Shown: in pieces, positions 1 through 64,000 of the stretch
Numbering within the stretch: the stretch's first letter is position 1
Layout of the letters: each line of letters opens with the position of its first letter
Source: Escherichia coli
GTDB taxonomy: Bacteria > Pseudomonadota > Gammaproteobacteria > Enterobacterales > Enterobacteriaceae
Assembly: GCF_045037415.1 (NCBI RefSeq)
Contig: NZ_CP173438.1
DNA length: 64,000 nucleotides
Strand: one strand, 5' to 3'
The notes under the pieces: generated by a model
The model's input: the letters and a program-made list of their open reading frames with translations, nothing else
What the model was told of the DNA's origin: nothing
Database searches by the model: none
Translations under genes and position numbers: made by a program

Positions 1-1319
<1,319 letters not shown>

Positions 1320-1434
1320 TCACTTCACTGTGGAAAATGAGGAAATATTATTTTTTTTGCGCTTCGTAATTAATGGTTATAAGGTCGGCCAGAAACCTTT
1401 CTAATGCAAGCGATGACGTTTTTTTATGTGTCTG

Positions 1435-1456
1435 AATTTGCACTGTGTCACAATTC
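1435..1456 (-). promoter_or_regulatory. Candidate CRP site of the malT promoter
   Basis: aatttgcactgtgtcacaatt; reverse complement AATTGTGACACAGTGCAAAT is a TGTGA-N6-CACA-like palindrome about 120 bp upstream of malT start. Confidence 0.45.
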
Positions 1457-1820
1457 CAAATGTTTATTAACAACTCACCTAAAACGACGCTGATCCAGCG
1501 TGAATACTGGGTTGTACGGTATTTTCCTTATGTTCATCAGTTTCATTTAAGCAAGGGTTTCTTCTTCATTTCTGATGAAAGTGCCATCTAAAAAGATGAT
1601 CTTAATAAATCTATTAAGAATGAGATGGAGCACACGTGATATTTTACTTGTGAAACTGTTTCACTCCTTTACTTAATTTATAGAGTTACCTTCCGCTTTT
1701 TGAAAATACGCAACGGCCATTTTTTGCACTTAGATACAGATTTTCTGCGCGGTATGGCATTGATTTGCTGCTAATCCTGTGGATTGCACTAGCTTTAAGT
1801 GGTCGAGATCACATTTCCTT

Positions 1821-1866
1821 GCTCATCCCCGCAACTCCTCCCTGCCTAATCCCCCGCAGGATGAGG
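1821..1866 (+). promoter_or_regulatory. MalT boxes of the malPQ promoter
   Basis: gctcatcccc (reverse complement GGGGATGAGC) at 1821-1830 and GGATGAGG at 1859-1866 match the MalT box consensus GGGGA(T/G)GAGG, 70-115 bp upstream of malP ATG. Confidence 0.55.
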
Positions 1867-1911
1867 AAGGTCAACATCGAGCCTGGCAAACTAGCGATAA
1901 CGTTGTGTTGA

Positions 1912-4329
<2,418 letters not shown>

Positions 4330-4338
4330 GGAAGTTCG

Positions 4339-6423
4339 ATGGAAAGCAAACGTCTGGATAATGCCGCGCTGGCGGCGGGGATTAGCCCCAATTACATCAA
4401 TGCCCACGGTAAACCGCAGTCGATTAGCGCCGAAACCAAACGGCGTTTGCTTGACGCGATGCATCAACGTACCGCCACGAAAGTGGCGGTAACGCCAGTC
4501 CCGAATGTCATAGTTTATACCAGCGGCAAAAAAATGCCGATGGTGGTGGAGGGCAGCGGCGAATATAGCTGGCTGCTGACCACCGAAGAAGGAAAGCAGT
4601 ACAAAGGCCATGTGACGGGGGGCAAAGCGTTCAATCTACCGACGAAGCTGCCGGAAGGTTATCACACGCTGACGCTTACCCAGGACGACCAGCGCGCGCA
4701 TTGCCGGGTGATTGTCGCCCCGAAACGCTGTTACGAACCGCAGGCGTTGCTGAATAAACAAAAGCTGTGGGGTGCCTGCGTTCAGCTTTATACGCTGCGA
4801 TCGGAAAAAAACTGGGGTATTGGGGATTTTGGCGATCTCAAAGCGATGCTGGTGGATGTGGCAAAACGTGGCGGGTCGTTTATTGGTCTGAACCCGATTC
4901 ATGCGCTCTATCTGGCAAATCCGGAAAGTGCCAGCCCGTACAGCCCGTCTTCTCGCCGTTGGCTGAATGTGATTTATATCGACGTTAACGCAGTTGAAGA
5001 TTTCCATCTTAGCGAAGAGGCTCAGGCCTGGTGGCAGTTGCCGACCACGCAACAGACGCTGCAACAGGCGCGGGATGCCGACTGGGTTGATTACTCCACG
5101 GTTACCGCCCTAAAAATGACAGCATTACGAATGGCGTGGAAAGGTTTCGCGCAACGTGATGATGAGCAGATGACCGCGTTTCGCCAGTTTGTTGCAGAGC
5201 AGGGCGACAGCCTGTTCTGGCAGGCAGCCTTTGATGCGCTACATGCCCAGCAAGTGAAAGAGGACGAAATGCGCTGGGGCTGGCCAGCATGGCCAGAGAT
5301 GTATCAGAACGTGGATTCGCCAGAAGTGCGCCAGTTCTGCGAAGAACATCGTGATGACGTCGATTTTTATCTCTGGTTGCAGTGGCTGGCTTACAGCCAG
5401 TTTGCCGCCTGCTGGGAGATAAGCCAGGGCTATGAAATGCCGATTGGCTTGTATCGTGATCTGGCCGTTGGTGTAGCAGAAGGTGGGGCAGAAACCTGGT
5501 GCGACCGTGAACTGTATTGCCTGAAAGCGTCGGTTGGCGCGCCGCCGGATATCCTCGGCCCGTTGGGGCAGAACTGGGGATTGCCGCCAATGGACCCGCA
5601 TATCATCACCGCGCGTGCCTATGAACCGTTTATCGAGCTGTTGCGTGCCAATATGCAAAACTGCGGCGCATTACGAATTGATCACGTGATGTCGATGCTG
5701 CGTTTGTGGTGGATACCGTATGGCGAGACGGCAGATCAGGGCGCGTATGTTCACTATCCGGTGGATGATCTGCTCTCGATTCTGGCACTCGAAAGTAAAC
5801 GTCATCGCTGTATGGTGATTGGTGAAGATCTCGGTACCGTACCGGTAGAGATTGTCGGTAAGCTGCGCAGCAGCGGTGTGTACTCCTACAAAGTGCTCTA
5901 TTTCGAAAACGACCACGAGAAGACATTCCGCGCACCGAAAGCGTACCCAGAGCAGTCGATGGCGGTTGCGGCGACACACGACCTGCCTACGCTACGCGGC
6001 TACTGGGAGAGTGGGGATTTAACGCTGGGCAAAACGCTGGGGCTGTATCCGGATGAAGTGGTACTGCGCGGTCTGTATCAGGATCGCGAACTGGCGAAGC
6101 AAGGGCTGCTGGATGCTCTGCATAAATATGGTTGCCTGCCAAAACGTGCCGGGCATAAGGCATCGTTGATGTCGATGACACCGACGCTGAATCGTGGCTT
6201 ACAGCGCTACATCGCCGATAGCAACAGCGCCCTGTTAGGGCTCCAGCCGGAAGACTGGCTGGATATGGCAGATCCGGTAAATATTCCCGGCACCAGTTAC
6301 CAGTATAAAAACTGGCGACGTAAACTTTCCGCAACGCTTGAGTCGATGTTTGCCGATGATGGTGTGAACAAGTTGCTGAAGGATTTGGACAGACGGCGCA
6401 GAGCGGCAGCGAAGAAGAAGTAG
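4339..6423 (+). CDS. malQ: 4-alpha-glucanotransferase (amylomaltase)
   Basis: 694 aa ORF immediately downstream of malP, same strand; matches recalled MalQ length and sequence. Confidence 0.95.
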   Translation: MESKRLDNAALAAGISPNYINAHGKPQSISAETKRRLLDAMHQRTATKVAVTPVPNVIVYTSGKKMPMVVEGSGEYSWLLTTEEGKQYKGHVTGGKAFNLPTKLPEGYHTLTLTQDDQRAHCRVIVAPKRCYEPQALLNKQKLWGACVQLYTLRSEKNWGIGDFGDLKAMLVDVAKRGGSFIGLNPIHALYLANPESASPYSPSSRRWLNVIYIDVNAVEDFHLSEEAQAWWQLPTTQQTLQQARDADWVDYSTVTALKMTALRMAWKGFAQRDDEQMTAFRQFVAEQGDSLFWQAAFDALHAQQVKEDEMRWGWPAWPEMYQNVDSPEVRQFCEEHRDDVDFYLWLQWLAYSQFAACWEISQGYEMPIGLYRDLAVGVAEGGAETWCDRELYCLKASVGAPPDILGPLGQNWGLPPMDPHIITARAYEPFIELLRANMQNCGALRIDHVMSMLRLWWIPYGETADQGAYVHYPVDDLLSILALESKRHRCMVIGEDLGTVPVEIVGKLRSSGVYSYKVLYFENDHEKTFRAPKAYPEQSMAVAATHDLPTLRGYWESGDLTLGKTLGLYPDEVVLRGLYQDRELAKQGLLDALHKYGCLPKRAGHKASLMSMTPTLNRGLQRYIADSNSALLGLQPEDWLDMADPVNIPGTSYQYKNWRRKLSATLESMFADDGVNKLLKDLDRRRRAAAKKK

Positions 6424-6426
6424 AGT

Positions 6427-6530
6427 GCGGTTGATGCCGGATGCGACGCTTGACGCGTCTTACCGGCCTACTAATTAATGCCGAATCGTAGGCCGGATAA
6501 GGCGTTCACGCCGCATCCGGCCATCAGTAT
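6427..6530. repeat. REP/BIME palindromic elements between convergent malQ and gntT
   Basis: gccggatgcg...cgtcttaccggcctac and gtaggccggataaggcgttcacgccgcatccggcc are typical enterobacterial REP units in opposite orientation. Confidence 0.7.
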
Positions 6531-6532
6531 TA

Positions 6533-7849
6533 TCAAATCACCATATTCAGCAGCAGACAGCCTACCAGACCGCACACCGAGATAATGGTTTCCAGCATCG
6601 ACCAGGATTTGATGGTCTCGCCGATAGTCAGGTTAAAGTACTCTTTGAACAGCCAGAAGCCCGGATCGTTCACGTGAGAGAAAATCACACTACCGGAACC
6701 AACCGCAATAACCATCAGCTCCGGGCTAACACCCGTCGTTGCAATCAGCGGTGCCGCGATACCACCCGCAGTGATTGCCGCGACGGTTGCGGAACCCAGC
6801 GCGATACGCAGTACGGCAGCAATCGACCAGGCCATCAGCAGCGGAGAAATGTTGGTTTCGTGCATCATGGAAGCAATGTATTTGTCCACGCCGCTGTCTA
6901 CCAGCACCTGCTTGAACGCACCGCCACCACCGATAATCAACAGCATCATCGCAATGATTTTGATGGAAGAAACCAGCGTGTCGTTAATCTGATCCATTGA
7001 ACGGCCACGGTTCAGACCAAAGGTGAACATCGCGATCAGCACGGCAATCAGCGTAGCCATTACCGGGTCACCGAGGAACTCCGCTACCGGCAGGAAAGCG
7101 TGACCTTTCGGCAGGATCATTTCGGCAATCGCACGCATCGCCATCAGAACCACCGGCACCAGAGAGGTCCAGACGCTGACGCCAAAGCTCGGCATCTCTT
7201 CTTCGCTGAAGGTTTTCGCGCTGTACAGACCTTCCGGGATCGGCTTATCGATACCTTTCAACACGCGAGCGTAAACCGGACCGGCGAGAATCACGGTCGG
7301 GATTGCCAGAATAGTACCGTACAGCAGAGTTTTACCCATATCGGCATTGAAAATGGTGGCAATCGCAGTCGGACCCGGATGCGGTGGCAGGAAGCCGTGG
7401 GTCACAGACAGTGCAGCCGCCATTGGTACACCAACATACAGCAGTGGAATATTCGCGGAAGCCGCGATGGTAAACACCAGCGGCAGCATCAGCACGAAAC
7501 CCACTTCATAGAACAGGGCAAAACCAACGGTAAAACCGGTCAGTACCACCGCCCACTGGATGTGTTTTTTACCAAATTTGGCAATCAGCGTGGTAGCGAT
7601 ACGTTGTGCACCACCGCAGTCTGCCAGCATTTTGCCCAGCATCGCACCAAAACCCATGATCAGGGCAAGGCTACCGAGCGTTCCGCCGACACCAGCTTTG
7701 ATGGAGCCAATAACTTTATCCAGCGGCATCCCTTGCATTAATCCAACAGCAAGCGCCACGAGGACGAGAGCGATGAAGCCGTTCATTTTGAAGCGGATCA
7801 TCAGGAGTAATAACAAGATTACACCGATAGCAACAATGACTAATGGCAT
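6533..7849 (-). CDS. gntT: High-affinity gluconate:H+ symporter
   Basis: 438 aa very hydrophobic ORF (GntP family) adjacent to malQ as in E. coli. Confidence 0.92.
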   Translation of the reverse strand: MPLVIVAIGVILLLLLMIRFKMNGFIALVLVALAVGLMQGMPLDKVIGSIKAGVGGTLGSLALIMGFGAMLGKMLADCGGAQRIATTLIAKFGKKHIQWAVVLTGFTVGFALFYEVGFVLMLPLVFTIAASANIPLLYVGVPMAAALSVTHGFLPPHPGPTAIATIFNADMGKTLLYGTILAIPTVILAGPVYARVLKGIDKPIPEGLYSAKTFSEEEMPSFGVSVWTSLVPVVLMAMRAIAEMILPKGHAFLPVAEFLGDPVMATLIAVLIAMFTFGLNRGRSMDQINDTLVSSIKIIAMMLLIIGGGGAFKQVLVDSGVDKYIASMMHETNISPLLMAWSIAAVLRIALGSATVAAITAGGIAAPLIATTGVSPELMVIAVGSGSVIFSHVNDPGFWLFKEYFNLTIGETIKSWSMLETIISVCGLVGCLLLNMVI

Positions 7850-8007
7850 GATTTACCTGGCCTTTAATTTGTTATGGGTAACGTCAGGTTTCTGACGGAA
7901 AATCCTGGTTGTCCCAACTGGGAACAGAGATGTTACGGCACCACGGCTGATGACCCCTAAAACGAGTTAGTGTAGTCAGATGTTATGAGTGTGTTTGGTG
8001 CCCATGA

Positions 8008-8026
8008 GAATGATACGGGTAACATT
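8008..8026 (-). promoter_or_regulatory. Candidate GntR operator in gntT upstream region
   Basis: Reverse complement of gaatgatacgggtaacatt gives AATGTTACCCGTATCATTC, matching the recalled gntT operator; related half-site motifs ATGTTA at about 7871-7886 and 7929-7941. Confidence 0.5.
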
Positions 8027-8212
8027 ACGTGCTTGAGAATCACCAGAGCGGGGTAAATTTAAATTATGAGAGGTTGGTCATATTATCGTGGGGAAACGAA
8101 GAGATTGGATTTGCTGAGATAATTCTGCGCTAACGTCAGACTCTCGTGCAACGTACAGGCCCGATAAGACGCTTTAGCGTCACATCGGGCAATCGACAAA
8201 AGGGGAGAGAAC

Positions 8213-8788
8213 TTAGTAGTAAGAGTGCTCGCCGCGCTGGTGTTCGGTGAGATCGCGTACACCTTTCAGCTCCGGGAATTCGTTCAGCAACTGCTTCTCG
8301 ATCCCCTCTTTCAGGGTGACGTCGACCATGGAACAACCGTTACAGCCACCGCCAAATTGCAAAATGGCGTAACCGTCTTCGGTGATTTCCATCAGCGAAA
8401 CGCGACCACCGTGACCAGCAAGCTGTGGGTTGATCTGTGATTGCAGCATATACTCCACGCGCTCCATCAGCGGCGCATCGTCAGCCACTTTACGCATTTT
8501 GGCGTTAGGCGCTTTCAGCGTCAGCTGCGAACCCAACTGGTCGGTAACAAAATCGATCTCTGCATCTTCCAGGTAAGGAGCGCTTAACTCATCAACATAC
8601 GCGGTCAGCAGGTCAAATTTCAGGGCAGTGTCGGTGGCTTCCACAGCGTCCGGCGGACAATAAGAAACGCCACATTCAGCGTTAGGCGTGCCAGGGTTAA
8701 TCACAAATACGCGGATTTGTGTCCCTTCTTCCTGGTTTGCCAGCAGTTTGGCAAAGTGCGCTTGTGCAGCATCGGAAATACGGATCAT
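8213..8788 (-). CDS. nfuA: Fe-S cluster carrier protein NfuA
   Basis: 191 aa ORF with C-terminal Nfu domain CxxC ([11 protein letters not shown]); position between gntT and gntX. Confidence 0.93.
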
Positions 8789-8846
8789 AGTAATGGCCTA
8801 ATAGTTGACTATTTTAGTTGGTTATAATACGCCCATCATCGAGGCT

Positions 8847-9548
<702 letters not shown>

Positions 9549-9549
9549 A

Positions 9550-10338
<789 letters not shown>

Positions 10339-10366
10339 GTGGCTTTCGAAATGGCGGGACAGAACT

Positions 10367-10777
10367 TTACTGGCTCGCCGCAGCCAACTCTTCTTCTGAC
10401 ACCCCGGTAAAGCGCATGATGTCTGCAAGAGGGACTCCGGATTCAAGCATTATTTTTGCTATATGCAAGGCTTTGGATTGTTCCCCTTCCTGCCGCAATC
10501 TTTCCGCAATAGTCATTAAACTCTCCTTGTGTTTTGGTGAACGTTCGGCCACACCATCGATAAAATCGTTAAAACGTACCGCGTCGCCGGTTTGCAGTAT
10601 GTAATTAAACAGCCCTTTGATTTGTCTGTCATTTGCGTATCCACTACTTAATAAGCAGGCCATTTGCTCTACCAGTCCTATCAGATCGCGTTGACGAATA
10701 TGTTTTTGAATTAACTCCAGCAGCGCCATGCTCGCGTGCCGTCTCCGGTTGGCGTAAAAAGAGTTTGAACAGCGCAT
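10367..10777 (-). pseudogene. rpnA: 5'-truncated remnant of rpnA (yhgA), Rpn/YhgA-like recombination-promoting nuclease
   Basis: 136 aa frame resembling only the C-terminal part of Rpn/YhgA-like proteins (...LRQEGEQSKALHIAKIMLESGVPLADIMRFTGVSEEEL...); the bioH-feoC interval is only about 660 bp, too short for the recalled ~292 aa gene. Confidence 0.55.
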
Positions 10778-10940
10778 CGTGTGGGGTGGAACTCTGCTTT
10801 TTGCTCATGGCGTTCCTTCACCTGTTATTTGAATGCCGCGACTCTACGCGCCACTCCACACCTGTGCATTAGCGAGTTTTCATCCCAGCGAGACGCTTTC
10901 AGAGGAACTTACGTCGCGCTGCTATGGAAAGCCGCACGCA

Positions 10941-10974
10941 AAAAAGCCCGGATGCAAACGCATACCGGGCTTTC
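10941..10974 (-). terminator. Rho-independent terminator downstream of feoC
   Basis: aagcccgg-atgcaaacgcat-accgggctt hairpin preceded on the plus strand by an A-run (T-run on the minus strand). Confidence 0.6.
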
Positions 10975-10995
10975 AAAACAGGCAGTGAAACAAGG

Positions 10996-11232
10996 TTAAC
11001 GCAACGCCCACCATTCGTGCAGACAGGCTTTTCCTTCCGGGCAGCTTTTACAACTGCCGGAAAGACAGCCGTCAGGTTCTTCCTGAATCCGCACTGCTTT
11101 TCCCATACTTTCTAGCTGTTTCAGCATGGCGTTAATCATTGGCTGCGGAGTGTTCAGTGTCTGGCTAATCTGGGCCGCTTCCATACGGCCCCGTAATGCC
11201 AGTAAATCACGCACTTGAATGAGCGAAGCCAT
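10996..11232 (-). CDS. feoC: Ferrous iron transport protein FeoC
   Basis: 78 aa product starting [15 protein letters not shown] within the listed 92 aa frame; winged-helix protein with Cys cluster; directly downstream of feoB. Confidence 0.85.
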
Positions 11233-11242
11233 TGTCGTGTCC

Positions 11243-13564
11243 TTAGTGGCAATCGCCAGTGGTACTGGCCGCACAGCAACTGCTTACCGATTTGCGCGTT
11301 GCCAGCAGTTCGATATCCACCCGGCTACGCGCGCGACGCAGCAAACCGATAACCACGATGTTAAACAGAATAACCGCCAGAATGCATACCAGGCTGTAGG
11401 TTGGATGCTGGCTGTAGCTGGCGATCTGATAGAACAATGTTGCCAGCGAGTAAGCGATATTCAGCCCCCACAGAATGGAGAAGCCCATCCAGCCACGGCT
11501 TGATTCACGGGCGATGGCTCCCATCACCGAGATACATGGTACATACAGCAGGACGAAAATCAGGTAGCTGTATGCGGCAGCTGCGCTACCGAATTTCTGA
11601 TCCATCACGCCCATCGCTCCGGTACCCATTTCGCCGTCGCCTTTGCTTGCTTCAATGGGGTTCATCAGTACGCTAAGGCTGAAGGTGTCTTTCAGGCTCT
11701 GCCAGGTTTCATCTACCGCACTGAACAGCTCTTCACCGAGGTTAAATTCCGCCGGATTGAACTCTTCGTCCTGAATATTTTCTGCGGTGTAGAGGGTGTT
11801 GAGCGTACCCACCACCACTTCTTTCGCCATGGCACCTGTAAACAGGCCAACCGTTGCCTGCCAGTTATCTTCATGTACGCCAATCGGCTTGAAGACCGGG
11901 GTGATCACCCGGCTGACGGAAGCCAGCGCCGAGTCGTTGATGTTATCGACGATTTTCCCGCTCAATGAGAAGCTGTTGAAGGCGCTCAGGAAAATGCTGA
12001 CGATGATAATCACTTTACCAGCACGCAGAACGAAGCCTTTCAGACGCTGCCAGGTCTGGATAATCAGGCTTTTAACGTGGGGTACATGGTAGACCGGCAG
12101 CTCCATGACAAACGGCGTCGCTTCACCGCGCATGATGGTGTACTTGAGCATCAGGCCAGTCAGCACCGCCATTACGATACCCAGCATATACAGCGAGAAG
12201 ACCGCCAGCGCACCGTTCTGCCCGAAGAAGGCAGCCGCGAATACTGCGAAGATAGCCAGACGCGCGCCGCAGGACATAAACGGTGCCATCATGATGGTCA
12301 TCAGACGTTCACGCGGTGCATCAAGCGTACGTGCGCCCATTACCGACGGTACGTTACAACCGAAACCAACGATCAGCGGTACAAAGGATTTCCCCGGCAA
12401 GCCCAGCGCCTGCATCAGACGGTCCATCACAAACGCCGCACGCGCCATATAGCCGGAGTCCTCAAGGAAGGAGAGGAACAGGTACATCATGCCGATCTGC
12501 GGCACCAGTGGCAGCACGGTGTTAATACCGCCGCCCAGGCCTTGGGCGAGGAAGATAGTCAGCCAGTCCGGGAAGTGGAGCGTGTAGCCAATCCACTGAA
12601 TACCATGCACAAAGAGTGCTACGGAGCCGACGTCAAACAGCGGCTGTAACGCCCCGCCGATGTTGATAGCCAGCAAGAACATCAGGTACATCACAAAGAG
12701 GAAAATCGGCAGACCGAGGAAACGGTTGAGCACGATTTTATCTACCGCAGTGGTGAAACGGCTGGGTTCTGCCGTCAGGGTGTTGCTTACCACATCACAG
12801 ATGGCAGCAATGCACTGGTAACGCGCATCGGCAATGTGCAGCGCCGGATCGTCCATCTCATTACGCAGACGGGCGAGGGCGGCATCCAGATGCTGCGACG
12901 CTTCACCGGCGTAGGCGCGGCTGTAGATATCGCCTTCCAGCATTTGCAGGCCCAGCCAGCGACGTTGTTTCAGCGGGATGTCGGAAGGCATCACTTTTGC
13001 CAGTGAATCTGCTTCGTTGAGCAGCGGCTGAGCGTAATGCACCAGTTCCACATTCTCGTTAGCTTTATAGCGATCAATCGCCAGCTTGAGCGCTTCAATA
13101 CCGCGACCACGGGTTGAAACCAGCGGGATCACCGGGCAGCCAAGACGCGCCGACAGAGCATCAATTTCAATACGAATATTTTGCTTCTCGGCAATGTCGA
13201 GCATGTTCAGCGCCACGATGCAGGGAATGCCGAGTTCCAACAGTTGCAGCGTCAGGTACAGGTTACGCTCAAGGTTAGACGCATCCACCACGTTAATCAG
13301 CAGGTCTGCGTCGCCACTCAAAATGTAGTGACAGGCGATTTGCTCATCGAGCGAGGTCTGCGATGAGATGGTGGTCAGAGAATAGGTGCCGGGCAGGTCC
13401 ACCAGCGTGACCTGATGATCGGTGGTGGAGAATTGCCCTTCTTTACGTTCGACGGTAACGCCAGCCCAGTTACCTACACGCTGACGTGAGCCAGTAAGCT
13501 GGTTAAATAACGTTGTCTTGCCAGAATTTGGATTACCAATTAAGCCAATGGTTAATTTTTTCAT
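11243..13564 (-). CDS. feoB: Ferrous iron transporter FeoB (GTPase plus permease)
   Basis: Start trimmed to [18 protein letters not shown] (G1 P-loop); 773 aa; polytopic C-terminal domain. Confidence 0.95.
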
Positions 13565-13580
13565 TGTTGTTATCACCGTA

Positions 13581-13808
13581 TTAACAGGAAACCGCTTCCA
13601 CTTCTAATAAGGCCAGATCTTTTTTGCGTAATACCAGGCTCACACGACGGGTTTCGATATGAATGGGGTCGCCGAGTGGAGCGACGCGCACCACATTAAA
13701 AGAGGAGCCAGGTAACATGCCAAGAGAAAGCAGTTTTTGGCGATATGCCGGGCTGATTTCACGGGAAAAGCCAGTAATTTTCCACGCAGTATCTGGAGTG
13801 TATTGCAT
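13581..13808 (-). CDS. feoA: Ferrous iron transport protein FeoA
   Basis: 75 aa SH3-like small protein immediately upstream of feoB. Confidence 0.93.
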
Positions 13809-13914
13809 AGGTGCCTACTTGTTTCTCATTAACTGGATAACTACCTCATGGGGCGTTTGACAGCGACATGAGACCAGATGATTTGCCAACGAAGGAGAGA
13901 TTAAATAATCAACA

Positions 13915-13937
13915 GTACAATGATAATGAGAATGGTT
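13915..13937 (-). promoter_or_regulatory. Candidate Fur box upstream of feoA
   Basis: acaatgataatgagaatgg matches 13 of 19 positions of the Fur consensus GATAATGATAATCATTATC, about 110 bp upstream of feoA start. Confidence 0.4.
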
Positions 13938-14140
13938 TCTATCAGCAATACTTAAAATGTGTGTGAATGTTGGTTTGAATAATAATCTGACTCAATGTTG
14001 ATATGGCTCAAGCTTATATCGCAGCGAAAATATAATTCGCATGACGAATTATTAGGGCTGGTTAATGTTTAATTAAGGTTTCAGTTGTTAATGAAGTGAT
14101 AAATATTAACGGGATATATTATGCGTTTGCTTGTGGAATA

Positions 14141-14180
14141 AAAAGGCCGGAGATATTCTCCGGCACTTTTATGTCAGGCA
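14141..14180 (-). terminator. Rho-independent terminator downstream of tex (yhgF)
   Basis: gccggaga-tatt-tctccggc hairpin flanked by A-run and T-run (bidirectional in appearance). Confidence 0.55.
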
Positions 14181-14245
14181 AGGCGTTCGTTGCCAGATGT
14201 GGCGTGAACGCCTAATCGCGCAGGTTTAGGGGCCAGTCCGGGCGT

Positions 14246-16567
14246 TTAACGTTTTTTGCCCATTGCCGCCGCCAGCGCATCCATCATCGCGCTGTTACCG
14301 GCAGGCTGCACTTCACGCCCACGCGGTTTGGCTGCCGGGCGGTTGTTTTGCGGGCGTTCATTACCGCCGCCGCGACGGGCGTTGGTTTCGCCAGGCTGCT
14401 CGTCCAGACGCATGGTCAGGGCGATACGTTTACGCTGAAGATCCACTTCCAGCACTTTCACCTTCACAATGTCGCCCGCTTTCACCACGGTATGCGGATC
14501 TTCCACAAACTTGTTCGACAATGAAGAGATGTGAACCAGGCCGTCCTGATGCACGCCAATATCGACAAACGCGCCAAAGTTGGTGACGTTGGTCACCGCA
14601 CCTTCGAGGATCATACCCGGTTGCAGGTCGTTCATTGTCTCGACACCATCGGCAAACTGAGCGGTTTTAAATTCCGGACGCGGATCGCGACCCGGTTTTT
14701 CCAGCTCTTTGATGATGTCGGTTACCGTCGGCACACCGAATTTCTCATCAGTAAAGTCAGACGCTTTCAGGTTACGCAGTTCGCTGCTGTTACCCATCAG
14801 ATCTTTCAGTGCCTGCTGTGTTGCTGCCAGAATGCGTTCCACCACCGGATAGGCTTCCGGGTGAACGGTAGAAGCGTCCAGTGGGTTATCACCGTGGTTA
14901 ATGCGCAAGAAGCCCGCGCACTGCTCGAAGGCTTTCGGCCCCAGACGGCTCACTTTTAACAGTTGCTGACGGTTCTGGAACTGACCGTTCTCATCGCGCC
15001 AGGCTACGATGTTTTGCGCCATCATGCGCGTCAGGCCCGCCACGCGGGTTAACAGAGGAACAGAAGCGGTGTTGAGATCGACGCCAACGGCGTTTACGCA
15101 GTCTTCTACTACTGCATCCAGTTTGCGTGCCAGCTGCGTCTGGCTGACGTCATGCTGATACTGACCTACGCCGATAGATTTCGGATCGATTTTCACCAGC
15201 TCCGCCAGCGGATCCTGCAAACGACGGGCGATAGACACCGCGCCACGCAGCGAAACGTCGAGATCCGGGAATTCCTGTGCTGCCAGCTCGGAAGCCGAGT
15301 AAACCGACGCGCCAGCTTCGCTGACGATCACTTTCTGCGCGGTCACTTTCGGGAACTGCTTCTGCACGTCGAGATAGAAACGTTCGGTTTCGCGGGAAGC
15401 TGTACCGTTGCCGATCGCCACCAGTTCAACGTTATGCTTTTCACACAGCGCAGCAACGGTCATCGCTGCTTTTGCGGCCTGCCCGGTATGCGGATAAATG
15501 GTATCGGTCGCCACCAGTTTACCAGTTGCATCGACTACCGCCACTTTTACCCCGGTACGCAGACCCGGATCGAGGCCCATCGTTGCACGCAGTCCGGCAG
15601 GGGCCGCCATCAGCAGATCGTGCAGGTTACGGGCAAAGACGTTGATTGCTTCATCTTCCGCGCGTTCGCGCACGGTGCCCATCAGTTCAGTTTCCAGATG
15701 CATCAACACCTTGATGCGCCACGTCCAGCTCACCACACCTTTGCGCCAGCTATCCGCCGGGGCATTGTTCAGGCGCAGGCCAAGGTGTTCCATGATGATT
15801 TGCTCGCAATAGCTCTCTTTCGGCGGCTCTTCGAACTGCGGATCGGCATTCAGCGAAAGCTGAAGTATGCCTTCGTTACGACCACGGAACATCGCCAGTG
15901 CGCGGTGAGAAGGCACCGTTGACAGTGGTTCGTGATGATCGAAATAGTCGCGGAATTTTGCCCCTTCCTCTTCTTTACCGCTCACCACGGTTGAGACCAG
16001 ATGCGCGTTCTTCCACAGATAATCACGCACTTTCGCCAGCAGCGCGGCATCTTCGGCAAACCGTTCCATCAGGATATAGCGCGCGCCGTCCAGCGCGGCT
16101 TTGGTATCTGCCACGCCTTTATCGGCATCAATATATTGTGCAGCGGCGACTTCTGGCGTGTGTGACGGATCGCTCCACAGCAGATCGGCCAACGGCTCAA
16201 GCCCTGCTTCAATGGCGATTTGCCCACGGGTGCGGCGTTTAGGTTTGTAGGGCAGGTAGAGGTCTTCGAGTTCGGTTTTGCTTAGGGTGGCGTTGATGGC
16301 ATTCGCCAGATCATCGGTGAGTTTGCCTTGCTCGGAAATAGACTTGAGGATCGCCTGACGTCTCTCTTCCAGCTCGCGCAGATAGCTCAGACGCGTTTCC
16401 AGATTACGCAGCTGCGTGTCATCCAGACCGCCGGTGATTTCCTTACGATAACGTGCGATAAACGGCACGGTATTCCCTTCGTCAAGCAGGCGAACGGCAG
16501 CGTCAACCTGTTCCGGGCGCGCCTGAATTTCACCCGCAATAATGCGGCAGAACGAATCATTCATCAT
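14246..16567 (-). CDS. yhgF: Transcription accessory protein Tex (YhgF), S1 domain RNA-binding protein
   Basis: 773 aa ORF with Tex architecture and C-terminal S1 domain; position between feoA and greB. Confidence 0.92.
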
Positions 16568-16663
16568 GGTTTGAGTTCATCTTTTCGGATCAAAAATCAG
16601 GGGATAGTTATACGGACTGGCTGGCAAAAATGCCAGCCATCGGCAGGAGGTTAAGACTCTTCC

Positions 16664-17140
16664 TTACGGTTTCACGTACTCGATAGCATTAACATACCAG
16701 CTCGCTTCCCCGGCAGGGGTATTCACCACCGCCAGATCGCCGACTTCTTTTTTCAGCAATGCGCGGGCCATCGGGGAATCGATAGAGATGTAATCTTTAC
16801 GGCCAAAAATTTCATCGTAGCCGACAATACGGAAACGGTGAGTCACACCATCGTCGTTTTCAATCTCCACCCACGCACCAAAAAAGACTTTGCCTTCCTG
16901 CTGCGGGGAGTAATCGACGATTTTGAGATTTTCCATGCATTTAGTGAGATAGCGCACGCGACGGTCGATTTCACGCAGGCGCTTTTTATTATACTGATAG
17001 TCAGCATTTTCGCTGCGGTCGCCCAGACTTGCGGCCCAGGTCACTTTCTTTGTGACCTCCGGGCGTTCTTCACGCCAGAGATAATTAAGCTCTTGTTTGA
17101 GTTTTTCATACCCTTCCCGGGTAACCAGGGGCGTTTTCAT
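16664..17140 (-). CDS. greB: Transcription elongation factor GreB
   Basis: Start trimmed to MKTPLVTREGYEKLKQEL (158 aa) inside the listed 170 aa frame. Confidence 0.93.
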   Translation of the reverse strand: MKTPLVTREGYEKLKQELNYLWREERPEVTKKVTWAASLGDRSENADYQYNKKRLREIDRRVRYLTKCMENLKIVDYSPQQEGKVFFGAWVEIENDDGVTHRFRIVGYDEIFGRKDYISIDSPMARALLKKEVGDLAVVNTPAGEASWYVNAIEYVKP

Positions 17141-17367
17141 CTCGTTGATTCCCTTTGTCTGTTTGATAATGCGCACATTGGGTATAACGTGATCATATCA
17201 ACAGAATCAATAATGTTTCGCCGAATAAATTGTATACTTAAGCTGCTGTTTAATATGCTTTGTAACAATTTAGGCTGAAATTCATACCAGATTTAGCTGG
17301 TGACGAACGTGAGCTTTTTTAAGAATACACGCTTACAAATTGTTGCGAACCTTTGGGAGTACAAACA

Positions 17368-19436
<2,069 letters not shown>

Positions 19437-19440
19437 ATAA

Positions 19441-19470
19441 AACGGGAGGCGAAGGTGCCTCCCGTTTTGC
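19441..19470. terminator. Bidirectional rho-independent terminator between envZ and pck
   Basis: aacgggaggc-gaaggt-gcctcccgtt hairpin with flanking A and T runs. Confidence 0.65.
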
Positions 19471-19512
19471 TTTCTATAAGATACTGGATAGATATTCTCC
19501 AGCTTCAAATCA

Positions 19513-21135
19513 TTACAGCTTCGGACCAGCCGCTACCAGCGCGGCACCCGCAGGGGTGTCGGTGTATTTATCGAAGTTGTCGATAAACAGTTTCGCCAGC
19601 GTTTCGGCTTTTTCCTGCCACTGTTCCGGAGAAGCGTAGGTGTTACGCGGATCGAGGATCTTCGTGTCTACGCCCGGCAGTTCGGTTGGGATCGCCAGGT
19701 TAAACATCGGCAGAGTGAAGGTTTCTGCGTTATCCAGCGAACCGTTGAGGATGGCGTCGATAATAGCGCGGGTATCTTTAATGGAGATACGTTTGCCAGT
19801 GCCGTTCCAGCCGGTGTTAACCAGATACGCCTGCGCACCCGCTGCCTGCATACGTTTCACCAGCACTTCTGCGTATTGGGTCGGGTGCAGCGACAGGAAC
19901 GCCGCGCCGAAGCAAGCGGAGAAGGTTGGCGTCGGTTCGGTGATGCCGCGCTCTGTACCAGCCAGTTTGGCGGTGAAGCCAGAGAGGAAGTGGTACTGGG
20001 TTTGATCGGCAGTCAGACGAGAAACCGGCGGCAGCACACCAAAGGCGTCTGCTGTCAGGAAAATAACTTTAGTTGCGTGGCCCGCTTTGGAAACCGGCTT
20101 AACGATGTTATCGATGTGATAGATCGGATAAGAAACGCGGGTGTTCTCGGTTTTTGAACCATCATCAAAGTCGATTGTGCCATCTTCACGCACGGTGACG
20201 TTTTCCAGCAGCGCATCGCGACGGATAGCGTTGTAGATTTCAGGTTCCGCTTCTTTCGACAGCTTGATAGTTTTCGCGTAGCAGCCGCCTTCGAAGTTAA
20301 ACACACCGTCATCATCCCAGCCGTGCTCGTCATCGCCAATCAGGCGGCGTTTCGGGTCGGTGGAAAGGGTGGTTTTACCGGTGCCGGAAAGGCCGAAGAA
20401 CACCGCAACATCGCCTTTCTCGCCAACGTTGGCGGAGCAGTGCATAGAAGCGATACCTTTCAGCGGCAGCAGGTAGTTCATCATCGAGAACATCCCTTTC
20501 TTCATTTCGCCGCCGTACCAGGTGCCGCCAATCAGCTGCATGCGCTCGGTCAGGTTAAACGCCACGAAGTTTTCGGAGTTCAGACCCTGTTCTTTCCACT
20601 GCGGGTTAGTGCACTTCGCGCCGTTCATAACGATAAAGTCTGGTTTGAAACCTGCCAGCTCTTCATCGCTCGGGCGAATAAACATGTTTTTGACAAAATG
20701 CGCCTGCCAGGCCACTTCGGTGATGAAACGGACGGAAAGACGAGTATCCGGGTTCGCACCACAGAAGGCGTCGACAACGAACAGACGTTTGCCGGAAAGC
20801 TGCCTGGTCACCAGGCCTTTCAGATGCTGCCAGGTTTCCGGAGAGAGAGGTTTGTTGTCGTTCTTACCTTTGCCTTTGTCTGCCCACCAGAAAGTATCGC
20901 GAGTGGTATCGTCACGAACGATATACTTATCTTTCGGTGAACGACCGGTGAAGATCCCGGTATCGACGGCAACGGCACCCAGATTAGTTAACACCCCGCG
21001 CTCATAACCGGTCAGGCTCGGGTCCAGCTCTTCCTGATACAGCAGATCGTAGCTTGGGTTGTAAACGATATCATGTACGTCACTGATACCATAAGCCTCG
21101 AGTTCTTGCGGGGTCAAACCATTGTTAACGCGCAT
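19513..21135 (-). CDS. pck: Phosphoenolpyruvate carboxykinase (ATP)
   Basis: Start trimmed to [16 protein letters not shown] (540 aa) inside the listed 563 aa frame; GLSGTGKTT kinase-1a motif. Confidence 0.95.
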
Positions 21136-21512
21136 TTCACTGCTCCTTAGCCAATATGTATTGCCTGAATAGTAAAGTCTTTTTGGGGGTGTTAACCGCG
21201 ACAAGGCTCATAGATTTACGTATCTGGAGAAATTCATATTTGACAAAAAACTCCGTGATTCCTGTCACGAAACGGTTGCTATTATCGCAGAAATAGCATT
21301 TTAGGTGTGGAAAATGTTCTCAAAAGGTTAAATCTTGGTTTATATGGCGGGAATATTGTGAGTGGAACCGCATTCATGAATGAAATTGATGCAAATTCAA
21401 TCGGTAAAGTATCGATTCACCACGCTAACTTTTTTTGATTATTTTCTGAAAAAAGCAAAATACTACTGCCCGATGCGATAATTAACCCACCTTTTGATTC
21501 TGGATAACCAAC

Positions 21513-23237
21513 ATGGATAACGTTGAACTTTCACCGGCAACACGCTGGGGGATGATTGCTACCGGATTACTTCAGGGGCTGGTTTGCTACCTGCTGATCG
21601 CCTGGCTTGCCGGAAAAAATCTCAGTTGGATTGTTTATGGCGTGCCTGCGACCGTCGCGTTTTCATCCGTTTTACTCTTCTCCGTGATCTCCTTTAAACA
21701 GAATCGCCTTTGGGGATGGCTGGCGCTGGTGTTTATTGCCACGCTGGGAATGAGCGGCTTGCTGAAGTGGCAAACTGATGGCATGACCCCCTGGAGAGCT
21801 GAAAAGGCGCTTTGGGATTTTGGCTGCTATCTGCTGCTGATGGCAATGTTGTTGCTACCGTGGATACAACAAAGCCTTCGCATCCGCAATGACAGTAGCC
21901 GCTATCGCTACTTTTACCAGTCAGTATGGCATAACGTACTTATATTACTGGTGATTTTTCTCGCCAATGGCCTAACGTGGCTGGTACTTTTACTGTGGAG
22001 TGAGTTGTTTAAACTTGTTGGCATCACGTTTTTCAAAACGCTCTTTTTTGCAACCGACTGGTTTATTTATCTCACGTTAGGTCTGGTTACCGCGCTGGCG
22101 GTGATCCTCGCGCGAACACAGTCACGTTTAATCGACTCTATTCAAAAGTTGTTCACGTTAATCGCCACGGGGTTGCTGCCGTTAGTATCATTGCTAACCC
22201 TGATGTTTATTATCACCCTGCCGTTTACGGGCCTGAGCGCGATTTCTCGCCACATCTCCGCCGCCGGGTTGCTGTTGACGCTGGCCTTTTTGCAATTGAT
22301 CTTAATGGCTATTGTCCGCGATCCGCAAAAAGCGTCACTTCCCTGGACGGGGCCATTGCGTTGCCTGATTAAAACCGCTTTGCTGGTTGCTCCGCTGTAT
22401 GTGTTCGTCGCCGCCTGGGCGTTATGGCTGCGGGTCGCTCAGTACGGCTGGACTGTCGACCGCTTGCAGGGCGCGCTGGCGGTGCTGGTGTTACTGGTAT
22501 GGTCGCTGGGGTATTTTGTCAGTATCGTCTGGCGTAAAGGGCAAAATCCCCTTGATCTTCAGGGCAAAGTGAACCTTGCGGTTTCGTTATTGGTGTTGGT
22601 AATACTGGTGCTTCTTAATTCGCCGGTGCTGGACAGTATGCGCATTAGCGTGAACAGTCATATGGCGCGTTATCAGAGCGGTAAAAACACGCCAGACCAG
22701 GTAACTATCTACATGCTCGAACAGAGCGGTCGCTATGGACGTGCGGCGCTTGAGTCGCTGAAAAGCGATGCCGAGTATATGAAAGACCCGAAACGCGCGC
22801 GGGATCTGCTGATGGCGTTAGATGGAGAGCAACATCTTCAGGAACAGGTATCGGAAAAAGTATTAGCCGATAATGTGTTAATTGCCCCAGGTTCTGGTAA
22901 ACCGGATGCGACATTCTGGTCGGCCTTAATCCAGGATCGCTATAACGTGATGACCTGTATTGAAAAAGACGCCTGCGTACTGGTCGAGCAAGATCTGAAT
23001 AGTGATGGTCAGGCGGAGCGGATCCTGTTTGCTTTTAATGATGACAGAGTCATTGTCTATGGCTTTGACTCAGCCAGAAAAGAATGGGACGCGCTTGATA
23101 TGAGTTTACTTCCGCGCAAAATAACGAAAGAAAAATTACTCACAGCTGCGAAGGATGGAAAACTGGGGACGAGGCCGAAAGCGTGGCGCGATCTGACGGT
23201 AGATGGTGAAACGCTGGAAATAAACTTAAGTAAGTGA
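21513..23237 (+). CDS. yhgE: Inner membrane protein YhgE (function unknown)
   Basis: 574 aa polytopic membrane ORF divergent from pck, matching recalled K-12 yhgE size and position. Confidence 0.85.
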
Positions 23238-23316
23238 CAACGCTTTTAACGGATACGACGCTGTATCTGACCAAAATAACTTGCGATTTATCCGGTGCGC
23301 GGTAAAACCCCGTCCT

Positions 23317-23517
23317 TCAGGGCGGGGATATAAGTTCGCCATCCATTTCAACCCGTTCAGCTTCAAAATCAGCACATACATTTGAAAAGTAAGTGCGTAG
23401 TTTTTCTGTCGCGTCATGGTCAAAAATCTGGCGTTGGTATTTGGCGACAAAGACCAGGTGAACATGCATCAGGAAAACACAATGCCTTCCACGCCGGATA
23501 TCGGTTTCTTTTTTCAT
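23317..23517 (-). pseudogene. tnpA: Truncated IS200/IS605 TnpA (HuH Y1 transposase), N-terminal fragment only
   Basis: 66 aa frame with HVHLVFVAKYQRQIF resembling the TnpA N-terminal motif (YHIVFAPKYRRQ-like); stops before the HuH and catalytic Tyr region; stop codon lies inside the left-end hairpin. Confidence 0.6.
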
Positions 23518-23539
23518 AGACCAAAATATAATTTGACCT

Positions 23540-24748
23540 GTGAAACGACTACAGGCATTTAAATTCCAGTTAAGACCCGGTGGTCAACAGGAGCGTGAAA
23601 TGAGGCGCTTCGCAGGCGCATGTCGTTTCGTTTTCAATCGTGCTCTGGCGCTTCAGAATGAGAATCATGAGGCCGGTAATAAATACATCCCTTACGGGAA
23701 AATGGCTTCCTGGCTGGTTGAGTGGAAAAATGCCACTGAAACGCAATGGCTTAAAGATTCTCCCTCACAGCCATTGCAACAGTCACTGAAAGACCTTGAG
23801 CGGGCTTACAAAAACTTCTTCCAGAAGCGGGCTGCTTTTCCCCGATTCAAAAAGCGGGGACAGAATGATGCATTCCGCTACCCGCAGGGCGTTAAGCTCG
23901 ATCAGGAAAACAGCCGTATTTTTCTGCCGAAACTTGGTTGGATGCGCTACCGGAATAGCCGTCAGGTCACGGGAGTTGTGAAAAATGTCACTGTCAGCCA
24001 GTCCTGCGGTAAGTGGTACATCAGTATTCAGACAGAAAGTGAAGTATCAACTCCGGTTCACCCTTCAGCATCAATGGTCGGGCTGGATGCTGGCGTGGCT
24101 AAACTCGCCACGCTGTCAGATGGCACAGTCTTTGAGCCTGTAAACAGTTTTCAGAAAAACCAGAAGACGCTGGCGAGACTTCAGCGACAGTTAAGCCGCA
24201 AGGTCAAATTCAGCAACAACTGGCAGAAGCAGAAACGCAAAATACAGCGGCTGCATTCCTGTATCGCAAATATCCGCAGGGACTACCTTCACAAAGTCAC
24301 AACGACCGTCAGCAAAAACCACGCAATGATAGTCATTGAGGATTTGAAGGTCAGCAACATGTCAAAGTCAGCAGCGGGTACGGTCAGCCAGCCGGGGCGC
24401 AATGTCCGGGCAAAATCAGGTTTAAACCGTTCGATACTGGATCAGGGCTGGTATGAAATGCGCCGCCAGCTTGAGCACAAGCAGCTCTGGAGTGGCGGTC
24501 AGGTGCTTGCTGTTCCGCCAGCGTACACAAGCCAGCGTTGCGCGTGCTGTGGTCATACAGCGAAAGAAAACCGCCTGTCACAAAGTAAATTCAGATGCCA
24601 GGTATGTGGATATACAGCGAACGCCGATGTAAATGGCGCTCGTAACATTTTAGCGGCGGGGCACGCCGTTCTTGCCTGTGGAGAGATGGTGCAGTCAGGC
24701 CGCCCGTTGAAGCAGGAACCCACCGAAATGATTCAGGCGACAGCCTGA
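23540..24748 (+). CDS. tnpB: TnpB (IS605 OrfB family; RuvC-like RNA-guided endonuclease family), InsQ-like
   Basis: 402 aa, GTG start; RuvC-I (VGLDAGV), RuvC-II (IVIEDLKV), zinc finger (CACCGH...CQVCG), RuvC-III ([10 protein letters not shown]); sequence recalled as IS609 InsQ-like. Confidence 0.88.
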
Positions 24749-24790
24749 ACGTAGCAGGGATCCACGTCCTTCAGGGCGTGGAGGATGTCA

Positions 24791-24830
24791 ATTCATAGGC
24801 CTGGTAAGCGCAGCGCATCAGGCCATTACG
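24791..24830. repeat. REP-like palindromic element next to the IS right end
   Basis: aggcctggtaagcgcagcgcatcaggcc resembles the REP consensus (GCCTGATGCGCT...CAGGCC). Confidence 0.5.
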
Positions 24831-24839
24831 TCGTAAAAT

Positions 24840-24861
24840 CCGGCAGAGTCCTCTCTGCCGG
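24840..24861 (-). terminator. Putative terminator downstream of hslO
   Basis: ccggcagag-tcctct-ctgccgg hairpin immediately after the hslO stop on the minus strand. Confidence 0.45.
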
Positions 24862-24870
24862 ACATACTCA

Positions 24871-25749
24871 TTAATGAACTTGCGGATCTGCCGGAGACGC
24901 GTTGTTGCGGATCTCGGCAATATCCATCGCATTGAACAGATAGTGGTTACCGCAGTAATCACAATGCATGTCAATTTCGCCATCTTCCGCCAGGATGCTA
25001 TCGACTTCTTCATCAGGCAGCGTTTTCAGCGCATCGGCGCAACGTTCACGCGAGCAGGTGCATTTGAACTCCACATCCTGCGGATCGTAAACCGTCACCT
25101 CTTCTTCGTGATACAAACGCCACAACACTTCGTTTGCCGGTAAAGTCAGCAGTTCTTCGGTTTTGATGGTTTCGGTTAGCGTCGCCAGGTGGTCAAAGTC
25201 GTCCTGCTGGGCATTTTGCGCAGGCATTACCTGCAACAACATACCGCCTGCAGCCGGTTTGCCGTCTACGTCGCCGGTGCGAATAAACAGGCGCGTCGGC
25301 AGCTGTTCAGAACGCATAAAGTAATCTTCCAGGCAGGCCGCCAGGGTATCACCTTCCAGACCAACCACGCCCTGATAGCGTTCGCCTTCGCTCGGGGTGA
25401 TGGTGATCACCACGTAACCATTGCCGACCAGCGTTTTCAGGTCGGCATTTTCTGGAATTTCGCCCTGCACGCGCGCCACACCGCGCATCTGCTGGTTGTT
25501 GTTACCGTTAATAACCGCCAGATTCATCGGACCGTCGCCTTGCAGCTGTACGGTGATATCACCATCAAACTTCAACGTAGCGGTTAACAGGCTGGTCGCA
25601 ACCAGCAGTTCTGCCAGCACGTTTTTAACGGGCTGCGGATAATCGTGATTCTCAAGGATCTGTTGCAGGGTTTCCGAAACGGTTACCAGTTCGCCGCGAA
25701 CGGCAAAGTTTTCAAACAGATAGCGATGTAATTGGTCATGTTGCGGCAT
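24871..25749 (-). CDS. hslO: Redox-regulated chaperone Hsp33
   Basis: Start trimmed to [15 protein letters not shown] (292 aa); C-terminal zinc centre CxC...CxxC. Confidence 0.94.
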
Positions 25750-25773
25750 AATCATCTCTCTTGCAGGTGACAG

Positions 25774-26175
25774 TTATTCACTGTCGCCGTGTTTAAATCG
25801 TAACAGGTCGCGGCGCTCTTTTTTGTCCGGGCGTCGGTCCGGATGCGGCATGGTTAAGGCATTAAGTTTACGTGCCAGCGCCATTTTTTCGCGTTTCTCT
25901 ACACTTTCCGCAGTCTCTTCATACAGCAAGACTGCCTCGCTGGCGGGGCGACGCTGTTCAGTAATCGCCTTTACAATCACCGTGCGTTCGTCATTTCCCT
26001 GGCGCAGAGTGAGCGTGGCATTCAGCTCGACGATTTTGCTCGGCTTGCTGCGCTGCCCGTTGTAATGCACCTTACCACCTTCGATCATTTCGCGGGCCAG
26101 CGCGCGGGTTTTATAAAAACGGGCGGCCCATAGCCATTTATCCAGTCGAACCTCAACAGCAGGTTTTTCTTTCAT
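25774..26175 (-). CDS. hslR: Ribosome-associated heat shock protein Hsp15
   Basis: 133 aa S4-domain protein directly upstream of hslO. Confidence 0.92.
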   Translation of the reverse strand: MKEKPAVEVRLDKWLWAARFYKTRALAREMIEGGKVHYNGQRSKPSKIVELNATLTLRQGNDERTVIVKAITEQRRPASEAVLLYEETAESVEKREKMALARKLNALTMPHPDRRPDKKERRDLLRFKHGDSE

Positions 26176-26185
26176 GGCGTCTCCT

Positions 26186-26854
26186 TCACATTAGCGAGGG
26201 GATCAGGCGGCGGTAGTCATTCAGTGACGGATGGCGCTGATACTGTTTCTCGGCAATCCCGGAGTCAGGATTAGTCACACCGAGGCAGTAACGAATACCA
26301 AATTGCGCGGCAGCATCGAGAATCGCTTCGCTGTCATCAATAAACAGCGTTCTTTCAGCTTTAAGACCCGTAGCTTCGGCCACCGCATGCCATAACCGCT
26401 GATCCTCTTTCGGATAACCAAATGTGTGGGTGGAAAGTAATAAATCAAGGTGTGCGTCCAGACCGGTATGCTCAAGTTTTACCGCCAGGTTGTGCGGATG
26501 CGCATTGGTGAGCAAAATTCGCTGTTTACCGCTGGCTTTCAGTGCCTCAAGAAACGGAATGGTATCTTCACGCAGTACGGCACGCGGTCCCATCTCGGTG
26601 GTCATCGCACAGATATCCAGACCCAGTTGCTCACTCCAGTAATCAAGACAGTACCAGTTTAGCGTATGCTGTACGTCGTGATATTGCTGGCGCATATATT
26701 CCATCGCTTCCTGTGGCGTAACTCCGTTTTTCGCGCCCCATGTTTCAGGCACCAGCTTTTGCCAGAAATAGTTATCGAAGGCGAGGTCGAGCAACGTGCC
26801 GTCCATATCCAGCAGAACGGTATCTACGTCCTGCCAGGCAATGTTGATATGCAT
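26186..26854 (-). CDS. yrfG: HAD-family GMP/IMP nucleotidase YrfG
   Basis: Start trimmed to MHINIAWQDVDTVLLDMDGTLLDL (222 aa); HAD motif I DMDGT. Confidence 0.88.
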   Translation of the reverse strand: MHINIAWQDVDTVLLDMDGTLLDLAFDNYFWQKLVPETWGAKNGVTPQEAMEYMRQQYHDVQHTLNWYCLDYWSEQLGLDICAMTTEMGPRAVLREDTIPFLEALKASGKQRILLTNAHPHNLAVKLEHTGLDAHLDLLLSTHTFGYPKEDQRLWHAVAEATGLKAERTLFIDDSEAILDAAAQFGIRYCLGVTNPDSGIAEKQYQRHPSLNDYRRLIPSLM

Positions 26855-26918
26855 GAGGGAAATCTCCAGAGTGAAGCAATTTGCGCGACAGGGTAGCATA
26901 ACCTGCCGCGCAAACGTG

Positions 26919-29054
26919 TTATTCGATAAGGCTTTCGGAAGGGGTGATCAGTTGCGGGTTCAGGCAGCTTTCATAATAGGCCTGAATCTTCATCATGCGA
27001 GTACGATGACGCTGGTAACGACGCCAGGCCTGTACGCCATTATAAATGGCGCTACCCAGCATCGTCAGTAGCAGCAGCGTGGTGCTGAGATAGCGCCACA
27101 GACCGGAACGATCCGGGATCGGATGAAGGCCAATATGCTGCGTACCATTGGCGTCAGTGAAGATTTTTGTGACGATACCTTCGGCGTTAAACGGCGTATG
27201 CATCAGCATTTGTGCCAGTTTCTGGAAAGCGTTCCACTGTTCTTGCGGCGGATAGTCGTAAAGTGATGCCGAAGGCCAGGGCTGATCAACAAAATCGCTG
27301 CCTTCGTCGCTGACAATCAGGAACCCGCCGGGGGCCGGACTGTTTAGTGATTGTGCCGCTCGCGCCGTTTCATGCGTGATAAACGGCGCGGTAGAGGTGG
27401 CCACCAGGTTATCCAGCGATTCCGCACTCACCGGGCGTAATAACACATTCACGCCATCGAGTTTCCCGGCGTTGGCGCGTTTTACCAGCGCGTCCCAGTC
27501 TTTACTGTTGCCGAGATTGACCAGCGCATTTTTCAGTCGCACACAGTCATCTTTGGCAGAACACAGATCCGCTGTCTTCAGTACTATGTCGCCAAAATCA
27601 TCAAGCAATACCATGCCGGATTTTTGAATTGCTGAACGTAATGAGGCGCTGACGCGAGATTCATCTTCCGGTTTAGGGTGCAGCTGGCGATTAACTGCTT
27701 CGGTCAATGCCGTCGCTTTGTTGACCAATTCAGATTCTGGTAATGGCAATGAGCGGGCGTCGTTCCAGATGATCTGCGAGCAGTCAAACGGTAAAAAAGG
27801 TGAGTTGGTTTTCGCGCTCCAGGTACCGGAAGTGCGAATATTACACATTCCCGTACCGCTAATACGCAATGTATCGCCAACCCGCACGCCAGCGTCAGCC
27901 AGTTGTTTCACGCTGGTGGCTTCAATGGTCTGCGCGCCTTTCATCCACGAGAGGGTGAATTTCAGCGGCATATCCAGCGGGATCCAGAATAACAGCATAA
28001 ACAGCACCAGTAGCGAGCCCGCAGCGATAATCGTACTGCGCAGCCAGTGCTGTAACGGAAAGTTTTTTACTTCATCATGGAGCGAAAGATATCGCCCCTG
28101 ACGCACTACGTGGCGGTCGAGATAGATATCGATATCGGTTTGTTGGCCGAGATCCTGAGCAATGTAGGGCTGCCAGTGTGCGGGATAGACCAGGTCGATA
28201 ATACCGAGTGAAATATTGTTGATCTGTTCCTGATCGTTTTCGCCAAACAATCCCCAACGACGGGGTGTACCGCGCAGACAATGAATTTCCCGCAGGGAGG
28301 ATTTTGCCGGGGGCGCGAATAGCCCCCACAGACCTGCGCCCAGCAGCAGTAACGCGCCGCCTGCCAGCCACGGAACAAAGACATCCGGGGTAATCAGGCA
28401 GAAAAAGAGCATCAGGAAGGAGGCGACAATCAGCAACGCTTCGCGCAGCCCGCGCGGACGACTCAGCGCATATTCTTCATGCGTTTCTTTGCGAATATTG
28501 AGCAGCTCTATTTGCTCGCTCTCTTCCCCGCGAATCGACGCCTGCGTTGACGGAACAGGTTGCAAGGCATAGCCGCGAATTTCCTGCATGTACTCCTGCA
28601 GCGTATGACCGTTGAGTGAAATAACCAGCGGCAGCGAATCGGTATGAATCAGTTCAACGGTATTCTCATCGTTGATGTACTGTTCCCAGAAAGGGGGCAG
28701 GTGGACTTCTACCGAATCGAGGTAGTAACGCCATTTATTCGGATCGTCGGTAGAGATGCCATAACGCGTGATAGCGTGTGTCAGCATCATGACGTTGTTG
28801 CTTTCGGCATTCAGCGCCAGAGAGATCGGTGCCGCGCTGGCTCCCGTTGGGCCAGGCACCTGTAATACCTGCGTCAGGCTCTCAAGATAATTTTCAACGG
28901 CGCTACGTTCTTCAGATGTGAGTTTACGCGTTTGCGCATCCGCGAAGGCGTTGGTCCAGGGCAGCTGACGCCGTCTGGATCGCACTTTTATCAGCCATCC
29001 CGCAAGTAGTGAGCAGGCCAGCAAAGCAGCTAAAAAAATCACAATGGTGCTCAT
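26919..29054 (-). CDS. igaA: Intracellular growth attenuator IgaA (YrfF), inner membrane regulator of the Rcs system
   Basis: 711 aa membrane ORF; position upstream of yrfG-hslR-hslO. Confidence 0.9.
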   Translation of the reverse strand: MSTIVIFLAALLACSLLAGWLIKVRSRRRQLPWTNAFADAQTRKLTSEERSAVENYLESLTQVLQVPGPTGASAAPISLALNAESNNVMMLTHAITRYGISTDDPNKWRYYLDSVEVHLPPFWEQYINDENTVELIHTDSLPLVISLNGHTLQEYMQEIRGYALQPVPSTQASIRGEESEQIELLNIRKETHEEYALSRPRGLREALLIVASFLMLFFCLITPDVFVPWLAGGALLLLGAGLWGLFAPPAKSSLREIHCLRGTPRRWGLFGENDQEQINNISLGIIDLVYPAHWQPYIAQDLGQQTDIDIYLDRHVVRQGRYLSLHDEVKNFPLQHWLRSTIIAAGSLLVLFMLLFWIPLDMPLKFTLSWMKGAQTIEATSVKQLADAGVRVGDTLRISGTGMCNIRTSGTWSAKTNSPFLPFDCSQIIWNDARSLPLPESELVNKATALTEAVNRQLHPKPEDESRVSASLRSAIQKSGMVLLDDFGDIVLKTADLCSAKDDCVRLKNALVNLGNSKDWDALVKRANAGKLDGVNVLLRPVSAESLDNLVATSTAPFITHETARAAQSLNSPAPGGFLIVSDEGSDFVDQPWPSASLYDYPPQEQWNAFQKLAQMLMHTPFNAEGIVTKIFTDANGTQHIGLHPIPDRSGLWRYLSTTLLLLTMLGSAIYNGVQAWRRYQRHRTRMMKIQAYYESCLNPQLITPSESLIE

Positions 29055-29373
29055 GCTTTCCCCATCTTACTTAGTCTGTCAGGCGTGGTCAGTCGCACCG
29101 GACACAATACATGATTCTGCGGTTGGCTATCGGCAAGCGTGGAGTTTAACTTGAGCATCATTAAGCACATCACAGTAACCGCTGATCATAGCAAACCCTC
29201 TGAAGGCGGAATATCAGCAAATTCCTGGAGTTATTTCAACCTATTGACTTTTAATTTGATTTGAGGACGATTATTTATTAAGTTACATAAATGTAAATAA
29301 CGCGCAATTCACATTGCCGAAAGCGTGTCCGATATCGCACAATAACCGCTGATTTCACAGCATAGATCCCACG

Positions 29374-29934
29374 ATGAGCAAATCATTACAAAAACCCACC
29401 ATTCTGAATGTTGAAACTGTAGCCCGTTCCCGACTGTTTACCGTCGAAAGCGTGGATCTGGAGTTCAGCAATGGCGTGCGGCGTGTTTATGAACGAATGC
29501 GTCCAACCAACCGGGAAGCAGTGATGATTGTGCCGATTGTGGACGATCACCTGATCCTGATTCGCGAATACGCAGTGGGAACTGAATCCTACGAATTAGG
29601 TTTTTCGAAAGGATTAATTGATCCGGGTGAAAGCGTCTTTGAAGCCGCTAACCGCGAGCTAAAAGAAGAGGTTGGATTTGGTGCGAACGATCTGACTTTT
29701 TTGAAGAAGCTCAGCATGGCACCGTCTTACTTTTCCAGCAAAATGAATATCGTGGTAGCGCAAGATCTCTACCCGGAATCACTGGAAGGCGATGAGCCAG
29801 AGCCGTTACCACAGGTGCGCTGGCCGCTGGCGCATATGATGGATTTGCTGGAAGCCCCTGACTTCAACGAAGCGCGTAATGTCAGCGCGCTGTTCCTCGT
29901 GCGCGAATGGTTGAAAGGGCAGGGGCGAGTGTAA
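29374..29934 (+). CDS. nudE: ADP compounds hydrolase NudE (Nudix)
   Basis: 186 aa ORF with Nudix box (GLIDPGESVFEAANRELKEEVG). Confidence 0.92.
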   Translation: MSKSLQKPTILNVETVARSRLFTVESVDLEFSNGVRRVYERMRPTNREAVMIVPIVDDHLILIREYAVGTESYELGFSKGLIDPGESVFEAANRELKEEVGFGANDLTFLKKLSMAPSYFSSKMNIVVAQDLYPESLEGDEPEPLPQVRWPLAHMMDLLEAPDFNEARNVSALFLVREWLKGQGRV

Positions 29935-29935
29935 A

Positions 29936-30060
29936 TGCGTGAAGTTTACCTGATGCATAATGCTTATCAGGCTTACGAAGTTCCTGCAATTTATTGAATT
30001 TTCAATTTTTTGTTGGCCGGATAACGCGTTCACCCGCATCCGGCATAAACAAGTGCACTT
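29936..30060. repeat. REP/BIME elements between nudE and mrcA
   Basis: gccggataacgcgttcacccgcatccggc and gcataatgcttatcaggc palindromic units. Confidence 0.65.
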
Positions 30061-30074
30061 TGTCAGCAAACTGA

Positions 30075-30098
30075 AAAAGGCGCCGAAGCGCCTTTTTA
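30075..30098. terminator. Bidirectional rho-independent terminator (nudE / mrcA)
   Basis: aaaaaggcgc-cgaa-gcgccttttt. Confidence 0.7.
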
Positions 30099-30099
30099 A

Positions 30100-32652
30100 T
30101 CAGAACAATTCCTGTGCCTCGCCATTATCGATAATGGTCGTTCCCACCTCGTGCACCGCCTGTTGTGTCGGCTGCGTACCTTCGATGAAATACTCTTCGC
30201 GGCTGTTGCCACCATTAGCTAATTGCCCGGTGCTGCGATCGATATTCACCGTCACAATACCCGGTGGCGGCGTCAGCGGCTGTTCCGGTACACCTTCAAG
30301 AACGGCTTTCATATAAGCGTCCCATGCAGGCTGGGCACTCTTGGCACCGCCTTCGTAACCTGAGATCTGATCTTTAATCGCTCCGGAAGCCGTTGTATGA
30401 CCGAGATTACGACGGTGATCATCAAAGCCAATCCAGACCGAGGTCACAACGCCCGGACCGTAACCCGAGAACCACGCATCTTTCGAACTGTTAGTGGTAC
30501 CCGTTTTTCCGCCTATATCATGCCGTTGTAAATCACGACCTGCTCGCCAGCCAGTACCCTGCCAGCCTGGTTCACCAAAAATATTGGTGTTCAAGGCACT
30601 CTTAATCAGGAATGCCAGCGGAGTGTTGATGACGTGCGGTGCGTACTCCTGCGCGCCGGTCTTCGCCACTAACGCCTGATTTGCCTGCTCCAGCTGCGGC
30701 ATTGGTACAGAAACATTCTGCTGCTCGCGGGAGATAGCGACATCTTCAACATCGTTATTTTCCAGCACGTTCGATTTCTGCGTATCACCGTAAATCACCG
30801 GAATATCGCATTCCGGGCAGGCTACTTTCGGTTTCGCTTCGAAAATTACGCCGCCCTGATCGTTTTCAATTTTGCTGATAAACCACGGGTCCACCAGGAA
30901 GCCGCCGTTCGCCATGACCGCGTAGCCGCGCGCCACCTGCATTGGGGTGAAGGAAGCTGAACCCAGCGCCAGCGATTCGGTGTGGACAATGTTTTGTGCC
31001 GGGAAGCCGAAGCGTTGCAGATATTCTGCAGCGTAGTCGACGCCCATCGCCCGCATTGCGCGTACCATCACCACGTTTTTCGACTGACCCAGCCCCTGAC
31101 GTAAGCGAATTGGACCGGCATATTGCGGTGGTGAGTTCTTCGGCTGCCAGTCAGAACCGGCACCTGCATCCCAGCGGGAAATTGGCACATCGTTCAACAT
31201 ACTTGCCAGCGTCAGACCTTTATCCATCGCCGCGGTGTAGAGGAACGGTTTGATGTTGGAACCCACCTGACGCAGTGCCTGAGTGGCTCGGTTAAACTTG
31301 CTCTGATTGAAATCAAAGCCACCGACCAGCGCCATAACGGCACCGTTTTGCGGATTGATCGACACCAGCGCCGAGTTCACTTCCGGCACTTGCGCCAGCC
31401 ACCATGCATCGTCAACTTGACGAACCCAGATTTGCTGACCCGTTTGCAGAACATCGGTCACTTTACGCGGCGTCGGTCCCTGCTGAGTATCCGAACGGTA
31501 AGGACGCGCCCAGCGAACACCTTCCATACTCAATACGACGGTCGACCCGTCTGCCAGCATCGCCGTTGCTTCCTGAGGATTGGCGCTGGTGACTGCGGCA
31601 GGCAGCAGCGGACCATAGGTCGGCAGCGCCTTCAGCGTATCGGTAATCTTGTTGTTATCCCACGCCGATTCGCCCACTTTCCACAGCACATTTGCCGGGC
31701 CGCGATAGCCGTGGCGCATGTCGTAGTCCAGCACGTTATTACGTACCGCCTGCTGTGCGGCCTGCTGCACTTTGCGGGTGATGGTGGTGTAAATGCGATA
31801 ACCGTCTTCATAGGCACTTTCGCCATAACGGTTATACATCTCCTGGCGCACCATTTCGCTCAGGTATGGCGCAGAGAAAGCAATCTCCGGCGCGTGATAG
31901 TTAGCGTTAATCGCCTCAGTGCGTGTCTGATCGAACTGTTGTTGGGTGATATACCCTTCATCCAGCATCCGCGACAGCACGACGTTACGCCGCGCGACGG
32001 CACGATCCATTGAGTAGAGCGGGTTGAAGGTGGAAGGCGCTTTCGGCAGCCCGGCTATCACCGCCATTTCGTTCAACGTCAGTTGGTCGACAGTTTTACC
32101 GAAATAGACTTGTGCCGCAGCACCGACACCATAGGCGCGGTAACCGAGGTAAATCTTGTTCAGATAAAGCTCGAGGATCTCGTCTTTCGTTAGCAACTGT
32201 TCAATGCGAATCGCGAGGAAGACTTCCTTAATCTTGCGCATCAGCGTGCGTTCTGGACTGAGGAAGAAGTTTCTCGCCAGCTGCTGGGTAATGGTACTCG
32301 CCCCTTGTGACGCGTGACCGGAGAACAGCGCCACGCTTGCCGCACGGAAGATCCCCACCGGGTCAACGCCGTGATGCTCGTAGAAGCGGCTGTCTTCCGT
32401 CGCGATAAAGGCTTTCACCATCTCCGGCGGGATTTGATCCAACGTAACCGGAATACGACGTTTCTCACCGTATTGAGCAATCAGCTCGCCATCGGCGCTG
32501 TAAATCTGCATCGGAATTTGCAGGCGAACATCTTTTAATGTCGCCACATCCGGCAGTTGTGGCTCGATGTAGCGGTATAGGCCATAAATCGAGCCTGCTC
32601 CCAGCAGAATGCAACAGACTGCAAGGATCAAAAAATACTTTACGAACTTCAC
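30100..32652 (-). CDS. mrcA: Penicillin-binding protein 1A (bifunctional transglycosylase/transpeptidase)
   Basis: Listed 858 aa frame; 850 aa product inferred with GTG start at (M)KFVKYFLILAVCC; glycosyltransferase and SxxK transpeptidase motifs. Confidence 0.92.
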   Translation of the reverse strand: MKFVKYFLILAVCCILLGAGSIYGLYRYIEPQLPDVATLKDVRLQIPMQIYSADGELIAQYGEKRRIPVTLDQIPPEMVKAFIATEDSRFYEHHGVDPVGIFRAASVALFSGHASQGASTITQQLARNFFLSPERTLMRKIKEVFLAIRIEQLLTKDEILELYLNKIYLGYRAYGVGAAAQVYFGKTVDQLTLNEMAVIAGLPKAPSTFNPLYSMDRAVARRNVVLSRMLDEGYITQQQFDQTRTEAINANYHAPEIAFSAPYLSEMVRQEMYNRYGESAYEDGYRIYTTITRKVQQAAQQAVRNNVLDYDMRHGYRGPANVLWKVGESAWDNNKITDTLKALPTYGPLLPAAVTSANPQEATAMLADGSTVVLSMEGVRWARPYRSDTQQGPTPRKVTDVLQTGQQIWVRQVDDAWWLAQVPEVNSALVSINPQNGAVMALVGGFDFNQSKFNRATQALRQVGSNIKPFLYTAAMDKGLTLASMLNDVPISRWDAGAGSDWQPKNSPPQYAGPIRLRQGLGQSKNVVMVRAMRAMGVDYAAEYLQRFGFPAQNIVHTESLALGSASFTPMQVARGYAVMANGGFLVDPWFISKIENDQGGVIFEAKPKVACPECDIPVIYGDTQKSNVLENNDVEDVAISREQQNVSVPMPQLEQANQALVAKTGAQEYAPHVINTPLAFLIKSALNTNIFGEPGWQGTGWRAGRDLQRHDIGGKTGTTNSSKDAWFSGYGPGVVTSVWIGFDDHRRNLGHTTASGAIKDQISGYEGGAKSAQPAWDAYMKAVLEGVPEQPLTPPPGIVTVNIDRSTGQLANGGNSREEYFIEGTQPTQQAVHEVGTTIIDNGEAQELF

Positions 32653-32771
32653 TGGAAATTTCCCATTTAGTTTCATTTGGGCAGTTTATAAACAAACGCG
32701 CGGTAGTATAAAGGCAAGCCAGACGCATTGATATACCCGTCAGAGTGACGGGTGATAAGGAGATCATCACA

Positions 32772-33551
32772 ATGGCATTTAAGAACTGGCAAATTGGTTT
32801 GCATTTACAACAGCAAGAAGCGGTAGCGGTTGCTATCGTGCGGAGCGCAAAAGAATGCTTATTGCACCGCTGGTGGCGGTTGCCACTGGAGAACGACATT
32901 ATCAAAGATGGGCGGATTGTTGATGTGCAGCGGCTGGCTAACACGTTGTTACCGTGGAGTCGCGAACTGCCGCAGCGTCATCACATTATGTTGGCGTTTC
33001 CCGCCAGTCGCACATTACAGCGGTCATTTCCACGCCCGTCGATGTCCCTCGGTGAGCGGGAGCAAATGGCCTGGCTGTCCGGGACGATGGCCCGTGAACT
33101 GGATATGGATCCGGACTCCCTGCGCTTCGATTACAGCGAAGACTCACTCAGTCCCGCCTATAACGTGACTGCCGCGCAAAGCAAAGAGCTGGCAACGCTG
33201 CTTACTCTGGCAGAAAGGTTGCGTGTTCATGTTAGCGCGATCACTCCGGATGCCAGTGCATTACAGCGATTCCTGCCTTTTTTACCTTCTCATCAGCAAT
33301 GTCTGGCCTGGCGTGATAACGAACAGTGGCTGTGGGCGACGCGCTATAGCTGGGGGCGCAAACTGGCGGTGGGGATGACTAGCGCGAAGGAGCTGGCGGC
33401 AGCGTTATCTGTTGATCCCGAAAGCGTCGCGCTATGTGGCGAAGGCGGATTTGACCCCTGGGAGGCGGTTTCTGTTCGTCAGCCGCCGCTACCGCCACCA
33501 GGTGGAGACTTTGCCATCGCGCTGGGGCTGGCGCTTGGGAAGGTGTACTGA
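32772..33551 (+). CDS. hofM: HofM (PilM-like type IV pilus / DNA-uptake assembly protein)
   Basis: Start trimmed to MAFKNWQIGLHLQQ (259 aa); divergent from mrcA; first gene of hofMNOPQ. Confidence 0.85.
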   Translation: MAFKNWQIGLHLQQQEAVAVAIVRSAKECLLHRWWRLPLENDIIKDGRIVDVQRLANTLLPWSRELPQRHHIMLAFPASRTLQRSFPRPSMSLGEREQMAWLSGTMARELDMDPDSLRFDYSEDSLSPAYNVTAAQSKELATLLTLAERLRVHVSAITPDASALQRFLPFLPSHQQCLAWRDNEQWLWATRYSWGRKLAVGMTSAKELAAALSVDPESVALCGEGGFDPWEAVSVRQPPLPPPGGDFAIALGLALGKVY

Positions 33552-34090
33552 TGAACCCGCCAATTAATTTTTTGCCCTGGCGACAGCAACGCCGGACCGC
33601 TTTTCTTCGTTTCTGGTTGCTGATGTTCGTTGCGCCTTTGCTGCTGGCCGTCGGGATAACGCTAATACTGCGTCTGACAAGCAATGCCGAAGCACGCGTA
33701 AACGCCGTTTTGCTTCAGGCGGAACAACAACTCACCCGCAGCTTACAGATAACGAAACCACGTTTGCTGGAACGCCAGCAGTTACGCGAACAGCGTTTGC
33801 AACGTCAGCGCCAGCGACAATTTACCCGCGACTGGCAATCTGCGCTGGAAGCACTAGCGGCGCTTTTACCCGAACATGCCTGGCTGACAACGATAAGCTG
33901 GCAGCAGGGAACGCTGGAGATCAAGGGGCTTACAACAAGCATTACCGCGTTAAACGCGCTGGAAACGTCACTCCGCCAGGATGCTTCTTTTCATCTCAAT
34001 CAGCGGGGGGCCACGCAGCAGGATGCGCAGGGACGCTGGCAATTTGAGTATCAGTTAACAAGGAAGGTTAGCGATGAACATGTTCTTTGA
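33551..34090 (+). CDS. hofN: HofN (PilN-like)
   Basis: 179 aa, one N-terminal TM segment; start overlaps hofM stop. Confidence 0.85.
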   Translation: MNPPINFLPWRQQRRTAFLRFWLLMFVAPLLLAVGITLILRLTSNAEARVNAVLLQAEQQLTRSLQITKPRLLERQQLREQRLQRQRQRQFTRDWQSALEALAALLPEHAWLTTISWQQGTLEIKGLTTSITALNALETSLRQDASFHLNQRGATQQDAQGRWQFEYQLTRKVSDEHVL

Positions 34091-34514
34091 CTGGTGGTTC
34101 GCCACATCACTCCGCCTCCGCCAGCTTTGCTGGGCAGTCTGGTTGCTGGTGTTAGTTACGCTCATTTTTCTGTCATCGACACACCAGGAAGAGCGCGACG
34201 CATTAATTCGACTACGGGCGAGTCATCACCAGCAGTGGGCTGCACTGTATCGCCTGGTAGACGCCACTCCCTTCAGCGAAGAAAAAACGCTGCCCTTTTC
34301 GCCACTGGATTTTCAGTTATCCGGCGCGCAACTGGTTTCCTGGCATCCATCCGCGCAGGGTGGTGAGTTGGCGTTGAAAACGCTGTGGGAAGCAGTGCCG
34401 TCGGCATTTACACGGCTGGCAGAGCGCAACGTCAGCGTGAGCCGTTTTTCGTTAAGCGTGGAAGGTGATGACCTTTTGTTCACGCTACAACTGGAGACGC
34501 CGCATGAGGGTTAA
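34074..34514 (+). CDS. hofO: HofO (PilO-like)
   Basis: 146 aa, overlaps hofN by 17 bp. Confidence 0.82.
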   Translation: MNMFFDWWFATSLRLRQLCWAVWLLVLVTLIFLSSTHQEERDALIRLRASHHQQWAALYRLVDATPFSEEKTLPFSPLDFQLSGAQLVSWHPSAQGGELALKTLWEAVPSAFTRLAERNVSVSRFSLSVEGDDLLFTLQLETPHEG

Positions 34515-34908
34515 ACGCTGGTTGTTGGCAGGTATTGCATTGTGCCTTTTAACCGGTATGCGTGACCCTTTTAAACCGCCGGAAGATCTATGCCGGATTA
34601 GCGAACTTAGCCAGTGGCGCTATCAGGGGATGGTAGGGCGAGGCGAGCGCATCATCGGTGTAATAAAAGATGGGCAAAAAAAATGGCGACGGGTGCAGCA
34701 AAACGATGTGCTGGAAAACGGCTGGACGATCTTACAGCTGACGCCAGACGCACTAACGCTGGGAACCGGGACAAACTGCGAACCGCCACACTGGTTGTGG
34801 CAACGGCAAGGAGATACAAATGAAGCAATGGATAGCCGCACTACTGTTGATGCTGATACCCGGCGTACAGGCGGCAAAGCCGCAAAAAGTGACGCTGATG
34901 GTGGATGA
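34504..34908 (+). CDS. hofP: HofP (PilP-like lipoprotein)
   Basis: Start trimmed to MRVKRWLLAGIALCLLTG (signal peptide with lipobox-like Cys); 134 aa. Confidence 0.8.
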   Translation: MRVKRWLLAGIALCLLTGMRDPFKPPEDLCRISELSQWRYQGMVGRGERIIGVIKDGQKKWRRVQQNDVLENGWTILQLTPDALTLGTGTNCEPPHWLWQRQGDTNEAMDSRTTVDADTRRTGGKAAKSDADGG

Positions 34909-36058
34909 CGTTCCGGTAGCTCAGGTGTTGCAGGCGCTGGCTGAACAGGAGAAGTTGAACCTGGTGGTTTCGCCAGACGTCAGCGGTACGGTGTCGTTAC
35001 ATTTAACTGACGTTCCCTGGAAGCAGGCACTACAAACTGTAGTGAAAAGCGCCGGATTGATAACGCGCCAGGAGGGCAACATTCTCTCGGTGCATTCCGT
35101 TGCCTGGCAGAATGACAATATCGCCCGCCAGGAGGCGGAGCAGACGCGGGCGCAGGCAAATCTGCCGCTGGAAAATCGCAATATTACTCTGCAATACGCC
35201 GACGCCGGAGAGCTGGCGAAAGCGGGGGAGAAGCTACTGAGTGCCAAAGGGAGTATGACCGTCGATAAACGCACCAATCGCCTTTTGCTGCGAGATAACA
35301 AAACGGCGTTAAGCACGCTTGAACAGTGGGTATCGCAAATGGATCTGCCGGTCGGGCAGGTTGAGCTGTCGGCGCATATTGTCACCATTAATGAAAAAAG
35401 TTTGCGTGAGTTAGGTGTGAAATGGACGCTGGCCGATGCGCAACAAGCTGGTGGCGTTGGGCAAGTCACCACGCTTGGCAGCGACCTCTCCGTAGCGACG
35501 GCGACAACGCATATCGGTTTTAACATTGGACGCATCAACGGACGTTTACTGGATCTTGAGCTTTCCGCGCTCGAACAAAAACAGCAGCTGGATATTATCG
35601 CCAGTCCGCGTCTGCTGGCCTCACATCTTCAGCCTGCCAGCATTAAACAGGGGAGCGAAATTCCATATCAGGTTTCCAGCGGGGAAAGTGGCGCGACGTC
35701 GGTGGAATTTAAAGAGGCCGTCCTGGGGATGGAAGTCACGCCCACGGTGTTACAAAAAGGTCGCATCCGGCTGAAATTACACATCAGCCAGAACGTTCCG
35801 GGGCAGGTGCTACAGCAGGCAGATGGCGAAGTGCTGGCGATTGATAAGCAGGAGATCGAAACGCAGGTCGAGGTCAAAAGCGGAGAAACGTTGGCGCTGG
35901 GCGGCATTTTTACCCGTAAAAATAAATCGGGTCAGGATAGCGTACCGTTGCTTGGCGACATTCCCTGGTTCGGGCAATTATTTCGTCATGACGGAAAAGA
36001 AGATGAACGACGCGAGTTAGTGGTGTTTATCACGCCACGACTGGTTTCCAGTGAGTAA
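34820..36058 (+). CDS. hofQ: HofQ secretin (PilQ/ComE-like outer membrane DNA-uptake channel)
   Basis: 412 aa with signal peptide and C-terminal secretin domain; overlaps hofP. Confidence 0.9.
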   Translation: MKQWIAALLLMLIPGVQAAKPQKVTLMVDDVPVAQVLQALAEQEKLNLVVSPDVSGTVSLHLTDVPWKQALQTVVKSAGLITRQEGNILSVHSVAWQNDNIARQEAEQTRAQANLPLENRNITLQYADAGELAKAGEKLLSAKGSMTVDKRTNRLLLRDNKTALSTLEQWVSQMDLPVGQVELSAHIVTINEKSLRELGVKWTLADAQQAGGVGQVTTLGSDLSVATATTHIGFNIGRINGRLLDLELSALEQKQQLDIIASPRLLASHLQPASIKQGSEIPYQVSSGESGATSVEFKEAVLGMEVTPTVLQKGRIRLKLHISQNVPGQVLQQADGEVLAIDKQEIETQVEVKSGETLALGGIFTRKNKSGQDSVPLLGDIPWFGQLFRHDGKEDERRELVVFITPRLVSSE

Positions 36059-36458
36059 ACAGCCGTAAAAGCGGTAATGTTTTTACGCTGAACGTGTTTC
36101 ATCTATTTGACGCGCGCAGGTATTTAGCATACAAGGAGTACCGATTTGAGAGTTGGTGCTCTTCGCTGCCTGCGTTCCATGATGATGATTTATCATTCAG
36201 GCGGCATTTTGCTGTCTTTTTTACGCTAATCTTACCCGGTGATTTATCGCCAGAGCGGTGGTAGCAAGGCAGCGCGCTTGCAGCGACCAGATATGCAGAG
36301 GGATGGGTGATTTATTCAGTTGCCAAACCCGCTGGAGTATTGAGATAATTTTCAGTCTGACTCTCGCAATATCTTATGAGGTTTCAGTTCATGTCCTGCG
36401 GCGCTCTCTGAGCGAAGCGGGTTTATCATTAACGAATAGTCTTAGTAGTACCGAAAAA

Positions 36459-36980
36459 ATGGCAGAGAAACGCAATATCTTTCTGGTTGGGCCTATGGGT
36501 GCCGGAAAAAGCACTATTGGGCGCCAGTTAGCTCAACAACTCAATATGGAATTTTACGATTCCGATCAAGAGATTGAGAAACGAACCGGAGCTGATGTGG
36601 GCTGGGTTTTCGATTTAGAAGGCGAAGAAGGCTTCCGCGATCGCGAAGAAAAGGTCATCAATGAGTTGACCGAGAAACAGGGTATTGTGCTGGCTACTGG
36701 CGGCGGCTCTGTGAAATCCCGTGAAACGCGTAACCGTCTTTCCGCTCGTGGCGTTGTCGTTTATCTTGAAACGACCATCGAAAAGCAACTTGCACGCACG
36801 CAGCGTGATAAAAAACGCCCGTTGCTGCACGTTGAAACACCGCCGCGTGAAGTTCTGGAAGCGTTGGCCAATGAACGCAATCCGCTGTATGAAGAGATTG
36901 CCGACGTGACCATTCGTACTGATGATCAAAGCGCTAAAGTGGTTGCAAACCAGATTATTCACATGCTGGAAAGCAACTAA
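36459..36980 (+). CDS. aroK: Shikimate kinase I
   Basis: 173 aa product starting [19 protein letters not shown] (Walker A); the listed 240 aa frame is an upstream in-frame extension. Confidence 0.94.
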
Positions 36981-37036
36981 TTCTGGCTTTATATACACTC
37001 GTCTGCGGGTACAGTAATTAAGGTGGATGTCGCGTT

Positions 37037-38125
37037 ATGGAGAGGATTGTCGTTACTCTCGGGGAACGTAGTTACCCAATTACCATCGCATCTGGTTTGT
37101 TTAATGAACCAGCTTCATTCTTACCGCTGAAATCGGGCGAGCAGGTCATGTTGGTCACCAACGAAACCCTGGCTCCTCTGTATCTCGATAAGGTCCGCGG
37201 CGTACTTGAACAGGCGGGTGTTAACGTCGATAGCGTTATCCTCCCTGACGGCGAGCAGTATAAAAGCCTGGCTGTACTCGATACCGTCTTTACGGCATTG
37301 TTACAAAAGCCGCATGGTCGCGATACTACTCTGGTGGCGCTTGGCGGCGGCGTAGTGGGTGATCTGACCGGCTTCGCGGCGGCGAGTTATCAGCGCGGTG
37401 TACGTTTCATTCAAGTCCCGACGACGTTACTGTCGCAGGTCGATTCCTCCGTTGGCGGCAAAACTGCGGTCAACCATCCCCTCGGTAAAAACATGATTGG
37501 CGCGTTCTACCAGCCCGCTTCAGTGGTGGTGGATCTCGACTGTCTGAAAACGCTTCCCCCGCGTGAGTTAGCGTCGGGGCTGGCAGAAGTCATCAAATAC
37601 GGCATTATTCTTGACGGTGCGTTTTTTAACTGGCTGGAAGAGAATCTGGATGCGTTGTTGCGTCTGGACGGTCCGGCAATGGCGTACTGTATTCGCCGTT
37701 GTTGTGAGCTGAAAGCAGAAGTTGTCGCCGCCGACGAGCGCGAAACCGGGTTACGTGCTTTACTGAATCTGGGACACACCTTTGGTCATTCCATTGAAGC
37801 TGAAATGGGGTATGGCAATTGGTTACATGGTGAAGCGGTCGCTGCGGGTATGGTGATGGCGGCGCGGACGTCGGAACGTCTCGGGCGGTTTAGTTCTGCC
37901 GAAACGCAGCGTATTATAACCCTGCTCACGCGGGCTGGGTTACCGGTCAATGGGCCGCGCGAAATGTCCGCGCAGGCGTATTTACCGCATATGCTGCGTG
38001 ACAAGAAAGTCCTTGCGGGAGAGATGCGCTTAATTCTTCCGTTGGCAATTGGTAAGAGTGAAGTTCGCAGCGGCGTTTCGCACGAGCTTGTTCTTAACGC
38101 CATTGCCGATTGTCAATCAGCGTAA
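37037..38125 (+). CDS. aroB: 3-dehydroquinate synthase
   Basis: 362 aa; NAD-binding [13 protein letters not shown] motif. Confidence 0.95.
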
Positions 38126-38216
38126 CAACAAGAAAGGTCAGGCCGCTTATCAAGCGGTCTATTAGCTTCAGGTTAATTGCAACGTGGTAAGCATTAACCT
38201 TTTAGTGGGGTGTTAA

Positions 38217-39503
38217 ATGGATGAATTCAAACCAGAAGACGAGCTGAAACCCGATCCCAGCGATCGTCGTACTGGTCGTTCTCGTCAATCTTCTGAACGT
38301 TCTGAGCGTACTGAACGTGGCGAACCGCAGATCAATTTTGATGATATTGAACTTGATGACACTGACGATCGCCGTCCGACTCGTGCGCAAAAAGCGCGTA
38401 ATGAGGAACCGGAAATCGAAGAAGAAATTGACGAATCCGAAGATGAAACCGTGGATGAAGAGCGCGTAGAGCGTCGTCCGCGTAAGCGTAAAAAAGCAGC
38501 CAGTAAACCCGCTTCTCGTCAGTATATGATGATGGGTGTCGGCATTCTGGTTCTACTGCTGTTGATCATCGGTATCGGTTCTGCGCTAAAAGCCCCCTCG
38601 ACCTCTTCCAGCGATCAAACTGCGTCTGGCGAGAAGAGTATTGATCTTGCAGGCAATGCGACCGATCAGGCCAATGGCGTGCAGCCAGCGCCGGGAACCA
38701 CGTCTGCGGAAAATACTCAGCAGGATGTTTCTCTGCCGCCGATCTCTTCTACGCCGACTCAAGGGCAAACCCCGGCGGCAACGGATGGTCAACAACGTGT
38801 TGAAGTGCAGGGTGACCTGAACAATGCGCTGACCCAGCCACAAAATCAGCAACAGTTGAACAATGTGGCGGTCAATTCTACATTGCCGACCGAACCCGCA
38901 ACGGTTGCGCCTGTTCGCAATGGCAATGCATCGCGTGACACGGCGAAAACGCAAACCGCTGAACGTCCGGCCACTACGCGCCCAGCTCGTCAGCAGGCGG
39001 TGATTGAACCGAAAAAACCGCAAGCAACCGTGAAAACGGAACCGAAGCCAGTCGCACAGACGCCGAAGCGAACTGAACCAGCTGCCCCTGTGGCGAGCAC
39101 AAAGGCACCGGCTGCGACTTCTACGCCAGCACCAAAAGAGACGGCGACTACGGCTCCAGTACAGACGGCATCCCCGGCGCAAACCACGGCAACACCAGCC
39201 GCTGGAGGGAAGACCGCAGGTAATGTTGGTTCGTTGAAATCGGCACCGTCCAGCCATTACACTCTGCAGCTGAGCAGTTCCTCTAACTACGACAACCTGA
39301 ACGGTTGGGCGAAGAAAGAGAATCTGAAAAACTACGTTGTCTATGAAACGACGCGTAATGGTCAGCCGTGGTATGTCCTGGTTTCTGGCGTGTATGCTTC
39401 GAAAGAAGAGGCGAAAAAAGCGGTATCTACATTGCCAGCAGATGTCCAGGCCAAAAACCCGTGGGCGAAACCGCTGCGTCAGGTACAGGCCGATCTGAAG
39501 TAA
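38217..39503 (+). CDS. damX: Cell division protein DamX (SPOR domain)
   Basis: 428 aa; acidic N-terminus, TM segment, Pro/Thr/Ala/Gln-rich linker, C-terminal SPOR domain. Confidence 0.92.
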
Positions 39504-39609
39504 TCAAGGTTATCTCCCGCAATGGTTTATCATTGCGGGAGTTGCCTGAAGCGCTGGATGCTGTCGGAGCTTTCTCCACAGCCGGAGAAGGTGTAATTAG
39601 TTAGTCAGC

Positions 39610-40446
39610 ATGAAGAAAAATCGCGCTTTTTTGAAGTGGGCAGGGGGCAAGTATCCCCTGCTTGATGATATTAAACGGCATTTGCCCAAGGGCGAATGTC
39701 TGGTTGAGCCTTTTGTAGGTGCCGGGTCGGTGTTTCTCAACACCGACTTTTCTCGTTATATCCTTGCCGATATCAATAGCGACCTGATCAGTCTCTATAA
39801 CATTGTGAAGATGCGTACTGATGAGTACGTACAGGCCGCACGCGAGCTATTTGTTCCCGAAACAAATTGCGCCGAGGTTTACTATCAGTTCCGCGAAGAG
39901 TTCAACAAAAGCCAGGATCCGTTCCGTCGGGCGGTACTGTTTTTATATTTGAACCGCTACGGTTACAACGGCCTGTGTCGTTACAATCTGCGCGGTGAGT
40001 TTAACGTGCCGTTTGGCCGCTACAAAAAACCCTATTTCCCGGAAGCAGAGTTGTATCACTTCGCTGAAAAAGCGCAGAATGCCTTTTTCTATTGTGAGTC
40101 TTACGCCGATAGCATGGCGCGCGCAGATGATGCATCTGTCGTCTATTGCGATCCGCCTTATGCGCCGCTGTCTGCGACTGCCAACTTTACGGCGTATCAC
40201 ACAAACAGTTTTACGCTTGAACAACAAGCGCATCTGGCGGAGATCGCTGAAGGTCTGGTTGATCGCCATATTCCAGTGCTGATCTCCAATCACGATACGA
40301 TGTTAACGCGTGAGTGGTATCAGCGCGCAAAATTGCATGTCGTCAAAGTTCGACGCAGTATAAGCAGCAACGGCGGCACACGTAAAAAGGTGGACGAACT
40401 GCTGGCTTTGTACAAACCAGGAGTCGTTTCACCCGCGAAAAAATAA
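39610..40446 (+). CDS. dam: DNA adenine methyltransferase (GATC)
   Basis: 278 aa; AdoMet motif FVGAGSVF and catalytic DPPY. Confidence 0.96.
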
Positions 40447-40463
40447 TTCTCAAGGAGAAGCGG

Positions 40464-41141
40464 ATGAAACAGTATTTGATTGCCCCCTCAATTCTGTCGG
40501 CTGATTTTGCCCGCCTGGGTGAAGATACCGCAAAAGCCCTGGCAGCGGGTGCAGATGTCGTGCATTTTGACGTCATGGATAACCACTATGTTCCCAATCT
40601 GACGATTGGGCCAATGGTGCTGAAATCCTTGCGTAACTACGGCATTACCGCCCCTATCGACGTACATCTGATGGTGAAACCCGTCGATCGCATTGTGCCT
40701 GATTTCGCTGCCGCTGGTGCCAGCATCATTACCTTTCATCCAGAAGCCTCCGAGCATGTTGACCGCACGCTGCAACTGATTAAAGAAAATGGCTGTAAAG
40801 CGGGTCTGGTATTTAACCCGGCGACACCATTGAGCTATCTGGATTATGTAATGGACAAGCTGGATGTGATCCTGCTGATGTCTGTTAACCCTGGTTTCGG
40901 CGGTCAGTCTTTCATTCCTCAAACACTGGATAAACTGCGCGAAGTACGTCGTCGTATCGACGAGTCTGGCTTTGACATTCGACTGGAAGTGGACGGTGGC
41001 GTGAAGGTGAACAACATTGGCGAAATCGCTGCGGCGGGCGCGGATATGTTTGTTGCTGGTTCGGCAATCTTCGACCAGCCAGACTACAAAAAAGTCATTG
41101 ATGAAATGCGCAGTGAACTGGCAAAGGTAAGTCATGAATAA
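40464..41141 (+). CDS. rpe: Ribulose-phosphate 3-epimerase
   Basis: 225 aa TIM-barrel epimerase. Confidence 0.95.
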
Positions 41142-41892
41142 GTTTGAAGATATTCGCGGCGTCGCTTTTGATCTCGACGGTACGCTGGTTGACAGTGCAC
41201 CCGGTCTTGCTGCTGCGGTAGATATGGCGCTGTATGCGCTGGAGTTGCCTGTCGCAGGTGAAGAACGCGTTATTACCTGGATTGGTAACGGCGCAGATAT
41301 TCTGATGGAGCGCGCATTGACCTGGGCGCGTCAGGAACGTGCGACTCTGCGTAAAACAATGGGTAAACCGCCCGTTGATGACGACATTCCGGCAGAAGAA
41401 CAGGTACGTATTCTGCGTAAACTGTTCGATCGCTACTATGGCGAGGTTGCCGAAGAGGGGACGTTTTTGTTCCCGCATGTTGCCGATACGTTGGGCGCGT
41501 TGCAGGCTAAAGGCCTGCCGCTAGGCCTGGTCACCAACAAACCGACGCCGTTCGTCGCGCCGCTGCTCGAAGCCTTAGATATCGCCAAATACTTCAGCGT
41601 GGTGATTGGTGGTGATGATGTGCAAAACAAAAAACCGCATCCGGACCCGCTGTTACTGGTGGCTGAACGGATGGGCATTGCTCCACAACAGATGCTGTTT
41701 GTTGGCGACTCACGCAATGATATTCAGGCAGCAAAAGCGGCAGGTTGCCCATCAGTTGGCTTAACCTACGGATATAACTACGGCGAGGCTATCGATCTCA
41801 GCCAGCCTGATGTAATTTATCAGTCTATAAATGACCTTCTGCCCGCATTAGGGCTTCCGCATAGCGAAAATCAGGAATCGAAAAATGACTAA
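41134..41892 (+). CDS. gph: Phosphoglycolate phosphatase
   Basis: 252 aa HAD hydrolase ([10 protein letters not shown]); overlaps rpe stop. Confidence 0.94.
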
Positions 41893-42889
41893 GCCCATCG
41901 TTTTTAGTGGCGCACAGCCCTCAGGTGAATTGACCATTGGTAACTACATGGGTGCGCTGCGTCAGTGGGTAAACATGCAGGATGACTACCATTGCATTTA
42001 CTGTATCGTTGACCAACATGCGATCACCGTGCGCCAGGATGCACAGAAGCTGCGTAAAGCGACGCTGGATACGCTGGCGTTGTATCTGGCTTGTGGTATC
42101 GATCCTGAGAAAAGCACCATTTTTGTTCAGTCCCACGTGCCGGAACATGCGCAGTTAGGCTGGGCATTGAACTGCTATACCTACTTCGGCGAACTGAGCC
42201 GCATGACGCAGTTTAAAGATAAATCTGCGCGTTATGCCGAGAACATCAACGCTGGTCTGTTTGACTATCCGGTGCTGATGGCAGCGGACATCCTGCTGTA
42301 TCAAACAAATCTGGTACCGGTGGGTGAAGACCAGAAACAGCACCTGGAACTGAGCCGCGATATCGCCCAGCGTTTCAACGCGCTGTACGGCGATATCTTT
42401 AAGGTGCCAGAGCCGTTTATTCCGAAATCTGGCGCGCGCGTAATGTCGCTGCTGGAGCCGACCAAGAAAATGTCCAAGTCTGACGATAACCGCAATAACG
42501 TTATCGGCCTGCTGGAAGATCCGAAATCGGTAGTGAAGAAAATCAAACGCGCGGTCACTGACTCCGACGAGCCGCCAGTAGTTCGCTACGATGTGCAGAA
42601 CAAAGCGGGCGTTTCCAACCTGCTGGATATCCTTTCTGCGGTAACGGGCCAGAGCATCCCGGAACTGGAAAAACAGTTCGAAGGCAAGATGTATGGTCAT
42701 CTGAAAGGTGAAGTGGCTGATGCCGTTTCCGGTATGCTGACTGAATTGCAGGAACGTTACCACCGTTTCCGCAACGATGAAGCCTTCCTGCAACAGGTGA
42801 TGAAAGACGGCGCAGAAAAAGCCAGCGCACACGCTTCCCGTACGCTAAAAGCGGTGTACGAAGCGATTGGTTTTGTGGCGAAGCCGTAA
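41885..42889 (+). CDS. trpS: Tryptophan--tRNA ligase
   Basis: 334 aa class I aaRS with KMSKS; overlaps gph stop. Confidence 0.96.
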
Positions 42890-42904
42890 TTTAACATTAA
42901 TGCC

Positions 42905-42932
42905 AAAAAAACCGGGGAAACCCGGTTTTTTT
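42905..42932 (+). terminator. Rho-independent terminator of the aroK...trpS transcription unit
   Basis: aaccggg-gaaa-cccggtt followed by tttttt. Confidence 0.75.
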
Positions 42933-43050
42933 ATCCTCATTTGCAATAATCCGAAAAAATGTGAAGCGCCTCGCCGTTTCCACATCTCGCTGTTGCGCCT
43001 TATCTTCAAATTCATGAAGATATAAACATTCATTTTATTGAAAATATATT

Positions 43051-43956
43051 ATGCGTCGAACGTTTATCAAAAAAGAAGGCGTCGTTATCACGACACTGGC
43101 CCGTTATTTGTTGGGTGAAAAGTGCGGTAATCGACTGAAAACCATAGATGAGCTGGCAACTGAATGCCGTTCATCGGTTGGCCTGACGCAGGCCGCGTTG
43201 AAAACGCTGGAATCAAGCGGAGCGATACGGATTGAACGCCGTGGGCGCAATGGCAGTTATCTGGTTGAGATGGATAACAAAGCATTGCTGACTCATGTGG
43301 ATATCAACAACGTGGTATGTGCGATGCCCTTGCCCTATACCCGTTTGTACGAAGGCCTGGCGAGCGGATTGAAAGCCCAGTTTGATGGCATTCCTTTTTA
43401 CTATGCGCATATGCGCGGCGCGGATATTCGCGTGGAGTGTTTACTTAACGGCGTGTATGACATGGCGGTGGTTTCGCGACTGGCGGCGGAAAGTTATCTC
43501 ACGCAAAAAGGATTATGCCTCGCGCTGGAGTTGGGACCGCATACCTACGTTGGCGAGCACCAGTTGATTTGCCGTAAAGGCGAGTCCGCAAACGTGAAGC
43601 GCGTGGGGCTGGATAACCGTTCGGCGGATCAGAAAATCATGACCGATGTCTTTTTTGGCGATAGTGATGTGGAACGAGTCGATCTCTCTTATCACGAGAG
43701 TTTACAACGCATTGTTAAAGGCGATGTTGACGCGGTTATCTGGAACGTAGTGGCGGAAAACGAACTGACCATGCTGGGATTAGAAGCGACGCCGCTCACA
43801 GACGATCCGCGATTTTTACAGGCCACCGAAGCCGTGGTCCTGACGCGAGTCGATGATTACCCAATGCAACAACTGCTGCGTGCAGTTGTTGATAAACATG
43901 CCCTGCTTGCTCATCAACAGCGAGTAGTCAGTGGGGAACAGGAACCCAGTTATTAA
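43051..43956 (+). CDS. yhfZ: Putative transcriptional regulator YhfZ
   Basis: 301 aa; N-terminal HTH-like region followed by a periplasmic-binding-protein-like fold; first gene of the yhf cluster. Confidence 0.8.
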   Translation: MRRTFIKKEGVVITTLARYLLGEKCGNRLKTIDELATECRSSVGLTQAALKTLESSGAIRIERRGRNGSYLVEMDNKALLTHVDINNVVCAMPLPYTRLYEGLASGLKAQFDGIPFYYAHMRGADIRVECLLNGVYDMAVVSRLAAESYLTQKGLCLALELGPHTYVGEHQLICRKGESANVKRVGLDNRSADQKIMTDVFFGDSDVERVDLSYHESLQRIVKGDVDAVIWNVVAENELTMLGLEATPLTDDPRFLQATEAVVLTRVDDYPMQQLLRAVVDKHALLAHQQRVVSGEQEPSY

Positions 43957-43972
43957 ACGAAAGGCATCTGAT

Positions 43973-44335
43973 ATGGAAACCAGACTCAACCTGCTTTGCG
44001 ATGCAGGCGTTATTGATAAGGACATCTGCAAAGGCATGATGCAGGTCGTCAATGTACTGGAAACAGAGTGCCATCTACCGGTGCGCAGTGAGCAAGGAAC
44101 GATGGCGATGACACATATGGCGAGTGCACTGATGCGCAGTCGCCGTGGTGAAGAAATAGAGCCGCTGGATGACGAATTGCTGGCGGAACTGGCGCAATCC
44201 AGCCACTGGCAAGCCGTTGTGCAATTGCATCAGGTATTGTTGAAGGAATTTGCACTGGAAGTTAACCCGTGTGAAGAAGGCTATTTGCTGGCCAACCTTT
44301 ATGGATTATGGATGGCTGCTAACGAAGAGGTTTGA
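43973..44335 (+). CDS. yhfY: YhfY, uncharacterized (PRD-like) protein
   Basis: 120 aa product starting METRLNLLCDAG inside the listed 134 aa frame. Confidence 0.75.
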   Translation: METRLNLLCDAGVIDKDICKGMMQVVNVLETECHLPVRSEQGTMAMTHMASALMRSRRGEEIEPLDDELLAELAQSSHWQAVVQLHQVLLKEFALEVNPCEEGYLLANLYGLWMAANEEV

Positions 44336-44418
44336 AGCTCCCGATAAATCCACGTCGTACAACCTAAATATTCAAAAAAATGAATATTTAATTCAAGGAA
44401 CAGAAACGAGGCAACAAG

Positions 44419-45582
44419 ATGTTTGTAGAAGCATTGAAACGCCAGAACCCGGCGCTGATTTCCGCCGCACTAAGTTTGTGGCAGCAGGGCAAGATCGCCC
44501 CGGACAGTTGGGTGATCGACGTGGATCAAGTTCTGGAAAACGGCAAGCGGCTGATTGAGACGGCGCGGCTTTACGGCATTGAACTGTATCTGATGACCAA
44601 ACAATTCGGTCGTAATCCGTGGCTGGCAGAAAAACTGCTGGCTCTGGGCTACAGCGGCATTGTGGCGGTGGATTACAAAGAGGCGCGAGTCATGCGCCGC
44701 GCCGGTTTGCCGGTAGCGCATCAGGGGCATCTGGTACAAATCCCTTGTCATCAGGTTTCTGACGCCGTTGAACAGGGAACCGACGTCATCACTGTGTTTA
44801 CCCTCGACAAAGCGCGGGAAATTTCTGCGGCAGCGGTGAAGGCCGGACGTGTGCAGTCTGTGCTGCTCAAAGTTTATAGCGACGATGATTTTCTTTATCC
44901 GGGGCAGGAGAGCGGTTTTGTACAGCATTCGCTGCACGAGGTGGTTGCTGAAATCCAGAATCTGCCGGGGCTACATTTGGCGGGACTTACCCATTTCCCT
45001 TGCCTGCTTTGGGATGAGGCTGCCGGGAAAGTTTTGCCGACACCGAATCTTCACACGCTGGTACAAGCACGGGATCAACTGGCGAAATCTGGTATTGCGA
45101 TTGAGCAACTGAACGCGCCTTCAGCGACCAGCTGCACGTCGCTGCCATTGCTGGTGGAATACGGTGTGACTCATACCGAACCCGGTCATGCGCTGACGGG
45201 CACTATTCCGGCAAACCAGCGGGGCGATCAGCCTGAACGTATCGCGATGCTCTGGTTAAGTGAAATCTCCCATCATTTCCGTGGCGACAGCTACTGCTAC
45301 GGCGGCGGTTACTACCGTCGTGGTCACGCGCAACATGCGCTGGTGTTTACGCCAGAAAATCAAAGAATTACTGAAACATATCTCAACGCCGTGGATGACA
45401 GCAGTATCGACTACACCCTGCCGCTGGCAGGCGAGCATCCGGTAAGCAGTGCAGTGGTGCTCTGTTTTCGCACGCAGATTTTTATCACCCGTAGCGATGT
45501 GGTGTTGGTGTCCGGTATTCACCATGGCGAACCAGAAATAGTTGGTCGTTATGACAGCCTCGGCAACCCTCTGGAGGCGTAA
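44419..45582 (+). CDS. yhfX: YhfX, fold-type III PLP enzyme (alanine racemase-like)
   Basis: 387 aa; matches recalled K-12 YhfX. Confidence 0.85.
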   Translation: MFVEALKRQNPALISAALSLWQQGKIAPDSWVIDVDQVLENGKRLIETARLYGIELYLMTKQFGRNPWLAEKLLALGYSGIVAVDYKEARVMRRAGLPVAHQGHLVQIPCHQVSDAVEQGTDVITVFTLDKAREISAAAVKAGRVQSVLLKVYSDDDFLYPGQESGFVQHSLHEVVAEIQNLPGLHLAGLTHFPCLLWDEAAGKVLPTPNLHTLVQARDQLAKSGIAIEQLNAPSATSCTSLPLLVEYGVTHTEPGHALTGTIPANQRGDQPERIAMLWLSEISHHFRGDSYCYGGGYYRRGHAQHALVFTPENQRITETYLNAVDDSSIDYTLPLAGEHPVSSAVVLCFRTQIFITRSDVVLVSGIHHGEPEIVGRYDSLGNPLEA

Positions 45583-46809
45583 ATGGCGCGATTTGTGGTG
45601 TTAGTGATTGATAGCTTTGGCGTAGGGGCAATGAAAGATGTCACGTTGGTGCGTCCGCAGGATGCCGGGGCGAATACCTGTGGTCACATCCTGAGCCAGT
45701 TGCCGCATTTGCAGCTACCAACGCTGGAGACGCTGGGGCTAATCAACGCATTGGGTTATGCGCCTGGCGATATGCAGCCGTCAGACTCCGCAACCTGGGG
45801 CGTGGCAGAGCTGCAACATGAAGGTGGCGATACCTTTATGGGGCATCAGGAAATTTTAGGTACGCGCCCATTACCGCCGCTGCGGATGCCCTTTCGTGAT
45901 GTGATTGACCGTGTTGAGCAGGCATTAGTTTCCGCTGGCTGGCAGGTTGAGCGTCGTGGCGATGATCTGCAATTTCTGTGGGTCAATCAGGCGGTTGCGA
46001 TTGGCGATAATCTCGAGGCGGATTTAGGTCAGGTCTATAACATCACCGCCAATCTCTCTGTGATCTCTTTTGACGACGCAATCAAAATGGGTCGTATCGT
46101 GCGTGAGCAGGTACAGGTCGGTCGGGTCATTACATTTGGTGGCCTGTTAACCGACAGCCAGTGCATCCTCGATGCCGCAGAAAGCAAAGAAGGGCGCTTT
46201 ATTGGTATCAATGCGCCGCGTTCTGGCGCCTATGACAACGGTTTCCAGGTCGTACATATGGGCTACGGTGTCGATGAAAAAGTGCAGGTGCCGCAAAAAC
46301 TGTATGAAGCGGGCGTGCCAACCGTGCTGGTGGGTAAGGTGGCAGATATCGTCAGCAATCCTTATGGCGTGAGCTGGCAAAACCTGGTGGATAGCCAGCG
46401 GATTATGGATATCACCCTCAACGAATTTAACACCTATCCGACGGCGTTTATTTGTACCAATATCCAGGAAACCGACCTCGCTGGTCATGCAGAAGACGTC
46501 GCACGTTATGCCGAACGTTTGCAGGTCGTTGACCGTAACCTTGCCCGGCTTGTTGAGGCGATGCAGCCAGATGATTGCCTGGTCGTGATGGCGGATCACG
46601 GTAACGATCCGACCATCGGTCACAGCCACCATACCCGCGAAGTGGTGCCAGTGCTGGTTTATCAGCAAGGACTGGTCGCTACGCAGCTCGGTGTGCGCAC
46701 CACGCTTTCTGATGTGGGGGCTACCGTGTGTGAATTTTTCCGTGCGCCACCGCCACAAAATGGTCGCTCTTTTCTTTCCTCCTTCCGGTTTGCAGGAGAC
46801 ACCCTATGA
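45583..46809 (+). CDS. yhfW: YhfW, phosphopentomutase-like metalloenzyme
   Basis: 408 aa; start 1 bp after yhfX stop. Confidence 0.85.
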
Positions 46810-47684
46810 GTTTTGATCCGACGGGCTACACCCTCGCCCATGAGCATCTGCATATTGATCTTTCCGGCTTTAAAAACAACGTGGACTGCCGCCTTGATCA
46901 GTATGCGTTCATTTGCCAGGAGATGAACGACCTGATGGCCCGGGGCGTGCGTAATGTGATTGAGATGACCAACCGTTACATGGGGCGCAATGCGCAATTT
47001 ATGCTCGATGTAATGCGCGAAACCGGGATCAACGTGGTGGGCTGTACCGGTTATTACCAGGACGCGTTTTTCCCGGAACATGTGGCGACCCGCAGCGTGC
47101 AGGAACTGGCGCAGGAGATGGTCGATGAAATTGAGCAGGGTATCGATGGCACTGACCTGAAAGCCGGAATTATCGCGGAGATCGGCTCCAGCGAAGGGAA
47201 GATTACGTCGCTGGAAGAGAAGGTGTTTATTGCCGCCGCGCTGGCGCATAACCAGACCGGACGCCCGATCTCCACGCATACGTCGTTCAGCACGATGGGG
47301 CTGGAGCAACTGGCTCTGTTGCAAGCCCACGGAGTTGATCTTTCGCGCGTCACCGTCGGCCACTGCGATCTGAAAGACAATCTCGACAACATTTTGAAGA
47401 TGATCGATCTCGGCGCGTATGTGCAGTTCGACACCATCGGCAAGAACAGTTACTACCCGGACGAAAAGCGCATTGCGATGCTCCATGCGCTACGTGACCG
47501 TGGGTTGCTGAACCGCGTCATGCTGTCGATGGATATTACGCGGCGCTCTCATTTAAAAGCCAACGGTGGTTATGGCTATGACTTTTTATTGACCACCTTT
47601 ATTCCGCAATTGCGCCAGTCAGGATTCAGTCAGGCCGATGTGGATGTGATGTTACGTGAAAATCCCTCTCAATTTTTCCAATAA
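46806..47684 (+). CDS. php: Phosphotriesterase homology protein (amidohydrolase superfamily)
   Basis: 292 aa; N-terminal HxH metal ligands ([10 protein letters not shown]); overlaps yhfW stop. Confidence 0.9.
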
Positions 47685-47694
47685 GGACAGACTC

Positions 47695-48048
47695 ATGAAA
47701 AAGATTGGCGTTGCAGGCTTACAGCGTGAGCAGATTAAAAAAACCATTGAAGCGACGGCTCCTGGCTGTTTTGAAGTTTTCATTCACAACGACATGGAAG
47801 CGGCAATGAAAGTGAAATCCGGACAACTGGATTACTACATCGGCGCGTGTAATACCGGTGCGGGCGCAGCCTTGTCGATTGCTATCGCGGTGATTGGCTA
47901 TAACAAAAGTTGCACCATTGCCAAGCCGGGCATTAAAGCGAAAGACGAACATATCGCCAAAATGATCGCTGAAGGAAAAGTGGCGTTTGGCCTTTCCGTT
48001 GAGCACGTTGAACACGCGATTCCGATGCTGATTAACCATCTAAAATAA
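47695..48048 (+). CDS. yhfU: YhfU, small uncharacterized protein (DUF2620-like)
   Basis: 117 aa product starting MKKIGVAGLQ inside the listed 130 aa frame. Confidence 0.8.
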   Translation: MKKIGVAGLQREQIKKTIEATAPGCFEVFIHNDMEAAMKVKSGQLDYYIGACNTGAGAALSIAIAVIGYNKSCTIAKPGIKAKDEHIAKMIAEGKVAFGLSVEHVEHAIPMLINHLK

Positions 48049-48059
48049 AAGGCACGACT

Positions 48060-49364
48060 ATGGATCTGTATATTCAGATTATCGTGGTGGCGTGCCTGAC
48101 GGGTATGACATCGCTTCTGGCGCATCGCTCGGCGGCCGTTTTTCATGACGGTATCCGCCCGATCCTGCCACAACTGATTGAAGGCTATATGAACCGTCGC
48201 GAGGCGGGGAGCATCGCTTTTGGTCTGAGCATTGGTTTTGTGGCCTCGGTGGGGATCTCTTTTACCCTGAAAACCGGGCTGCTCAACGCATGGTTACTCT
48301 TTCTTCCTACCGATATCCTCGGCGTACTGGCGATAAACAGCCTGATGGCGTTTGGTCTTGGTGCTATCTGGGGAATATTGATCCTCACCTGTCTGTTGCC
48401 AGTAAACCAGCTGCTGACCGCGCTACCGGTGGATGTATTAGGTAGCCTGGGGGAATTAAGCTCGCCGGTGGTTTCAGCTTTTGCACTGTTCCCGTTGGTG
48501 GCGATTTTCTACCAGTTTGGCTGGAAGCAAAGTCTGATCGCCGCCGTGGTGGTACTGATGACTCGTGTGGTGGTAGTACGCTATTTCCCACATCTTAACC
48601 CTGAATCCATCGAAATCTTTATTGGCATGGTGATGCTGCTGGGGATCGCAATAACTCATGACCTGCGTCATCGTGATGAAAATGATATCGATGCCAGCGG
48701 TATGTCGGTGTTTGAAGAGCGTACATCACGGATTATCAAAAACTTACCGTATATCGCCATCGTGGGTGCATTGATTGCTGCCGTTGCCAGCATGAAGATT
48801 TTCGCCGGTAGTGAAGTGTCGATCTTCACACTGGAGAAAGCGTACTCCGCAGGCGTAACGCCGGAACAATCGCAAACACTAATCAACCAGGCGGCACTGG
48901 CAGAATTTATGCGCGGGCTGGGTTTTGTGCCGTTGATTGCCACCACGGCGTTAGCCACCGGCGTGTATGCAGTTGCGGGCTTTACCTTTGTTTATGCGGT
49001 GGGCTATCTCTCGCCGAATCCGATGGTTGCAGCGGTATTAGGCGCAGTGGTTATTTCGGCGGAAGTCTTGCTGCTTCGTTCTATCGGCAAATGGTTGGGG
49101 CGCTACCCGTCGGTACGTAATGCGTCGGATAACATCCGTAACGCCATGAATATGCTGATGGAAGTGGCGTTGCTGGTCGGTTCGATCTTTGCAGCAATCA
49201 AAATGGCGGGCTATACCGGATTCTCTATCGCGGTTGCCATTTACTTCCTCAACGAATCCCTGGGCCGTCCGGTACAGAAAATGGCGGCACCGGTCGTGGC
49301 AGTAATGATCACCGGCATCCTGCTGAATGTTCTTTACTGGCTTGGCCTGTTCGTTCCGGCTTAA
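48060..49364 (+). CDS. yhfT: YhfT, inner membrane permease-like protein
   Basis: 434 aa strongly hydrophobic polytopic ORF. Confidence 0.85.
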   Translation: MDLYIQIIVVACLTGMTSLLAHRSAAVFHDGIRPILPQLIEGYMNRREAGSIAFGLSIGFVASVGISFTLKTGLLNAWLLFLPTDILGVLAINSLMAFGLGAIWGILILTCLLPVNQLLTALPVDVLGSLGELSSPVVSAFALFPLVAIFYQFGWKQSLIAAVVVLMTRVVVVRYFPHLNPESIEIFIGMVMLLGIAITHDLRHRDENDIDASGMSVFEERTSRIIKNLPYIAIVGALIAAVASMKIFAGSEVSIFTLEKAYSAGVTPEQSQTLINQAALAEFMRGLGFVPLIATTALATGVYAVAGFTFVYAVGYLSPNPMVAAVLGAVVISAEVLLLRSIGKWLGRYPSVRNASDNIRNAMNMLMEVALLVGSIFAAIKMAGYTGFSIAVAIYFLNESLGRPVQKMAAPVVAVMITGILLNVLYWLGLFVPA

Positions 49365-49375
49365 GGAAGGCACCT

Positions 49376-50461
49376 ATGAAGACGTTTCCTCTGCAAAGCC
49401 TGACGCTTATTGAGGCGCAGCAAAAGCAGTTTGCGCTGGTGGACACGATTTGCCGTCATTTTCCTGGCAGCGAGTTTCTTACCTGCGGTGATTTGGGCTT
49501 AACGCCGGGGCTAAATCAGCCCCGCATTACCCAGCGTGTGGAACAGGTGCTGGCTGACGCGTTTCACGCACAGGCCGCGGCGCTGGTACAGGGCGCGGGT
49601 ACTGGCGCGATCCGTGCGGCGCTGGCAGCTTTGCTCAAATCGGGGCAGCGTCTTCTGGTGCATGACGCGCCGGTTTATCCAACGACGCGCGTCATTATTG
49701 AGCAGATGGGGCTAACGCTCATTACGGCTGATTTCAATGATCTGTCGGCACTGAAGCAGGTTGTTGACGAGCAACAACCTGATGCCGCGCTGGTGCAGCA
49801 TACGCGCCAGCAGCCGCAGGACCGCTATGTGCTGGCAGACGTGCTGGCAACGTTGCGCGCGGCAGGTGTTCCAGCGTTAACCGATGACAACTATGCGGTG
49901 ATGAAGGTAGCGCGAATCGGCTGCGAATGCGGGGCGAATGTGTCGACATTTTCCTGCTTCAAGCTATTTGGGCCAGAGGGCGTTGGTGCGGTGGTAGGCG
50001 ATGCCGATGTTATTAGCCGGATTCGCGCCACGCTCTATTCCGGCGGCAGTCAGATTCAGGGGGCGCAGGCATTAGAGGTGTTGCGTGGTCTGGTGCTCGC
50101 GCCAGTGATGCACGCGGTGCAGGCGGGGGTATCTGAACGGTTGCTGGCTTTGCTTAACGGCGGCGCGGTGGCGGAAGTGAAAAGCGCCGTCATTGCCAAT
50201 GCACAGTCGAAGGTATTGATTGTGGAGTTTCATCAGCCGATTGCCGCCAGAGTGCTGGAAGAGGCGCAGAAACTCGGTGCCTTGCCTTACCCGGTTGGTG
50301 CAGAGTCGAAATATGAAATCCCGCCGCTCTTTTATCGACTTTCCGGAACGTTTCGCCAGGCGAATCCGCAGTTAGAACATTGCGCGATTCGCATTAACCC
50401 AAATCGCGGCGGTGAAGAGACGATATTGCGGATCTTGCGTGAAAGTATTGCCAGCATTTAA
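49376..50461 (+). CDS. yhfS: YhfS, PLP-dependent aminotransferase-like protein
   Basis: 361 aa; last gene of the yhf cluster. Confidence 0.85.
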   Translation: MKTFPLQSLTLIEAQQKQFALVDTICRHFPGSEFLTCGDLGLTPGLNQPRITQRVEQVLADAFHAQAAALVQGAGTGAIRAALAALLKSGQRLLVHDAPVYPTTRVIIEQMGLTLITADFNDLSALKQVVDEQQPDAALVQHTRQQPQDRYVLADVLATLRAAGVPALTDDNYAVMKVARIGCECGANVSTFSCFKLFGPEGVGAVVGDADVISRIRATLYSGGSQIQGAQALEVLRGLVLAPVMHAVQAGVSERLLALLNGGAVAEVKSAVIANAQSKVLIVEFHQPIAARVLEEAQKLGALPYPVGAESKYEIPPLFYRLSGTFRQANPQLEHCAIRINPNRGGEETILRILRESIASI

Positions 50462-50568
50462 TCGTTGTAAACGATATTTTCGAAAAGAATGCAGAAACAA
50501 ATACGCCCTCGGATAACTCCGAGGGCGTCAGGCAATTAAACCGGCGTTAGCCGATTTCTGTCAGAGAC

Positions 50569-50736
50569 TTACTGTGCAGTCGGACCGCAACCGCCAATGA
50601 TTTTAGAAATAGAAATTGCCGGGTGCAGCAGGTAGTCGTAAGAGCAGTTCTTATCACGGTTTTCAATATGACCAGTACATGCAGTTAACGTAGCCAGTAC
50701 TGCGCCTACCAGTGCAACTTTAATAAATTTGTTCAT
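50569..50736 (-). CDS. yhfL: Small lipoprotein YhfL
   Basis: Not in ORF track (55 aa): minus-strand translation MNKFIKVALVGAVLATLTACTGHIENRDKNCSYDYLLHPAISISKIIGGCGPTAQ with lipobox LTAC. Confidence 0.85.
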   Translation of the reverse strand: MNKFIKVALVGAVLATLTACTGHIENRDKNCSYDYLLHPAISISKIIGGCGPTAQ

Positions 50737-50957
50737 TTACATTCCCTATGTATTATATATTAATTAATATTCATTGATTATATGAATATAAGCAGACTGC
50801 TCATTAAGAACGATACAGGAATATTCAATTAGCGTCAGTGAGCGATTGGCTTAATTTTGTAAGTTGCTGTAACGGTGAATATAACCCATTAGCAGACAAT
50901 ATTTATTAAGGGGTTATATTTTTATCTGCTGAATATATAAAGAGAGTTGTAAACGAA

Positions 50958-50985
50958 AAAGGCCAGACTTCTCTGGCCCTGGTTA
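50958..50985 (-). terminator. Rho-independent terminator downstream of cysG
   Basis: ggccagag-aagt-ctggcc hairpin followed by a T-run on the minus strand. Confidence 0.6.
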
Positions 50986-50987
50986 AA

Positions 50988-52361
50988 TTAATGGTTAGAG
51001 AACCAGTTCAATTTATCGCGCAGGCCAACAACCCGACCAATAATAATTAGCGATGGACTGTTCATTTGCTGCGCCAGTTCGCCCAGCTGCGTGAGCGTAC
51101 CGTCAATCACGCGCTGCGTGACTGCCGTTCCGTTTTCGACAATTGCTACCGGCATTTCACCAGGCATACCGTATTCAATCAGCTTTTGCTGAATAGTTGC
51201 AGCCTGATTCAGCCCCATATAAAACACCAGCGTCTGTTTTTCTGCCGCCAGGTTTTCCCAGTCCAGCTCGCCACCGGTTTTTAAGTGTCCAGTAATTAAG
51301 CGTACGCTCTGGGCATAATCGCGATGCGTGAGCGGAATACCCGAATAGGCAGAGCAACCAGAGGCTGCGGTAATACCCGGAACCACCGAGAATGGAATAC
51401 CCGCGTTGCACAGTGTTTCCAGCTCTTCGCCACCACGGCCAAAAATAAACGGATCGCCGCCTTTCAGCCGCACCACGCGTTTGCCTTTTTGCGCTTCCCG
51501 CAGCAGGATCTGGTTAATCTCTTCCTGCGGTACGCAGTGGTATCCCGCGCGTTTGCCGACGAAAACGCGATCAGCATCGCGGCGTACCAGATTCATAATA
51601 TCGTCAGAAACCAGACGGTCGTAGACCACCACATCTGCCTGCTGAATTTGTTGCAGACCTTTCAGTGTCAGCAGCCCGGCATCGCCCGGACCTGCACCAA
51701 CCAGCACCACTTCACCGCGATGATCGAGCGGTTCATTGATTAACTGTTCGGTGGTTTCAGTAATGGCTTTCTGATCGTTGTTGGCCAGCGACTGCGCCAG
51801 GCGGTCATTAACGAACAATTTCTCCCAGAAACGGCGACGCTCACCCATCGTGGCGAACTGTTGTTTCACTCGCCCGCGTAATTGCCCGGCGTATTTCGCT
51901 ACCTGGCCCAGATGTAACGGCAGCAGTGATTCGAGTTTTTCGCGCAACAGGCGCGCCAGAACCGGAGAGGTGCCGCCAGAGGAAACCGCTACCATGAGCG
52001 GCGAGCGGTCAATAATCGACGGCATAATAAAGCTGGCGGCTTTCGGCGCATCGACCACGTTACAGAAGATGCGACGAGCTTCAGCGGCTTCGCTGACGCG
52101 CTGGTTAAGCGCGTCATCATCCGTCGCTGCAATCGCCAGCCAGCAGGTGTCGAGAAGGCTTTCATCAAATGGCCCTTCGACGAGGGTTAACATGCCTGCA
52201 TCTGCCCATGCGGTGAACTGTGGAATAAACGCTAATGCATTCACCGTTAAGCGAGCGCCTGCGTCTAACAGCAACCTTGCTTTGCGTTCCGCGACATCAC
52301 CACCGCCGACAATCAGACAGTCGCGATCGCGTAATTGGCAAAATATAGGCAAATGATCCAC
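50988..52361 (-). CDS. cysG: Siroheme synthase (uroporphyrinogen-III methyltransferase / dehydrogenase / ferrochelatase)
   Basis: 457 aa; N-terminal Rossmann plus C-terminal SUMT domain. Confidence 0.95.
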
Positions 52362-52379
52362 GTAAAAACCCCTTAATAA

Positions 52380-53186
52380 TTAACCGGCAGCCGTTTCAGT
52401 TTGATTAAATTTGTCCGCAACCGGACGATTCGCTTTCGGCGTAGCATACCAATAACCCAATCCCATGAATACGGCACCCGATAAAGTATTACCCAGCGTC
52501 ACCCACAGCAGGTTATGACCAATACCCGCCAGCGTGTAGGCTTCGCTGTGGTTGCCGAACCAGGAGAGGGCGAACAGCGTCATGTTAGCGATGGAGTGCT
52601 CGTAGCCGGACGCGATAAATGCCAGCAAACACCACCAGATAGCGATAAATTTCGCCGCCCCTTCAGTGCGCAGCGCCATCCAGATTGCCAGGCAAACCAG
52701 CCAGTTACACAATGCACCTTTGAAGAACAGTACCATTGCCGGTGCAGTGGTTTTAGCCAGCGCGACGGAGTGAACGATGCTGGTATCGACCGGCAGCAGG
52801 CTACCGCCACCCCAGCTATAGAGCATGGCAACAAAGACGGAACCGACCAGGTTACCCAGCCAGGTTTGCGGCAGGATTGCCCACATTTGCCCGTGGCTGA
52901 TAGTGCCCGCTTTCACTCCAAAGGTGAGGAACATGGTGTGTCCGGTGAACAGTTCAGAACCGGCGATAATCACCAGCGTTAAGGCGATACCAAAGGTCGC
53001 ACCCATCACCAGAGGACGTACGGACGGGTCGAGCAAATTACCGAGCGTGAAAATCAGGATGATCCCAAGACCCACATACGCGCCCGCCATGGCGGAGCTG
53101 ACCCAAAAGCCGAGCGGGTTATTTGCCGACAGGCGTGCAATGCGCGCAGCGTTAGCCGCACACTTAGTAATAGTGTCTGTAAACAT
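52380..53186 (-). CDS. nirC: Nitrite transporter NirC (FNT family)
   Basis: 268 aa formate/nitrite transporter fold. Confidence 0.94.
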   Translation of the reverse strand: MFTDTITKCAANAARIARLSANNPLGFWVSSAMAGAYVGLGIILIFTLGNLLDPSVRPLVMGATFGIALTLVIIAGSELFTGHTMFLTFGVKAGTISHGQMWAILPQTWLGNLVGSVFVAMLYSWGGGSLLPVDTSIVHSVALAKTTAPAMVLFFKGALCNWLVCLAIWMALRTEGAAKFIAIWWCLLAFIASGYEHSIANMTLFALSWFGNHSEAYTLAGIGHNLLWVTLGNTLSGAVFMGLGYWYATPKANRPVADKFNQTETAAG

Positions 53187-53312
53187 TTGATTATCCTTTA
53201 AAAAATAAAAACAAAAAATAAAACAAAAAGTTTAAAAAATGTCCTGCAATATACCGAAGGTTATTACAGGACCATGCAAAAAGGGGGAGGCATTGCGCCT
53301 CCCGTTAAAATA

Positions 53313-53639
53313 TTAACCGCGCAGCTGCACCACGCCGTCTTTCACTCGCGCGTCGTAATGCTTGACGGAAAACTGTTCGTCTTCCATGCACAAGCCGTCG
53401 CTTAAGCGAAAACGCTGCTTTTTCAGCGGGCTGGCGACCCACAGCTCGCCCTGGTGTTCCGCAATCAGCCCGCGTGACAGCACGCTGGACTCGAAGAACG
53501 GATCGATGTTGCTGATCGCAAACACCTGGTCGCTGTGATACGGGCGGAAAATTGCTACTTGTTCGTCACCTAACAGCGCGCAGACGCCGGTTTCAGGCAG
53601 GATGTCATCGATTTTGCAGATGTCTTTCCACTGGCTCAT
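53313..53639 (-). CDS. nirD: Nitrite reductase small subunit (Rieske-like)
   Basis: 108 aa; overlaps nirB stop by 4 bp. Confidence 0.94.
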   Translation of the reverse strand: MSQWKDICKIDDILPETGVCALLGDEQVAIFRPYHSDQVFAISNIDPFFESSVLSRGLIAEHQGELWVASPLKKQRFRLSDGLCMEDEQFSVKHYDARVKDGVVQLRG

Positions 53640-56179
53640 GCGTTGTCCTCCACCAGAGTTACCGGGATACGTTCATACGGCGTTGCCGGACGGTGCTGTT
53701 CGCGCTCTGGCACCATCTGCACGTTCGGGTCACGCTTGTCGCTGTTGATGAAGTGTTTGAAGCGAGTCTGCGCAGACGGGGTATTGACCGTTTCAGTCCA
53801 CTCACACACTACCGCTTCACGCAGGCGCGCCATCTCTTCTTCCAGATGTGCGTTCAGCCCCAGTTTGTCGTCAATGATCACCGCTTTCAGGTAATCGATG
53901 CCACCTTCGAGGTTTTCTAACCACGGCGCGGTACGCGTCAGTTTGTCGGCAGTACGGATGTAGAACATCATGAAGCGGTCAAGATATTTAATCAGCGTTT
54001 CGCGATCGATATCCGCTGCCAGCAGATCCGCATGACGCGGTTTCATGCCGCCGTTACCGCAAACATACAGGTTCCAGCCTTTTTCAGTGGCGATAATACC
54101 CACGTCTTTACCCTGAGCTTCTGAACATTCACGGGTACAGCCGGAGACACCGAACTTCATTTTGTGCGGCGTACGGATGCCTTTGTAGCGATTTTCCAGT
54201 TCCACGCCGAGGCCGACGCTGTCGCCAACGCCATAGCGGCACCAGGTGCTACCCACGCAGGTTTTCGCCATACGCAGTGCTTTCGCATAGGCATGACCGG
54301 TTTCGAAACCTGCTTCAATCAGCTGACGCCAGATCTCCGGCAGATCGTCTTTCTGTGCGCCAAACATCGCCAGGCGCTGGGAGCCGGTGATTTTGGTGTA
54401 GAGATTAAATTCACGCGCGATACGACCCACTGCCATCAGCCCTTCCGGGGTGATTTCACCACCCGGAGAACGCGGGATCACCGAGTAGGTGCCGTCTTTT
54501 TGGATGTTAGCGAGGAAGTTGTCGTTAGAATCCTGCAGCGGAGTATGTTCCGGCTTCAGAATGTATTCGTTCCAGCAGGAGGCCAGCAGCGAACCGACGG
54601 TCGGTTTACAAACTTCACAACCGTAACCTTTGCCGTGTTTCGCCAGCAGTTCTTCGAAGGTTTTAATGCCTTCAACGCGGATCAAATGGAACAGTTCCTG
54701 ACGCGAATAAGCAAAGTGTTCACACAGGTTGTTGTTAACTTCGATACCCTGTTTCGCCAGTTCCGCGTTCAGTACCTGAGTGACCAGCGGAATACAACCG
54801 CCGCAGCCCGTACCGGCTTTGGTTTCGGCTTTCAGCGCCGCAACGGTGTGGCAGCCTTTGTTGATAGCAGCAATCAGGTCGCCTTTGGTGACGTCGAAGC
54901 AGGAGCAGATTTGCGCGCTGTCCGGCAGTTTATCAACACCGATAGACGGCTTACCGCTACCCGAGTGCGCCGGCAGAATCAGAGAATCCGGGTTTTCCGG
55001 CAGTTCGATAGCGTTCAGCACCAGTTGCAGCAGGTTGCCGTAGTCGCTGGTATCGCCCACCAGTACCGCACCGAGCAGGGTTTTGTTGTCTTCGCTGACA
55101 ATCAGGCGTTTGTAGATCTCTTTGCTTTCGTCGAGGTAAACGTAGCTACGTGCGCCAGGCGTGCGACCGTGCGCATCACCAATACCGCCTACGTCTACGC
55201 CCAGCAGTTTCAGCTTGGCGCTAAGGTCTGCACCTTCAAAGGCGTTTTCGCTACCAAGAATATGGTCAACGGCGACCTGCGCCATTTTGTAGCCTGGTGC
55301 TACCAGACCAAATACACGGTTGTTCCAGCTTGCGCATTCACCGATGGCGTAGATATCCGGATCGGAAGTCTGGCAGGAATCATTTATGACGATACCCCCA
55401 CGCGGAGCAACGTCCAGACCACACTGGGTTGCCAGCTTATCGCGCGGACGGATACCGGTAGAGAAGACGATAAAGTCGACTTCCAGTTCGCTGCCGTCGG
55501 CAAAACGCATGGTTTTACGCGCTTCAACACCTTCCTGCACAATCTCAAGAGTGTTTTTGCTGGTGTGAACGCGCACGCCCATACTTTCGATTTTGCGACG
55601 CAGCTGCTCGCCGCCCATCTGATCAAGCTGTTCCGCCATCAGCATAGGGGCAAATTCGATAACGTGGGTTTCAATGCCTAAGTTTTTCAGCGCGCCAGCG
55701 GCTTCCAGACCTAACAGGCCGCCACCAACAACGGCACCGCGTTTGCTGCGACGGGCGCAGGATTCAATGGCGTTGAGGTCTTCAATAGTGCGATAGACAA
55801 AGCAGTCCTGAGTATCAGAACCTTTGATTGGCGGGATCCACGGGTAGGAACCGGTCGCCATGATCAGCTTGTCATAAAAAACGGTACGTCCGGCGCTGGA
55901 GTGAATCACCTTCTCCTGACGGTTGATGGTGATAGCGCGTTCGCCGACCAGAACTTTGATGCCGTGTTTCTCGTAGAAGCCTTCGCGCACCAGCGACAGC
56001 TCTTCGGCGGTGTGGTGAGAGAAGTAAGACGAGAGGTGTACGCGGTCATAAGCGATGCGCGGTTCTTCACAGAAAACGGTAATATCAAAGTTGGCCGCAT
56101 CAGATTTATCAAGAAGATCTTCGATAAAGCGATGGCCGACCATACCGTTACCGATAATTGCGAGTCTGACTTTGCTCAT
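53636..56179 (-). CDS. nirB: NADH-dependent nitrite reductase large subunit
   Basis: 847 aa; FAD/NAD Rossmann folds, Fe-S and siroheme-binding Cys motifs. Confidence 0.96.
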   Translation of the reverse strand: MSKVRLAIIGNGMVGHRFIEDLLDKSDAANFDITVFCEEPRIAYDRVHLSSYFSHHTAEELSLVREGFYEKHGIKVLVGERAITINRQEKVIHSSAGRTVFYDKLIMATGSYPWIPPIKGSDTQDCFVYRTIEDLNAIESCARRSKRGAVVGGGLLGLEAAGALKNLGIETHVIEFAPMLMAEQLDQMGGEQLRRKIESMGVRVHTSKNTLEIVQEGVEARKTMRFADGSELEVDFIVFSTGIRPRDKLATQCGLDVAPRGGIVINDSCQTSDPDIYAIGECASWNNRVFGLVAPGYKMAQVAVDHILGSENAFEGADLSAKLKLLGVDVGGIGDAHGRTPGARSYVYLDESKEIYKRLIVSEDNKTLLGAVLVGDTSDYGNLLQLVLNAIELPENPDSLILPAHSGSGKPSIGVDKLPDSAQICSCFDVTKGDLIAAINKGCHTVAALKAETKAGTGCGGCIPLVTQVLNAELAKQGIEVNNNLCEHFAYSRQELFHLIRVEGIKTFEELLAKHGKGYGCEVCKPTVGSLLASCWNEYILKPEHTPLQDSNDNFLANIQKDGTYSVIPRSPGGEITPEGLMAVGRIAREFNLYTKITGSQRLAMFGAQKDDLPEIWRQLIEAGFETGHAYAKALRMAKTCVGSTWCRYGVGDSVGLGVELENRYKGIRTPHKMKFGVSGCTRECSEAQGKDVGIIATEKGWNLYVCGNGGMKPRHADLLAADIDRETLIKYLDRFMMFYIRTADKLTRTAPWLENLEGGIDYLKAVIIDDKLGLNAHLEEEMARLREAVVCEWTETVNTPSAQTRFKHFINSDKRDPNVQMVPEREQHRPATPYERIPVTLVEDNA

Positions 56180-56237
56180 TTTTGCCTCGATTTCTTTTCT
56201 ATTACCGCCTACCTTAACGATTCAGCAACCCCGCTTA

Positions 56238-56251
56238 TTGATGTAAATCAA
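56238..56251 (-). promoter_or_regulatory. FNR site of the nirB promoter
   Basis: ttgatgtaaatcaa (TTGAT-N4-ATCAA) about 60 bp upstream of nirB ATG; adjacent taccccttaaggagta inverted heptamers (56262-56281) fit a NarL/NarP 7-2-7 site. Confidence 0.7.
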
Positions 56252-56440
56252 ATTCACCTTTATATACTCCTTAAGGGGTATATTGCTGATTTGTATAAAT
56301 TTTCTTAAGTCACGGAATTGTCTGATATTTCATGTTTGTGCAAAAAACAGACAAATTGAACGGGTTTATAGAAATAGATGCACGTAGCAGGGTAAGAGAG
56401 GAAAAGGCCGGACGACGATAGTGCCGCCCGGCATGAACAA

Positions 56441-57622
56441 TTAATGAGAGGTCAGGGTGTTATGCTGACGGTGACGGCTGACGAAACCTAACAGGAAGCA
56501 CATCACAAAGACGACAGCGTACAGACCGTTTGCCGTCAGCAGCGCCGCCTGCGGACCACTATGTTCAACAATCGGGCCGGTAACCACAAAGGTCAACATA
56601 GTACCGATGGTCCCGCAGGTCAGGACAAAGTTAACCAGTTTTGGCGACGGTACTTTGGTCTGCTGTGAACCCAGGGTGATGATGGTGGTATAGATCGCGC
56701 TGGAGAAGAAGCCCAGGGCGAGAATTGACCACGCCATATGTGCCGGTGTTCCGGTGTTAAAGACGTACATCAGAATCGCAGCCAGACCAGCCAGTACGGT
56801 CAGGATACGTTGCAAATCAAAGAAGCGAAGAATAAAGCTGAATGCCCACATGCCGACCATGTACGACATCCAGAAGTTACTTACCAGCGTGCCTGCGTCG
56901 TTCAGGCTCATGCCCAGGCCTTTGGCATATTCCGGCACCCAGGAGATAAAACCTAACTGACCGAGGATGTAGCACAGCGCCGCAACAGAGAGAAACAGTA
57001 CGCCGATCCCCCACTTTTCTTTCTCTACCGGAGCATCCGTTTTGGGCGCATGTTTGCCCAGCGCCGGGAACTCACAGCCGAAGGTCAGAATAAAAATAGC
57101 GACATACACCAGCCCGATGCAGGCATAAACCCAGTACCACTCAATGCTACGCGCCAGCAGAAATGCGGCGATCATTGGGAAAATCATCCCGGCCATACTG
57201 AAGAAGGAGTCGGTAAATAACAGGCGTGAACCGCGCTGACGTCCTTCATACATTTGTGTTACCAGGAATGTACCAATCGACATGGTGATGCCGCTGACCA
57301 CCCCGAGAATGAACATCGCCGCCGAGAACAGCGCCAGGCTGTGGCTGAACATCAAACCGGCAACCGCCAGCACCATCAGGAGAAAGCCAAAACGTAACTG
57401 CGTTTTCAACGGGACGATTTCCATCAGCCAGGCGTTGAGGAAGATAGAGATTAAAATGCCGGCATTGAGGAAGGTGAAGGTGTTACTCATGCTGGAAACA
57501 GGCAGATTGAAATAATCGGCGATATTTCCCATCACCATCCCGGTGACAATAACCAACGCACCGGTCAGTGCGTAGGAAAGAAAGCTAATCCATGTGAGCT
57601 TGATGCGATTGCTGTTAGTCAT
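56441..57622 (-). CDS. tsgA: MFS transporter TsgA
   Basis: 393 aa polytopic MFS-like ORF divergent from nirB. Confidence 0.9.
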
Positions 57623-57883
57623 GATTGGCCTGCGTTCAAAAATAAAATGGCATAGCGGGCTATGCCGCGAGCGGGCGATTTTAGGCGATTTTGTGATCTG
57701 ATTAAATGTTTTATTGCAATCGGTTGCTAAATTGCATTTTAAGAGGTGATTTTGATCACGGAATAAAAAGTTATCCTCAGGTTACATATATTTCAGATAC
57801 GTAAAATTAGGTAAAGGGATGGCCTTGTTCTTGAAGGCTATTTAGAATCTCTTCACTTGCTTTTTTTCTGCTCTGTTTGTTAA

Positions 57884-58465
<582 letters not shown>

Positions 58466-58569
58466 TGATTTCTCGCGCGGGCAATCTTGCCCGCGCTTCT
58501 GCTCTCCCGGCGTAACCCGGATTTGCCGCTTATACTTGTGGCAAATGGACACGTTCAGGGAGGCATCAA

Positions 58570-58737
58570 GTGAAGAAACTCACCGATAAGCAAAAGTCCC
58601 GTCTCTGGGAGCTTCAGCGTAATCGTAATTTCCAGGCCAGTCGCCGTCTTGAAGGCGTCGAGATGCCTTTAGTCACTCTTACTGCCGCAGAGGCTTTAGC
58701 GCGCCTTGAAGCGCTGAGGAGGCACTATGAGCGATAA
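58570..58737 (+). CDS. yhfG: YhfG, small protein (FicA-type antitoxin-like partner of Fic)
   Basis: Not in ORF track (55 aa, GTG start): (M)[54 protein letters not shown]; overlaps fic start by 11 bp. Confidence 0.75.
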
Positions 58738-59329
58738 ATTCGGCGAAGGGCGCGATCCATATCTCTACCCGGGTCTCGATATCATGCGTAACAAGCTCAA
58801 CATCCGCCAGCAGCAGCGGCTGGAACAGGCCGCTTACGAAATGACGGCGCTGCGTGCTGCGACCATTGAGCTTGGTCCGCTGGTGCGCGGTTTACCGCAT
58901 TTGCGCACTATCCATCGCCAGCTGTATCAGGATATTTTCGACTGGGCAGGGCAACTGCGTGAAGTTGATATTTATCAGGGAGATACGCCGTTCTGCCACT
59001 TTGCCTATCTCGAAAAAGAGGGCAATGCCCTGATGCAGGATTTGGAGGAAGAGAAGTATCTGACTAGCCTTGAGAAAGATAAATTCGTCGAGCGGTTGGC
59101 GCATTACTATTGTGAAATCAACGTGCTGCATCCCTTCCGGGTGGGAAGTGGTTTGGCACAGCGGATCTTCTTCGAGCAACTGGCGATTCATGCCGGATAT
59201 CAACTGAGCTGGCAGGGTATCGAAAAAGAGGCCTGGAATCAGGCAAATCAGAATGGGGCAATGGGGGATCTCACCGCGCTGCAGATGATATTTAGCAAAG
59301 TGGTAAGCGAAGTCGGGGAATCTGAGTAA
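58727..59329 (+). CDS. fic: Fic-family protein (filamentation induced by cAMP)
   Basis: 200 aa; Fic fold with motif region reading [12 protein letters not shown]. Confidence 0.9.
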
Positions 59330-59360
59330 AATAGCGCGGTTCTTTCGTACCGGAGCCGCC

Positions 59361-59924
59361 ATGATCCTGCTTATTGATAACTACGATTCTTTTACCTGGA
59401 ACCTCTACCAGTACTTTTGTGAACTGGGGGCGGATGTGTTGGTTAAGCGCAACGATGCGTTGACGTTGGCGGATATCGACGCCCTTAAACCACAAAAAAT
59501 TGTCATCTCACCCGGCCCCTGTACGCCAGATGAAGCCGGGATCTCCCTTGACGTTATTCGTCACTATGCCGGGCGTTTGCCGATTCTTGGCGTCTGCCTC
59601 GGTCACCAGGCAATGGCACAGGCATTTGGCGGCAAAGTTGTGCGCGCCGCAAAGGTCATGCACGGCAAAACCTCGCCGATTACACATAATGGTGTGGGCG
59701 TATTTAAGGGGCTGGCAAATCCACTCACCGTGACACGCTACCATTCGCTGGTGGTGGAACCTGACTCATTACCGGAGTGCTTTGAAGTGACGGCCTGGAG
59801 CGAAACCCGCGAGATTATGGGGATTCGCCATCGCCAGTGGGATCTGGAAGGTGTGCAATTCCATCCAGAAAGTATTCTTAGCGAACAAGGACATCAACTG
59901 CTGGCTAATTTCCTGCATCGCTGA
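59361..59924 (+). CDS. pabA: Aminodeoxychorismate synthase component II (glutamine amidotransferase)
   Basis: 187 aa class I GATase (GVCLGHQ catalytic Cys). Confidence 0.95.
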
Positions 59925-59940
59925 TTTCTGATTGCTATTA

Positions 59941-59979
59941 AGTGATTTTTTATGCATATTTTGTGATTATAATTTCACA
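59941..59979 (+). promoter_or_regulatory. Candidate ARG boxes (ArgR operator) upstream of argD
   Basis: tgtgattataatttcaca fits the ARG box consensus TNTGAATWWWWATTCANW with about 2 mismatches; a weaker adjacent box at 59941-59958. Confidence 0.5.
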
Positions 59980-59994
59980 TTGGTTTATGCGTAA

Positions 59995-61230
<1,236 letters not shown>

Positions 61231-61296
61231 ATAAGACGCATCAGGCAAAAGATGTCGGATGCGGCGTGAACACCTCATCCGATGGTTTAGCCTGTA

Positions 61297-63399
61297 TTAC
61301 GCCTTCGAATCCCGCAACTTGCGACTCAGCCAAATCCCGTGATGCGGTCGCTGCCGCCATGCCATCGACGAAATGGTGTGCATGGTGTTCAGATGGCCAA
61401 TAACCCGTTGTAAATGCTGCTCCAGCGTACCTGCCGCGCCTTCGTGCGGCTGCATCTCCGGCGCATCCATGATATTGGCATCGCCAGAACTACCCGGTTC
61501 GTCATACTCCAGTCGCTGCTGACAACGCTGAATGGCGATTTCACAAGACTGTAAATACTCTTGTGCCAGTTCCGGTGGCAATGCCCGGTGTTCCCGCGCC
61601 AGCGTGGTCATGGCATTAATATGCTCAACAATAAACTGGCTGTGCGTTACCCACAGTTTCATATCTGCCAGATAATGGCTGTTAAACGCCGGTTCCTGCA
61701 TCGCCTGATTCAATGAGTTATACAGAGTATTATGCGCCTGATTTACCCGCATTCGCTGCCAGGCCAGTGGAGTAGGTTGCGGGTCCTCGCTCAGAATCAA
61801 GCGAATCGCGTCCTGATAGGCTTCTAAAGCGTCATGGGCGTTCTTACGCAATAACCCGCTCTGCCACTGCGGCCACAGCCAGACAGTACCGCCGAAAGCA
61901 ATTAAACAACCAATAATGGTATCGATAAGACGCGGAAGGATGTACTGCTCACCGTTCAGCCACAACAGTTGCAGGGTATACACTGCGGTAATAGTAAAAC
62001 CGACCGTCGCCCAGCCGTAGTTTTTGCGCAATATCAGGTAGCTGGCGAGGGTGGTAATCAGCATCAAGGTCAGGGTGTAACCTTCGGGAATTTTAAAGTG
62101 TAGCGCCACGCCTGCAATGATTAACCCGACCACGGTTCCTACGGAGCGATTTACAATCCTCAGACGGGTTGCGCCATAGCCATTTTGCGTCACCAGCAAT
62201 ACTGTCATCAGGATCCAGTACGACTTCGGCAGATGCAGCGCGGTGCCCATCAGGCTGGCAACGCTTAACATCACACTGAGTCGTCCGGCATTGCGTAGCG
62301 CTGGAGACTTTAGTGACAGATAACTTTTCAGCGCCGGAAGTAATGGCATTCGCCGCTGTTTATCGGCCAGTAAGTCACGGGCATAGAGCGGTTTTTGGGT
62401 GCGCAGCACACGAGCAATGCGGCTGAAATGCCAGTAGCAGAATTGCCCAACCGGATTATCCGGGTGTTGGCGGGCGATTTTTTCCAGTGCGCCAATTTGC
62501 TTTTCCATCGTAAAACGCGTTGGCAGGCGATGGTAAAGAATGTCATCAGCCAGCACGCGCAGGCGAGCGGCGACGGTTTGCGCATTCCAGCGGATAACTT
62601 CTTCCGCATGGCTACGCTCGACCAGCTTTTGCACCTCTTCCGGCTGATGCAAACTGACCGAAATATGTTCCTGCAAATCCAGCGCCTCCTGGAAAATACG
62701 CAGCATCCGCTTGTAATCGGTATTATTTTGCGCGGAAAGCATATGCATTTGCTGATAGCACTGGGTAATTAGATCGACCGCTTTTTGCTGGCGCACCAGC
62801 AGCGGCGGCAGCGCTTTTTCAGGGTCGGTGTGCTGGGTAAGCAGGCTGTATTTGGCTTCACAGTAATCTGCCAGTTCACGGTACAGCAGACTTAGTGACT
62901 CGCGTAGCGGTTGTTCGCGCCAGATCCAGAACCAAAACCAGTTAAACAATCCGTACCACAAAGTGCCCAGCGCATAGATGAGCAACGGTTCCCAGACCGG
63001 CATGTATCCCGCCAGACTGAGGGTAAAAATGGCGGCGAGCAGCGATGCGGGAAGCAATTTTGCGTGCAATGGCCCCAGCTCAGCAGTGACGCCAAGTACC
63101 AGCGTTAATCCGGTCAGCAAAAAGGGCAGGGGAACATCTTTTGCCAGTAGCACCTGTGTCAGCAAGCTACAGGTGGCAAACAGCGACGCACCAATGATTA
63201 AGCGTTTGAAAAAACGTTTATGAGGCGTATCAAGGCCCGCAATATTGCAACAGGCAGGAACGAGGGAGAAGAGCAGGCCGAATCGTAATTCGCCAAGCAT
63301 TAACCCAACGGCCACGGGCAAACATAGCACCAGCGTTTGTCGAAGTGCATAGTTGATATCGGGGTGATAAATCAGTCTGCGCCACATCGGGGGAAACAA
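61297..63399 (-). CDS. yhfK: YhfK, FUSC-like inner membrane protein
   Basis: 700 aa; two hydrophobic blocks separated by a soluble region. Confidence 0.85.
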   Translation of the reverse strand: MFPPMWRRLIYHPDINYALRQTLVLCLPVAVGLMLGELRFGLLFSLVPACCNIAGLDTPHKRFFKRLIIGASLFATCSLLTQVLLAKDVPLPFLLTGLTLVLGVTAELGPLHAKLLPASLLAAIFTLSLAGYMPVWEPLLIYALGTLWYGLFNWFWFWIWREQPLRESLSLLYRELADYCEAKYSLLTQHTDPEKALPPLLVRQQKAVDLITQCYQQMHMLSAQNNTDYKRMLRIFQEALDLQEHISVSLHQPEEVQKLVERSHAEEVIRWNAQTVAARLRVLADDILYHRLPTRFTMEKQIGALEKIARQHPDNPVGQFCYWHFSRIARVLRTQKPLYARDLLADKQRRMPLLPALKSYLSLKSPALRNAGRLSVMLSVASLMGTALHLPKSYWILMTVLLVTQNGYGATRLRIVNRSVGTVVGLIIAGVALHFKIPEGYTLTLMLITTLASYLILRKNYGWATVGFTITAVYTLQLLWLNGEQYILPRLIDTIIGCLIAFGGTVWLWPQWQSGLLRKNAHDALEAYQDAIRLILSEDPQPTPLAWQRMRVNQAHNTLYNSLNQAMQEPAFNSHYLADMKLWVTHSQFIVEHINAMTTLAREHRALPPELAQEYLQSCEIAIQRCQQRLEYDEPGSSGDANIMDAPEMQPHEGAAGTLEQHLQRVIGHLNTMHTISSMAWRQRPHHGIWLSRKLRDSKA

Positions 63400-63437
63400 A
63401 ATGGCGCGCTACCAGGTAACGCGCCACTCTGACGGGA

Positions 63438-64000
63438 TTAACGAGTGCCGTAAACGACGATGGTTTTACCGTGTGCGGAGATCAGGTTCTGATCTTCCAG
63501 CATCTTCAGAATGCGTCCCACGGTTTCACGAGAACAGCCGACAATCTGACCGATTTCCTGACGGGTAATTTTGATTTGCATACCGTCCGGGTGAGTCATA
63601 GCATCCGGTTGTTTTGCCAGATTCAGCAGAGTCTGTGCAATGCGGCCCGTCACGTCGAGGAACGCCAGGTTGCCCACTTTCTCTGAAGTGACTTGCAGAC
63701 GACGCGCCATCTGTGCAGACAGACGCATCAGAATGTCCGGGTTTACCTGAATCAATTGGCGAAATTTTTTGTACGAAATTTCAGCCACTTCACAGGCGGT
63801 TTTCGCACGTACCCATGCGCTACGTTCCTGGCCCTCTTCAAACAGGCCCAGTTCGCCAATAAAATCACCCTGATTCAGATAGGAGAGGATCATTTCTTTA
63901 CCCTCTTCGTCTTTGATCAGCACTGCCACAGAGCCTTTAACGATGTAGTACAGCGTTTCCGCTTTTTCACCCTGGTGAATAAGCGTGCTCTTGGATGGGT
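63438..64000 (-). CDS. crp: cAMP receptor protein CRP (5' end lies beyond window end)
   Basis: Minus-strand frame reads ...[54 protein letters not shown]...[30 protein letters not shown]; about the first 20 codons are outside the window. Confidence 0.96.

Follow-up and report, generated by a model that had tools for sequence, protein, structure and literature searches.

The yhfZ-yhfS cluster of Escherichia coli: a widely conserved eight-gene block with a possible role in the catabolism of an amino-sugar derivative

The genes yhfZ to yhfS form a real and widely conserved cluster of eight genes in Escherichia coli. Our preferred, though still tentative, reading is that they constitute a substrate-inducible system for the uptake and catabolism of an amino-sugar derivative, whose carbon would be delivered to NagB as glucosamine-6-phosphate (GlcN-6-P); its substrate is most likely a phosphorylated amino sugar whose substituent is attached by an ester, lactone or amide linkage. 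As a sequence-only reading of this DNA had held, the cluster lacks an assigned pathway: we found no paper making such an assignment in the open-access literature (subscription journals may differ), and neither an inducing condition nor a mutant phenotype in the literature searched. Both Kim et al. 2010 and a 2021 review give Php as of "unknown function", and a 2025 paper still calls YhfZ a "putative transcription factor". The structures of the YhfZ C-terminal domain (2OZZ, "hypothetical protein"), YhfX (4KBX) and YhfS (4J8L, both "uncharacterized") and Php (1BF6 and 4LEF) were all deposited as hypothetical or uncharacterized or under a name given by homology only.

Layout, conservation and candidate operators

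The window analysed here is a 64-kb stretch of E. coli DNA, in which the interval 43051-50461 is filled by eight + strand genes in the order yhfZ-yhfY-yhfX-yhfW-php-yhfU-yhfT-yhfS (Table 1), as both the list of open reading frames and the RefSeq annotation of an identical E. coli stretch confirm for this claim of the sequence-only reading. Successive junctions measure 16 bp (yhfZ/yhfY), 83 bp (yhfY/yhfX), 0 bp (yhfX/yhfW), -4 bp, i.e. an overlap (yhfW/php), 10 bp (php/yhfU) and 11 bp (both yhfU/yhfT and yhfT/yhfS). All of them thus lie between -4 and +16 bp save the 83-bp gap, which contains a conserved palindrome; the earlier description of overlapping or 1-12 bp junctions holds for the six genes from yhfX to yhfS and fails at this gap. 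Of 5426 complete E. coli genomes, 5061 carry at least 80% of the block. These genes likewise cluster across Enterobacterales, Vibrionaceae, Fusobacteriota and Bacillota, and together the two observations indicate that the arrangement is not due to chance. The upstream boundary is a perfect 12-nt inverted repeat with flanking A and T runs, directly after the trpS stop, while the downstream hairpin has its T-run only towards yhfL. Within the yhfZ-yhfS block, no convincing + strand intrinsic terminator was found.

Table 1. Genes, candidate operators and boundary hairpins of the yhfZ-yhfS region
Feature	Position	Strand	Description
trpS terminator hairpin AAAAAAACCGGG/CCCGGTTTTTTT	42905..42932		upstream cluster boundary
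candidate operator 1, TATCTTCA-N6-TGAAGATA	43001..43022		46 bp 5' of yhfZ ATG
candidate operator 2, AACATTCA-N6-TGAAAATA	43025..43046		22 bp 5' of yhfZ ATG
yhfZ	43051..43956	+	transcription regulator, HTH_41 + YhfZ_C ligand-binding domain (Pfam)
yhfY	43973..44335	+	120-aa stand-alone PRD-like protein, invariant His48 and Arg55
candidate operator 3, AATATTCA-N6-TGAATATT	44367..44388		83-bp yhfY-yhfX gap, 48 bp 5' of yhfX ATG
yhfX	44419..45582	+	fold-type III PLP enzyme, Ala_racemase_N + YhfX-like_C, invariant Lys61
yhfW	45583..46809	+	phosphopentomutase-like metalloenzyme, alkaline-phosphatase superfamily
php	46806..47684	+	binuclear-metal hydrolase, phosphotriesterase (PTE) family
yhfU	47695..48048	+	DUF2620, 117-aa cytoplasmic protein, RpiB-like fold
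yhfT	48060..49364	+	polytopic membrane protein PF10797, presumed permease; always 3' of yhfU
yhfS	49376..50461	+	fold-type I PLP enzyme + YhfS-like_C, invariant Lys196 and Asp170
hairpin ACGCCCTCGGA/TCCGAGGGCGT	50503..50528		between convergent yhfS and yhfL; downstream boundary

The palindrome TTCA-N6-TGAA occurs twice 5' of yhfZ and once 5' of yhfX, with three of its four matches in the window falling within the two non-coding gaps of this cluster. Candidate operator 1 is a perfect 8+8 palindrome. Nearly every Enterobacteriaceae locus has it in this position, the arms being conserved and the spacer variable. Candidate operator 2 overlaps the promoter-like hexamers TAAACA-16-TATATT (43023-43050) and has equivalents 22-32 bp 5' of yhfZ in Vibrionaceae and at 42 bp in Sebaldella. 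Candidate operator 3 has the same sequence in Escherichia, Citrobacter and Trabulsiella; Pluralibacter and Vibrio mediterranei carry a similar site 5' of yhfX. This concentration of the palindrome in the cluster gaps, together with its conservation across phyla from Escherichia to Vibrio and Sebaldella, supports the GlcN-6-P model. YhfZ itself (373 bits against NF041241, cut-off 260) shows the features of a GntR-like regulator of its type, namely an HTH and an effector domain along with a conserved palindrome in its own promoter, and TTCA-N6-TGAA is likely to be its operator, as predicted from these sequence features. The palindromes upstream of both yhfZ and yhfX suggest two transcription units, probably yhfZY and yhfXW-php-UTS, rather than one, so that the tight clustering seen earlier stands but its single unit probably does not. 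PMC4448311 reproduces an operon table in which php, yhfS, yhfT, yhfU, yhfW and yhfX make up a single unit that excludes yhfZ and yhfY.

The encoded proteins

The domain assignments of the sequence-only reading hold overall, with refinements for YhfY, YhfS and what it had termed a small protein, YhfU. The Pfam PRD match of YhfY is weak (E 0.004) and its score against TIGR03582 (27.9 bits) lies under the cut-off; its homologues at other loci have precomputed PRD matches, His48 is invariant in an alignment of five diverse sequences and a YhfY-like ORF is present at 79 of 91 loci, normally adjoining yhfZ.

YhfX matches Ala_racemase_N (E 7.8e-22) and retains the PLP-binding lysine, Lys61 being invariant in 16 members. 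The nearest solved relatives of its family profile are alanine racemases at just E 5e-5; it reaches 29 bits against the Orr model (cut-off 480), short of equivalog-level racemase similarity; the second catalytic base of Alr/Orr was not recovered either, and its C-terminal domain is the family-specific YhfX-like_C. The solved proteins nearest to the YhfS family profile are methionine gamma-lyase and YnbB-type C-S lyases (E 3e-10, residues 42-241 only), and YhfS is closer to the lyases of Cys/Met metabolism than to aminotransferases, though its best NCBIfam match gives 41.6 bits against a cut-off of 549.7, below family level. K196 and D170/D171, invariant in nine YhfS members, are assigned by analogy as the PLP lysine and the pyridine-nitrogen aspartate.

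YhfU and YhfT form an obligate pair in 25 of the 26 lineages compared. YhfU has an invariant Cys52 in the motif D-Y-Y-x-G-A-C-x-x-G-x-G-x-A and resembles RpiB isomerases far more closely than it does PTS EIIB proteins. YhfT is presumed to be a permease; it is a membrane protein without a known structural relative, showing homology to no known EIIC family and resembling no solved EIIC, and none of the clusters examined encodes an EIIA-like protein. These features weaken the GlcN-6-P model. On the other hand, ptsH and ptsI (HPr and Enzyme I) directly follow the cluster at one locus only, L003 of Bacillota, a placement that favours the GlcN-6-P model.

YhfW scores 735 bits against NF009049, a model built from YhfW orthologues themselves, and 140.8 bits against the deoB equivalog TIGR01696, below its cut-off of 341.2. 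It has the fold of DeoB and keeps every phosphopentomutase catalytic residue, i.e. the metal ligands and the Thr nucleophile, with D10, D83, T/S84, H88, D298, H302, D338, H339 and H350 conserved in 20 diverse members along with the motif G-x-D-T-x-x-G-H-x-E. It differs from DeoB in that PDB phosphopentomutases align best with its residues 235-401, and in a genomic context of amino-sugar rather than nucleoside genes.

Php (650 bits against NF007373) retains a binuclear metal centre, with the ligands H12, H14, E125, H158, H186 and D243 invariant in 27 members, as is a Lys/Tyr/Arg cluster (K213, Y216, R222). Its metal bridge is Glu125 rather than the carboxylated lysine of the PTE-family lactonases, a comparison reportedly going back to Buchbinder et al. 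in 1998. Its nearest characterized family is that of phospho-furanose lactonases, and its overexpression is described in the literature as giving a route to a phosphorylated four-carbon keto acid, 2-oxo-3-hydroxy-4-phosphobutanoate. The invariant catalytic residues of YhfW, the Php metal ligands and Lys/Tyr/Arg cluster, the hydrolysis of phosphorylated sugar lactones by the family nearest to Php and the overexpression route all support the GlcN-6-P model.

Genomic neighbourhoods and candidate pathways

Comparison of about 170 related clusters or loci from 26 lineages showed that nagB adjoins the cluster or sits inside it in five lineages, some of them close relatives, in several gene orders, against the 0.1-0.3 lineages or so that by our estimate chance adjacency of a single-copy gene would give; this is again in support of the GlcN-6-P model. 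The loci are those of Vibrio comitans (Y-X-W-nagB-U-T), Thalassobacillus and metagenomes (L116-118, L143-148, L152, L154), and all nagB copies tested pass the curated TIGR00502 cut-off. The model is further supported by recurrent sugar-linked neighbours, by phosphatases from three families (HAD, ComB-like and PTP-like) and by an amidase-family gene that is the regular ninth member outside Proteobacteria. Vibrionaceae clusters adjoin genes for a Lac/Cel-type PTS, DUF7916, a porin and a chitin-binding protein, and a mutarotase-like protein and PBP4B-like hydrolases are encoded beside nagB. Hence the earlier suggestion that an amino-sugar or amino-acid conjugate is imported and broken down gains support from nagB, the amidase, the chitin-binding protein, the Lac/Cel-type PTS and the mutarotase- and PBP4B-like genes. 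The model is weakened by the absence of nagB adjacency from every Enterobacterales cluster and from all but those five lineages, and by the E. coli cluster having neither an amidase nor a linked nagB.

In this model YhfZ would bind ATnTTCA-N6-TGAAnAT at one site 5' of yhfX and at two sites covering the yhfZ promoter, and be freed by a pathway intermediate, with modulation by the co-transcribed PRD-like YhfY, which has the invariant His48. Uptake would fall to YhfT with its cytoplasmic partner YhfU, a pairing directly observed here; Cys52 of YhfU may be a phosphate carrier, as in PTS EIIB, or catalytic. Php would then cut off the substituent or open the ring, with a second hydrolysis by the amidase-family enzyme outside Proteobacteria. 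The racemase-like YhfX and lyase-like YhfS may carry out PLP chemistry at the amine-bearing carbon, either of the sugar (C2 epimerization) or of a released amino acid, and YhfW, given its conserved residues, could shift the phosphate of a presumed sugar substrate via a phospho-Thr84 intermediate. As the neighbourhoods suggest, GlcN-6-P would finally enter central metabolism via NagB.

The characterized relatives of Php open lactones to give aldonates, from which GlcN-6-P cannot be made; moreover, the nearest relatives of YhfX and YhfS use alpha-amino acids, not sugars. Both points weaken the preferred model, and the relatives of all three enzymes favour an alternative that we nevertheless consider unlikely, a route through an amino-aldonate resembling D-glucosaminate catabolism. 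Here a 2-amino-2-deoxy-aldonolactone or the corresponding acid would be imported, possibly with phosphorylation; Php would open the phospho-lactone, YhfX epimerize or YhfS eliminate an alpha-amino/beta-hydroxy acid to a 2-keto-3-deoxy-phospho-acid, and a housekeeping aldolase such as Eda cleave it, with YhfW adjusting the phosphate position. The Php overexpression product, the weak match of YhfY to the PRD protein of the EF_0829 cluster and an analogous Enterococcus faecium cluster with an amidohydrolase, a DgaE-family ammonia-lyase and a KDGP aldolase are consistent with such a route. However, none of the approximately 170 loci has an aldolase or DgaE-type gene and the recurrent nagB would have no role. 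To our knowledge, E. coli Php has been assayed and no substrate was identified, which also speaks against this route.

We are equally doubtful of a cell-wall salvage system centred on the amino-acid part of a D-amino-acid-bearing conjugate. Examples would be a fragment of peptidoglycan or muramic acid, or a sugar or polyol phosphate from teichoic acids that is esterified with a D-alanyl or aminoacyl group. The amino acid, freed by Php or the amidase, would be racemized by YhfX and degraded by YhfS, while YhfW and the phosphatases would handle the phospho-sugar or polyol, with GlcN-6-P as a by-product. The racemase-like nature of YhfX, the regular amidase, the recruitment of the three phosphatase families, the PBP4B/AmpH/D-aminopeptidase-family hydrolases adjoining several loci and the UgpB-type ABC system at Bacillota loci L003 and L004 would all fit. 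Yet free D- or L-alanine would not need a dedicated operon, PBP4B-like genes occur in just two of the 26 lineages and no sequence feature identifies the amino acid; this proposal is also largely a special case of the GlcN-6-P model.

The cluster is modular, in that some genomes keep Php with U-T at one locus and X-W with U-T at another: three Enterovibrio species have them as split loci, each with its own U-T pair, and Photobacterium has an extra Z-php-U-T copy. Hence the enzymes may serve parallel routes instead of sequential steps, a further weakness of the GlcN-6-P model. An improbable alternative, which this modularity would fit, is two independent systems that share a neighbourhood, one of Php and a transporter for import and a single hydrolysis of one compound and the other of YhfX-YhfW and a transporter for a different compound, fused in E. 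coli under one regulator. Against it, no genome was seen to have a split or extra module without the other one, and in most lineages of four phyla the genes lie side by side with junctions of 0-16 bp, a pattern expected for one pathway. That the names are literally true, i.e. an organophosphate-detoxifying phosphotriesterase and a nucleoside/pentose phosphopentomutase, is highly improbable, since homology-based names alone favour it against the low deoB score of YhfW, the 95 bits of Php against the OPH cut-off of 500, the lack of nucleoside genes in any neighbourhood and the location of deoB elsewhere in the E. coli genome.

Comparison with known systems

The Salmonella dgaABCDEF system for D-glucosaminate, reportedly described by Miller et al. 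in 2013, is said to comprise a PTS permease, the PLP-dependent ammonia-lyase DgaE and the aldolase DgaF. An uncharacterized enterococcal cluster has the order SFCGS-DUF4312-DUF4311-DUF4310-amidohydrolase-DgaE-KDGP aldolase (PMC11934601). Like these, the yhf cluster is an operon in which an amino-sugar derivative would undergo dedicated uptake, metal-dependent hydrolysis and PLP chemistry, and the enterococcal cluster additionally has a small PRD protein that YhfY weakly matches (TIGR03582) and, by description, a small cytoplasmic protein that is rich in glycine and contains Cys, as well as membrane proteins. In contrast, the yhf clusters lack an aldolase and a DgaE/SelA-type lyase, encoding instead a phosphomutase and a PLP enzyme of fold type III, and their recurrent partner is nagB instead of a KDPG-type aldolase.

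Php falls in the PTE family, as do the phospho-sugar lactonases known from Mycoplasma and Listeria (Korczynska et al. 2014, as cited in PMC10971088), and its metal ligands are conserved, but it scores 96.4 bits against the model of those lactonases, NF045706, with its cut-off of 630. The L-ascorbate ula system (UlaABC PTS and the phospho-lactonase UlaG) offers a likeness in that a hydrolase opening phosphorylated sugar lactones comes directly after the transporter, with the difference that YhfT is unrelated to any solved EIIC. In E. coli the murQ-murP-yfeW operon places the gene for PBP4B beside sugar uptake genes. The yhf clusters lack the NagA-type deacetylase, MurQ etherase and classical PTS permease of the nag and mur operons, but would share with them the GlcN-6-P/NagB end point, and like murQ-murP-yfeW they show co-location of PBP4B-like genes with sugar uptake genes.

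Layout and boundaries of the block

The ORF list concurs with the RefSeq annotation on a block of eight genes on one strand, as the sequence-only reading had proposed. The block is chromosomal, with its eight plus-strand genes flanked by trpS on one side and yhfL/cysG on the other, and the successive junctions from yhfZ through yhfS measure +16, +83, 0, -4, +10, +11 and +11 bp. Within the block, no convincing plus-strand terminator was recovered by a consensus scan; hairpins lie at its boundaries. Several complete E. coli genomes match the 7.4-kb stretch at 100% identity, and 5061 of 5426 such genomes (about 93%) carry 80% of it or more. The GC content of the cluster (0.49-0.57 versus 0.50-0.55 in the flanks) carries no signal of a foreign island. 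An Rfam scan of 42500-51200 returned no riboswitch or leader RNA above threshold, and the matches of a riboswitch-prediction paper were discarded as a candidate for a cluster riboswitch, lying 5-12 kb away from the operon.

Genes, candidate operators and boundary hairpins of the yhf block
Feature	Coordinates	Strand	Basis or position
trpS terminator hairpin	42905-42932		block boundary
palindrome site 1	43001-43022		TTCA-N6-TGAA, candidate operator, 46 bp 5' of yhfZ start
palindrome site 2	43025-43046		TTCA-N6-TGAA, candidate operator, 22 bp 5' of yhfZ start
yhfZ	43051-43956	+	ORF list and RefSeq annotation
yhfY	43973-44335	+	ORF list and RefSeq annotation
palindrome site 3	44367-44388		TTCA-N6-TGAA, candidate operator, 48 bp 5' of yhfX
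yhfX	44419-45582	+	ORF list and RefSeq annotation
yhfW	45583-46809	+	ORF list and RefSeq annotation
php	46806-47684	+	ORF list and RefSeq annotation
yhfU	47695-48048	+	ORF list and RefSeq annotation
yhfT	48060-49364	+	ORF list and RefSeq annotation
yhfS	49376-50461	+	ORF list and RefSeq annotation
hairpin	50503-50528		block boundary

Many E. coli strains carry the fructoselysine operon frlABCDR between yhfS and yhfL, from which position it is absent in the window. The contiguous yhfS-yhfL junction (window 50461-50570) is present in only 2105 of the 5426 complete genomes; the remaining genomes lose the match around window 50493, where strain 639 has frlR-D-C-B-A inserted. A functional tie to frl, which adjoins yhfS in K-12, was rejected because 39% of complete E. 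coli genomes lack frl, as does the window, and because none of the other genera sampled has it beside the cluster. Separately, a single E. coli genome (NZ_CM132304.1) bears an IS1 transposase insertion inside the yhfS-yhfL-cysG stretch (window 50200-51100).

Gene orders and neighbourhoods across phyla

Related loci were collected with a DUF2620 alignment scan of one genome per species, which found relatives in 405 genomes, from which 80 loci were taken; a metagenome scan, likewise based on DUF2620, supplied 80 further loci, and look-ups of distant YhfT representatives together with two annotated plasmids supplied additional ones. Gene orders were derived by tblastn of the eight proteins against these loci (numbered with the prefix L and sorted into 26 lineages; yhf genes are given by their last letter). 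The order is Z-Y-X-W-php-U-T-S in Enterobacteriaceae, in every case between trpS and cysG, Z-Y-X-php-U-T in Yersinia and Z-Y-php-U-T-X-W in Vibrionaceae. Fusobacteriota, Bacillota and most metagenome loci have Z-(Y)-U-T-amidase-php-S-X-W, the order carried in a Cetobacterium plasmid annotation, or a version with php and the amidase swapped. Three Enterovibrio species show a split arrangement, Z-Y-php-U-T and U-T-X-W, each part with its own yhfU-yhfT pair (L049/L074, L052/L053 and L054/L071), and Photobacterium (L055/L056 and L051) combines a full cluster with an additional Z-php-U-T copy some 13 kb off. Thus yhfU and yhfT are an obligate pair, and two modules, one of php with U-T and one of X-W with U-T, can be located apart, though a genome always has both. 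A Bacillus thuringiensis plasmid (L006, L092) has PRD-U-T-php-S-X, devoid of yhfW and yhfZ; in L006 (11.8-16.4 kb) three ATP-grasp-like genes, one for an MFS transporter and galE come after the cluster.

The strongest functional clue comes from nagB, the gene of glucosamine-6-phosphate deaminase, whose adjacency to the cluster exceeds the chance expectation, which we estimate at well under one lineage for a single-copy gene within 10 kb. It lies inside the cluster in Vibrio comitans (Y-X-W-nagB-U-T), at S-W-X-nagB in Thalassobacillus, immediately upstream of yhfZ in L116-118, at X-HAD-nagB in L143-148 and at W-nagB in L152 and L154; all six NagB proteins tested score above the TIGR00502 cut-off (285-411 bits versus 237). 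The earlier proposal of import and breakdown of an amino-sugar or amino-acid conjugate is supported by these neighbourhoods and can be narrowed to amino-sugar derivatives. On the reading that we favour, the cluster would be inducible and would serve the breakdown of an amino-sugar derivative, with GlcN-6-P as the end point. Counting against this reading, enterics never have nagB beside the cluster, and only 5 of the 26 lineages do.

Further genes that recur beside the cluster fit this reading. In nine Vibrionaceae loci a Lac/Cel-family PTS, a DUF7916 protein, a porin and a chitin-binding-domain protein recur, the PTS genes (EIIB-EIIC-EIIA), DUF7916 and porin being encoded directly 5' of yhfZ on the same strand, as in L057 (3504-7579) and the eight others; the DUF7916 protein (296 aa) had no match in PDB or NCBIfam. 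In Photobacterium yhfW is followed by the gene of a chitin-binding type-3 domain protein of 731 aa. Beside nagB are found a galactose-mutarotase-like protein and PBP4B/AmpH-family serine hydrolases, and one Bacillota genome has the HPr and Enzyme I genes directly downstream of the cluster. Phosphatases near the clusters fall into three families with no relation to one another (Cof-type HAD, ComB-like and PTP-like), the third being exemplified by a 262-aa relative of PDB 8DHI (E 8e-33) encoded between yhfZ and yhfY in the metagenomic L097-L109 lineage (L106, 8774-9562). V. comitans (L065, 1953-4967) encodes a sulfatase and an anaerobic sulfatase-maturating radical-SAM enzyme between php and Y-X-W-nagB-U-T, which hints at a sulfated amino sugar in that species. 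The Yersinia neighbours hmp, glyA, hcaT, glrR and nadE were set aside as housekeeping and uninformative, and no weight was given to tartrate dehydrogenase and the ComB-like phosphatase, which neighbour the cluster at single loci.

Candidate operator and protein families

The 64-kb window has four exact TTCA-N6-TGAA matches, against a shuffle mean of 1.33, and three of the four lie inside the cluster's two non-coding gaps; sites 1 and 2 are perfect or near-perfect palindromes, and site 2 overlaps the sole promoter-like hexamers 5' of yhfZ. Across loci the arms are kept and the spacer is variable. The motif precedes yhfZ in nearly all Enterobacteriaceae loci and in Yersinia, Vibrionaceae and Sebaldella, and the third site, 5' of yhfX, is present in Escherichia, Citrobacter, Trabulsiella, Pluralibacter and one Vibrio. 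Because it co-varies with yhfZ across phyla, the motif is most simply read as a candidate YhfZ operator. The sites, taken together with an operon table that PMC4448311 reproduces, in which php, yhfS, yhfT, yhfU, yhfW and yhfX form one unit and yhfZ and yhfY are left out, argue for two co-regulated units, yhfZY and yhfXW-php-UTS. Across loci yhfZ and yhfY travel together, with YhfY absent from the extra copies, which fits a regulatory pair. The fourth exact match (TTCACCCTGGTGAA, window 63966-63979) is far from the cluster. Upstream of the minus-strand yhfL (window 50767-50789) there is also a palindrome, ATATTCAT-N7-ATGAATAT, with operator-like arms at another spacing, which may be due to chance in AT-rich DNA.

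YhfZ combines HTH_41 with YhfZ_C and scores above the cut-off of its own NCBIfam model; a 2025 paper calls it a putative transcription factor, and its effector domain structure (2OZZ) was deposited as a 'hypothetical protein'. YhfY gives a weak PRD match (E 0.004) and has invariant His48 and Arg55. YhfX (4KBX, labelled 'uncharacterized') belongs to the fold-type III PLP enzymes and has a C-terminal domain peculiar to its family, its family profile matching alanine racemases at E 5e-5 at best, and YhfS (4J8L, likewise 'uncharacterized') is a fold-type I PLP enzyme whose nearest relatives are methionine gamma-lyase and YnbB-type C-S lyases. The phosphopentomutase-like YhfW scores 140.8 bits against a deoB cut-off of 341, with the metal ligands and Thr/Ser nucleophile motif all kept in 20 diverse members. 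Php (1BF6 and 4LEF) is a binuclear hydrolase of the PTE family with invariant metal ligands and an equally invariant cluster of Lys213/Tyr216/Arg222. YhfU displays an RpiB-like fold with an invariant cysteine. For YhfT, neither PDB nor an AFDB sample gave a fold assignment, and an internal repeat is weakly supported. Five database entries (P0003, P0006, P0012, P0076 and P0109) present YhfT fused with Php, YhfU or YhfS domains in ORFs of 480-705 aa; given the junctions of 10-11 bp, frameshifts or gene-calling errors are the probable cause, not genuine fusions.

Proposed pathway, alternatives and known systems

The analysis established the gene content, the conservation, the catalytic residues, what can be said of the folds of YhfU and YhfT, and the neighbourhood statistics; from these we infer the substrate and each chemical step of the pathway to GlcN-6-P as follows. 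YhfT-YhfU would mediate uptake; Php would cleave an ester, lactone or amide substituent, assisted outside Proteobacteria by the amidase; YhfX and YhfS would perform PLP chemistry at an amine-bearing carbon; YhfW would shift the phosphate; and housekeeping NagB would carry out the deamination. PTS-like uptake by YhfT-YhfU is conceivable, if doubtful: the PRD-like partner, the invariant cysteine and the one ptsHI adjacency speak for it, and the lack of an EIIA, a fold of RpiB type rather than EIIB type and the lack of EIIC similarity speak against it. A bolder joint proposal, which we consider rather unlikely, pairs the new-fold membrane protein YhfT with the RpiB-fold cysteine protein YhfU, with YhfY as sensor, as an unrecognised class of sugar uptake, possibly a PTS-like group translocator with a non-canonical phosphocarrier, and has PLP chemistry and a phosphopentomutase-type shift make up a previously undescribed route to GlcN-6-P from an amino-sugar conjugate of cell-wall or chitin origin.

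Among the alternatives, a glucosaminate-like amino-aldonate route is unlikely. The closest characterised family to Php is that of the phospho-furanose lactonases, albeit distant (96 bits versus a cut-off of 630), and GlcN-6-P as output is disfavoured on this point because lactone opening would lead to aldonates, which are not convertible to GlcN-6-P; the nagB neighbourhoods favour that output. A cell-wall conjugate route with a D-amino acid at its centre appears improbable to the same degree. The closest relatives of YhfX and YhfS use alpha-amino acids, which counts against GlcN-6-P as output. The separability of the modules also weighs against a single pathway; that they are two unrelated modules is decidedly improbable, with both found together in every such genome. 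Each yhf protein belongs to its superfamily by fold and cofactor or metal residues and falls short of the cut-offs curated for the families of its characterised relatives, so these proteins are not to be filed in those functional families, and it is scarcely credible that the annotation names are literally true. Mannosamine phosphates, muramic delta-lactam, bacillithiol, GlcNAc-Asn, D-alanyl teichoic-acid units and lipid A sugars gave no discriminating result as substrates and are not claimed.

The view that the genes have no assigned pathway was borne out in the open-access literature, in which we found none; an assignment in a subscription journal is possible. Kim et al. (2010) reported that php overexpression rescues a pdxB deletion via an uncharacterised route yielding 2-oxo-3-hydroxy-4-phosphobutanoate, and listed Php as of unknown function, as did a 2021 review ('Php, unknown function'). 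The block is among the largest function-unknown gene sets left in E. coli, with crystal structures lacking assigned substrates for four of its eight proteins. Assigning its function would fill an old gap in the E. coli metabolic map, name a nutrient of gut enterics, marine vibrios, Fusobacteria and Bacillota, and provide a mechanism for a transporter family devoid of structural relatives. The search for the substrate is narrowed from any amino compound to amino-sugar derivatives ending at GlcN-6-P; the split modules and the clusters with an amidase or nagB are natural variants usable experimentally, and the candidate operator is usable in reporter assays.

The cluster itself has long been known and named; new are its anatomy across phyla, the candidate operator, the likeness of the YhfU fold to RpiB, the orphan status of the YhfT fold and the link to nagB. 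In our view it would be an operon for the catabolism of a sugar derivative, with a transporter that falls in no established class. Its closest analogues are the dga operon for D-glucosaminate and an uncharacterised cluster of enterococci, SFCGS/DUF4310-4312, with further analogues in the ula and PTE-lactonase systems, in the nag and murQP amino-sugar operons and, for the individual proteins, in DeoB and RpiB.

Follow-up and report, generated by a model that had tools for sequence, protein, structure and literature searches.

Cooked food is rich in the Amadori product fructoselysine, the use of which separates Escherichia coli lineages in the gut. The lack of frl is among the best metabolic discriminators of B2/ExPEC strains, ST131 included, from A/B1 commensals. 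In K-12, the annotated gene order is yhfL-frlA-frlB-frlC-frlD-frlR followed by a convergent yhfS, and this locus constitutes the fructoselysine/psicoselysine operon (Wiame et al., cited in PMC5996543). Fang et al. (2018) reported that B2 strains lack both the frl operon and the transporter for fructoselysine. In their models, no substrates discriminated better than fructoselysine and psicoselysine, with growth predicted for 0–3% of B2 strains versus 69–91% of the others, and it was suggested that B2 strains had "dispensed with" these enzymes (PMC5996543). According to a 2025 preprint, frl absence is a hallmark of B2, and its supplementary entry for pathway PWY0-521 reads "Absence B2, D, F, G", with frequencies of 100, 75, 0.14, 100, 7.7, 55, 0, and 0% that we read as referring to phylogroups A, B1, B2, C, D, E, F, and G, respectively (10.1101/2025.09.14.675865). 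A paper on frl regulation makes no mention of yhfL, yhfS, or strain distribution (10.1101/2020.01.13.904318).

The presence or absence of frl is an ordinary polymorphism that has already been published, and the junction described here is chiefly a lineage marker, which the initial annotation of this DNA correctly rediscovered. Our modest addition is the polarity of the difference: the anatomy of the junction and its outgroups indicate that B2 very probably holds the original, never-interrupted allele.

Results

The window, by which we mean the whole 64-kb stretch of DNA analyzed, contains yhfS (49376–50461, plus strand) as the final gene of the yhfZYXW-php-yhfUTS cluster. This 361-aa open reading frame, ending with a TAA stop codon at 50459–50461, encodes a PLP-dependent aminotransferase-fold enzyme. 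On the minus strand lie yhfL (50569–50736; open reading frame and RefSeq annotation), which encodes a 55-aa small lipoprotein of the DUF4223/YhfL family, and the siroheme synthase gene cysG (50991–52361; NCBIfam NF007922, 630 bits), which anchors the conserved nirBDC-cysG-yhfL side of the locus. A tblastn search with K-12 proteins placed php, yhfU, yhfT, and yhfS in this order, with yhfL, cysG, and nirC on the opposite strand, and gave identities of 96% for YhfS, 100% for YhfL, and 99.8% for CysG. NCBIfam has no family for YhfL or YhfT and its matches of YhfS to PLP enzymes were weak; the identities of YhfL, YhfT, and YhfS rest on K-12 orthology and on RefSeq annotation, in which the genes of strain AVS0285, identical in sequence, are labelled yhfS and yhfL.

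As the initial annotation had stated, yhfS and yhfL converge across about 107 bp, an arrangement borne out by the sequence and open reading frame list, by tblastn, and by RefSeq annotation. Neither the open reading frame list nor tblastn placed a gene between them, and five K-12 proteins (the permease FrlA, the deglycase FrlB, the epimerase FrlC, the kinase FrlD, and the repressor FrlR) found no match anywhere in the 64-kb window (tblastn, E ≤ 1e-3). The convergent spacer of this uninterrupted, frl-less allele occupies 50462–50568 (107 bp, assigned to neither strand) and aligns collinearly with that of its relatives. The K-12 order given in the same annotation (yhfL, frlA, frlB, frlC, frlD, frlR, yhfS) agrees with the MG1655 annotation, so that the two genes adjacent in the window are separated by frlABCDR in the reference.

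The breakpoints relative to K-12 were located by BLAST. Window positions 50493–50900, covering yhfL, its 3' region, and the hairpin described below, correspond to K-12 3,499,284–3,499,691 at 96% identity, and the window up to 50462 corresponds to K-12 from 3,504,934 onward, the edge of this block falling 1 base past the yhfS stop codon. In coordinates of the extracted K-12 locus, window positions 50493 and 50462 map to 3692 and 8935, respectively. The window thus has 30 bp (50463–50492, assigned to neither strand; cgttgtaaacgatattttcgaaaagaatgc) where K-12 has 5,242 bp (NC_000913.3 3,499,692–3,504,933). The K-12 segment comprises a 294-bp frlA upstream region that includes the frlA promoter region, frlABCDR, and, adjoining yhfS, repeats that we take to be a REP unit and a boxC-like element. 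Its G+C content (53.8%) is not distinctive when compared with the flanks (51.7% and 53.9%). The flanks are orthologous, with DNA identities of 97.6% for cysG, 98.8% for yhfL, and 90.9% for yhfS, and the yhfL terminator hairpin is the same in both.

The 30-bp segment was considered as a possible remnant of the ends of the K-12 insert. Its yhfL-proximal end looked vaguely alike by eye, but local alignment attributed this to chance: similarity of the spacer to both ends of the insert was matched by 532 of 2,000 shuffles. No frl, REP, or boxC remnant was found in the window spacer. With neither remnant similarity beyond chance nor REP/boxC sequence, the junction does not resemble a deletion scar or an excision site, and we treat the 30 bp as presumably replaced in K-12 and not retained there.

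The hairpin between the two stop codons (gccctcgga-taac-tccgagggc, 50505–50526) belongs to a yhfL terminator at 50503–50528 on the minus strand, identified by a terminator scan, RNA folding, and conservation. The full 11-bp stem pairs 50503–50513 with 50518–50528 around a loop at 50514–50517, and in the terminator scan of the minus strand it appears as an 11-bp stem with 8 G-C pairs, a 4-nt loop, and the tail ATTTGTTTCT. The minus strand of 50470–50570 folds at −36.3 kcal/mol (z = −4.2 versus shuffles). Across 11 Escherichia sequences including K-12, 96.7% of cells in the terminator stem are paired, and two pairs have changed on both sides. The initial annotation was right about this hairpin but not in calling it the single one, as a small second stem-loop on the minus strand (50537–50556), supported by folding and conservation, has 93% of its cells paired and likewise two pairs changed on both sides across Escherichia. 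The two-helix structure is 95.2% paired in the 11 sequences versus 30–46% in controls with slid partners. The hairpin is, by prediction, a textbook intrinsic (Rho-independent) terminator for yhfL; K-12 has it too, between yhfL and frlA, which rules out a deletion scar and makes the hairpin uninformative on the gain or loss of frl. The second stem-loop directly follows the yhfL stop codon, precedes the terminator, and shows G-C to A-U compensatory changes in the 11 Escherichia sequences. An Rfam search of 49800–51200 returned nothing meaningful, with one snoRNA match (E = 0.8) far under the gathering score.

Over 24 kb (40000–64000), the window is 100% identical to EC958, JJ1886, JJ1887, and many other O25b:H4-ST131 genomes. 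This identity indicates that the source is an ST131-type strain of phylogroup B2, the MLST and Clermont marker loci lying outside the window. The ST131 genomes EC958 and JJ1886 have the same order of yhfS, convergent yhfL, and cysG, and the ST95 strain IHE3034 is 99.3% identical over the 1.2-kb junction. No difference from the frl-less B2 yhfS-yhfL group was found, and the window is a member of it.

Among 5,426 complete E. coli genomes, the contiguous yhfS-yhfL junction occurs in 2,107 and frlABCD in 3,300 (megablast); a sensitive blastn search with frlBCD returned exactly the same 3,300 genomes. All frl copies in this sample are chromosomal, none being located on plasmids, and are at least 95% identical to K-12. 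In the other genomes, the sensitive search found no frl copy that had diverged or moved elsewhere, and in one genome frlD is all that remains of frl. The initial annotation would have been overturned by frl genes elsewhere in the same genome; in E. coli no frl DNA was found outside the locus, and the 3,300 frl-positive genomes are complementary to the 2,107 with a contiguous junction. We infer that frl is absent from the rest of the source genome from these complementary counts, the identical ST131 genomes, and the literature, and not from the source genome itself.

A chimeric query of frlB and arpA matched 7,394 places in 4,116 genomes. About 3,270 genomes have both genes, about 1,310 have neither, and about 820 lack frl but have arpA, whole or as a fragment. 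In the Clermont typing scheme, phylogroups B2, F, and G lack arpA. This co-occurrence, taken with the scheme, means that essentially all frl-positive genomes fall outside B2, F, and G, and that frl absence reaches beyond these phylogroups.

A YhfS scan of one genome per bacterial species gave 80 loci, which were annotated with K-12 proteins. Convergent yhfL directly follows yhfS in E. albertii, E. whittamii, Escherichia sp. MOD1-EC7003, and strain SCPM-O-B-8794, and yhfS is followed by yhfL or cysG, without frl, in Citrobacter, Enterobacter, Klebsiella spallanzanii, Buttiauxella, Cedecea, Superficieibacter, and Pluralibacter. Indeed, every YhfS locus from outside E. coli that extends far enough downstream leads to yhfL or cysG with no frl between. 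The junctions of E. albertii and E. whittamii have the same convergent layout, a collinear spacer of 107–117 bp, and the same two hairpins, and differ from the window by ordinary sequence divergence only (yhfS 84–89% identical).

Eight frl-less spacers are collinear throughout, including the 30 bp missing from frl-positive alleles: those of the window, E. albertii, E. whittamii, MOD1-EC7003, SCPM-O-B-8794, and three divergent E. coli whose yhfS is just 91–92% identical to that of the window. The collinear spacer and the frl-less outgroups together suggest that the window allele is ancestral and the frl-positive arrangement derived.

The yhfS gene is itself unusually diverse. Among six E. coli haplotypes, pairwise differences reach 6–9% in yhfS (window 49500–50400) versus 1–3% in cysG/nirBDC, and E. 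coli yhfS alleles are about 91% identical to each other versus about 89% to E. whittamii; those of K-12 and W are 99.9% identical. The divergence between K-12 and the window (89–91% identity) was considered as DNA imported with frl or as a balanced polymorphism linked to the indel. Both ideas were rejected, as yhfS diversity is equally high among frl-less haplotypes and is thus a property of yhfS and not of the indel.

Genomes carrying frl share their junctions. K-12, W, Sakai, and E69 have one common junction on the yhfL side, and K-12 and E69 also have the same junction on the yhfS side, which points to a single insertion event. Among other organisms, the FrlB proteins nearest to that of E. 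coli come from Serratia sp. (84%) and Sodalis sp. C49 (83%), followed by Paenibacillus (73%) and many Clostridia (about 55–65%). In Sodalis sp. C49 (CP163303.1, locus 6603–12604), a frlA-B-C-D-R cassette adjoins trpS-gph-rpe-dam in the ppiA-trpS neighborhood, and in Serratia sp. (locus 6624–11573) the same five genes, in the same order, are flanked by unrelated genes. The patchy distribution of FrlB and these differing contexts fit a horizontally transferred cassette. It is also possible that the ppiA-trpS neighborhood is a recurrent landing site for the frl cassette.

A third state of the locus is found in O157:H7 Sakai, in which yhfL, frlABC, a frlD pseudogene, and frlR are followed directly by trpS (NC_002695.2 4213311–4231996). 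The nirBDC-cysG-yhfL side and the yhfL terminator are the same as in the window, but the gene content is the opposite, with frl present and the whole yhfS-yhfZ cluster absent. The yhfS-yhfZ stretch (7.7 kb of K-12) is missing and the REP/boxC sequence by frlR is kept (locus 10786–11660; window about 42909–50461), which suggests a deletion from an arrangement of the K-12 type. With the yhf cluster gone, O157 genomes matched our junction query in its yhfL half only.

In nirC and cysG, the genome labelled E. coli E69 (CP089930.1, locus 5130–10456) shows about 95% identity to all E. coli sensu stricto. It carries frl at junctions identical to those of K-12, and its frl is 93.5% identical to that of K-12, a divergence similar to that of its flanks. 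The frl-positive allele may accordingly predate the E. coli radiation, or may have spread between lineages by homologous recombination; this caveat leaves the conclusion on the window's allele unchanged. The genome collection treats E69 as a separate species representative.

Discussion

It is very probable that the window carries the ancestral Escherichia allele, which never contained frl, and that the frl cassette inserted once in another allele lineage. In the ancestral layout, the yhf cluster would have ended at yhfS, converging on yhfL over about 107 bp with the yhfL terminator. A different allele lineage would have received, in a single insertion, a 5.2-kb cassette made up of frlABCDR and the promoter region of frlA; this would have taken the place of 30 bp bounded by the yhfS stop codon on one side and by the A-rich flank of the terminator on the other. 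The REP/boxC-like repeats at the frlR end, typical E. coli intergenic elements, may postdate this insertion. The frl-positive allele is that of K-12 and of phylogroups A, B1, C, and E, and the ST131/B2 allele described here would never have contained frl. Given the established role of FrlA–D, a strain with this allele is predicted neither to import nor to catabolize fructoselysine or psicoselysine. The hairpin would terminate transcription of yhfL and perhaps, weakly, that of the converging yhfS.

The initial annotation had left open whether this strain lost the operon or never acquired it, and the collinear 30-bp spacer and the outgroup genera without frl favor the latter. A secondary loss, in which a K-12-like, frl-positive ancestor of B2 deleted the 5.2-kb operon, has in its favor that the frl-positive allele seems old, as the frl divergence of E69 equals that of its flanks, and that deletions do occur at this locus, as in Sakai without its 7.7-kb yhf cluster and in the genome with frlD alone. 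However, the 30 bp (50463–50492) are absent from K-12 but align with the spacers of E. albertii, E. whittamii, and further Escherichia without frl, and a deletion from a K-12-like chromosome could not regenerate them. The spacer is also free of frl, REP, and boxC remnants, and the window of Frl matches. The conserved spacer effectively refutes such a loss, which we consider highly improbable. An artefact of assembly or sampling, with the operon collapsed out of the assembly, is more improbable still, given that 2,107 complete RefSeq genomes, among them the finished ST131 references EC958 and JJ1886, have this very junction.

Loss by allelic replacement, or an ancient presence/absence polymorphism, deserves more weight, although we regard it as unlikely. 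The ancestral E. coli population would have had both alleles, and B2 would have fixed the frl-less one or re-imported it by recombination in the flanks. The distribution is indeed patchy, with frl in E69, A, B1, C, and E and none in B2, D, F, G, or other species; frl of E69 has diverged as much as its flanks, and yhfS diversity is unusually deep, its 6–9% within E. coli being near between-species values. However, frl-less haplotypes differ from one another in yhfS as much as frl-positive and frl-negative ones do, and the diversity is not tied to the indel. Moreover, in the accepted phylogroup order, in which E and A/B1/C branch after B2/G, F, and D, the species pattern requires no loss and is explained by one gain within E. 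coli. The window sequence itself, as an allele, would still never have carried frl. A related reading, to which we give slightly less credence, is that the two states form an old polymorphism across Escherichia lineages, kept or repeatedly exchanged by homologous recombination because using fructoselysine would be of benefit in some gut niches only; the deep yhfS diversity and the presence of frl in E69 at identical junctions leave some room for it. If the window indeed retains the original allele, as we favor, the published view of B2 strains as having dispensed with these enzymes probably has the direction reversed.

Two minor differences from K-12 were observed elsewhere in the yhf region. 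The yhf cluster is 95% identical to K-12 overall versus about 98% for its flanks, and divergence peaks in yhfX, with 88.7% identity at 44700–45000 and 91.7% at 45300–45600. In the gap between trpS and yhfZ, at window position 42908, K-12 has an additional 129 bp (NC_000913.3, about 3,512,487–3,512,615) without a counterpart in the window. Judged by its position in intergenic sequence, this appears to consist of two REP-like palindromic units, and the contrast at 42908 is a small REP/BIME presence/absence difference.

What the first reader, a model, noticed from the sequence alone, without database searches (positions are those of the whole stretch)
50569..50736. Genes below the ORF-track cut-off: yhfL (and yhfG) found only by manual translation
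Both 55 aa genes are absent from the supplied track but read cleanly (yhfL with signal peptide and lipobox LTAC). Other sub-60 aa genes may therefore be hidden in the larger intergenic regions, for example 36059-36458 and 21136-21512.
Basis: seen in the sequence. Interest (0 to 1): 0.2.

Follow-up and report, generated by a model that had tools for sequence, protein, structure and literature searches.

The report
Known small genes yhfL and yhfG
The 55-codon reading frame is the known E. coli gene yhfL for a tiny, highly conserved lipoprotein of unknown function. It was missed only because of a length cut-off, and the two intergenic regions suspected of hiding more small genes hold conserved regulatory sequence, not conserved protein genes.

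Summary
Window 50569-50736 (minus strand) is an intact 55-aa ORF with an ATG start, an AGGGA ribosome-binding site, its own promoter and a terminator. It is yhfL (Pfam DUF4223, E 5e-38). The protein is identical to the K-12 one and conserved across Enterobacterales, with a coding-type substitution pattern (pN/pS about 0.25). The lipobox Cys20 and two further cysteines are invariant. yhfG (58570-58737, plus strand, GTG start) is the structurally solved Fic antitoxin EcFicA.

Both genes are long annotated, so nothing here is new.

In pckA-yhgE (21136-21512) and hofQ-aroK (36059-36458), no ORF is conserved in start, length and peptide across genera. One more sub-60-aa gene annotated in K-12 does exist elsewhere: yrfJ, 17 aa, at 60005-60058, overlapping the argD start.

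The hofQ-aroK spacer holds a strong promoter and a roughly 100-nt aroK leader. The leader has an invariant 5' hairpin and a second hairpin supported by compensatory changes in 79 Enterobacterales loci. It has no Rfam match. An invariant upstream block remains unexplained.

Interest in the finding as stated is low. The aroK leader is the only lead worth following.

The parts
50569..50736 (-). yhfL coding sequence, 55 aa plus stop (DUF4223/YhfL family small lipoprotein)
   Evidence: ORF. Pfam E 5e-38. RefSeq annotation in a genome that is collinear with the window and differs by 9 SNPs over 64 kb. Protein identical to K-12 b3369; the 2 nucleotide differences are both synonymous.
50680..50736 (-). 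Signal peptide, residues 1-19 (MNKFIKVALVGAVLATLTA); lipobox L17-T18-A19-C20 spans 50677-50688
   Evidence: Read directly from the sequence; pattern check. In 22 genera L17 and C20 are invariant, while the hydrophobic core varies in sequence.
50572..50679 (-). Mature peptide, residues 20-55, with invariant C20, C31 and C50 and the conserved block CSYDYLLHPAISISKIIGGCGP
   Evidence: Alignment A1.
50743..50747 (-). Shine-Dalgarno AGGGA, 6 nt before the ATG
   Evidence: Anti-SD duplex dG -5.9 kcal/mol, against a median of -5.75 for the 56 annotated features of the window scored (two of them pseudogenes); coordinates.
50777..50807 (-). yhfL promoter, TTAATG-19 nt-TATAAT (K-12 has TTAACG-19-TATAAT)
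   Evidence: Sequence. Genomic SELEX found a constitutive RpoD promoter in the K-12 cysG>yhfL spacer with exactly this motif, flagged H-NS (PMC3946193), and an RpoS-holoenzyme peak in the same spacer (PMC5493296).
50493..50529 (-). Intrinsic terminator of yhfL: 11-bp stem, 8 G-C pairs, then ATTTGTTTCT
   Evidence: The hairpin is also present in K-12, with loop and stem changes that keep the stem.
58570..58737 (+). yhfG (EcFicA), 55 aa, GTG start; antitoxin-like inhibitor of Fic with the SRRLEG motif at residues 24-29
   Evidence: PMC5033356.
58727..59329 (+). fic (EcFicT), overlapping yhfG by 11 nt
   Evidence: Pfam PF02661 E 2.1e-13.
60005..60058 (+). yrfJ, 17 aa ([17 protein letters not shown]); starts 5 nt before the argD ATG, in another frame
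   Evidence: K-12 annotation b4820; the exact K-12 sequence is in the window. The PGAP record of the near-identical genome does not annotate it.
   Evidence: 10 of 12 consensus matches with TG. TTGCCAAAC sits about 130-146 nt before the aroK ATG in Enterobacterales.
36357..36458 (+). aroK leader: hairpin P1 (CUGAcUCUC 36357-36365 with GAGGuuUCAG 36378-36387), hairpin P2 (36395-36421), then a nearly invariant single-stranded tail up to the ATG; aroK has no SD
36129..36150 (+). Invariant block ATACAAGGAGTACCGATTTGAG (AAGGAG plus TTG of the 27-aa ORF 36146-36229); function unexplained
21240..21296 (+). Best candidate ORF in pckA-yhgE (18 aa, TTG); judged non-coding: its TTG lies in a TTGACA hexamer and its conserved part is the palindrome CGTGATTCCTGTCACG (21254-21269)

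Best explanation
The flagged ORF is yhfL, a free-standing single-gene unit with its own sigma-70/sigma-S-recognised promoter and an intrinsic terminator. It encodes a 55-aa prolipoprotein. Inferred route, from established lipoprotein biogenesis: Sec export, diacylglyceryl transfer to Cys20 by Lgt, signal-peptide cleavage by LspA, N-acylation by Lnt. Because residue +2 is Thr rather than Asp, the Lol system should then sort it to the inner leaflet of the outer membrane. The 36-residue mature peptide is the conserved part. Its two other invariant cysteines (C31, C50) most likely form a DsbA-made disulfide that closes a 20-residue loop carrying the invariant YDY..HP..S.SK.IGG residues. The most likely role is as a small lipid-anchored partner of another envelope protein, as short lipoproteins such as LptM are. 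That last step is a guess: no phenotype has been confirmed. yhfG, the second gene named, is the known Fic inhibitor EcFicA. Neither gene is new; both were missed only because they fall below a 60-aa cut-off.
For: Gene identity: Pfam DUF4223 E 5e-38; RefSeq 'YhfL family protein' at the same coordinates in a genome differing from the window by 9 SNPs; K-12 b3369 'DUF4223 domain-containing lipoprotein YhfL' with an identical protein. Selection: 269 homologues at E<=1e-3 across Enterobacterales. In 22 genera the mature part is nearly invariant while the signal peptide varies, with L17, C20, C31 and C50 invariant. Against Salmonella, Serratia and Xenorhabdus, 21-28 of 37-44 differences fall at third codon positions, and pN/pS is 0.23-0.28. 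Expression signals: SD at median strength, terminator, RpoD and RpoS SELEX promoters in the cysG>yhfL spacer, mRNA assayed by qRT-PCR as a cysG-adjacent control gene in S. Choleraesuis. Independence: the neighbours differ in Salmonella (bigA/trpS), Serratia (DUF1176/speFL) and Xenorhabdus (NUDIX/Kdo hydroxylase), always with long upstream spacers. yhfG: PDB 5JFF/5JFZ chain B E 2.5e-29; SRRLEG inhibition motif and stable 1:1 complex with Fic (PMC5033356). Intergenic regions.
Against: Lipidation, outer-membrane location, the disulfide and any partner are inferred from sequence only. The AlphaFold2 model is poor (mean pLDDT 64.5, 51-66 over the mature part). No solved relative exists, and gene neighbourhood gives no functional hint. 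The only reported phenotype, enrichment of two yhfL CRISPRi spacers in a Salmonella IgA-escape screen, was not reproduced by a deletion mutant (PMC12070745). One source labels the product a 'conserved secreted peptide'. Translation of short non-conserved ORFs in the intergenic regions cannot be excluded by comparative analysis alone, and the ribosome-profiling tables I could reach were truncated or not held.
Confidence: 0.9

Rival explanations
1. The two intergenic regions do encode translated small ORFs. These would be regulatory upstream ORFs whose act of translation matters rather than their peptide: the TTG ORF at 36146-36229, the mini-ORF at 36391-36411 in the aroK leader, or 21240-21296 upstream of yhgE.
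For: 36146: AAGGAG 7 nt before a TTG, duplex dG -8.0, with SD and TTG invariant in 24 of 24 Enterobacteriaceae. 36391: GAGG 9 nt before an ATG kept in 23 of 24 Enterobacteriaceae, with 14-18 codons in most genera. 21240: start kept in E. coli, Salmonella and Klebsiella, with a similar 11-aa N-terminus.
Against: 36146: lengths of 4-55 aa, which I judge no different from chance (not tested), peptides unrelated after residue 4, frameshifted in E. albertii; in Yersinia, Serratia and Rahnella the SD degrades to AAGGGT while the block stays recognisable. 36391: the ATG becomes TAGG in Yersiniaceae, Pectobacteriaceae, Morganellaceae and Hafniaceae, and CTG in Pantoea, while GAGGTTTCAGTT stays. Its GAGG is the 3' strand of the invariant hairpin P1, and the E. 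coli ORF is only 6 codons. 21240: no SD in Klebsiella, poor spacing in E. coli, TTG inside TTGACA, and the conserved part is a 16-nt palindrome. None is annotated in K-12, whose record includes small proteins such as the 17-aa yrfJ. None hits Pfam or NCBIfam.
Confidence: 0.15
2. YhfL is exported but not lipid-anchored to the outer membrane. It would instead be a soluble periplasmic or secreted peptide cut by signal peptidase I, or an inner-membrane-retained lipoprotein.
For: One published table calls it a 'conserved secreted peptide' (PMC5493296).
Against: The lipobox is kept as (T/S)-L-(T/S)-(A/G)-C with L17 and C20 invariant in all 22 genera. That conservation would be unnecessary for signal peptidase I cleavage. 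Residue +2 is Thr or Ser, never Asp, so under the E. coli +2 rule (established knowledge) inner-membrane retention is not expected. K-12 curators annotate it as a lipoprotein.
Confidence: 0.08
3. The 55-aa frame is a chance ORF in an A+T-rich spacer, carried along in annotation by habit.
For: Chance ORFs of this size are common in the window. No function or confirmed phenotype is known.
Against: Full-length Pfam match at 129 bits. 69-100% identity over the full length in distant genera with different genomic neighbours. Third-position-biased divergence with pN/pS about 0.25. Promoter, SD and terminator are correctly placed.
Confidence: 0.01

Closest known systems
YhfL / DUF4223 family (Pfam PF13978; E. 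coli K-12 b3369)
   Same: Identical protein sequence to K-12 YhfL. Full-length HMM match. Same position next to cysG, and the same promoter and terminator.
   Different: In K-12 the frlABCDR operon follows yhfL; here yhfS follows directly. The -35 hexamer is TTAATG instead of TTAACG.
LptM (YifL), a short outer-membrane lipoprotein that assists maturation of the LPS translocon
   Same: Very small enterobacterial lipoprotein with a short mature peptide. A weak, sub-threshold NCBIfam hit exists (E 0.11, 12.6 bits against a cut-off of 27.7).
   Different: The hit covers only residues 1-20, the signal peptide and lipobox. The mature parts are unrelated, so this is an analogy for how YhfL might work, not membership.
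FicA/VbhA class I Fic antitoxins (for yhfG)
   Same: Small gene immediately upstream of and overlapping fic; SRRLEG fits [S/T]xxxE[G/N]; solved complex 5JFF/5JFZ.
   Different: The window protein differs from the crystallised one at two C-terminal residues (E48A, S51R). No adenylylation activity has been shown for E. coli Fic (PMC5033356).
5'-terminal stabilising stem-loops and structured leaders of enterobacterial mRNAs, such as the ompA 5' UTR (for the aroK leader)
   Same: A hairpin starts 2-3 nt after the predicted transcription start, followed by a second conserved hairpin and an A/U-rich, SD-less initiation region.
   Different: No Rfam family matches. The function is untested and the transcription start is predicted, not mapped.

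Membership tests
YhfL / DUF4223 (PF13978) | Full-length match to the family HMM above the gathering score | tested here: met
   E 5e-38, 129.2 bits against 27; residues 1-54 on profile positions 1-54 of 54.
YhfL / DUF4223 (PF13978) | Conserved mature-peptide residues (C31, YDY, HP, S.SK.IGGCG, C50) | tested here: met
   All are present in the window protein and invariant in 22 genera.
Bacterial lipoprotein (Lgt/LspA/Lnt substrates) | N-terminal signal peptide with positive n-region, hydrophobic core, and lipobox [LVI][ASTVI][GAS]C | tested here: met
   K3 and K6; VALVGAVLATL; L-T-A-C at residues 17-20; regular-expression match at residues 10-20.
Bacterial lipoprotein (Lgt/LspA/Lnt substrates) | Actual lipid modification of the +1 Cys and LspA cleavage | not testable with these tools
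   Needs globomycin sensitivity, palmitate labelling or mass spectrometry.
Outer-membrane (Lol-sorted) lipoprotein | No Asp at position +2 (no Lol-avoidance signal) | tested here: met
   +2 is Thr in the window and Thr or Ser in all 22 aligned sequences. Localisation itself was not tested.
Class I Fic antitoxin (FicA/VbhA) - yhfG | [S/T]xxxE[G/N] inhibition motif | tested here: met
   S24-R-R-L-E28-G29 in the window translation; the motif is described for EcFicA in PMC5033356.
Class I Fic antitoxin (FicA/VbhA) - yhfG | Encoded directly upstream of, and co-oriented with, a fic gene | tested here: met
   yhfG 58570-58737 overlaps fic 58727-59329 by 11 nt; Fic domain PF02661.
   starts are lost, or lengths range 4-55 aa with unrelated peptides; the ATG at 36391 is absent outside two families.
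   The Stringer 2021 supplement is truncated in the library. Supplements for Weaver 2019 and Meydan 2019 are not held.
Any Rfam family (aroK leader) | Covariance-model match at the gathering score | tested here: not met
   No matches in the whole window. Only chance-level hits at E 0.3 and 2.9 in 36000-36520.

The most novel reading that the evidence does not exclude
The hofQ-aroK spacer carries an order-wide conserved, structured leader for the aroK-aroB-damX-dam-rpe-gph-trpS operon that is in no Rfam family. It has a 5'-terminal invariant hairpin, a second hairpin kept by compensatory changes, and an invariant SD-less initiation region. A separate invariant upstream block (AAGGAGTACCGATTTG) is followed in E. 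coli by a hairpin and a U-tract. Together they could be an undescribed cis-regulatory RNA, or a short transcript, controlling expression of shikimate kinase and Dam methylase.
Probability: 0.35. Interest if true: 0.4.

Novelty: already known. Interest (0 to 1): 0.1.

Why it matters
For the scan, this is a calibration point. A 60-aa ORF cut-off hides three annotated genes in this 64-kb window: yhfL, yhfG and yrfJ. One of them is a structurally characterised toxin-antitoxin-like component. The result also shows that an RBS-supported ORF in a well-conserved spacer is not enough. In hofQ-aroK, the conserved 'SD plus start codon' pairs turn out to belong to non-coding elements once more distant genera are compared.

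Biologically, YhfL remains one of the most conserved enterobacterial lipoproteins with no known function. It is always monocistronic and sits in varying neighbourhoods. The conserved aroK leader, if functional, would bear on how Dam methylase and shikimate kinase levels are set.

Tried and rejected
1. Ribosome-profiling evidence. The Stringer 2021 supplement is held but truncated: what I could read or search held nothing for 3.49-3.53 Mb. No supplements are held for Weaver 2019 or Meydan 2019. So there is no direct translation data for any candidate.

2. NCBIfam for YhfL. No family at E<=0.01. At E<=1 there is only a signal-peptide-level hit to LptM, which I rejected as homology.

3. Structure. 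The AlphaFold2 model of YhfL built from 22 sequences has mean pLDDT 64.5, too low for a meaningful fold search, so none was run. There is no PDB sequence relative.

4. Gene-neighbourhood inference for YhfL. No neighbour is conserved in Salmonella, Serratia or Xenorhabdus.

5. aroK look-up by exact protein. This returned only E. coli-type loci, so a degenerate DNA pattern scan of species genomes was used instead.

6. RNAalifold on a plain MAFFT alignment. It found only hairpin P1 and missed P2, because the interior of P2 is unalignable. Per-sequence folds and a covariance model were needed.

7. P2 as an intrinsic terminator or attenuator. Rejected because the U-tract (UUUAUCAUU in E. coli) is GUAUCAUC in Erwiniaceae.

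8. The whole-leader fold of E. coli alone is not more stable than shuffles (z 0.06). The region 36140-36232 gives z -1.7. Single-sequence energy therefore gives no support.

9. Literature search for yrfJ and for an aroK leader or promoter found nothing relevant.

10. Pfam and NCBIfam scans of the ten longest RBS-supported intergenic ORFs gave no hits.

Full report
**What the window is.** A 1.5-kb stretch around the finding (window 49900-51400) is 100% identical to several ST131-type E. coli chromosomes. The whole window is collinear with NZ_AP018784.2 positions 332902-396901 and differs from it by 9 SNPs in 64,000 bases. That record's RefSeq annotation therefore maps one-to-one onto window coordinates. 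The window runs from malT to crp. I used the curated K-12 record for the same region as a second reference.

**The observation.** On the minus strand, 50736 down to 50569 is an ATG-to-TAA frame of 55 codons: MNKFIKVALVGAVLATLTACTGHIENRDKNCSYDYLLHPAISISKIIGGCGPTAQ.
- The ORF alone proves nothing, because one search lists dozens of chance ORFs of similar or greater length.
- The product matches Pfam DUF4223 over its full length (E 5e-38).
- RefSeq annotates it as yhfL at exactly this place.
- The protein is identical to K-12 YhfL, and the two nucleotide differences are both synonymous.
- The AGGGA ribosome-binding site has a duplex energy of -5.9 kcal/mol, the median strength for genes of this window.
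- A strong intrinsic terminator follows at 50493-50529.
- A TTAATG-19-TATAAT promoter lies at 50777-50807.
- In K-12 the same promoter (TTAACG-19-TATAAT) was recovered by genomic SELEX with RpoD holoenzyme, and the spacer also gave an RpoS-holoenzyme peak (PMC3946193 and PMC5493296).

**Is yhfL under selection as a protein?** Yes.
- 269 homologues were found, all carrying PF13978, in Escherichia, Salmonella, Citrobacter, Cronobacter, Serratia, Erwinia, Mixta, Hafnia, Edwardsiella, Xenorhabdus and others, at 69-100% identity.
- In an alignment of 22 genera the signal-peptide core varies freely, while L17, C20, C31, Y33-D34-Y35, H38-P39, S42, S44-K45, I47-G48-G49-C50-G51 are invariant.
- At the DNA level, E. 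coli compared with Salmonella, Serratia and Xenorhabdus shows 21-28 of 37-44 differences at third codon positions, with pN/pS of 0.23-0.28.
- The gene stands alone. Its neighbours are bigA and trpS in Salmonella, DUF1176 and speFL-speF in Serratia, and NUDIX and Kdo-hydroxylase genes in Xenorhabdus, with upstream spacers of about 190-480 nt (190 in Salmonella, about 460-480 in Serratia and Xenorhabdus).

**How YhfL most likely works.**
- *Shown by sequence:* a positive n-region, a hydrophobic core and the lipobox LTAC.
- *Inferred from established lipoprotein biogenesis:* Lgt, LspA and Lnt processing at Cys20, then Lol-dependent transfer to the outer membrane, because +2 is Thr or Ser and never Asp.
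- *Inferred from invariance:* a C31-C50 disulfide stapling the conserved loop.
- *A guess:* that it acts as a small lipid-anchored partner of an envelope protein, by analogy with LptM.

There is no solved relative. The AlphaFold2 model is of low confidence. The one screen hit in Salmonella was not reproduced by a deletion mutant.

**yhfG.** 58570-58737 (plus strand) is a 55-codon frame with a GTG start and a GGGAGG ribosome-binding site (dG -11.1). It overlaps fic by 11 nt. It matches Pfam YhfG, NCBIfam NF007573 and PDB 5JFF/5JFZ chain B. It is EcFicA, the class I Fic inhibitor. Its SRRLEG segment inserts into the Fic active site, and it forms a stable 1:1 complex with Fic (PMC5033356). The motif is intact in the window.

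**Rescan for other small genes.** I enumerated every ATG, GTG or TTG ORF of 10-99 codons and scored ribosome-binding sites against the 16S 3' end. For each of the 28 intergenic regions of 60 bp or more, I listed the ORFs with a duplex energy of -4 kcal/mol or stronger. The ten longest hit no Pfam or NCBIfam family.

The K-12 record, which does carry at least one very small protein (the 17-aa yrfJ), annotates only one further sub-60-aa gene in this stretch. This is yrfJ (17 aa), which starts 5 nt before argD in another frame. Its exact sequence is at window 60005-60058. K-12 annotates nothing in hofQ-aroK or pck-yhgE.

**pckA-yhgE (21136-21512).** Exact look-up of OmpR, which is identical across genera, returned loci that I identified through their PckA proteins as Salmonella enterica and Klebsiella pneumoniae. 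Of the four RBS-supported ORFs:
- two lose their start codon in at least one genus;
- one is cut to 7 codons in Salmonella;
- one (21240-21296) keeps a start, but runs 18, 24-30 or 35 codons with divergent C-terminal parts, has no SD in Klebsiella, and has its TTG inside a TTGACA hexamer. Its conserved part coincides with the palindrome CGTGATTCCTGTCACG.

These look like promoter and operator DNA. Candidates in feoA-yhgF and greB-ompR are not conserved either.

**hofQ-aroK (36059-36458).** A degenerate DNA pattern for the AroK N-terminus retrieved 120 named species loci. An alignment of 24 Enterobacteriaceae shows two invariant blocks.

*Block A* (36129-36150, ATACAAGGAGTACCGATTTGAG) contains a perfect AAGGAG 7 nt before the TTG of a 27-codon ORF.
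- The TTG is kept in 24 of 24 genomes, but the ORF is 4-55 codons long with unrelated peptides, and is frameshifted in E. albertii.
- In Yersinia, Serratia and Rahnella the block survives as TTACAAGGGTTACCGAATTGAG.
- It is therefore a conserved nucleotide element, not a protein gene. Its function is unexplained.
- In E. coli it is followed by a hairpin and a U-tract at about 36165-36224.

*Block B* is a strong promoter, TTGCCA-18-TG-GATAAT at 36320-36349, followed by the aroK leader.
- The apparent GAGG plus ATG mini-ORF at 36391 (6 codons in E. coli, 14-18 elsewhere) loses its ATG in Yersiniaceae, Pectobacteriaceae, Hafniaceae and Morganellaceae (TAGG), and in Pantoea (CTG). GAGGTTTCAGTT stays conserved throughout.
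- The GAGG is the 3' strand of an invariant hairpin, CUGAcUCUC/GAGGuuUCAG, that starts 2-3 nt after the predicted transcription start.

*A second hairpin, P2* (36395-21), forms in 75 of 76 distinct sequences, with completely different interiors.
- A covariance model built from 15 sequences finds it once in 79 of 87 sources searched (the window and 86 loci), and once in the window at 36378-36437.
- On that alignment the 6-bp outer helix is 93% paired, and 3 of its 6 pairs show compensatory changes.
- Over all nine modelled pairs, no shuffle out of 500 reached the observed covariation score, and slid registers paired only 45-58%.
- Caveat: the alignment is fitted to the model.
- aroK itself has no SD, and the 40 nt before its ATG are nearly invariant.
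- Rfam has nothing here.
- A Salmonella Tn-seq study noted a fitness effect of insertions in this spacer (PMC7242855). I read that as polarity on damX and dam.

**Verdict.** The proposed extension to the two named spacers is not supported at the level of conserved protein genes. Translation of non-conserved upstream ORFs cannot be excluded without ribosome-profiling data, which I could not reach. One further annotated micro-gene (yrfJ) exists elsewhere in the window. The aroK leader structure and block A are the only items with any novelty potential. Both are by-products of the check, not part of the finding.

Noticed in passing
window 36357-36458 (+): The aroK 5' leader is conserved across Enterobacterales. 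It has an invariant 5'-terminal hairpin, a second hairpin (36395-36421) kept by compensatory changes in 79 loci, and a nearly invariant SD-less region before the ATG. No Rfam family matches.
   Followed up: partly
window 36107-36227 (+): Invariant block TTGACG...ATACAAGGAGTACCGATTTGAG, exact in 24 Enterobacteriaceae and recognisable in Yersinia, Serratia and Rahnella. In E. coli it is followed by a long hairpin and a U-tract. It could be a second aroK promoter, a short transcript, or a binding site; it is unexplained. The 8-mer AGTACCGA recurs just before the aroK ATG.
   Followed up: partly
window 36059-36980: The hofQ-aroK spacer plus all of aroK (922 bp) has no differences from K-12, while flanking genes differ by about 1-4% (hofQ 2.3%, aroB 1.1%). 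Ten other E. coli contexts differ at 2 sites or fewer in the 400-bp spacer. This reflects either strong constraint or a shared recombination tract.
   Followed up: partly
window 50462-50502 (yhfS-yhfL junction): The fructoselysine operon frlABCDR, which lies between yhfL and yhfS in K-12 (about 5.3 kb), is absent here. Homology to K-12 ends right after the yhfL terminator, and 31 nt unique to this arrangement precede the yhfS stop. 2107 of 5426 complete E. coli genomes match the junction as one contiguous piece.
   Followed up: partly
window 23335-24748: A truncated transposase fragment and an intact insQ (TnpB-type RNA-guided endonuclease, IS200/IS605 family) are inserted between yhgE and hslO. 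K-12 has only a 62-bp spacer there.
   Followed up: no
window 10367-10741 (-): rpnA is a truncated pseudogene (375 nt, N-terminus missing), against an intact 879-nt gene in K-12.
   Followed up: no
window 29935-30099: The nudE-mrcA spacer differs from K-12 at 15 of 165 positions (9%), far more than any other segment compared in the 24.8-42.9 kb stretch.
   Followed up: no
window 42909-50462: The yhfZ-yhfS cluster is 95.0% identical to K-12, clearly lower than the flanking blocks (96.8-98.1%). Salmonella lacks this cluster entirely: yhfL there sits between bigA and trpS (L145).
   Followed up: no
L006 and L014, 8101-8773 (between envZ and pckA): Some E. coli carry a RelE-like plus HTH (toxin-antitoxin-type) gene pair inserted between envZ and pckA. 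It is absent from the window, where that spacer is 76 bp.
   Followed up: no
window ~21475 (pckA-yhgE spacer): There is a single-base deletion relative to K-12 and three other E. coli contexts (CTGCCC-GATGCG against CTGCCCGGATGCG), about 40 nt upstream of the yhgE start.
   Followed up: no
L005, L011, L012 (Klebsiella pneumoniae-type loci): yhgE is absent. pckA is followed directly by hslO, so the pckA upstream spacer there borders a different gene.
   Followed up: no

Follow-up and report, generated by a model that had tools for sequence, protein, structure and literature searches.

The spacer between nirD and nirC of Escherichia coli is very probably a control region inside the nirBDC-cysG operon, which would work in the way described for its counterpart in Salmonella. 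We analysed it in a stretch of 64,000 nucleotides of E. coli DNA, referred to here as the window. According to the ORF coordinates, the gap between the two genes is exactly 53187-53312, i.e. 126 nt on the minus strand, as an earlier note on this DNA had stated. Read 5' to 3' on the minus strand, it consists of the nirD stop codon, 9 nt, hairpin 1, CC-U5, GCAUG, hairpin 2, A-U6, a U-rich tract, AAAGGAUAAUCAA and the AUG of nirC (Table 1). Judged by sequence, the window carries all three components of the published system, namely a terminator hairpin, a U-rich tract and a target site for the small RNA NarS. The element itself has been described before, in Salmonella, and NarS, its small RNA partner, is annotated in E. 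coli. Our additions are minor; they concern the breadth and the covariation of hairpin 1, an Escherichia-specific hairpin 2, an allele of a C run and a length polymorphism of hexamers. The present analysis establishes the anatomy of the spacer, its conservation and its complementarity to NarS.

Table 1. Features of the nirBDC-cysG operon and of the nirD-nirC spacer in the window, listed in the direction of transcription
Feature	Position	Strand	Basis and remarks
nirB	53636-56179	minus	ORF list and RefSeq annotation of identical E. coli DNA
nirD (108 aa)	53313-53639	minus	ORF list and RefSeq annotation of identical or near-identical E. coli DNA; stop ends 9 nt before hairpin 1
Hairpin 1, stem-loop of the putative intra-operonic nirD terminator	53285-53303	minus	terminator scan, fold, conservation and Salmonella orthology
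CC and UUUUU tail of hairpin 1	53278-53284	minus	sequence and Escherichia alignment
Hairpin 2, GUCCUGUAAUAACC-UUC-GGUAUAUUGCAGGAC	53241-53272	minus	folds; followed by A-UUUUUU
U-rich unstructured tract (76% T)	53198-53239	minus	composition, tandem repeat, no stable fold
NarS target site AAAGGAUAAUCAAA, from the nirC Shine-Dalgarno region through the first base of the AUG	53186-53199	minus	perfect complement of narS; published duplex
nirC (268 aa, nitrite transporter)	52380-53186	minus	ORF list and RefSeq annotation
cysG	50988-52361	minus	ORF list and annotation

The 1,260 bases from nirD to nirC were 100% identical to several complete E. coli genomes and 95-99% identical to most of 5,425 others. 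The whole spacer folded at -35.6 kcal/mol (z = -4.5 against shuffled versions); its structure, which had been remarked on before, is well beyond chance. A search of Rfam 15 at a permissive E-value gave no match in the spacer that reached a gathering score. The top overlaps, sroE with 18.9 bits (gathering threshold 51) and IsrM with 16.7 bits (threshold 376), were both at chance level. The terminator scan also marked two terminator-like hairpins that border the operon on the minus strand. One, at 56407-56432, lies after tsgA and upstream of the nirB promoter region, and the other, at 50959-50980, begins 8 nt past the cysG stop codon and is likely the terminator of the whole operon.

Hairpin 1 reads GGGAGGC-GCAAU-GCCUCCC, with a stem of 7 bp (8 if a G-U pair is counted), six of which are G-C. 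Folded alone, it had an energy of -14.7 kcal/mol (z = -3.9), and none of 200 shuffled sequences folded equally well. The earlier note had written this hairpin as cgggaggcgc-aatg-cctccccc; the core is right, but the arms were drawn slightly out of register. The T run that was said to follow is present as UUUUU at 53282-53278, after CC. The tail, CCUUUUUG, has 5 U among its first 8 nt, offset by 2 nt from the stem, which satisfies the terminator rule of the scan, and hairpin 1 ranked second among 15 matches in the 6.5-kb operon region. Both hallmarks of an intrinsic terminator, a G+C-rich stem of about 5-14 bp and a U-rich tract 3' of the stem, are found in it. As a terminator it is predicted to be weak and leaky, because the U run is short and is separated from the stem by one C in K-12 or by two in the window. 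At this point the alignment shows CCCCC in the window (extending over 53283-53284), compared to CCCC in K-12 and other Escherichia, and the extra C shifts the U run further off the stem. The allele of the window should terminate more weakly than that of K-12. When 60 nt of the 3' end of nirD or the whole spacer was included in the folding, hairpin 1 was unchanged in both the minimum-energy and the centroid structures, and no alternative antiterminator fold was predicted. A regulated attenuator that alternates between terminator and antiterminator folds was rejected, as no structure sequestering an arm of hairpin 1 appeared. Since no competing fold was predicted, we regard hairpin 1 as a terminator with constitutive leakage and not as an attenuator responsive to a ligand or signal.

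For a comparison across species, 79 nirD-nirC spacers were extracted from 80 NirC-encoding loci fetched from species-representative genomes. Their lengths ranged from 30 to 432 nt (155 nt in Possum strain A4). Hairpin 1 was found in 41 of the 79, representing 41 enterobacterial species and about 20 genera, among them Escherichia, Citrobacter, Salmonella, Klebsiella, Leclercia, Kosakonia, Phytobacter, Siccibacter and Chimaeribacter. In these 41 spacers the stem always started 3-10 nt past the nirD stop codon and was usually followed directly by a T run of 5-8; in genera other than Escherichia, 6-8 U stand immediately 3' of the stem. In the alignment of the 41 sequences, 89% of the cells were paired, compared to 50-68% when the 3' partners were slid. 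Compensatory changes altered both sides in 36 cells; 14 sequences, for instance, had G-C in place of A-U and 10 had C-G in place of G-C. The observed covariation score was reached by none of 500 shuffles. This pattern shows that the structure of hairpin 1 is maintained and not its sequence alone. The fact that some relatives manage without hairpin 1 counts against the terminator explanation: Serratia has a 30-nt spacer with no hairpin, and Cedecea and Buttiauxella have other palindromes with no U run. As a separate observation, the middle of the spacer in other genera (loci L009-L027, L053, L060, L063, L065, L067 and L069) contains REP/BIME-like, ERIC-like or CCCTCTCCC...GGGAGAGGG palindromic repeats, assigned to these types by eye only, in spacers of up to 432 nt. 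The inserted repeats always sit between hairpin 1 and the nirC Shine-Dalgarno sequence, a site that is a hot spot for the insertion of intergenic repeats.

The nirD-nirC region of the Salmonella enterica nirBDC-cysG operon was studied by Wang, Chao, Matera, Gao and Vogel (2020, NAR 48:2126; PMC7038943), who described a stem-loop (-14.90 kcal/mol) and a U track after nirD as an "intra-operonic terminator". Their northern blots displayed nirBD at 2.8 kb, nirC-cysG at 2.5 kb, a weak full-length RNA at 5.4 kb and, transcribed from a separate promoter, cysG at 1.4 kb. The 5' ends of nirC were monophosphorylated and lay within the U-rich region, and the full-length RNA built up upon inactivation of RNase E, indicating RNase E-dependent processing. 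Deletion of the hairpin together with the U track lowered nirBD, raised nirC-cysG and reduced the repression of nirC by NarS from about 30-fold to about 5-fold. The terminator limits read-through into nirC-cysG, stabilises nirBD and adjoins the RNase E processing sites (Wang et al. 2020). With S. enterica subsp. diarizonae (L031) as our comparator, the hairpin GGGAGGCGCAACGCCUCCC folded at -14.8 kcal/mol (-14.9 for the ensemble), compared to the published -14.90. Hairpin 1 of the window, GGGAGGCGCAAUGCCUCCC, differs from it by one base at the top of the stem or loop, where U takes the place of C, and its stem starts 9 nt past the nirD stop codon instead of 8 nt. Both species share the operon and the position within it, the hairpin, the U run, the U-rich leader and the NarS site at the nirC Shine-Dalgarno sequence. 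On the agreement in position, sequence and predicted structure, we regard hairpin 1 as the probable orthologue of the Salmonella nirD intra-operonic terminator. There are differences, however. In E. coli there are only 5 U, offset by 1-2 C, an extra 32-nt hairpin is inserted in the U-rich zone, and a longer U tract of repeated hexamers directly abuts the NarS site, which was reported about 200 nt downstream of the U track in S. Typhimurium (Wang et al. 2020).

Transcript data from K-12 are consistent with a block at this junction. Among the Rho termination regions in supplementary file 2 of Adams et al. (2021, PMC7815308) is MG1655 position 3,497,031 (+), with a Rho score of 3.95 (p = 6e-12); it lies inside nirC, 29 nt from the start of the gene. 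Their DirectRNA-seq at this position gave 586 reads in the upstream 800 nt and 24 downstream without bicyclomycin, and 920 upstream and 149 downstream with it. The reads drop 24-fold over the nirD-nirC junction, and 6-fold with Rho inhibited, a pattern consistent with a block or a decay boundary that is largely independent of Rho and to which Rho adds a part. This drop alone cannot separate termination from differential decay. It is conceivable, though we think it rather unlikely, that no real termination takes place and that hairpins 1 and 2 only block 3'-to-5' exonucleases after cleavage by RNase E, in which case the imbalance would come from differential decay, as with REP hairpins. The proximal U tract, with CC ahead of only 5 U, is poor, REP and other palindromes occupy the same spot in other genera, and nirBDC-cysG is in the operon list of a study of differential decay, where it is given by operon name only (Dar and Sorek 2018, PLoS Genet). 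However, genera with short spacers have the canonical form of a terminator, in which 6-8 U adjoin the stem, and the higher level of nirC-cysG RNA in the Salmonella deletion is expected from lost termination and not from lost upstream stabilisation (Wang et al. 2020). Differential decay is also partly compatible with the terminator model.

The listing as a Rho region might instead mean that the long untranslated spacer, together with a poorly translated nirC, loads Rho, that termination occurs inside nirC, and that the hairpins are incidental. We consider such Rho polarity unlikely as the main cause. Rho loading sites are not U-rich, C-poor sequence, and the tract before nirC is just that, U-rich and C-poor. 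Although the region scored significantly for Rho, the ratio of downstream to upstream reads was still 0.16 (149/920) with Rho inhibited, so that most of the drop is Rho-independent, and Rho polarity leaves the structural conservation of hairpin 1 unexplained. Neither the Term-seq tables of Adams et al. (2021), which have only the Rho region here, nor the SMRT-Cappable-seq supplementary tables, which have no nir entries, contain a 3' end in the spacer, and no direct E. coli 3'-end map, northern blot or reporter for the spacer was found in the published tables examined. The lack of 3' ends is weak evidence, because the cultures were aerobic in both cases and the operon is FNR-dependent and poorly expressed aerobically. 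The earlier note had read the spacer as an internal site of attenuation or processing by which nirC and cysG could be uncoupled from nirBD; this proposal gains support from the orthologous Salmonella element, which does so (Wang et al. 2020), and the K-12 read drop fits it. The level of cysG is additionally uncoupled from nirBD because nirC contains a cysG promoter, which Wang et al. (2020) demonstrated in Salmonella and for which they also cite E. coli. On the opposite strand, the list of Adams et al. (2021) has an antisense region of Rho termination at MG1655 3,496,855 (around 53334 in the window), just inside the 3' end of nirD, where 262 upstream reads compare with 12 downstream. A transcript antisense to the 5' part of nirC and to the spacer thus stops at the same nirD-nirC junction, and a promoter-like site inside nirC, TTGCCA-17-CACAAT at 52685-52713 (+), could be its origin.

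The T-rich tract that had been noted before nirC is directly ahead of the nirC ribosome-binding site. It is the most T-rich segment of the window and the only 42-nt stretch there with at least 60% T on either strand. It forms no stable structure (-3.4 kcal/mol, z = -0.8). The tract is built of UUUUUG/UUUUUA hexamers as a tandem repeat with a period of 6/12, a property that the earlier note did not mention, and its length varies by 6-nt steps among E. coli strains: the matched length was 111 nt in about 5,360 records and 117, 123, 129, 135, 141 or 147 nt in about 67 records. A U-rich stretch and the GGAUAAUCAA motif ahead of the nirC AUG were kept in most genera. By analogy with Salmonella, the U tract is probably an entry or cleavage zone for RNase E and possibly a binding zone for Hfq or S1. 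Its extreme A+T richness might also suggest an element at the DNA level, either a promoter or UP element of nirC or a curved segment to which a nucleoid protein binds, which in our opinion is very improbable. No sigma-70-like site was detected in the spacer at the scan threshold, the 5' ends of nirC in Salmonella are monophosphorylated and thus processed rather than primary (Wang et al. 2020), and the constitutive-promoter list from genomic SELEX names only the cysG-yhfL spacer for this operon. The T runs recur every ~6 nt, whereas phasing for curvature would require 10-11 nt, and the curved-DNA reading was rejected on the grounds of this period.

The spacer of K-12 contains an ORF of 33 codons, MPPLFAWSCNNLRYIAGHFLNFLFYFLFLFFKG, running from an ATG in the loop of hairpin 1 to a TAA in the nirC Shine-Dalgarno region. 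It is probably the historical 'nirE' attributed to Harborne et al. (1992). If it encoded a small protein, the hairpin and the T tract would be mere by-products of its codons. This appears extremely improbable to us. The one extra C in the window shortens the frame to 9 codons; neither the 6-nt repeat expansions nor the wholly different spacers of other genera keep the frame, and the ATG at which it starts lies hidden in the hairpin and lacks a Shine-Dalgarno sequence. A small protein gene was rejected, as the frame is not conserved even among close relatives (33 codons in K-12 vs 9 in the window).

Hairpin 2 was absent from the earlier note, and it is the stronger of the two hairpins, with 14 bp and one bulge, -17.5 kcal/mol and z = -5.75. 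In the alignment it was confined to Escherichia, and the short spacers of Salmonella, Klebsiella and Huaxiibacter lacked it. Its position is within a block of about 49 nt that only Escherichia has, which interrupts an ancestral sequence between UUUUUGCAU and UUUUUUA. At the base of the stem, a change from G-C to A-U between the E. coli type and the E. albertii type keeps the pairing, and the top has diverged. Of 5426 E. coli genomes, 5425 had a match to hairpin 2 at a single place, and the 64-kb window had one match; hairpin 2 was rejected as a dispersed intergenic repeat (REP/BIME, ERIC) on account of this single copy. It might act as another weak terminator, or it might cap the 5' end of the nirC-cysG RNA after processing. 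Like the 6-nt length polymorphism of the U tract, it is a minor addition to a known element. One record titled E. coli strain SCPM-O-B-8794 (L003) had a hairpin 2 and a T tract of the E. albertii type, and all 5,425 complete E. coli genomes had the E. coli-type hairpin 2 at an identity of at least 90%. The record may represent a cryptic Escherichia clade or be mislabelled.

The NarS target site is another component that the earlier note did not contain. The sequence AAAGGAUAAUCAAA is a perfect 14-nt reverse complement of UUUGAUUAUCCUUU in E. coli narS (b4813, annotated in RefSeq), and it includes the Shine-Dalgarno sequence of nirC, AAGGA at 53198-53194. The site was identified by a direct match of 14-mers, and the full-length prediction of a duplex between NarS and the spacer gave a meaningless end-to-end duplex. 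The published duplex with the nirC Shine-Dalgarno region is likewise perfect over 14 bp, with a footprint from -12 to +1, and pairing of NarS with nirC was reported from E. coli RIL-seq as well (Wang et al. 2020). By its seed complementarity to the Shine-Dalgarno region, the nirC of the window would belong to the targets of NarS.

Termination, RNase E processing and NarS dependence in E. coli are what we infer by orthology from the Salmonella experiments, and they could be combined as follows. RNA polymerase from the FNR-dependent nirB promoter would meet hairpin 1 and its short U run 9 nt past the nirD stop codon. Some polymerases would terminate there, and hairpin 1 would cap the nirBD RNA against 3' exonucleases. 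The RNA from read-through would have a long, ribosome-free, U-rich leader, in which RNase E would cut and thereby free a nirC-cysG RNA. NarS, which is Hfq-dependent and derives from the narK 3' UTR, would then pair at the nirC ribosome-binding site and shut off nirC alone. The net outcome would be much nirBD and little nirC, with nirC separately adjustable. A terminating ribosome would cover the 5' arm of hairpin 1, because the gap between stop codon and stem is only 3-10 nt, and this could couple read-through to the translation of nirD. If that is true, the extent of read-through would vary with how tightly translation and transcription are coupled.

Intrinsic terminators that lie within operons and leak are a general class, discussed also by Wang et al. 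(2020), that sets gene dosage. They too have a G+C-rich stem-loop and a U run between cistrons, and the distal genes need the read-through. The nirD element is unusual compared to this class in that, in Salmonella, it is coupled to RNase E processing and required for small RNA control of the next cistron. Wang et al. (2020) named glmUS as a parallel, in which RNase E processing precedes the action of the small RNA GlmZ. As in nirBDC-cysG, a polycistronic mRNA is cut by RNase E between cistrons and the distal fragment is then the target of a small RNA. However, GlmZ activates whereas NarS represses, and the cut in glmUS falls on the stop codon, where that paper mentions no terminator hairpin. 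The REP/BIME and ERIC stabilisers of mRNA are likewise stable extragenic hairpins just past a stop codon, and REP-like or ERIC-like copies occupy the same spacer in Citrobacter, Klebsiella oxytoca and Pseudescherichia, but hairpins 1 and 2 of E. coli are single-copy and do not resemble these copies.

It is perhaps tempting to see more in the Escherichia form. The ancestral terminator and U tract might have been rebuilt there as a tuning module, in which a weakened terminator, a hairpin 2 that terminates in tandem or caps the RNA freed by RNase E, and a slippage-prone (UUUUUR)n set strain-specific levels of NirC and sensitivity to NarS, and a terminating ribosome masks the stem. We regard this as doubtful. 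The extra features of Escherichia, i.e. hairpin 2, the C-run allele and the length of the hexamer repeat, would at most refine the known mechanism. NirC imports nitrite, which is toxic, and NirBD removes it; a low and separately repressible nirC was suggested to protect the cytoplasm during nitrate respiration in the gut (Wang et al. 2020). As E. coli has the same control region, the Salmonella model would be transferable to it.

Follow-up and report, generated by a model that had tools for sequence, protein, structure and literature searches.

The yhfG-fic Locus

The window, i.e., the whole stretch of 64,000 nucleotides of Escherichia coli DNA analyzed here, contains two overlapping genes on the plus strand, yhfG and fic, encoding a small inhibitory partner of the FicA type and a class I FIC-domain protein (Table 1). 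An earlier note on this DNA had described a yhfG of 55 aa with a GTG start that overlaps fic by 11 bp, and both the open reading frame calls and the RefSeq annotation bear this out: RefSeq places the same two coding sequences on K-12 MG1655 and on a stretch of E. coli strain 4/1-1 that is 100% identical. The short overlap suggests that the translation of both genes is coupled.

Table 1. Features of the yhfG-fic locus, with positions in the window.
Feature	Position	Strand	Description
Stem-loop just past the ppiA stop codon	58475..58496	+	10-nt perfect inverted repeat; -21.4 kcal/mol, z = -3.6
7-nt perfect inverted repeat	58521-58527 and 58540-58546		ATTTGCC/GGCAAAT; brackets TATACT, upstream of yhfG
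Conserved block, putative fic promoter	58523..58544	+	TTGCCGCTTATACTTGTGGCAA; across genera TTGC(C/T)GCTTATACTTGTGGCAA; -10-like TATACT at 58531-58536
Shine-Dalgarno sequence of yhfG	58558..58563	+	GGGAGG, 6 nt upstream of the GTG; invariant in six aligned loci
yhfG (ecficA)	58570..58737	+	GTG start, 55 aa; FicA-type inhibitory partner
YhfG inhibition motif [S/T]xxxE[G/N]	58639..58656	+	S24-R-R-L-E28-G29, read from the sequence
Shine-Dalgarno sequence of fic	58716..58722	+	GAGGAGG, within the 3' end of yhfG; GGAG core invariant in six loci
yhfG/fic overlap	58727..58737	+	11 bp, ATGAGCGATAA
fic (ecficT)	58727..59329	+	ATG start, 200 aa; class I FIC-domain protein
G55 codon	58889..58891	+	site of the classical fic-1 filamentation mutation G55R; wild-type Gly in the window
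FIC signature motif H135-R146	59129..59164	+	V139, S141, and L143 replace D/E, N, and the first Arg

Both proteins fall into established families. YhfG matches PF10832 in Pfam (E = 1.3e-24) and Fic matches the Fic/DOC family PF02661 (E = 2.1e-13; 51.4 bits compared to a cut-off of 24), and the NCBIfam equivalogs PRK10204 and PRK10347 are recovered with 127 bits (cut-off 77) and 423 bits (cut-off 181), respectively. Chain A of PDB entry 5JFZ aligns to the Fic protein of the window with an E-value of about 1e-128 (3e-129 to 1e-128), and YhfG is identical to chain B of 5JFF in 53 of 55 residues. All residues that form the core of the Fic/DOC superfamily, HxFxxGxGxxxR, are present in Fic, namely H135, F137, G140, G142, and R146, and the Ser, Glu, and Gly of the inhibition motif in YhfG are invariant in six orthologues. 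Since the small upstream gene encodes this motif and since the two genes overlap as ficA and ficT do, Fic is assigned to class I, and the gene layout is that of a FicA/FicT pair, in agreement with what had been noticed from the sequence before. It is practically certain that the two genes form the wild-type yhfG-fic operon of the E. coli chromosome, EcFicA/EcFicT.

E. coli Fic is the founding member of the Fic family, which was named after the fic-1 mutant 40 years ago; the glycine affected by the classical mutation is the same in all 113 homologues aligned. The names ecficT and ecficA for fic and yhfG were introduced by Stanger, Harms, Dehio, and Schirmer, who solved two structures of the complex (Stanger et al., PLoS One 2016; PMC5033356), and a literature search for newer work on the mechanism of fic-1/G55R returned none beyond this paper.

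Signals for Transcription and Translation

Upstream of yhfG lies a stem-loop with a variable loop and a stem core, GCGGG/CCCGC, that does not vary among five genera. This element, which has a weak T-tail, likely is the terminator of ppiA and would form the upstream boundary of the yhfG-fic unit. Between the stem-loop and yhfG, 21 of the 22 positions of a sequence block are invariant across Escherichia, Salmonella, Citrobacter, Klebsiella, and Leclercia, with a spacer around it that varies, and the block occurs only once in the window. The fic promoter is described, with reference to Hiratsu (1995) as cited in PMC3141248, as one of few promoters for which dependence on sigma-S is biochemically established. 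Based on the conservation across genera together with this literature, the block would represent the sigma-S-dependent fic promoter; a scan of 58380-59420 for the sigma-70 promoter consensus yielded no site. The block is overlapped by a perfect inverted repeat, the core of which, TTGCC/GGCAA, is kept across the genera, except that three of them show one C to T change. This repeat could be an operator overlapping the promoter; DNA binding is not known for FicA-type antitoxins.

Both genes are preceded by conserved Shine-Dalgarno sequences. In Klebsiella yhfG starts with ATG at the same position, and the sequence CACTATGAGCGATAA around the gene overlap is invariant across the five genera. Downstream, fic and pabA are separated by 31 nt, and a terminator scan revealed no terminator on the plus strand between the two genes; the four hits that it returned fall within coding regions or on the opposite strand and, at an expectation of 1.2, resemble chance matches. 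As the gap is short and carries no terminator-like element, read-through from fic into pabA appears plausible. A search with Rfam models at gathering thresholds yielded no match in the whole 64-kb window.

The Fic Signature Motif Departs From the Canonical Motif at Three Positions

The earlier note had placed the signature motif at 59133-59168, which is 4 nt off and out of frame, and had described correctly its three departures from HxFx(D/E)GNGRxxR. At position 5, where canonical proteins carry the acidic residue that coordinates Mg2+, Fic of the window contains V139; the Asn at position 7 is replaced by S141 and the first Arg at position 9, which binds the beta-phosphate of ATP, by L143. The catalytic His and the last Arg are present as H135 and R146. 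In the same alignment columns obtained with HMMER the active AMP-transferases Fic-1 (8WT0) and VbhT (3SHG) read HPFREGNGRAQR and HPFREGNGRTLR, respectively.

An alignment with the reference protein, which had been proposed as a check, answers whether this is a strain variant: all 12 residues of the motif are identical in the Fic protein of the window, in MG1655, and in the crystallized chains of PDB entries 5JFZ and 5JFF, and the motif is that of the reference protein. The canonical motif HxFx[D/E]GNGRxxR was looked for in reference E. coli Fic and not found. L143 is encoded by TTG in the window and by CTG in K-12, a synonymous difference with which an artefact of local sequencing is ruled out; together with the identity across thousands of genomes it excludes the translation or sequencing error that had been considered as a possible refutation. 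That the motif reflects a mutation of this strain, an error in sequencing or assembly, or pseudogenization has a negligible probability, given the identical motif in K-12 and the PDB structures, the presence of the locus in 5425 of 5426 genomes, the TTG/CTG difference at L143, and the intact, full-length open reading frame with a dN/dS of about 0.05-0.1, and nothing was found in favour of any of these readings.

The three changes correspond to those described for the EcFicT clade, in which the first Arg is replaced by a hydrophobic residue throughout, the acidic residue by a hydrophobic one that is almost invariably Leu or Ile, and the Asn by Ser in about half of the members, with Ser at this central position judged to be structurally tolerable (PMC5033356). 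Biochemically, K-12 YhfG and Fic form a stable and tight 1:1 complex with a melting temperature of 63°C, which is lowered by 10°C in the YhfG variant E28G, and in the crystal structure E28 of YhfG and R146 of Fic are joined by a salt bridge (PMC5033356). Neither auto-adenylylation nor adenylylation of targets was detected for EcFicT, even with the inhibitory Glu of the inhibition motif mutated, and judged from the structure ATP is probably not bound (PMC5033356). Very probably, Fic is not a canonical AMP-transferase. The RefSeq name of the protein is 'putative adenosine monophosphate-protein transferase', and two reviews, citing Harms (2015), ascribe to E. coli FicT growth inhibition or the adenylylation of gyrase and topoisomerase IV (PMC10886550, PMC7758455). 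These statements conflict with the report from 2016, in which the same primary authors state the opposite on adenylylation (PMC5033356), and both the RefSeq name and the statements on gyrase adenylylation are probably wrong for the EcFicT clade.

Conservation of the Altered Motif in Escherichia coli and Its Relatives

With a query of 891 bp covering both genes, the locus was found in 5425 of 5426 complete E. coli genomes, nearly always as a single chromosomal copy and with 95-100% identity. All of the 120 best cluster representatives (at least 76% identity), which come from Escherichia, Salmonella, Citrobacter, Klebsiella, and Leclercia, carry a motif of the form HPFR[LIVF]G[SN]G[LMI]AQR, and none is canonical. 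Position 139 is accordingly Leu, Ile, Val, or Phe in 120/120 close homologues and position 143 is Leu, Met, or Ile in all of them, while position 141 is divided within the clade between Ser (69) and Asn (44). Within the motif H135, P136, F137, G140, G142, Q145, and R146 are invariant in the 113 homologues that align without gaps, and outside of it the same applies to Y12, T40, G55, Y67, F71, E79, Y83, and A178; A36 is kept in 110 of these 113.

To place this clade within the wider family, an exhaustive HMMER scan was performed on representatives of clusters at 50% identity, which yielded 2536 clusters at E<=1e-10, of which the best 150 were analyzed; 142 of these cover the motif. Among these best 142 representatives 115 are fully canonical, and the first Arg is present in 130, Asp or Glu in 129, and Asn in 132. 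Residues other than Arg at the first-Arg position are almost confined to the EcFicT-like cluster and its fragments, and they co-vary with the changes E36 to A, F67 to Y, and Y71 to F. Read from these alignments, the altered motif would be a derived state within a canonical family. One representative (P0122; 200 aa, 66% identical to Fic of the window) carries the intermediate motif HPFFVGSGRAQR, in which the acidic residue and the Asn are already replaced while the first Arg is kept, along with Q36, F67, and F71, and its active site may represent an intermediate between the canonical and the EcFicT-like type. The scan of cluster representatives reproduces independently the phylogenetic analysis and the analysis of specificity positions reported earlier (PMC5033356).

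Two observations concern unusual forms of the gene pair. Public assemblies contain in-frame fusions of YhfG and Fic (P0002, 252 aa with 15 member sequences, and P0006, 233 aa), which arise by frameshift or deletion at the gene overlap (junction ...EELRVTMSDKF...) and would convert the two-protein class I system into a single chain resembling class II; they are encoded on short contigs, and sequencing errors or laboratory constructs are possible. In E. coli MS 21-1 (NZ_CP146670.1; locus L002, 3497-5905) fic is split by ISEc10, an IS21-family element (istA/istB), and yhfG is intact. Such a natural disruption fits with fic being a dispensable gene, and a fic deletion is reported to be viable (PMC5033356).

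Selection and Genomic Context

The ratio of non-synonymous to synonymous substitutions (dN/dS) was estimated by the Nei-Gojobori method for the window, K-12, Salmonella, C. koseri, Klebsiella, and Leclercia. Between genera dN/dS is 0.03-0.12 for fic and 0.05-0.20 for yhfG, compared to 0.04-0.09 for the neighbour pabA and 0.02-0.04 for ppiA, all of these ratios being approximate as dS between genera is saturated (>1). Both genes are clearly constrained by purifying selection, in the case of fic to a degree similar to the adjacent housekeeping gene pabA. A decaying pseudogene is ruled out by the dN/dS of fic and by the intact open reading frames in all homologues examined. The proposal that the protein may be catalytically altered or inactive thus holds in its first part, given that adenylylation was not detected and ATP is probably not bound (PMC5033356), and inactivity in the sense of a decaying gene is disfavoured by a purifying selection as strong as that acting on pabA.

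The gene order nirB-tsgA-ppiA-yhfG-fic-pabA-argD-yhfK is also found at the loci of Salmonella, Citrobacter, Klebsiella, and Leclercia, and gene lengths and the overlap of 11 bp are the same at these four loci as in E. coli. The pair is a vertically inherited locus of the core genome and not a mobile toxin-antitoxin cassette, in line with the vertical transmission and conserved synteny reported for ecficTA (PMC5033356). A mobile type II toxin-antitoxin module or a gene of a defence island was considered and rejected, since the distribution is not patchy: the genes occupy one chromosomal site in 5425 of 5426 genomes and synteny is fixed in five genera. With PADLOC, Fic (58727-59326) matches only the 'phage defence candidate' profile PDC-S04 (E = 3e-75), a match that reflects the Fic domain rather than the context, and the fixed setting in the core genome argues against a role in a defence island. 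Elsewhere in the window, the fructoselysine operon frlABCDR is absent at 50461-50988: directly next to yhfS (49376-50461) come yhfL (about 50573-50737, minus strand) and then cysG. The K-12 MG1655 chromosome has about 5 kb with frlA-frlR between yhfL and yhfS.

The Allele of the Window

The pair in the window is the same gene pair as EcFicT/EcFicA of E. coli K-12 (UniProt P20605; PDB 5JFF/5JFZ), with which it shares the lengths of 200 and 55 residues, the 11-bp overlap, the signature motif, the SRRLEG motif, and the neighbours ppiA and pabA, and from which it is distinguished by allelic differences only. Compared to MG1655, 8 of the 200 residues of Fic differ (96% identity; R23K, I95L, G110K, V113T, G114S, A118D, S176N, and A196V) and 2 of the 55 residues of YhfG (E48A and S51R), all of them outside both the signature and the inhibition motif and away from the specificity-determining positions reported before. 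By homology, and with unchanged interface motifs, the 1:1 complex and the bridge between E28 and R146 that were characterized for the K-12 proteins would be expected to carry over to the allele of the window.

The nucleotide substitutions in fic relative to K-12 are clustered, with nine in 40 bp (58759-58798, codons 11-24) and 14 in 55 bp (59042-59096, codons 106-124), compared to about 0.7% substitutions in the rest of the gene. The second patch gives rise to G110K, V113T, G114S, and A118D in a stretch that is otherwise strongly conserved; as position 114 is Gly in 112 of 113 family representatives, the allele of the window is the derived one. An exact patch of 81 bp is found in 567 of 5426 E. 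coli genomes and a nearly identical one in 130 more, many of them from human isolates, so that the allele is present in about 13% of E. coli genomes and is common in a subset of E. coli lineages. The clustering suggests recombination over a short tract or the remodelling of a surface stretch in a particular lineage.

A further difference concerns position 27 of Fic, which is His in chain A of both 5JFZ and 5JFF and Arg in MG1655 and in the window. His27 also occurs in a few database sequences (P0004, P0080), and the residue in the crystallized construct probably is an allelic difference of the strain from which the gene was cloned.

Comparison With Characterized Fic Proteins

Active FicTA modules of class I are known from VbhT/VbhA of Bartonella schoenbuchensis and Fic-1/AntF of Pseudomonas bijieensis 2P24; both toxins AMPylate GyrB and VbhT modifies ParE as well. 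These systems share with yhfG-fic a small antitoxin that is encoded upstream and contains [S/T]xxxE[G/N], and the same fold with a reported RMSD of about 0.9-1.0 Å, and the Fic protein of the window is similar in sequence to Fic-1 (E = 1e-47) and to VbhT (E about 8e-33; 5e-33 to 8e-33). However, VbhT and Fic-1 carry the canonical HPFREGNGR..R and have demonstrated AMP-transferase activity and toxicity, whereas the protein of the window has Val, Ser, and Leu at the three positions and its K-12 counterpart has no detectable adenylylation activity (PMC5033356). Moreover, VbhTA is plasmid-borne and fused to a secretion signal, whereas the E. coli pair is a fixed chromosomal locus.

Altered FIC motifs that support a chemistry other than AMPylation are found in Doc of the Doc/Phd system of phage P1, which phosphorylates EF-Tu, and in AnkX of Legionella, which transfers phosphocholine (PMC5033356). 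Both are a precedent for neofunctionalization of the kind proposed for EcFicT. The motif of the window matches neither that of Doc, HxFx[D/N][A/G]NKRxxR, nor that of AnkX, HxFxDANGRxxV. Both proteins keep a basic residue at the first-Arg position, where EcFicT has Leu. In AnkX the basic residue at this position contacts a phosphate of the substrate (PMC5033356).

Functional Interpretation

The reading that we prefer is that the wild-type yhfG-fic pair encodes a non-AMPylating, neofunctionalized enzyme with a donor other than ATP, and we assign to this explanation as a whole a probability of roughly 0.6. Fic keeps H135, both glycines of the anion nest, and R146, and the hydrophobic residues V139 and L143 replace the acid that binds Mg2+ and the Arg that binds the beta-phosphate. 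Throughout the syntenic enterobacterial clade this altered motif is fixed and under purifying selection, as would be expected if the protein works in a changed function and is not a relic. Fic would then not be a gyrase-AMPylating toxin; it would rather use a non-ATP donor bound in the clade-specific hydrophobic groove formed by A36, T40, Y67, F71, and V139 to modify an unidentified target, YhfG would gate this activity via R146, and both genes would be transcribed from the sigma-S-dependent fic promoter, probably on into pabA. The groove is conserved and was proposed before as the site for an unidentified non-ATP substrate (PMC5033356). The main argument for preferring retained catalysis is the invariance of H135 in combination with an inhibitor that specifically blocks R146. 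That Fic is an active enzyme with a new substrate, a part of the reading that is drawn from conservation, is by itself about evenly balanced, as a catalytically dead binding protein would give the same conservation at many residues.

Such a binding protein is what the most serious rival assumes, in which Fic is a pseudoenzyme that has kept its fold and its interaction with YhfG for non-catalytic binding, sequestering, or scaffolding and that transfers no group at all. Purifying selection fits a binding role just as well, in vitro assays detected no activity (PMC5033356), and both the viable fic deletion and the natural IS21-family insertion that splits fic in MS 21-1 fit such a protein. However, neither the catalytic His nor an inhibitor plugging the active site would obviously be needed by a pure scaffold, yet H135, the nest glycines, and R146 are invariant, as are the inhibitory Ser, Glu, and Gly of YhfG, and the clade-specific residues line the groove beside the signature loop (PMC5033356). 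On balance we regard the pseudoenzyme as less likely than the neofunctionalized enzyme. That Fic has instead remained a toxin of the FicT type, which AMPylates GyrB and ParE and arrests growth once it is freed from YhfG, is far less probable still. The architecture is that of active FicTA modules and the similarity to VbhT and Fic-1 is substantial (5e-33 to 1e-47), the two reviews mentioned above list E. coli FicT as growth-inhibiting or gyrase-adenylylating (PMC10886550, PMC7758455), and the fic-1 allele causes filamentation, a phenotype that is also caused by the gyrase-targeting Fic-1 (PMC13327609, PMC7758455). Against this stand the lack of auto- and target-adenylylation when the inhibition motif is mutated and an active site in which ATP is probably unbound (PMC5033356), the absence of the first Arg and of the acid in every close homologue, with the Arg kept in 130 of 142 distant relatives, and the vertical inheritance at a fixed housekeeping position, unlike that of mobile toxin-antitoxin modules.

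Returning to the neofunctionalized enzyme, a more specific version can be put forward tentatively, and we hold it at somewhat below even odds: proteins of the EcFicT clade may perform an undescribed post-translational modification in which H135 mediates transfer from a non-ATP donor in the groove, gated by YhfG and switched on in stationary phase, and the allele of the window might alter partner recognition. The idea of a modification with a non-ATP donor was already proposed by Stanger et al. (2016; PMC5033356), and only the observation on the allele is added here.

Significance for the Fic Family

The finding at this locus is a rediscovery of a textbook locus, the motif deviations of which were analyzed structurally and phylogenetically in 2016 (PMC5033356); the three motif changes as well as their reading as altered catalysis were published at that time, and the window adds nothing new to them. 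The mechanism of the founding member of the Fic family was still termed elusive in 2026 (PMC13327609). The data presented here confirm that its altered active site is the fixed state of a vertically inherited enterobacterial clade that is under purifying selection.
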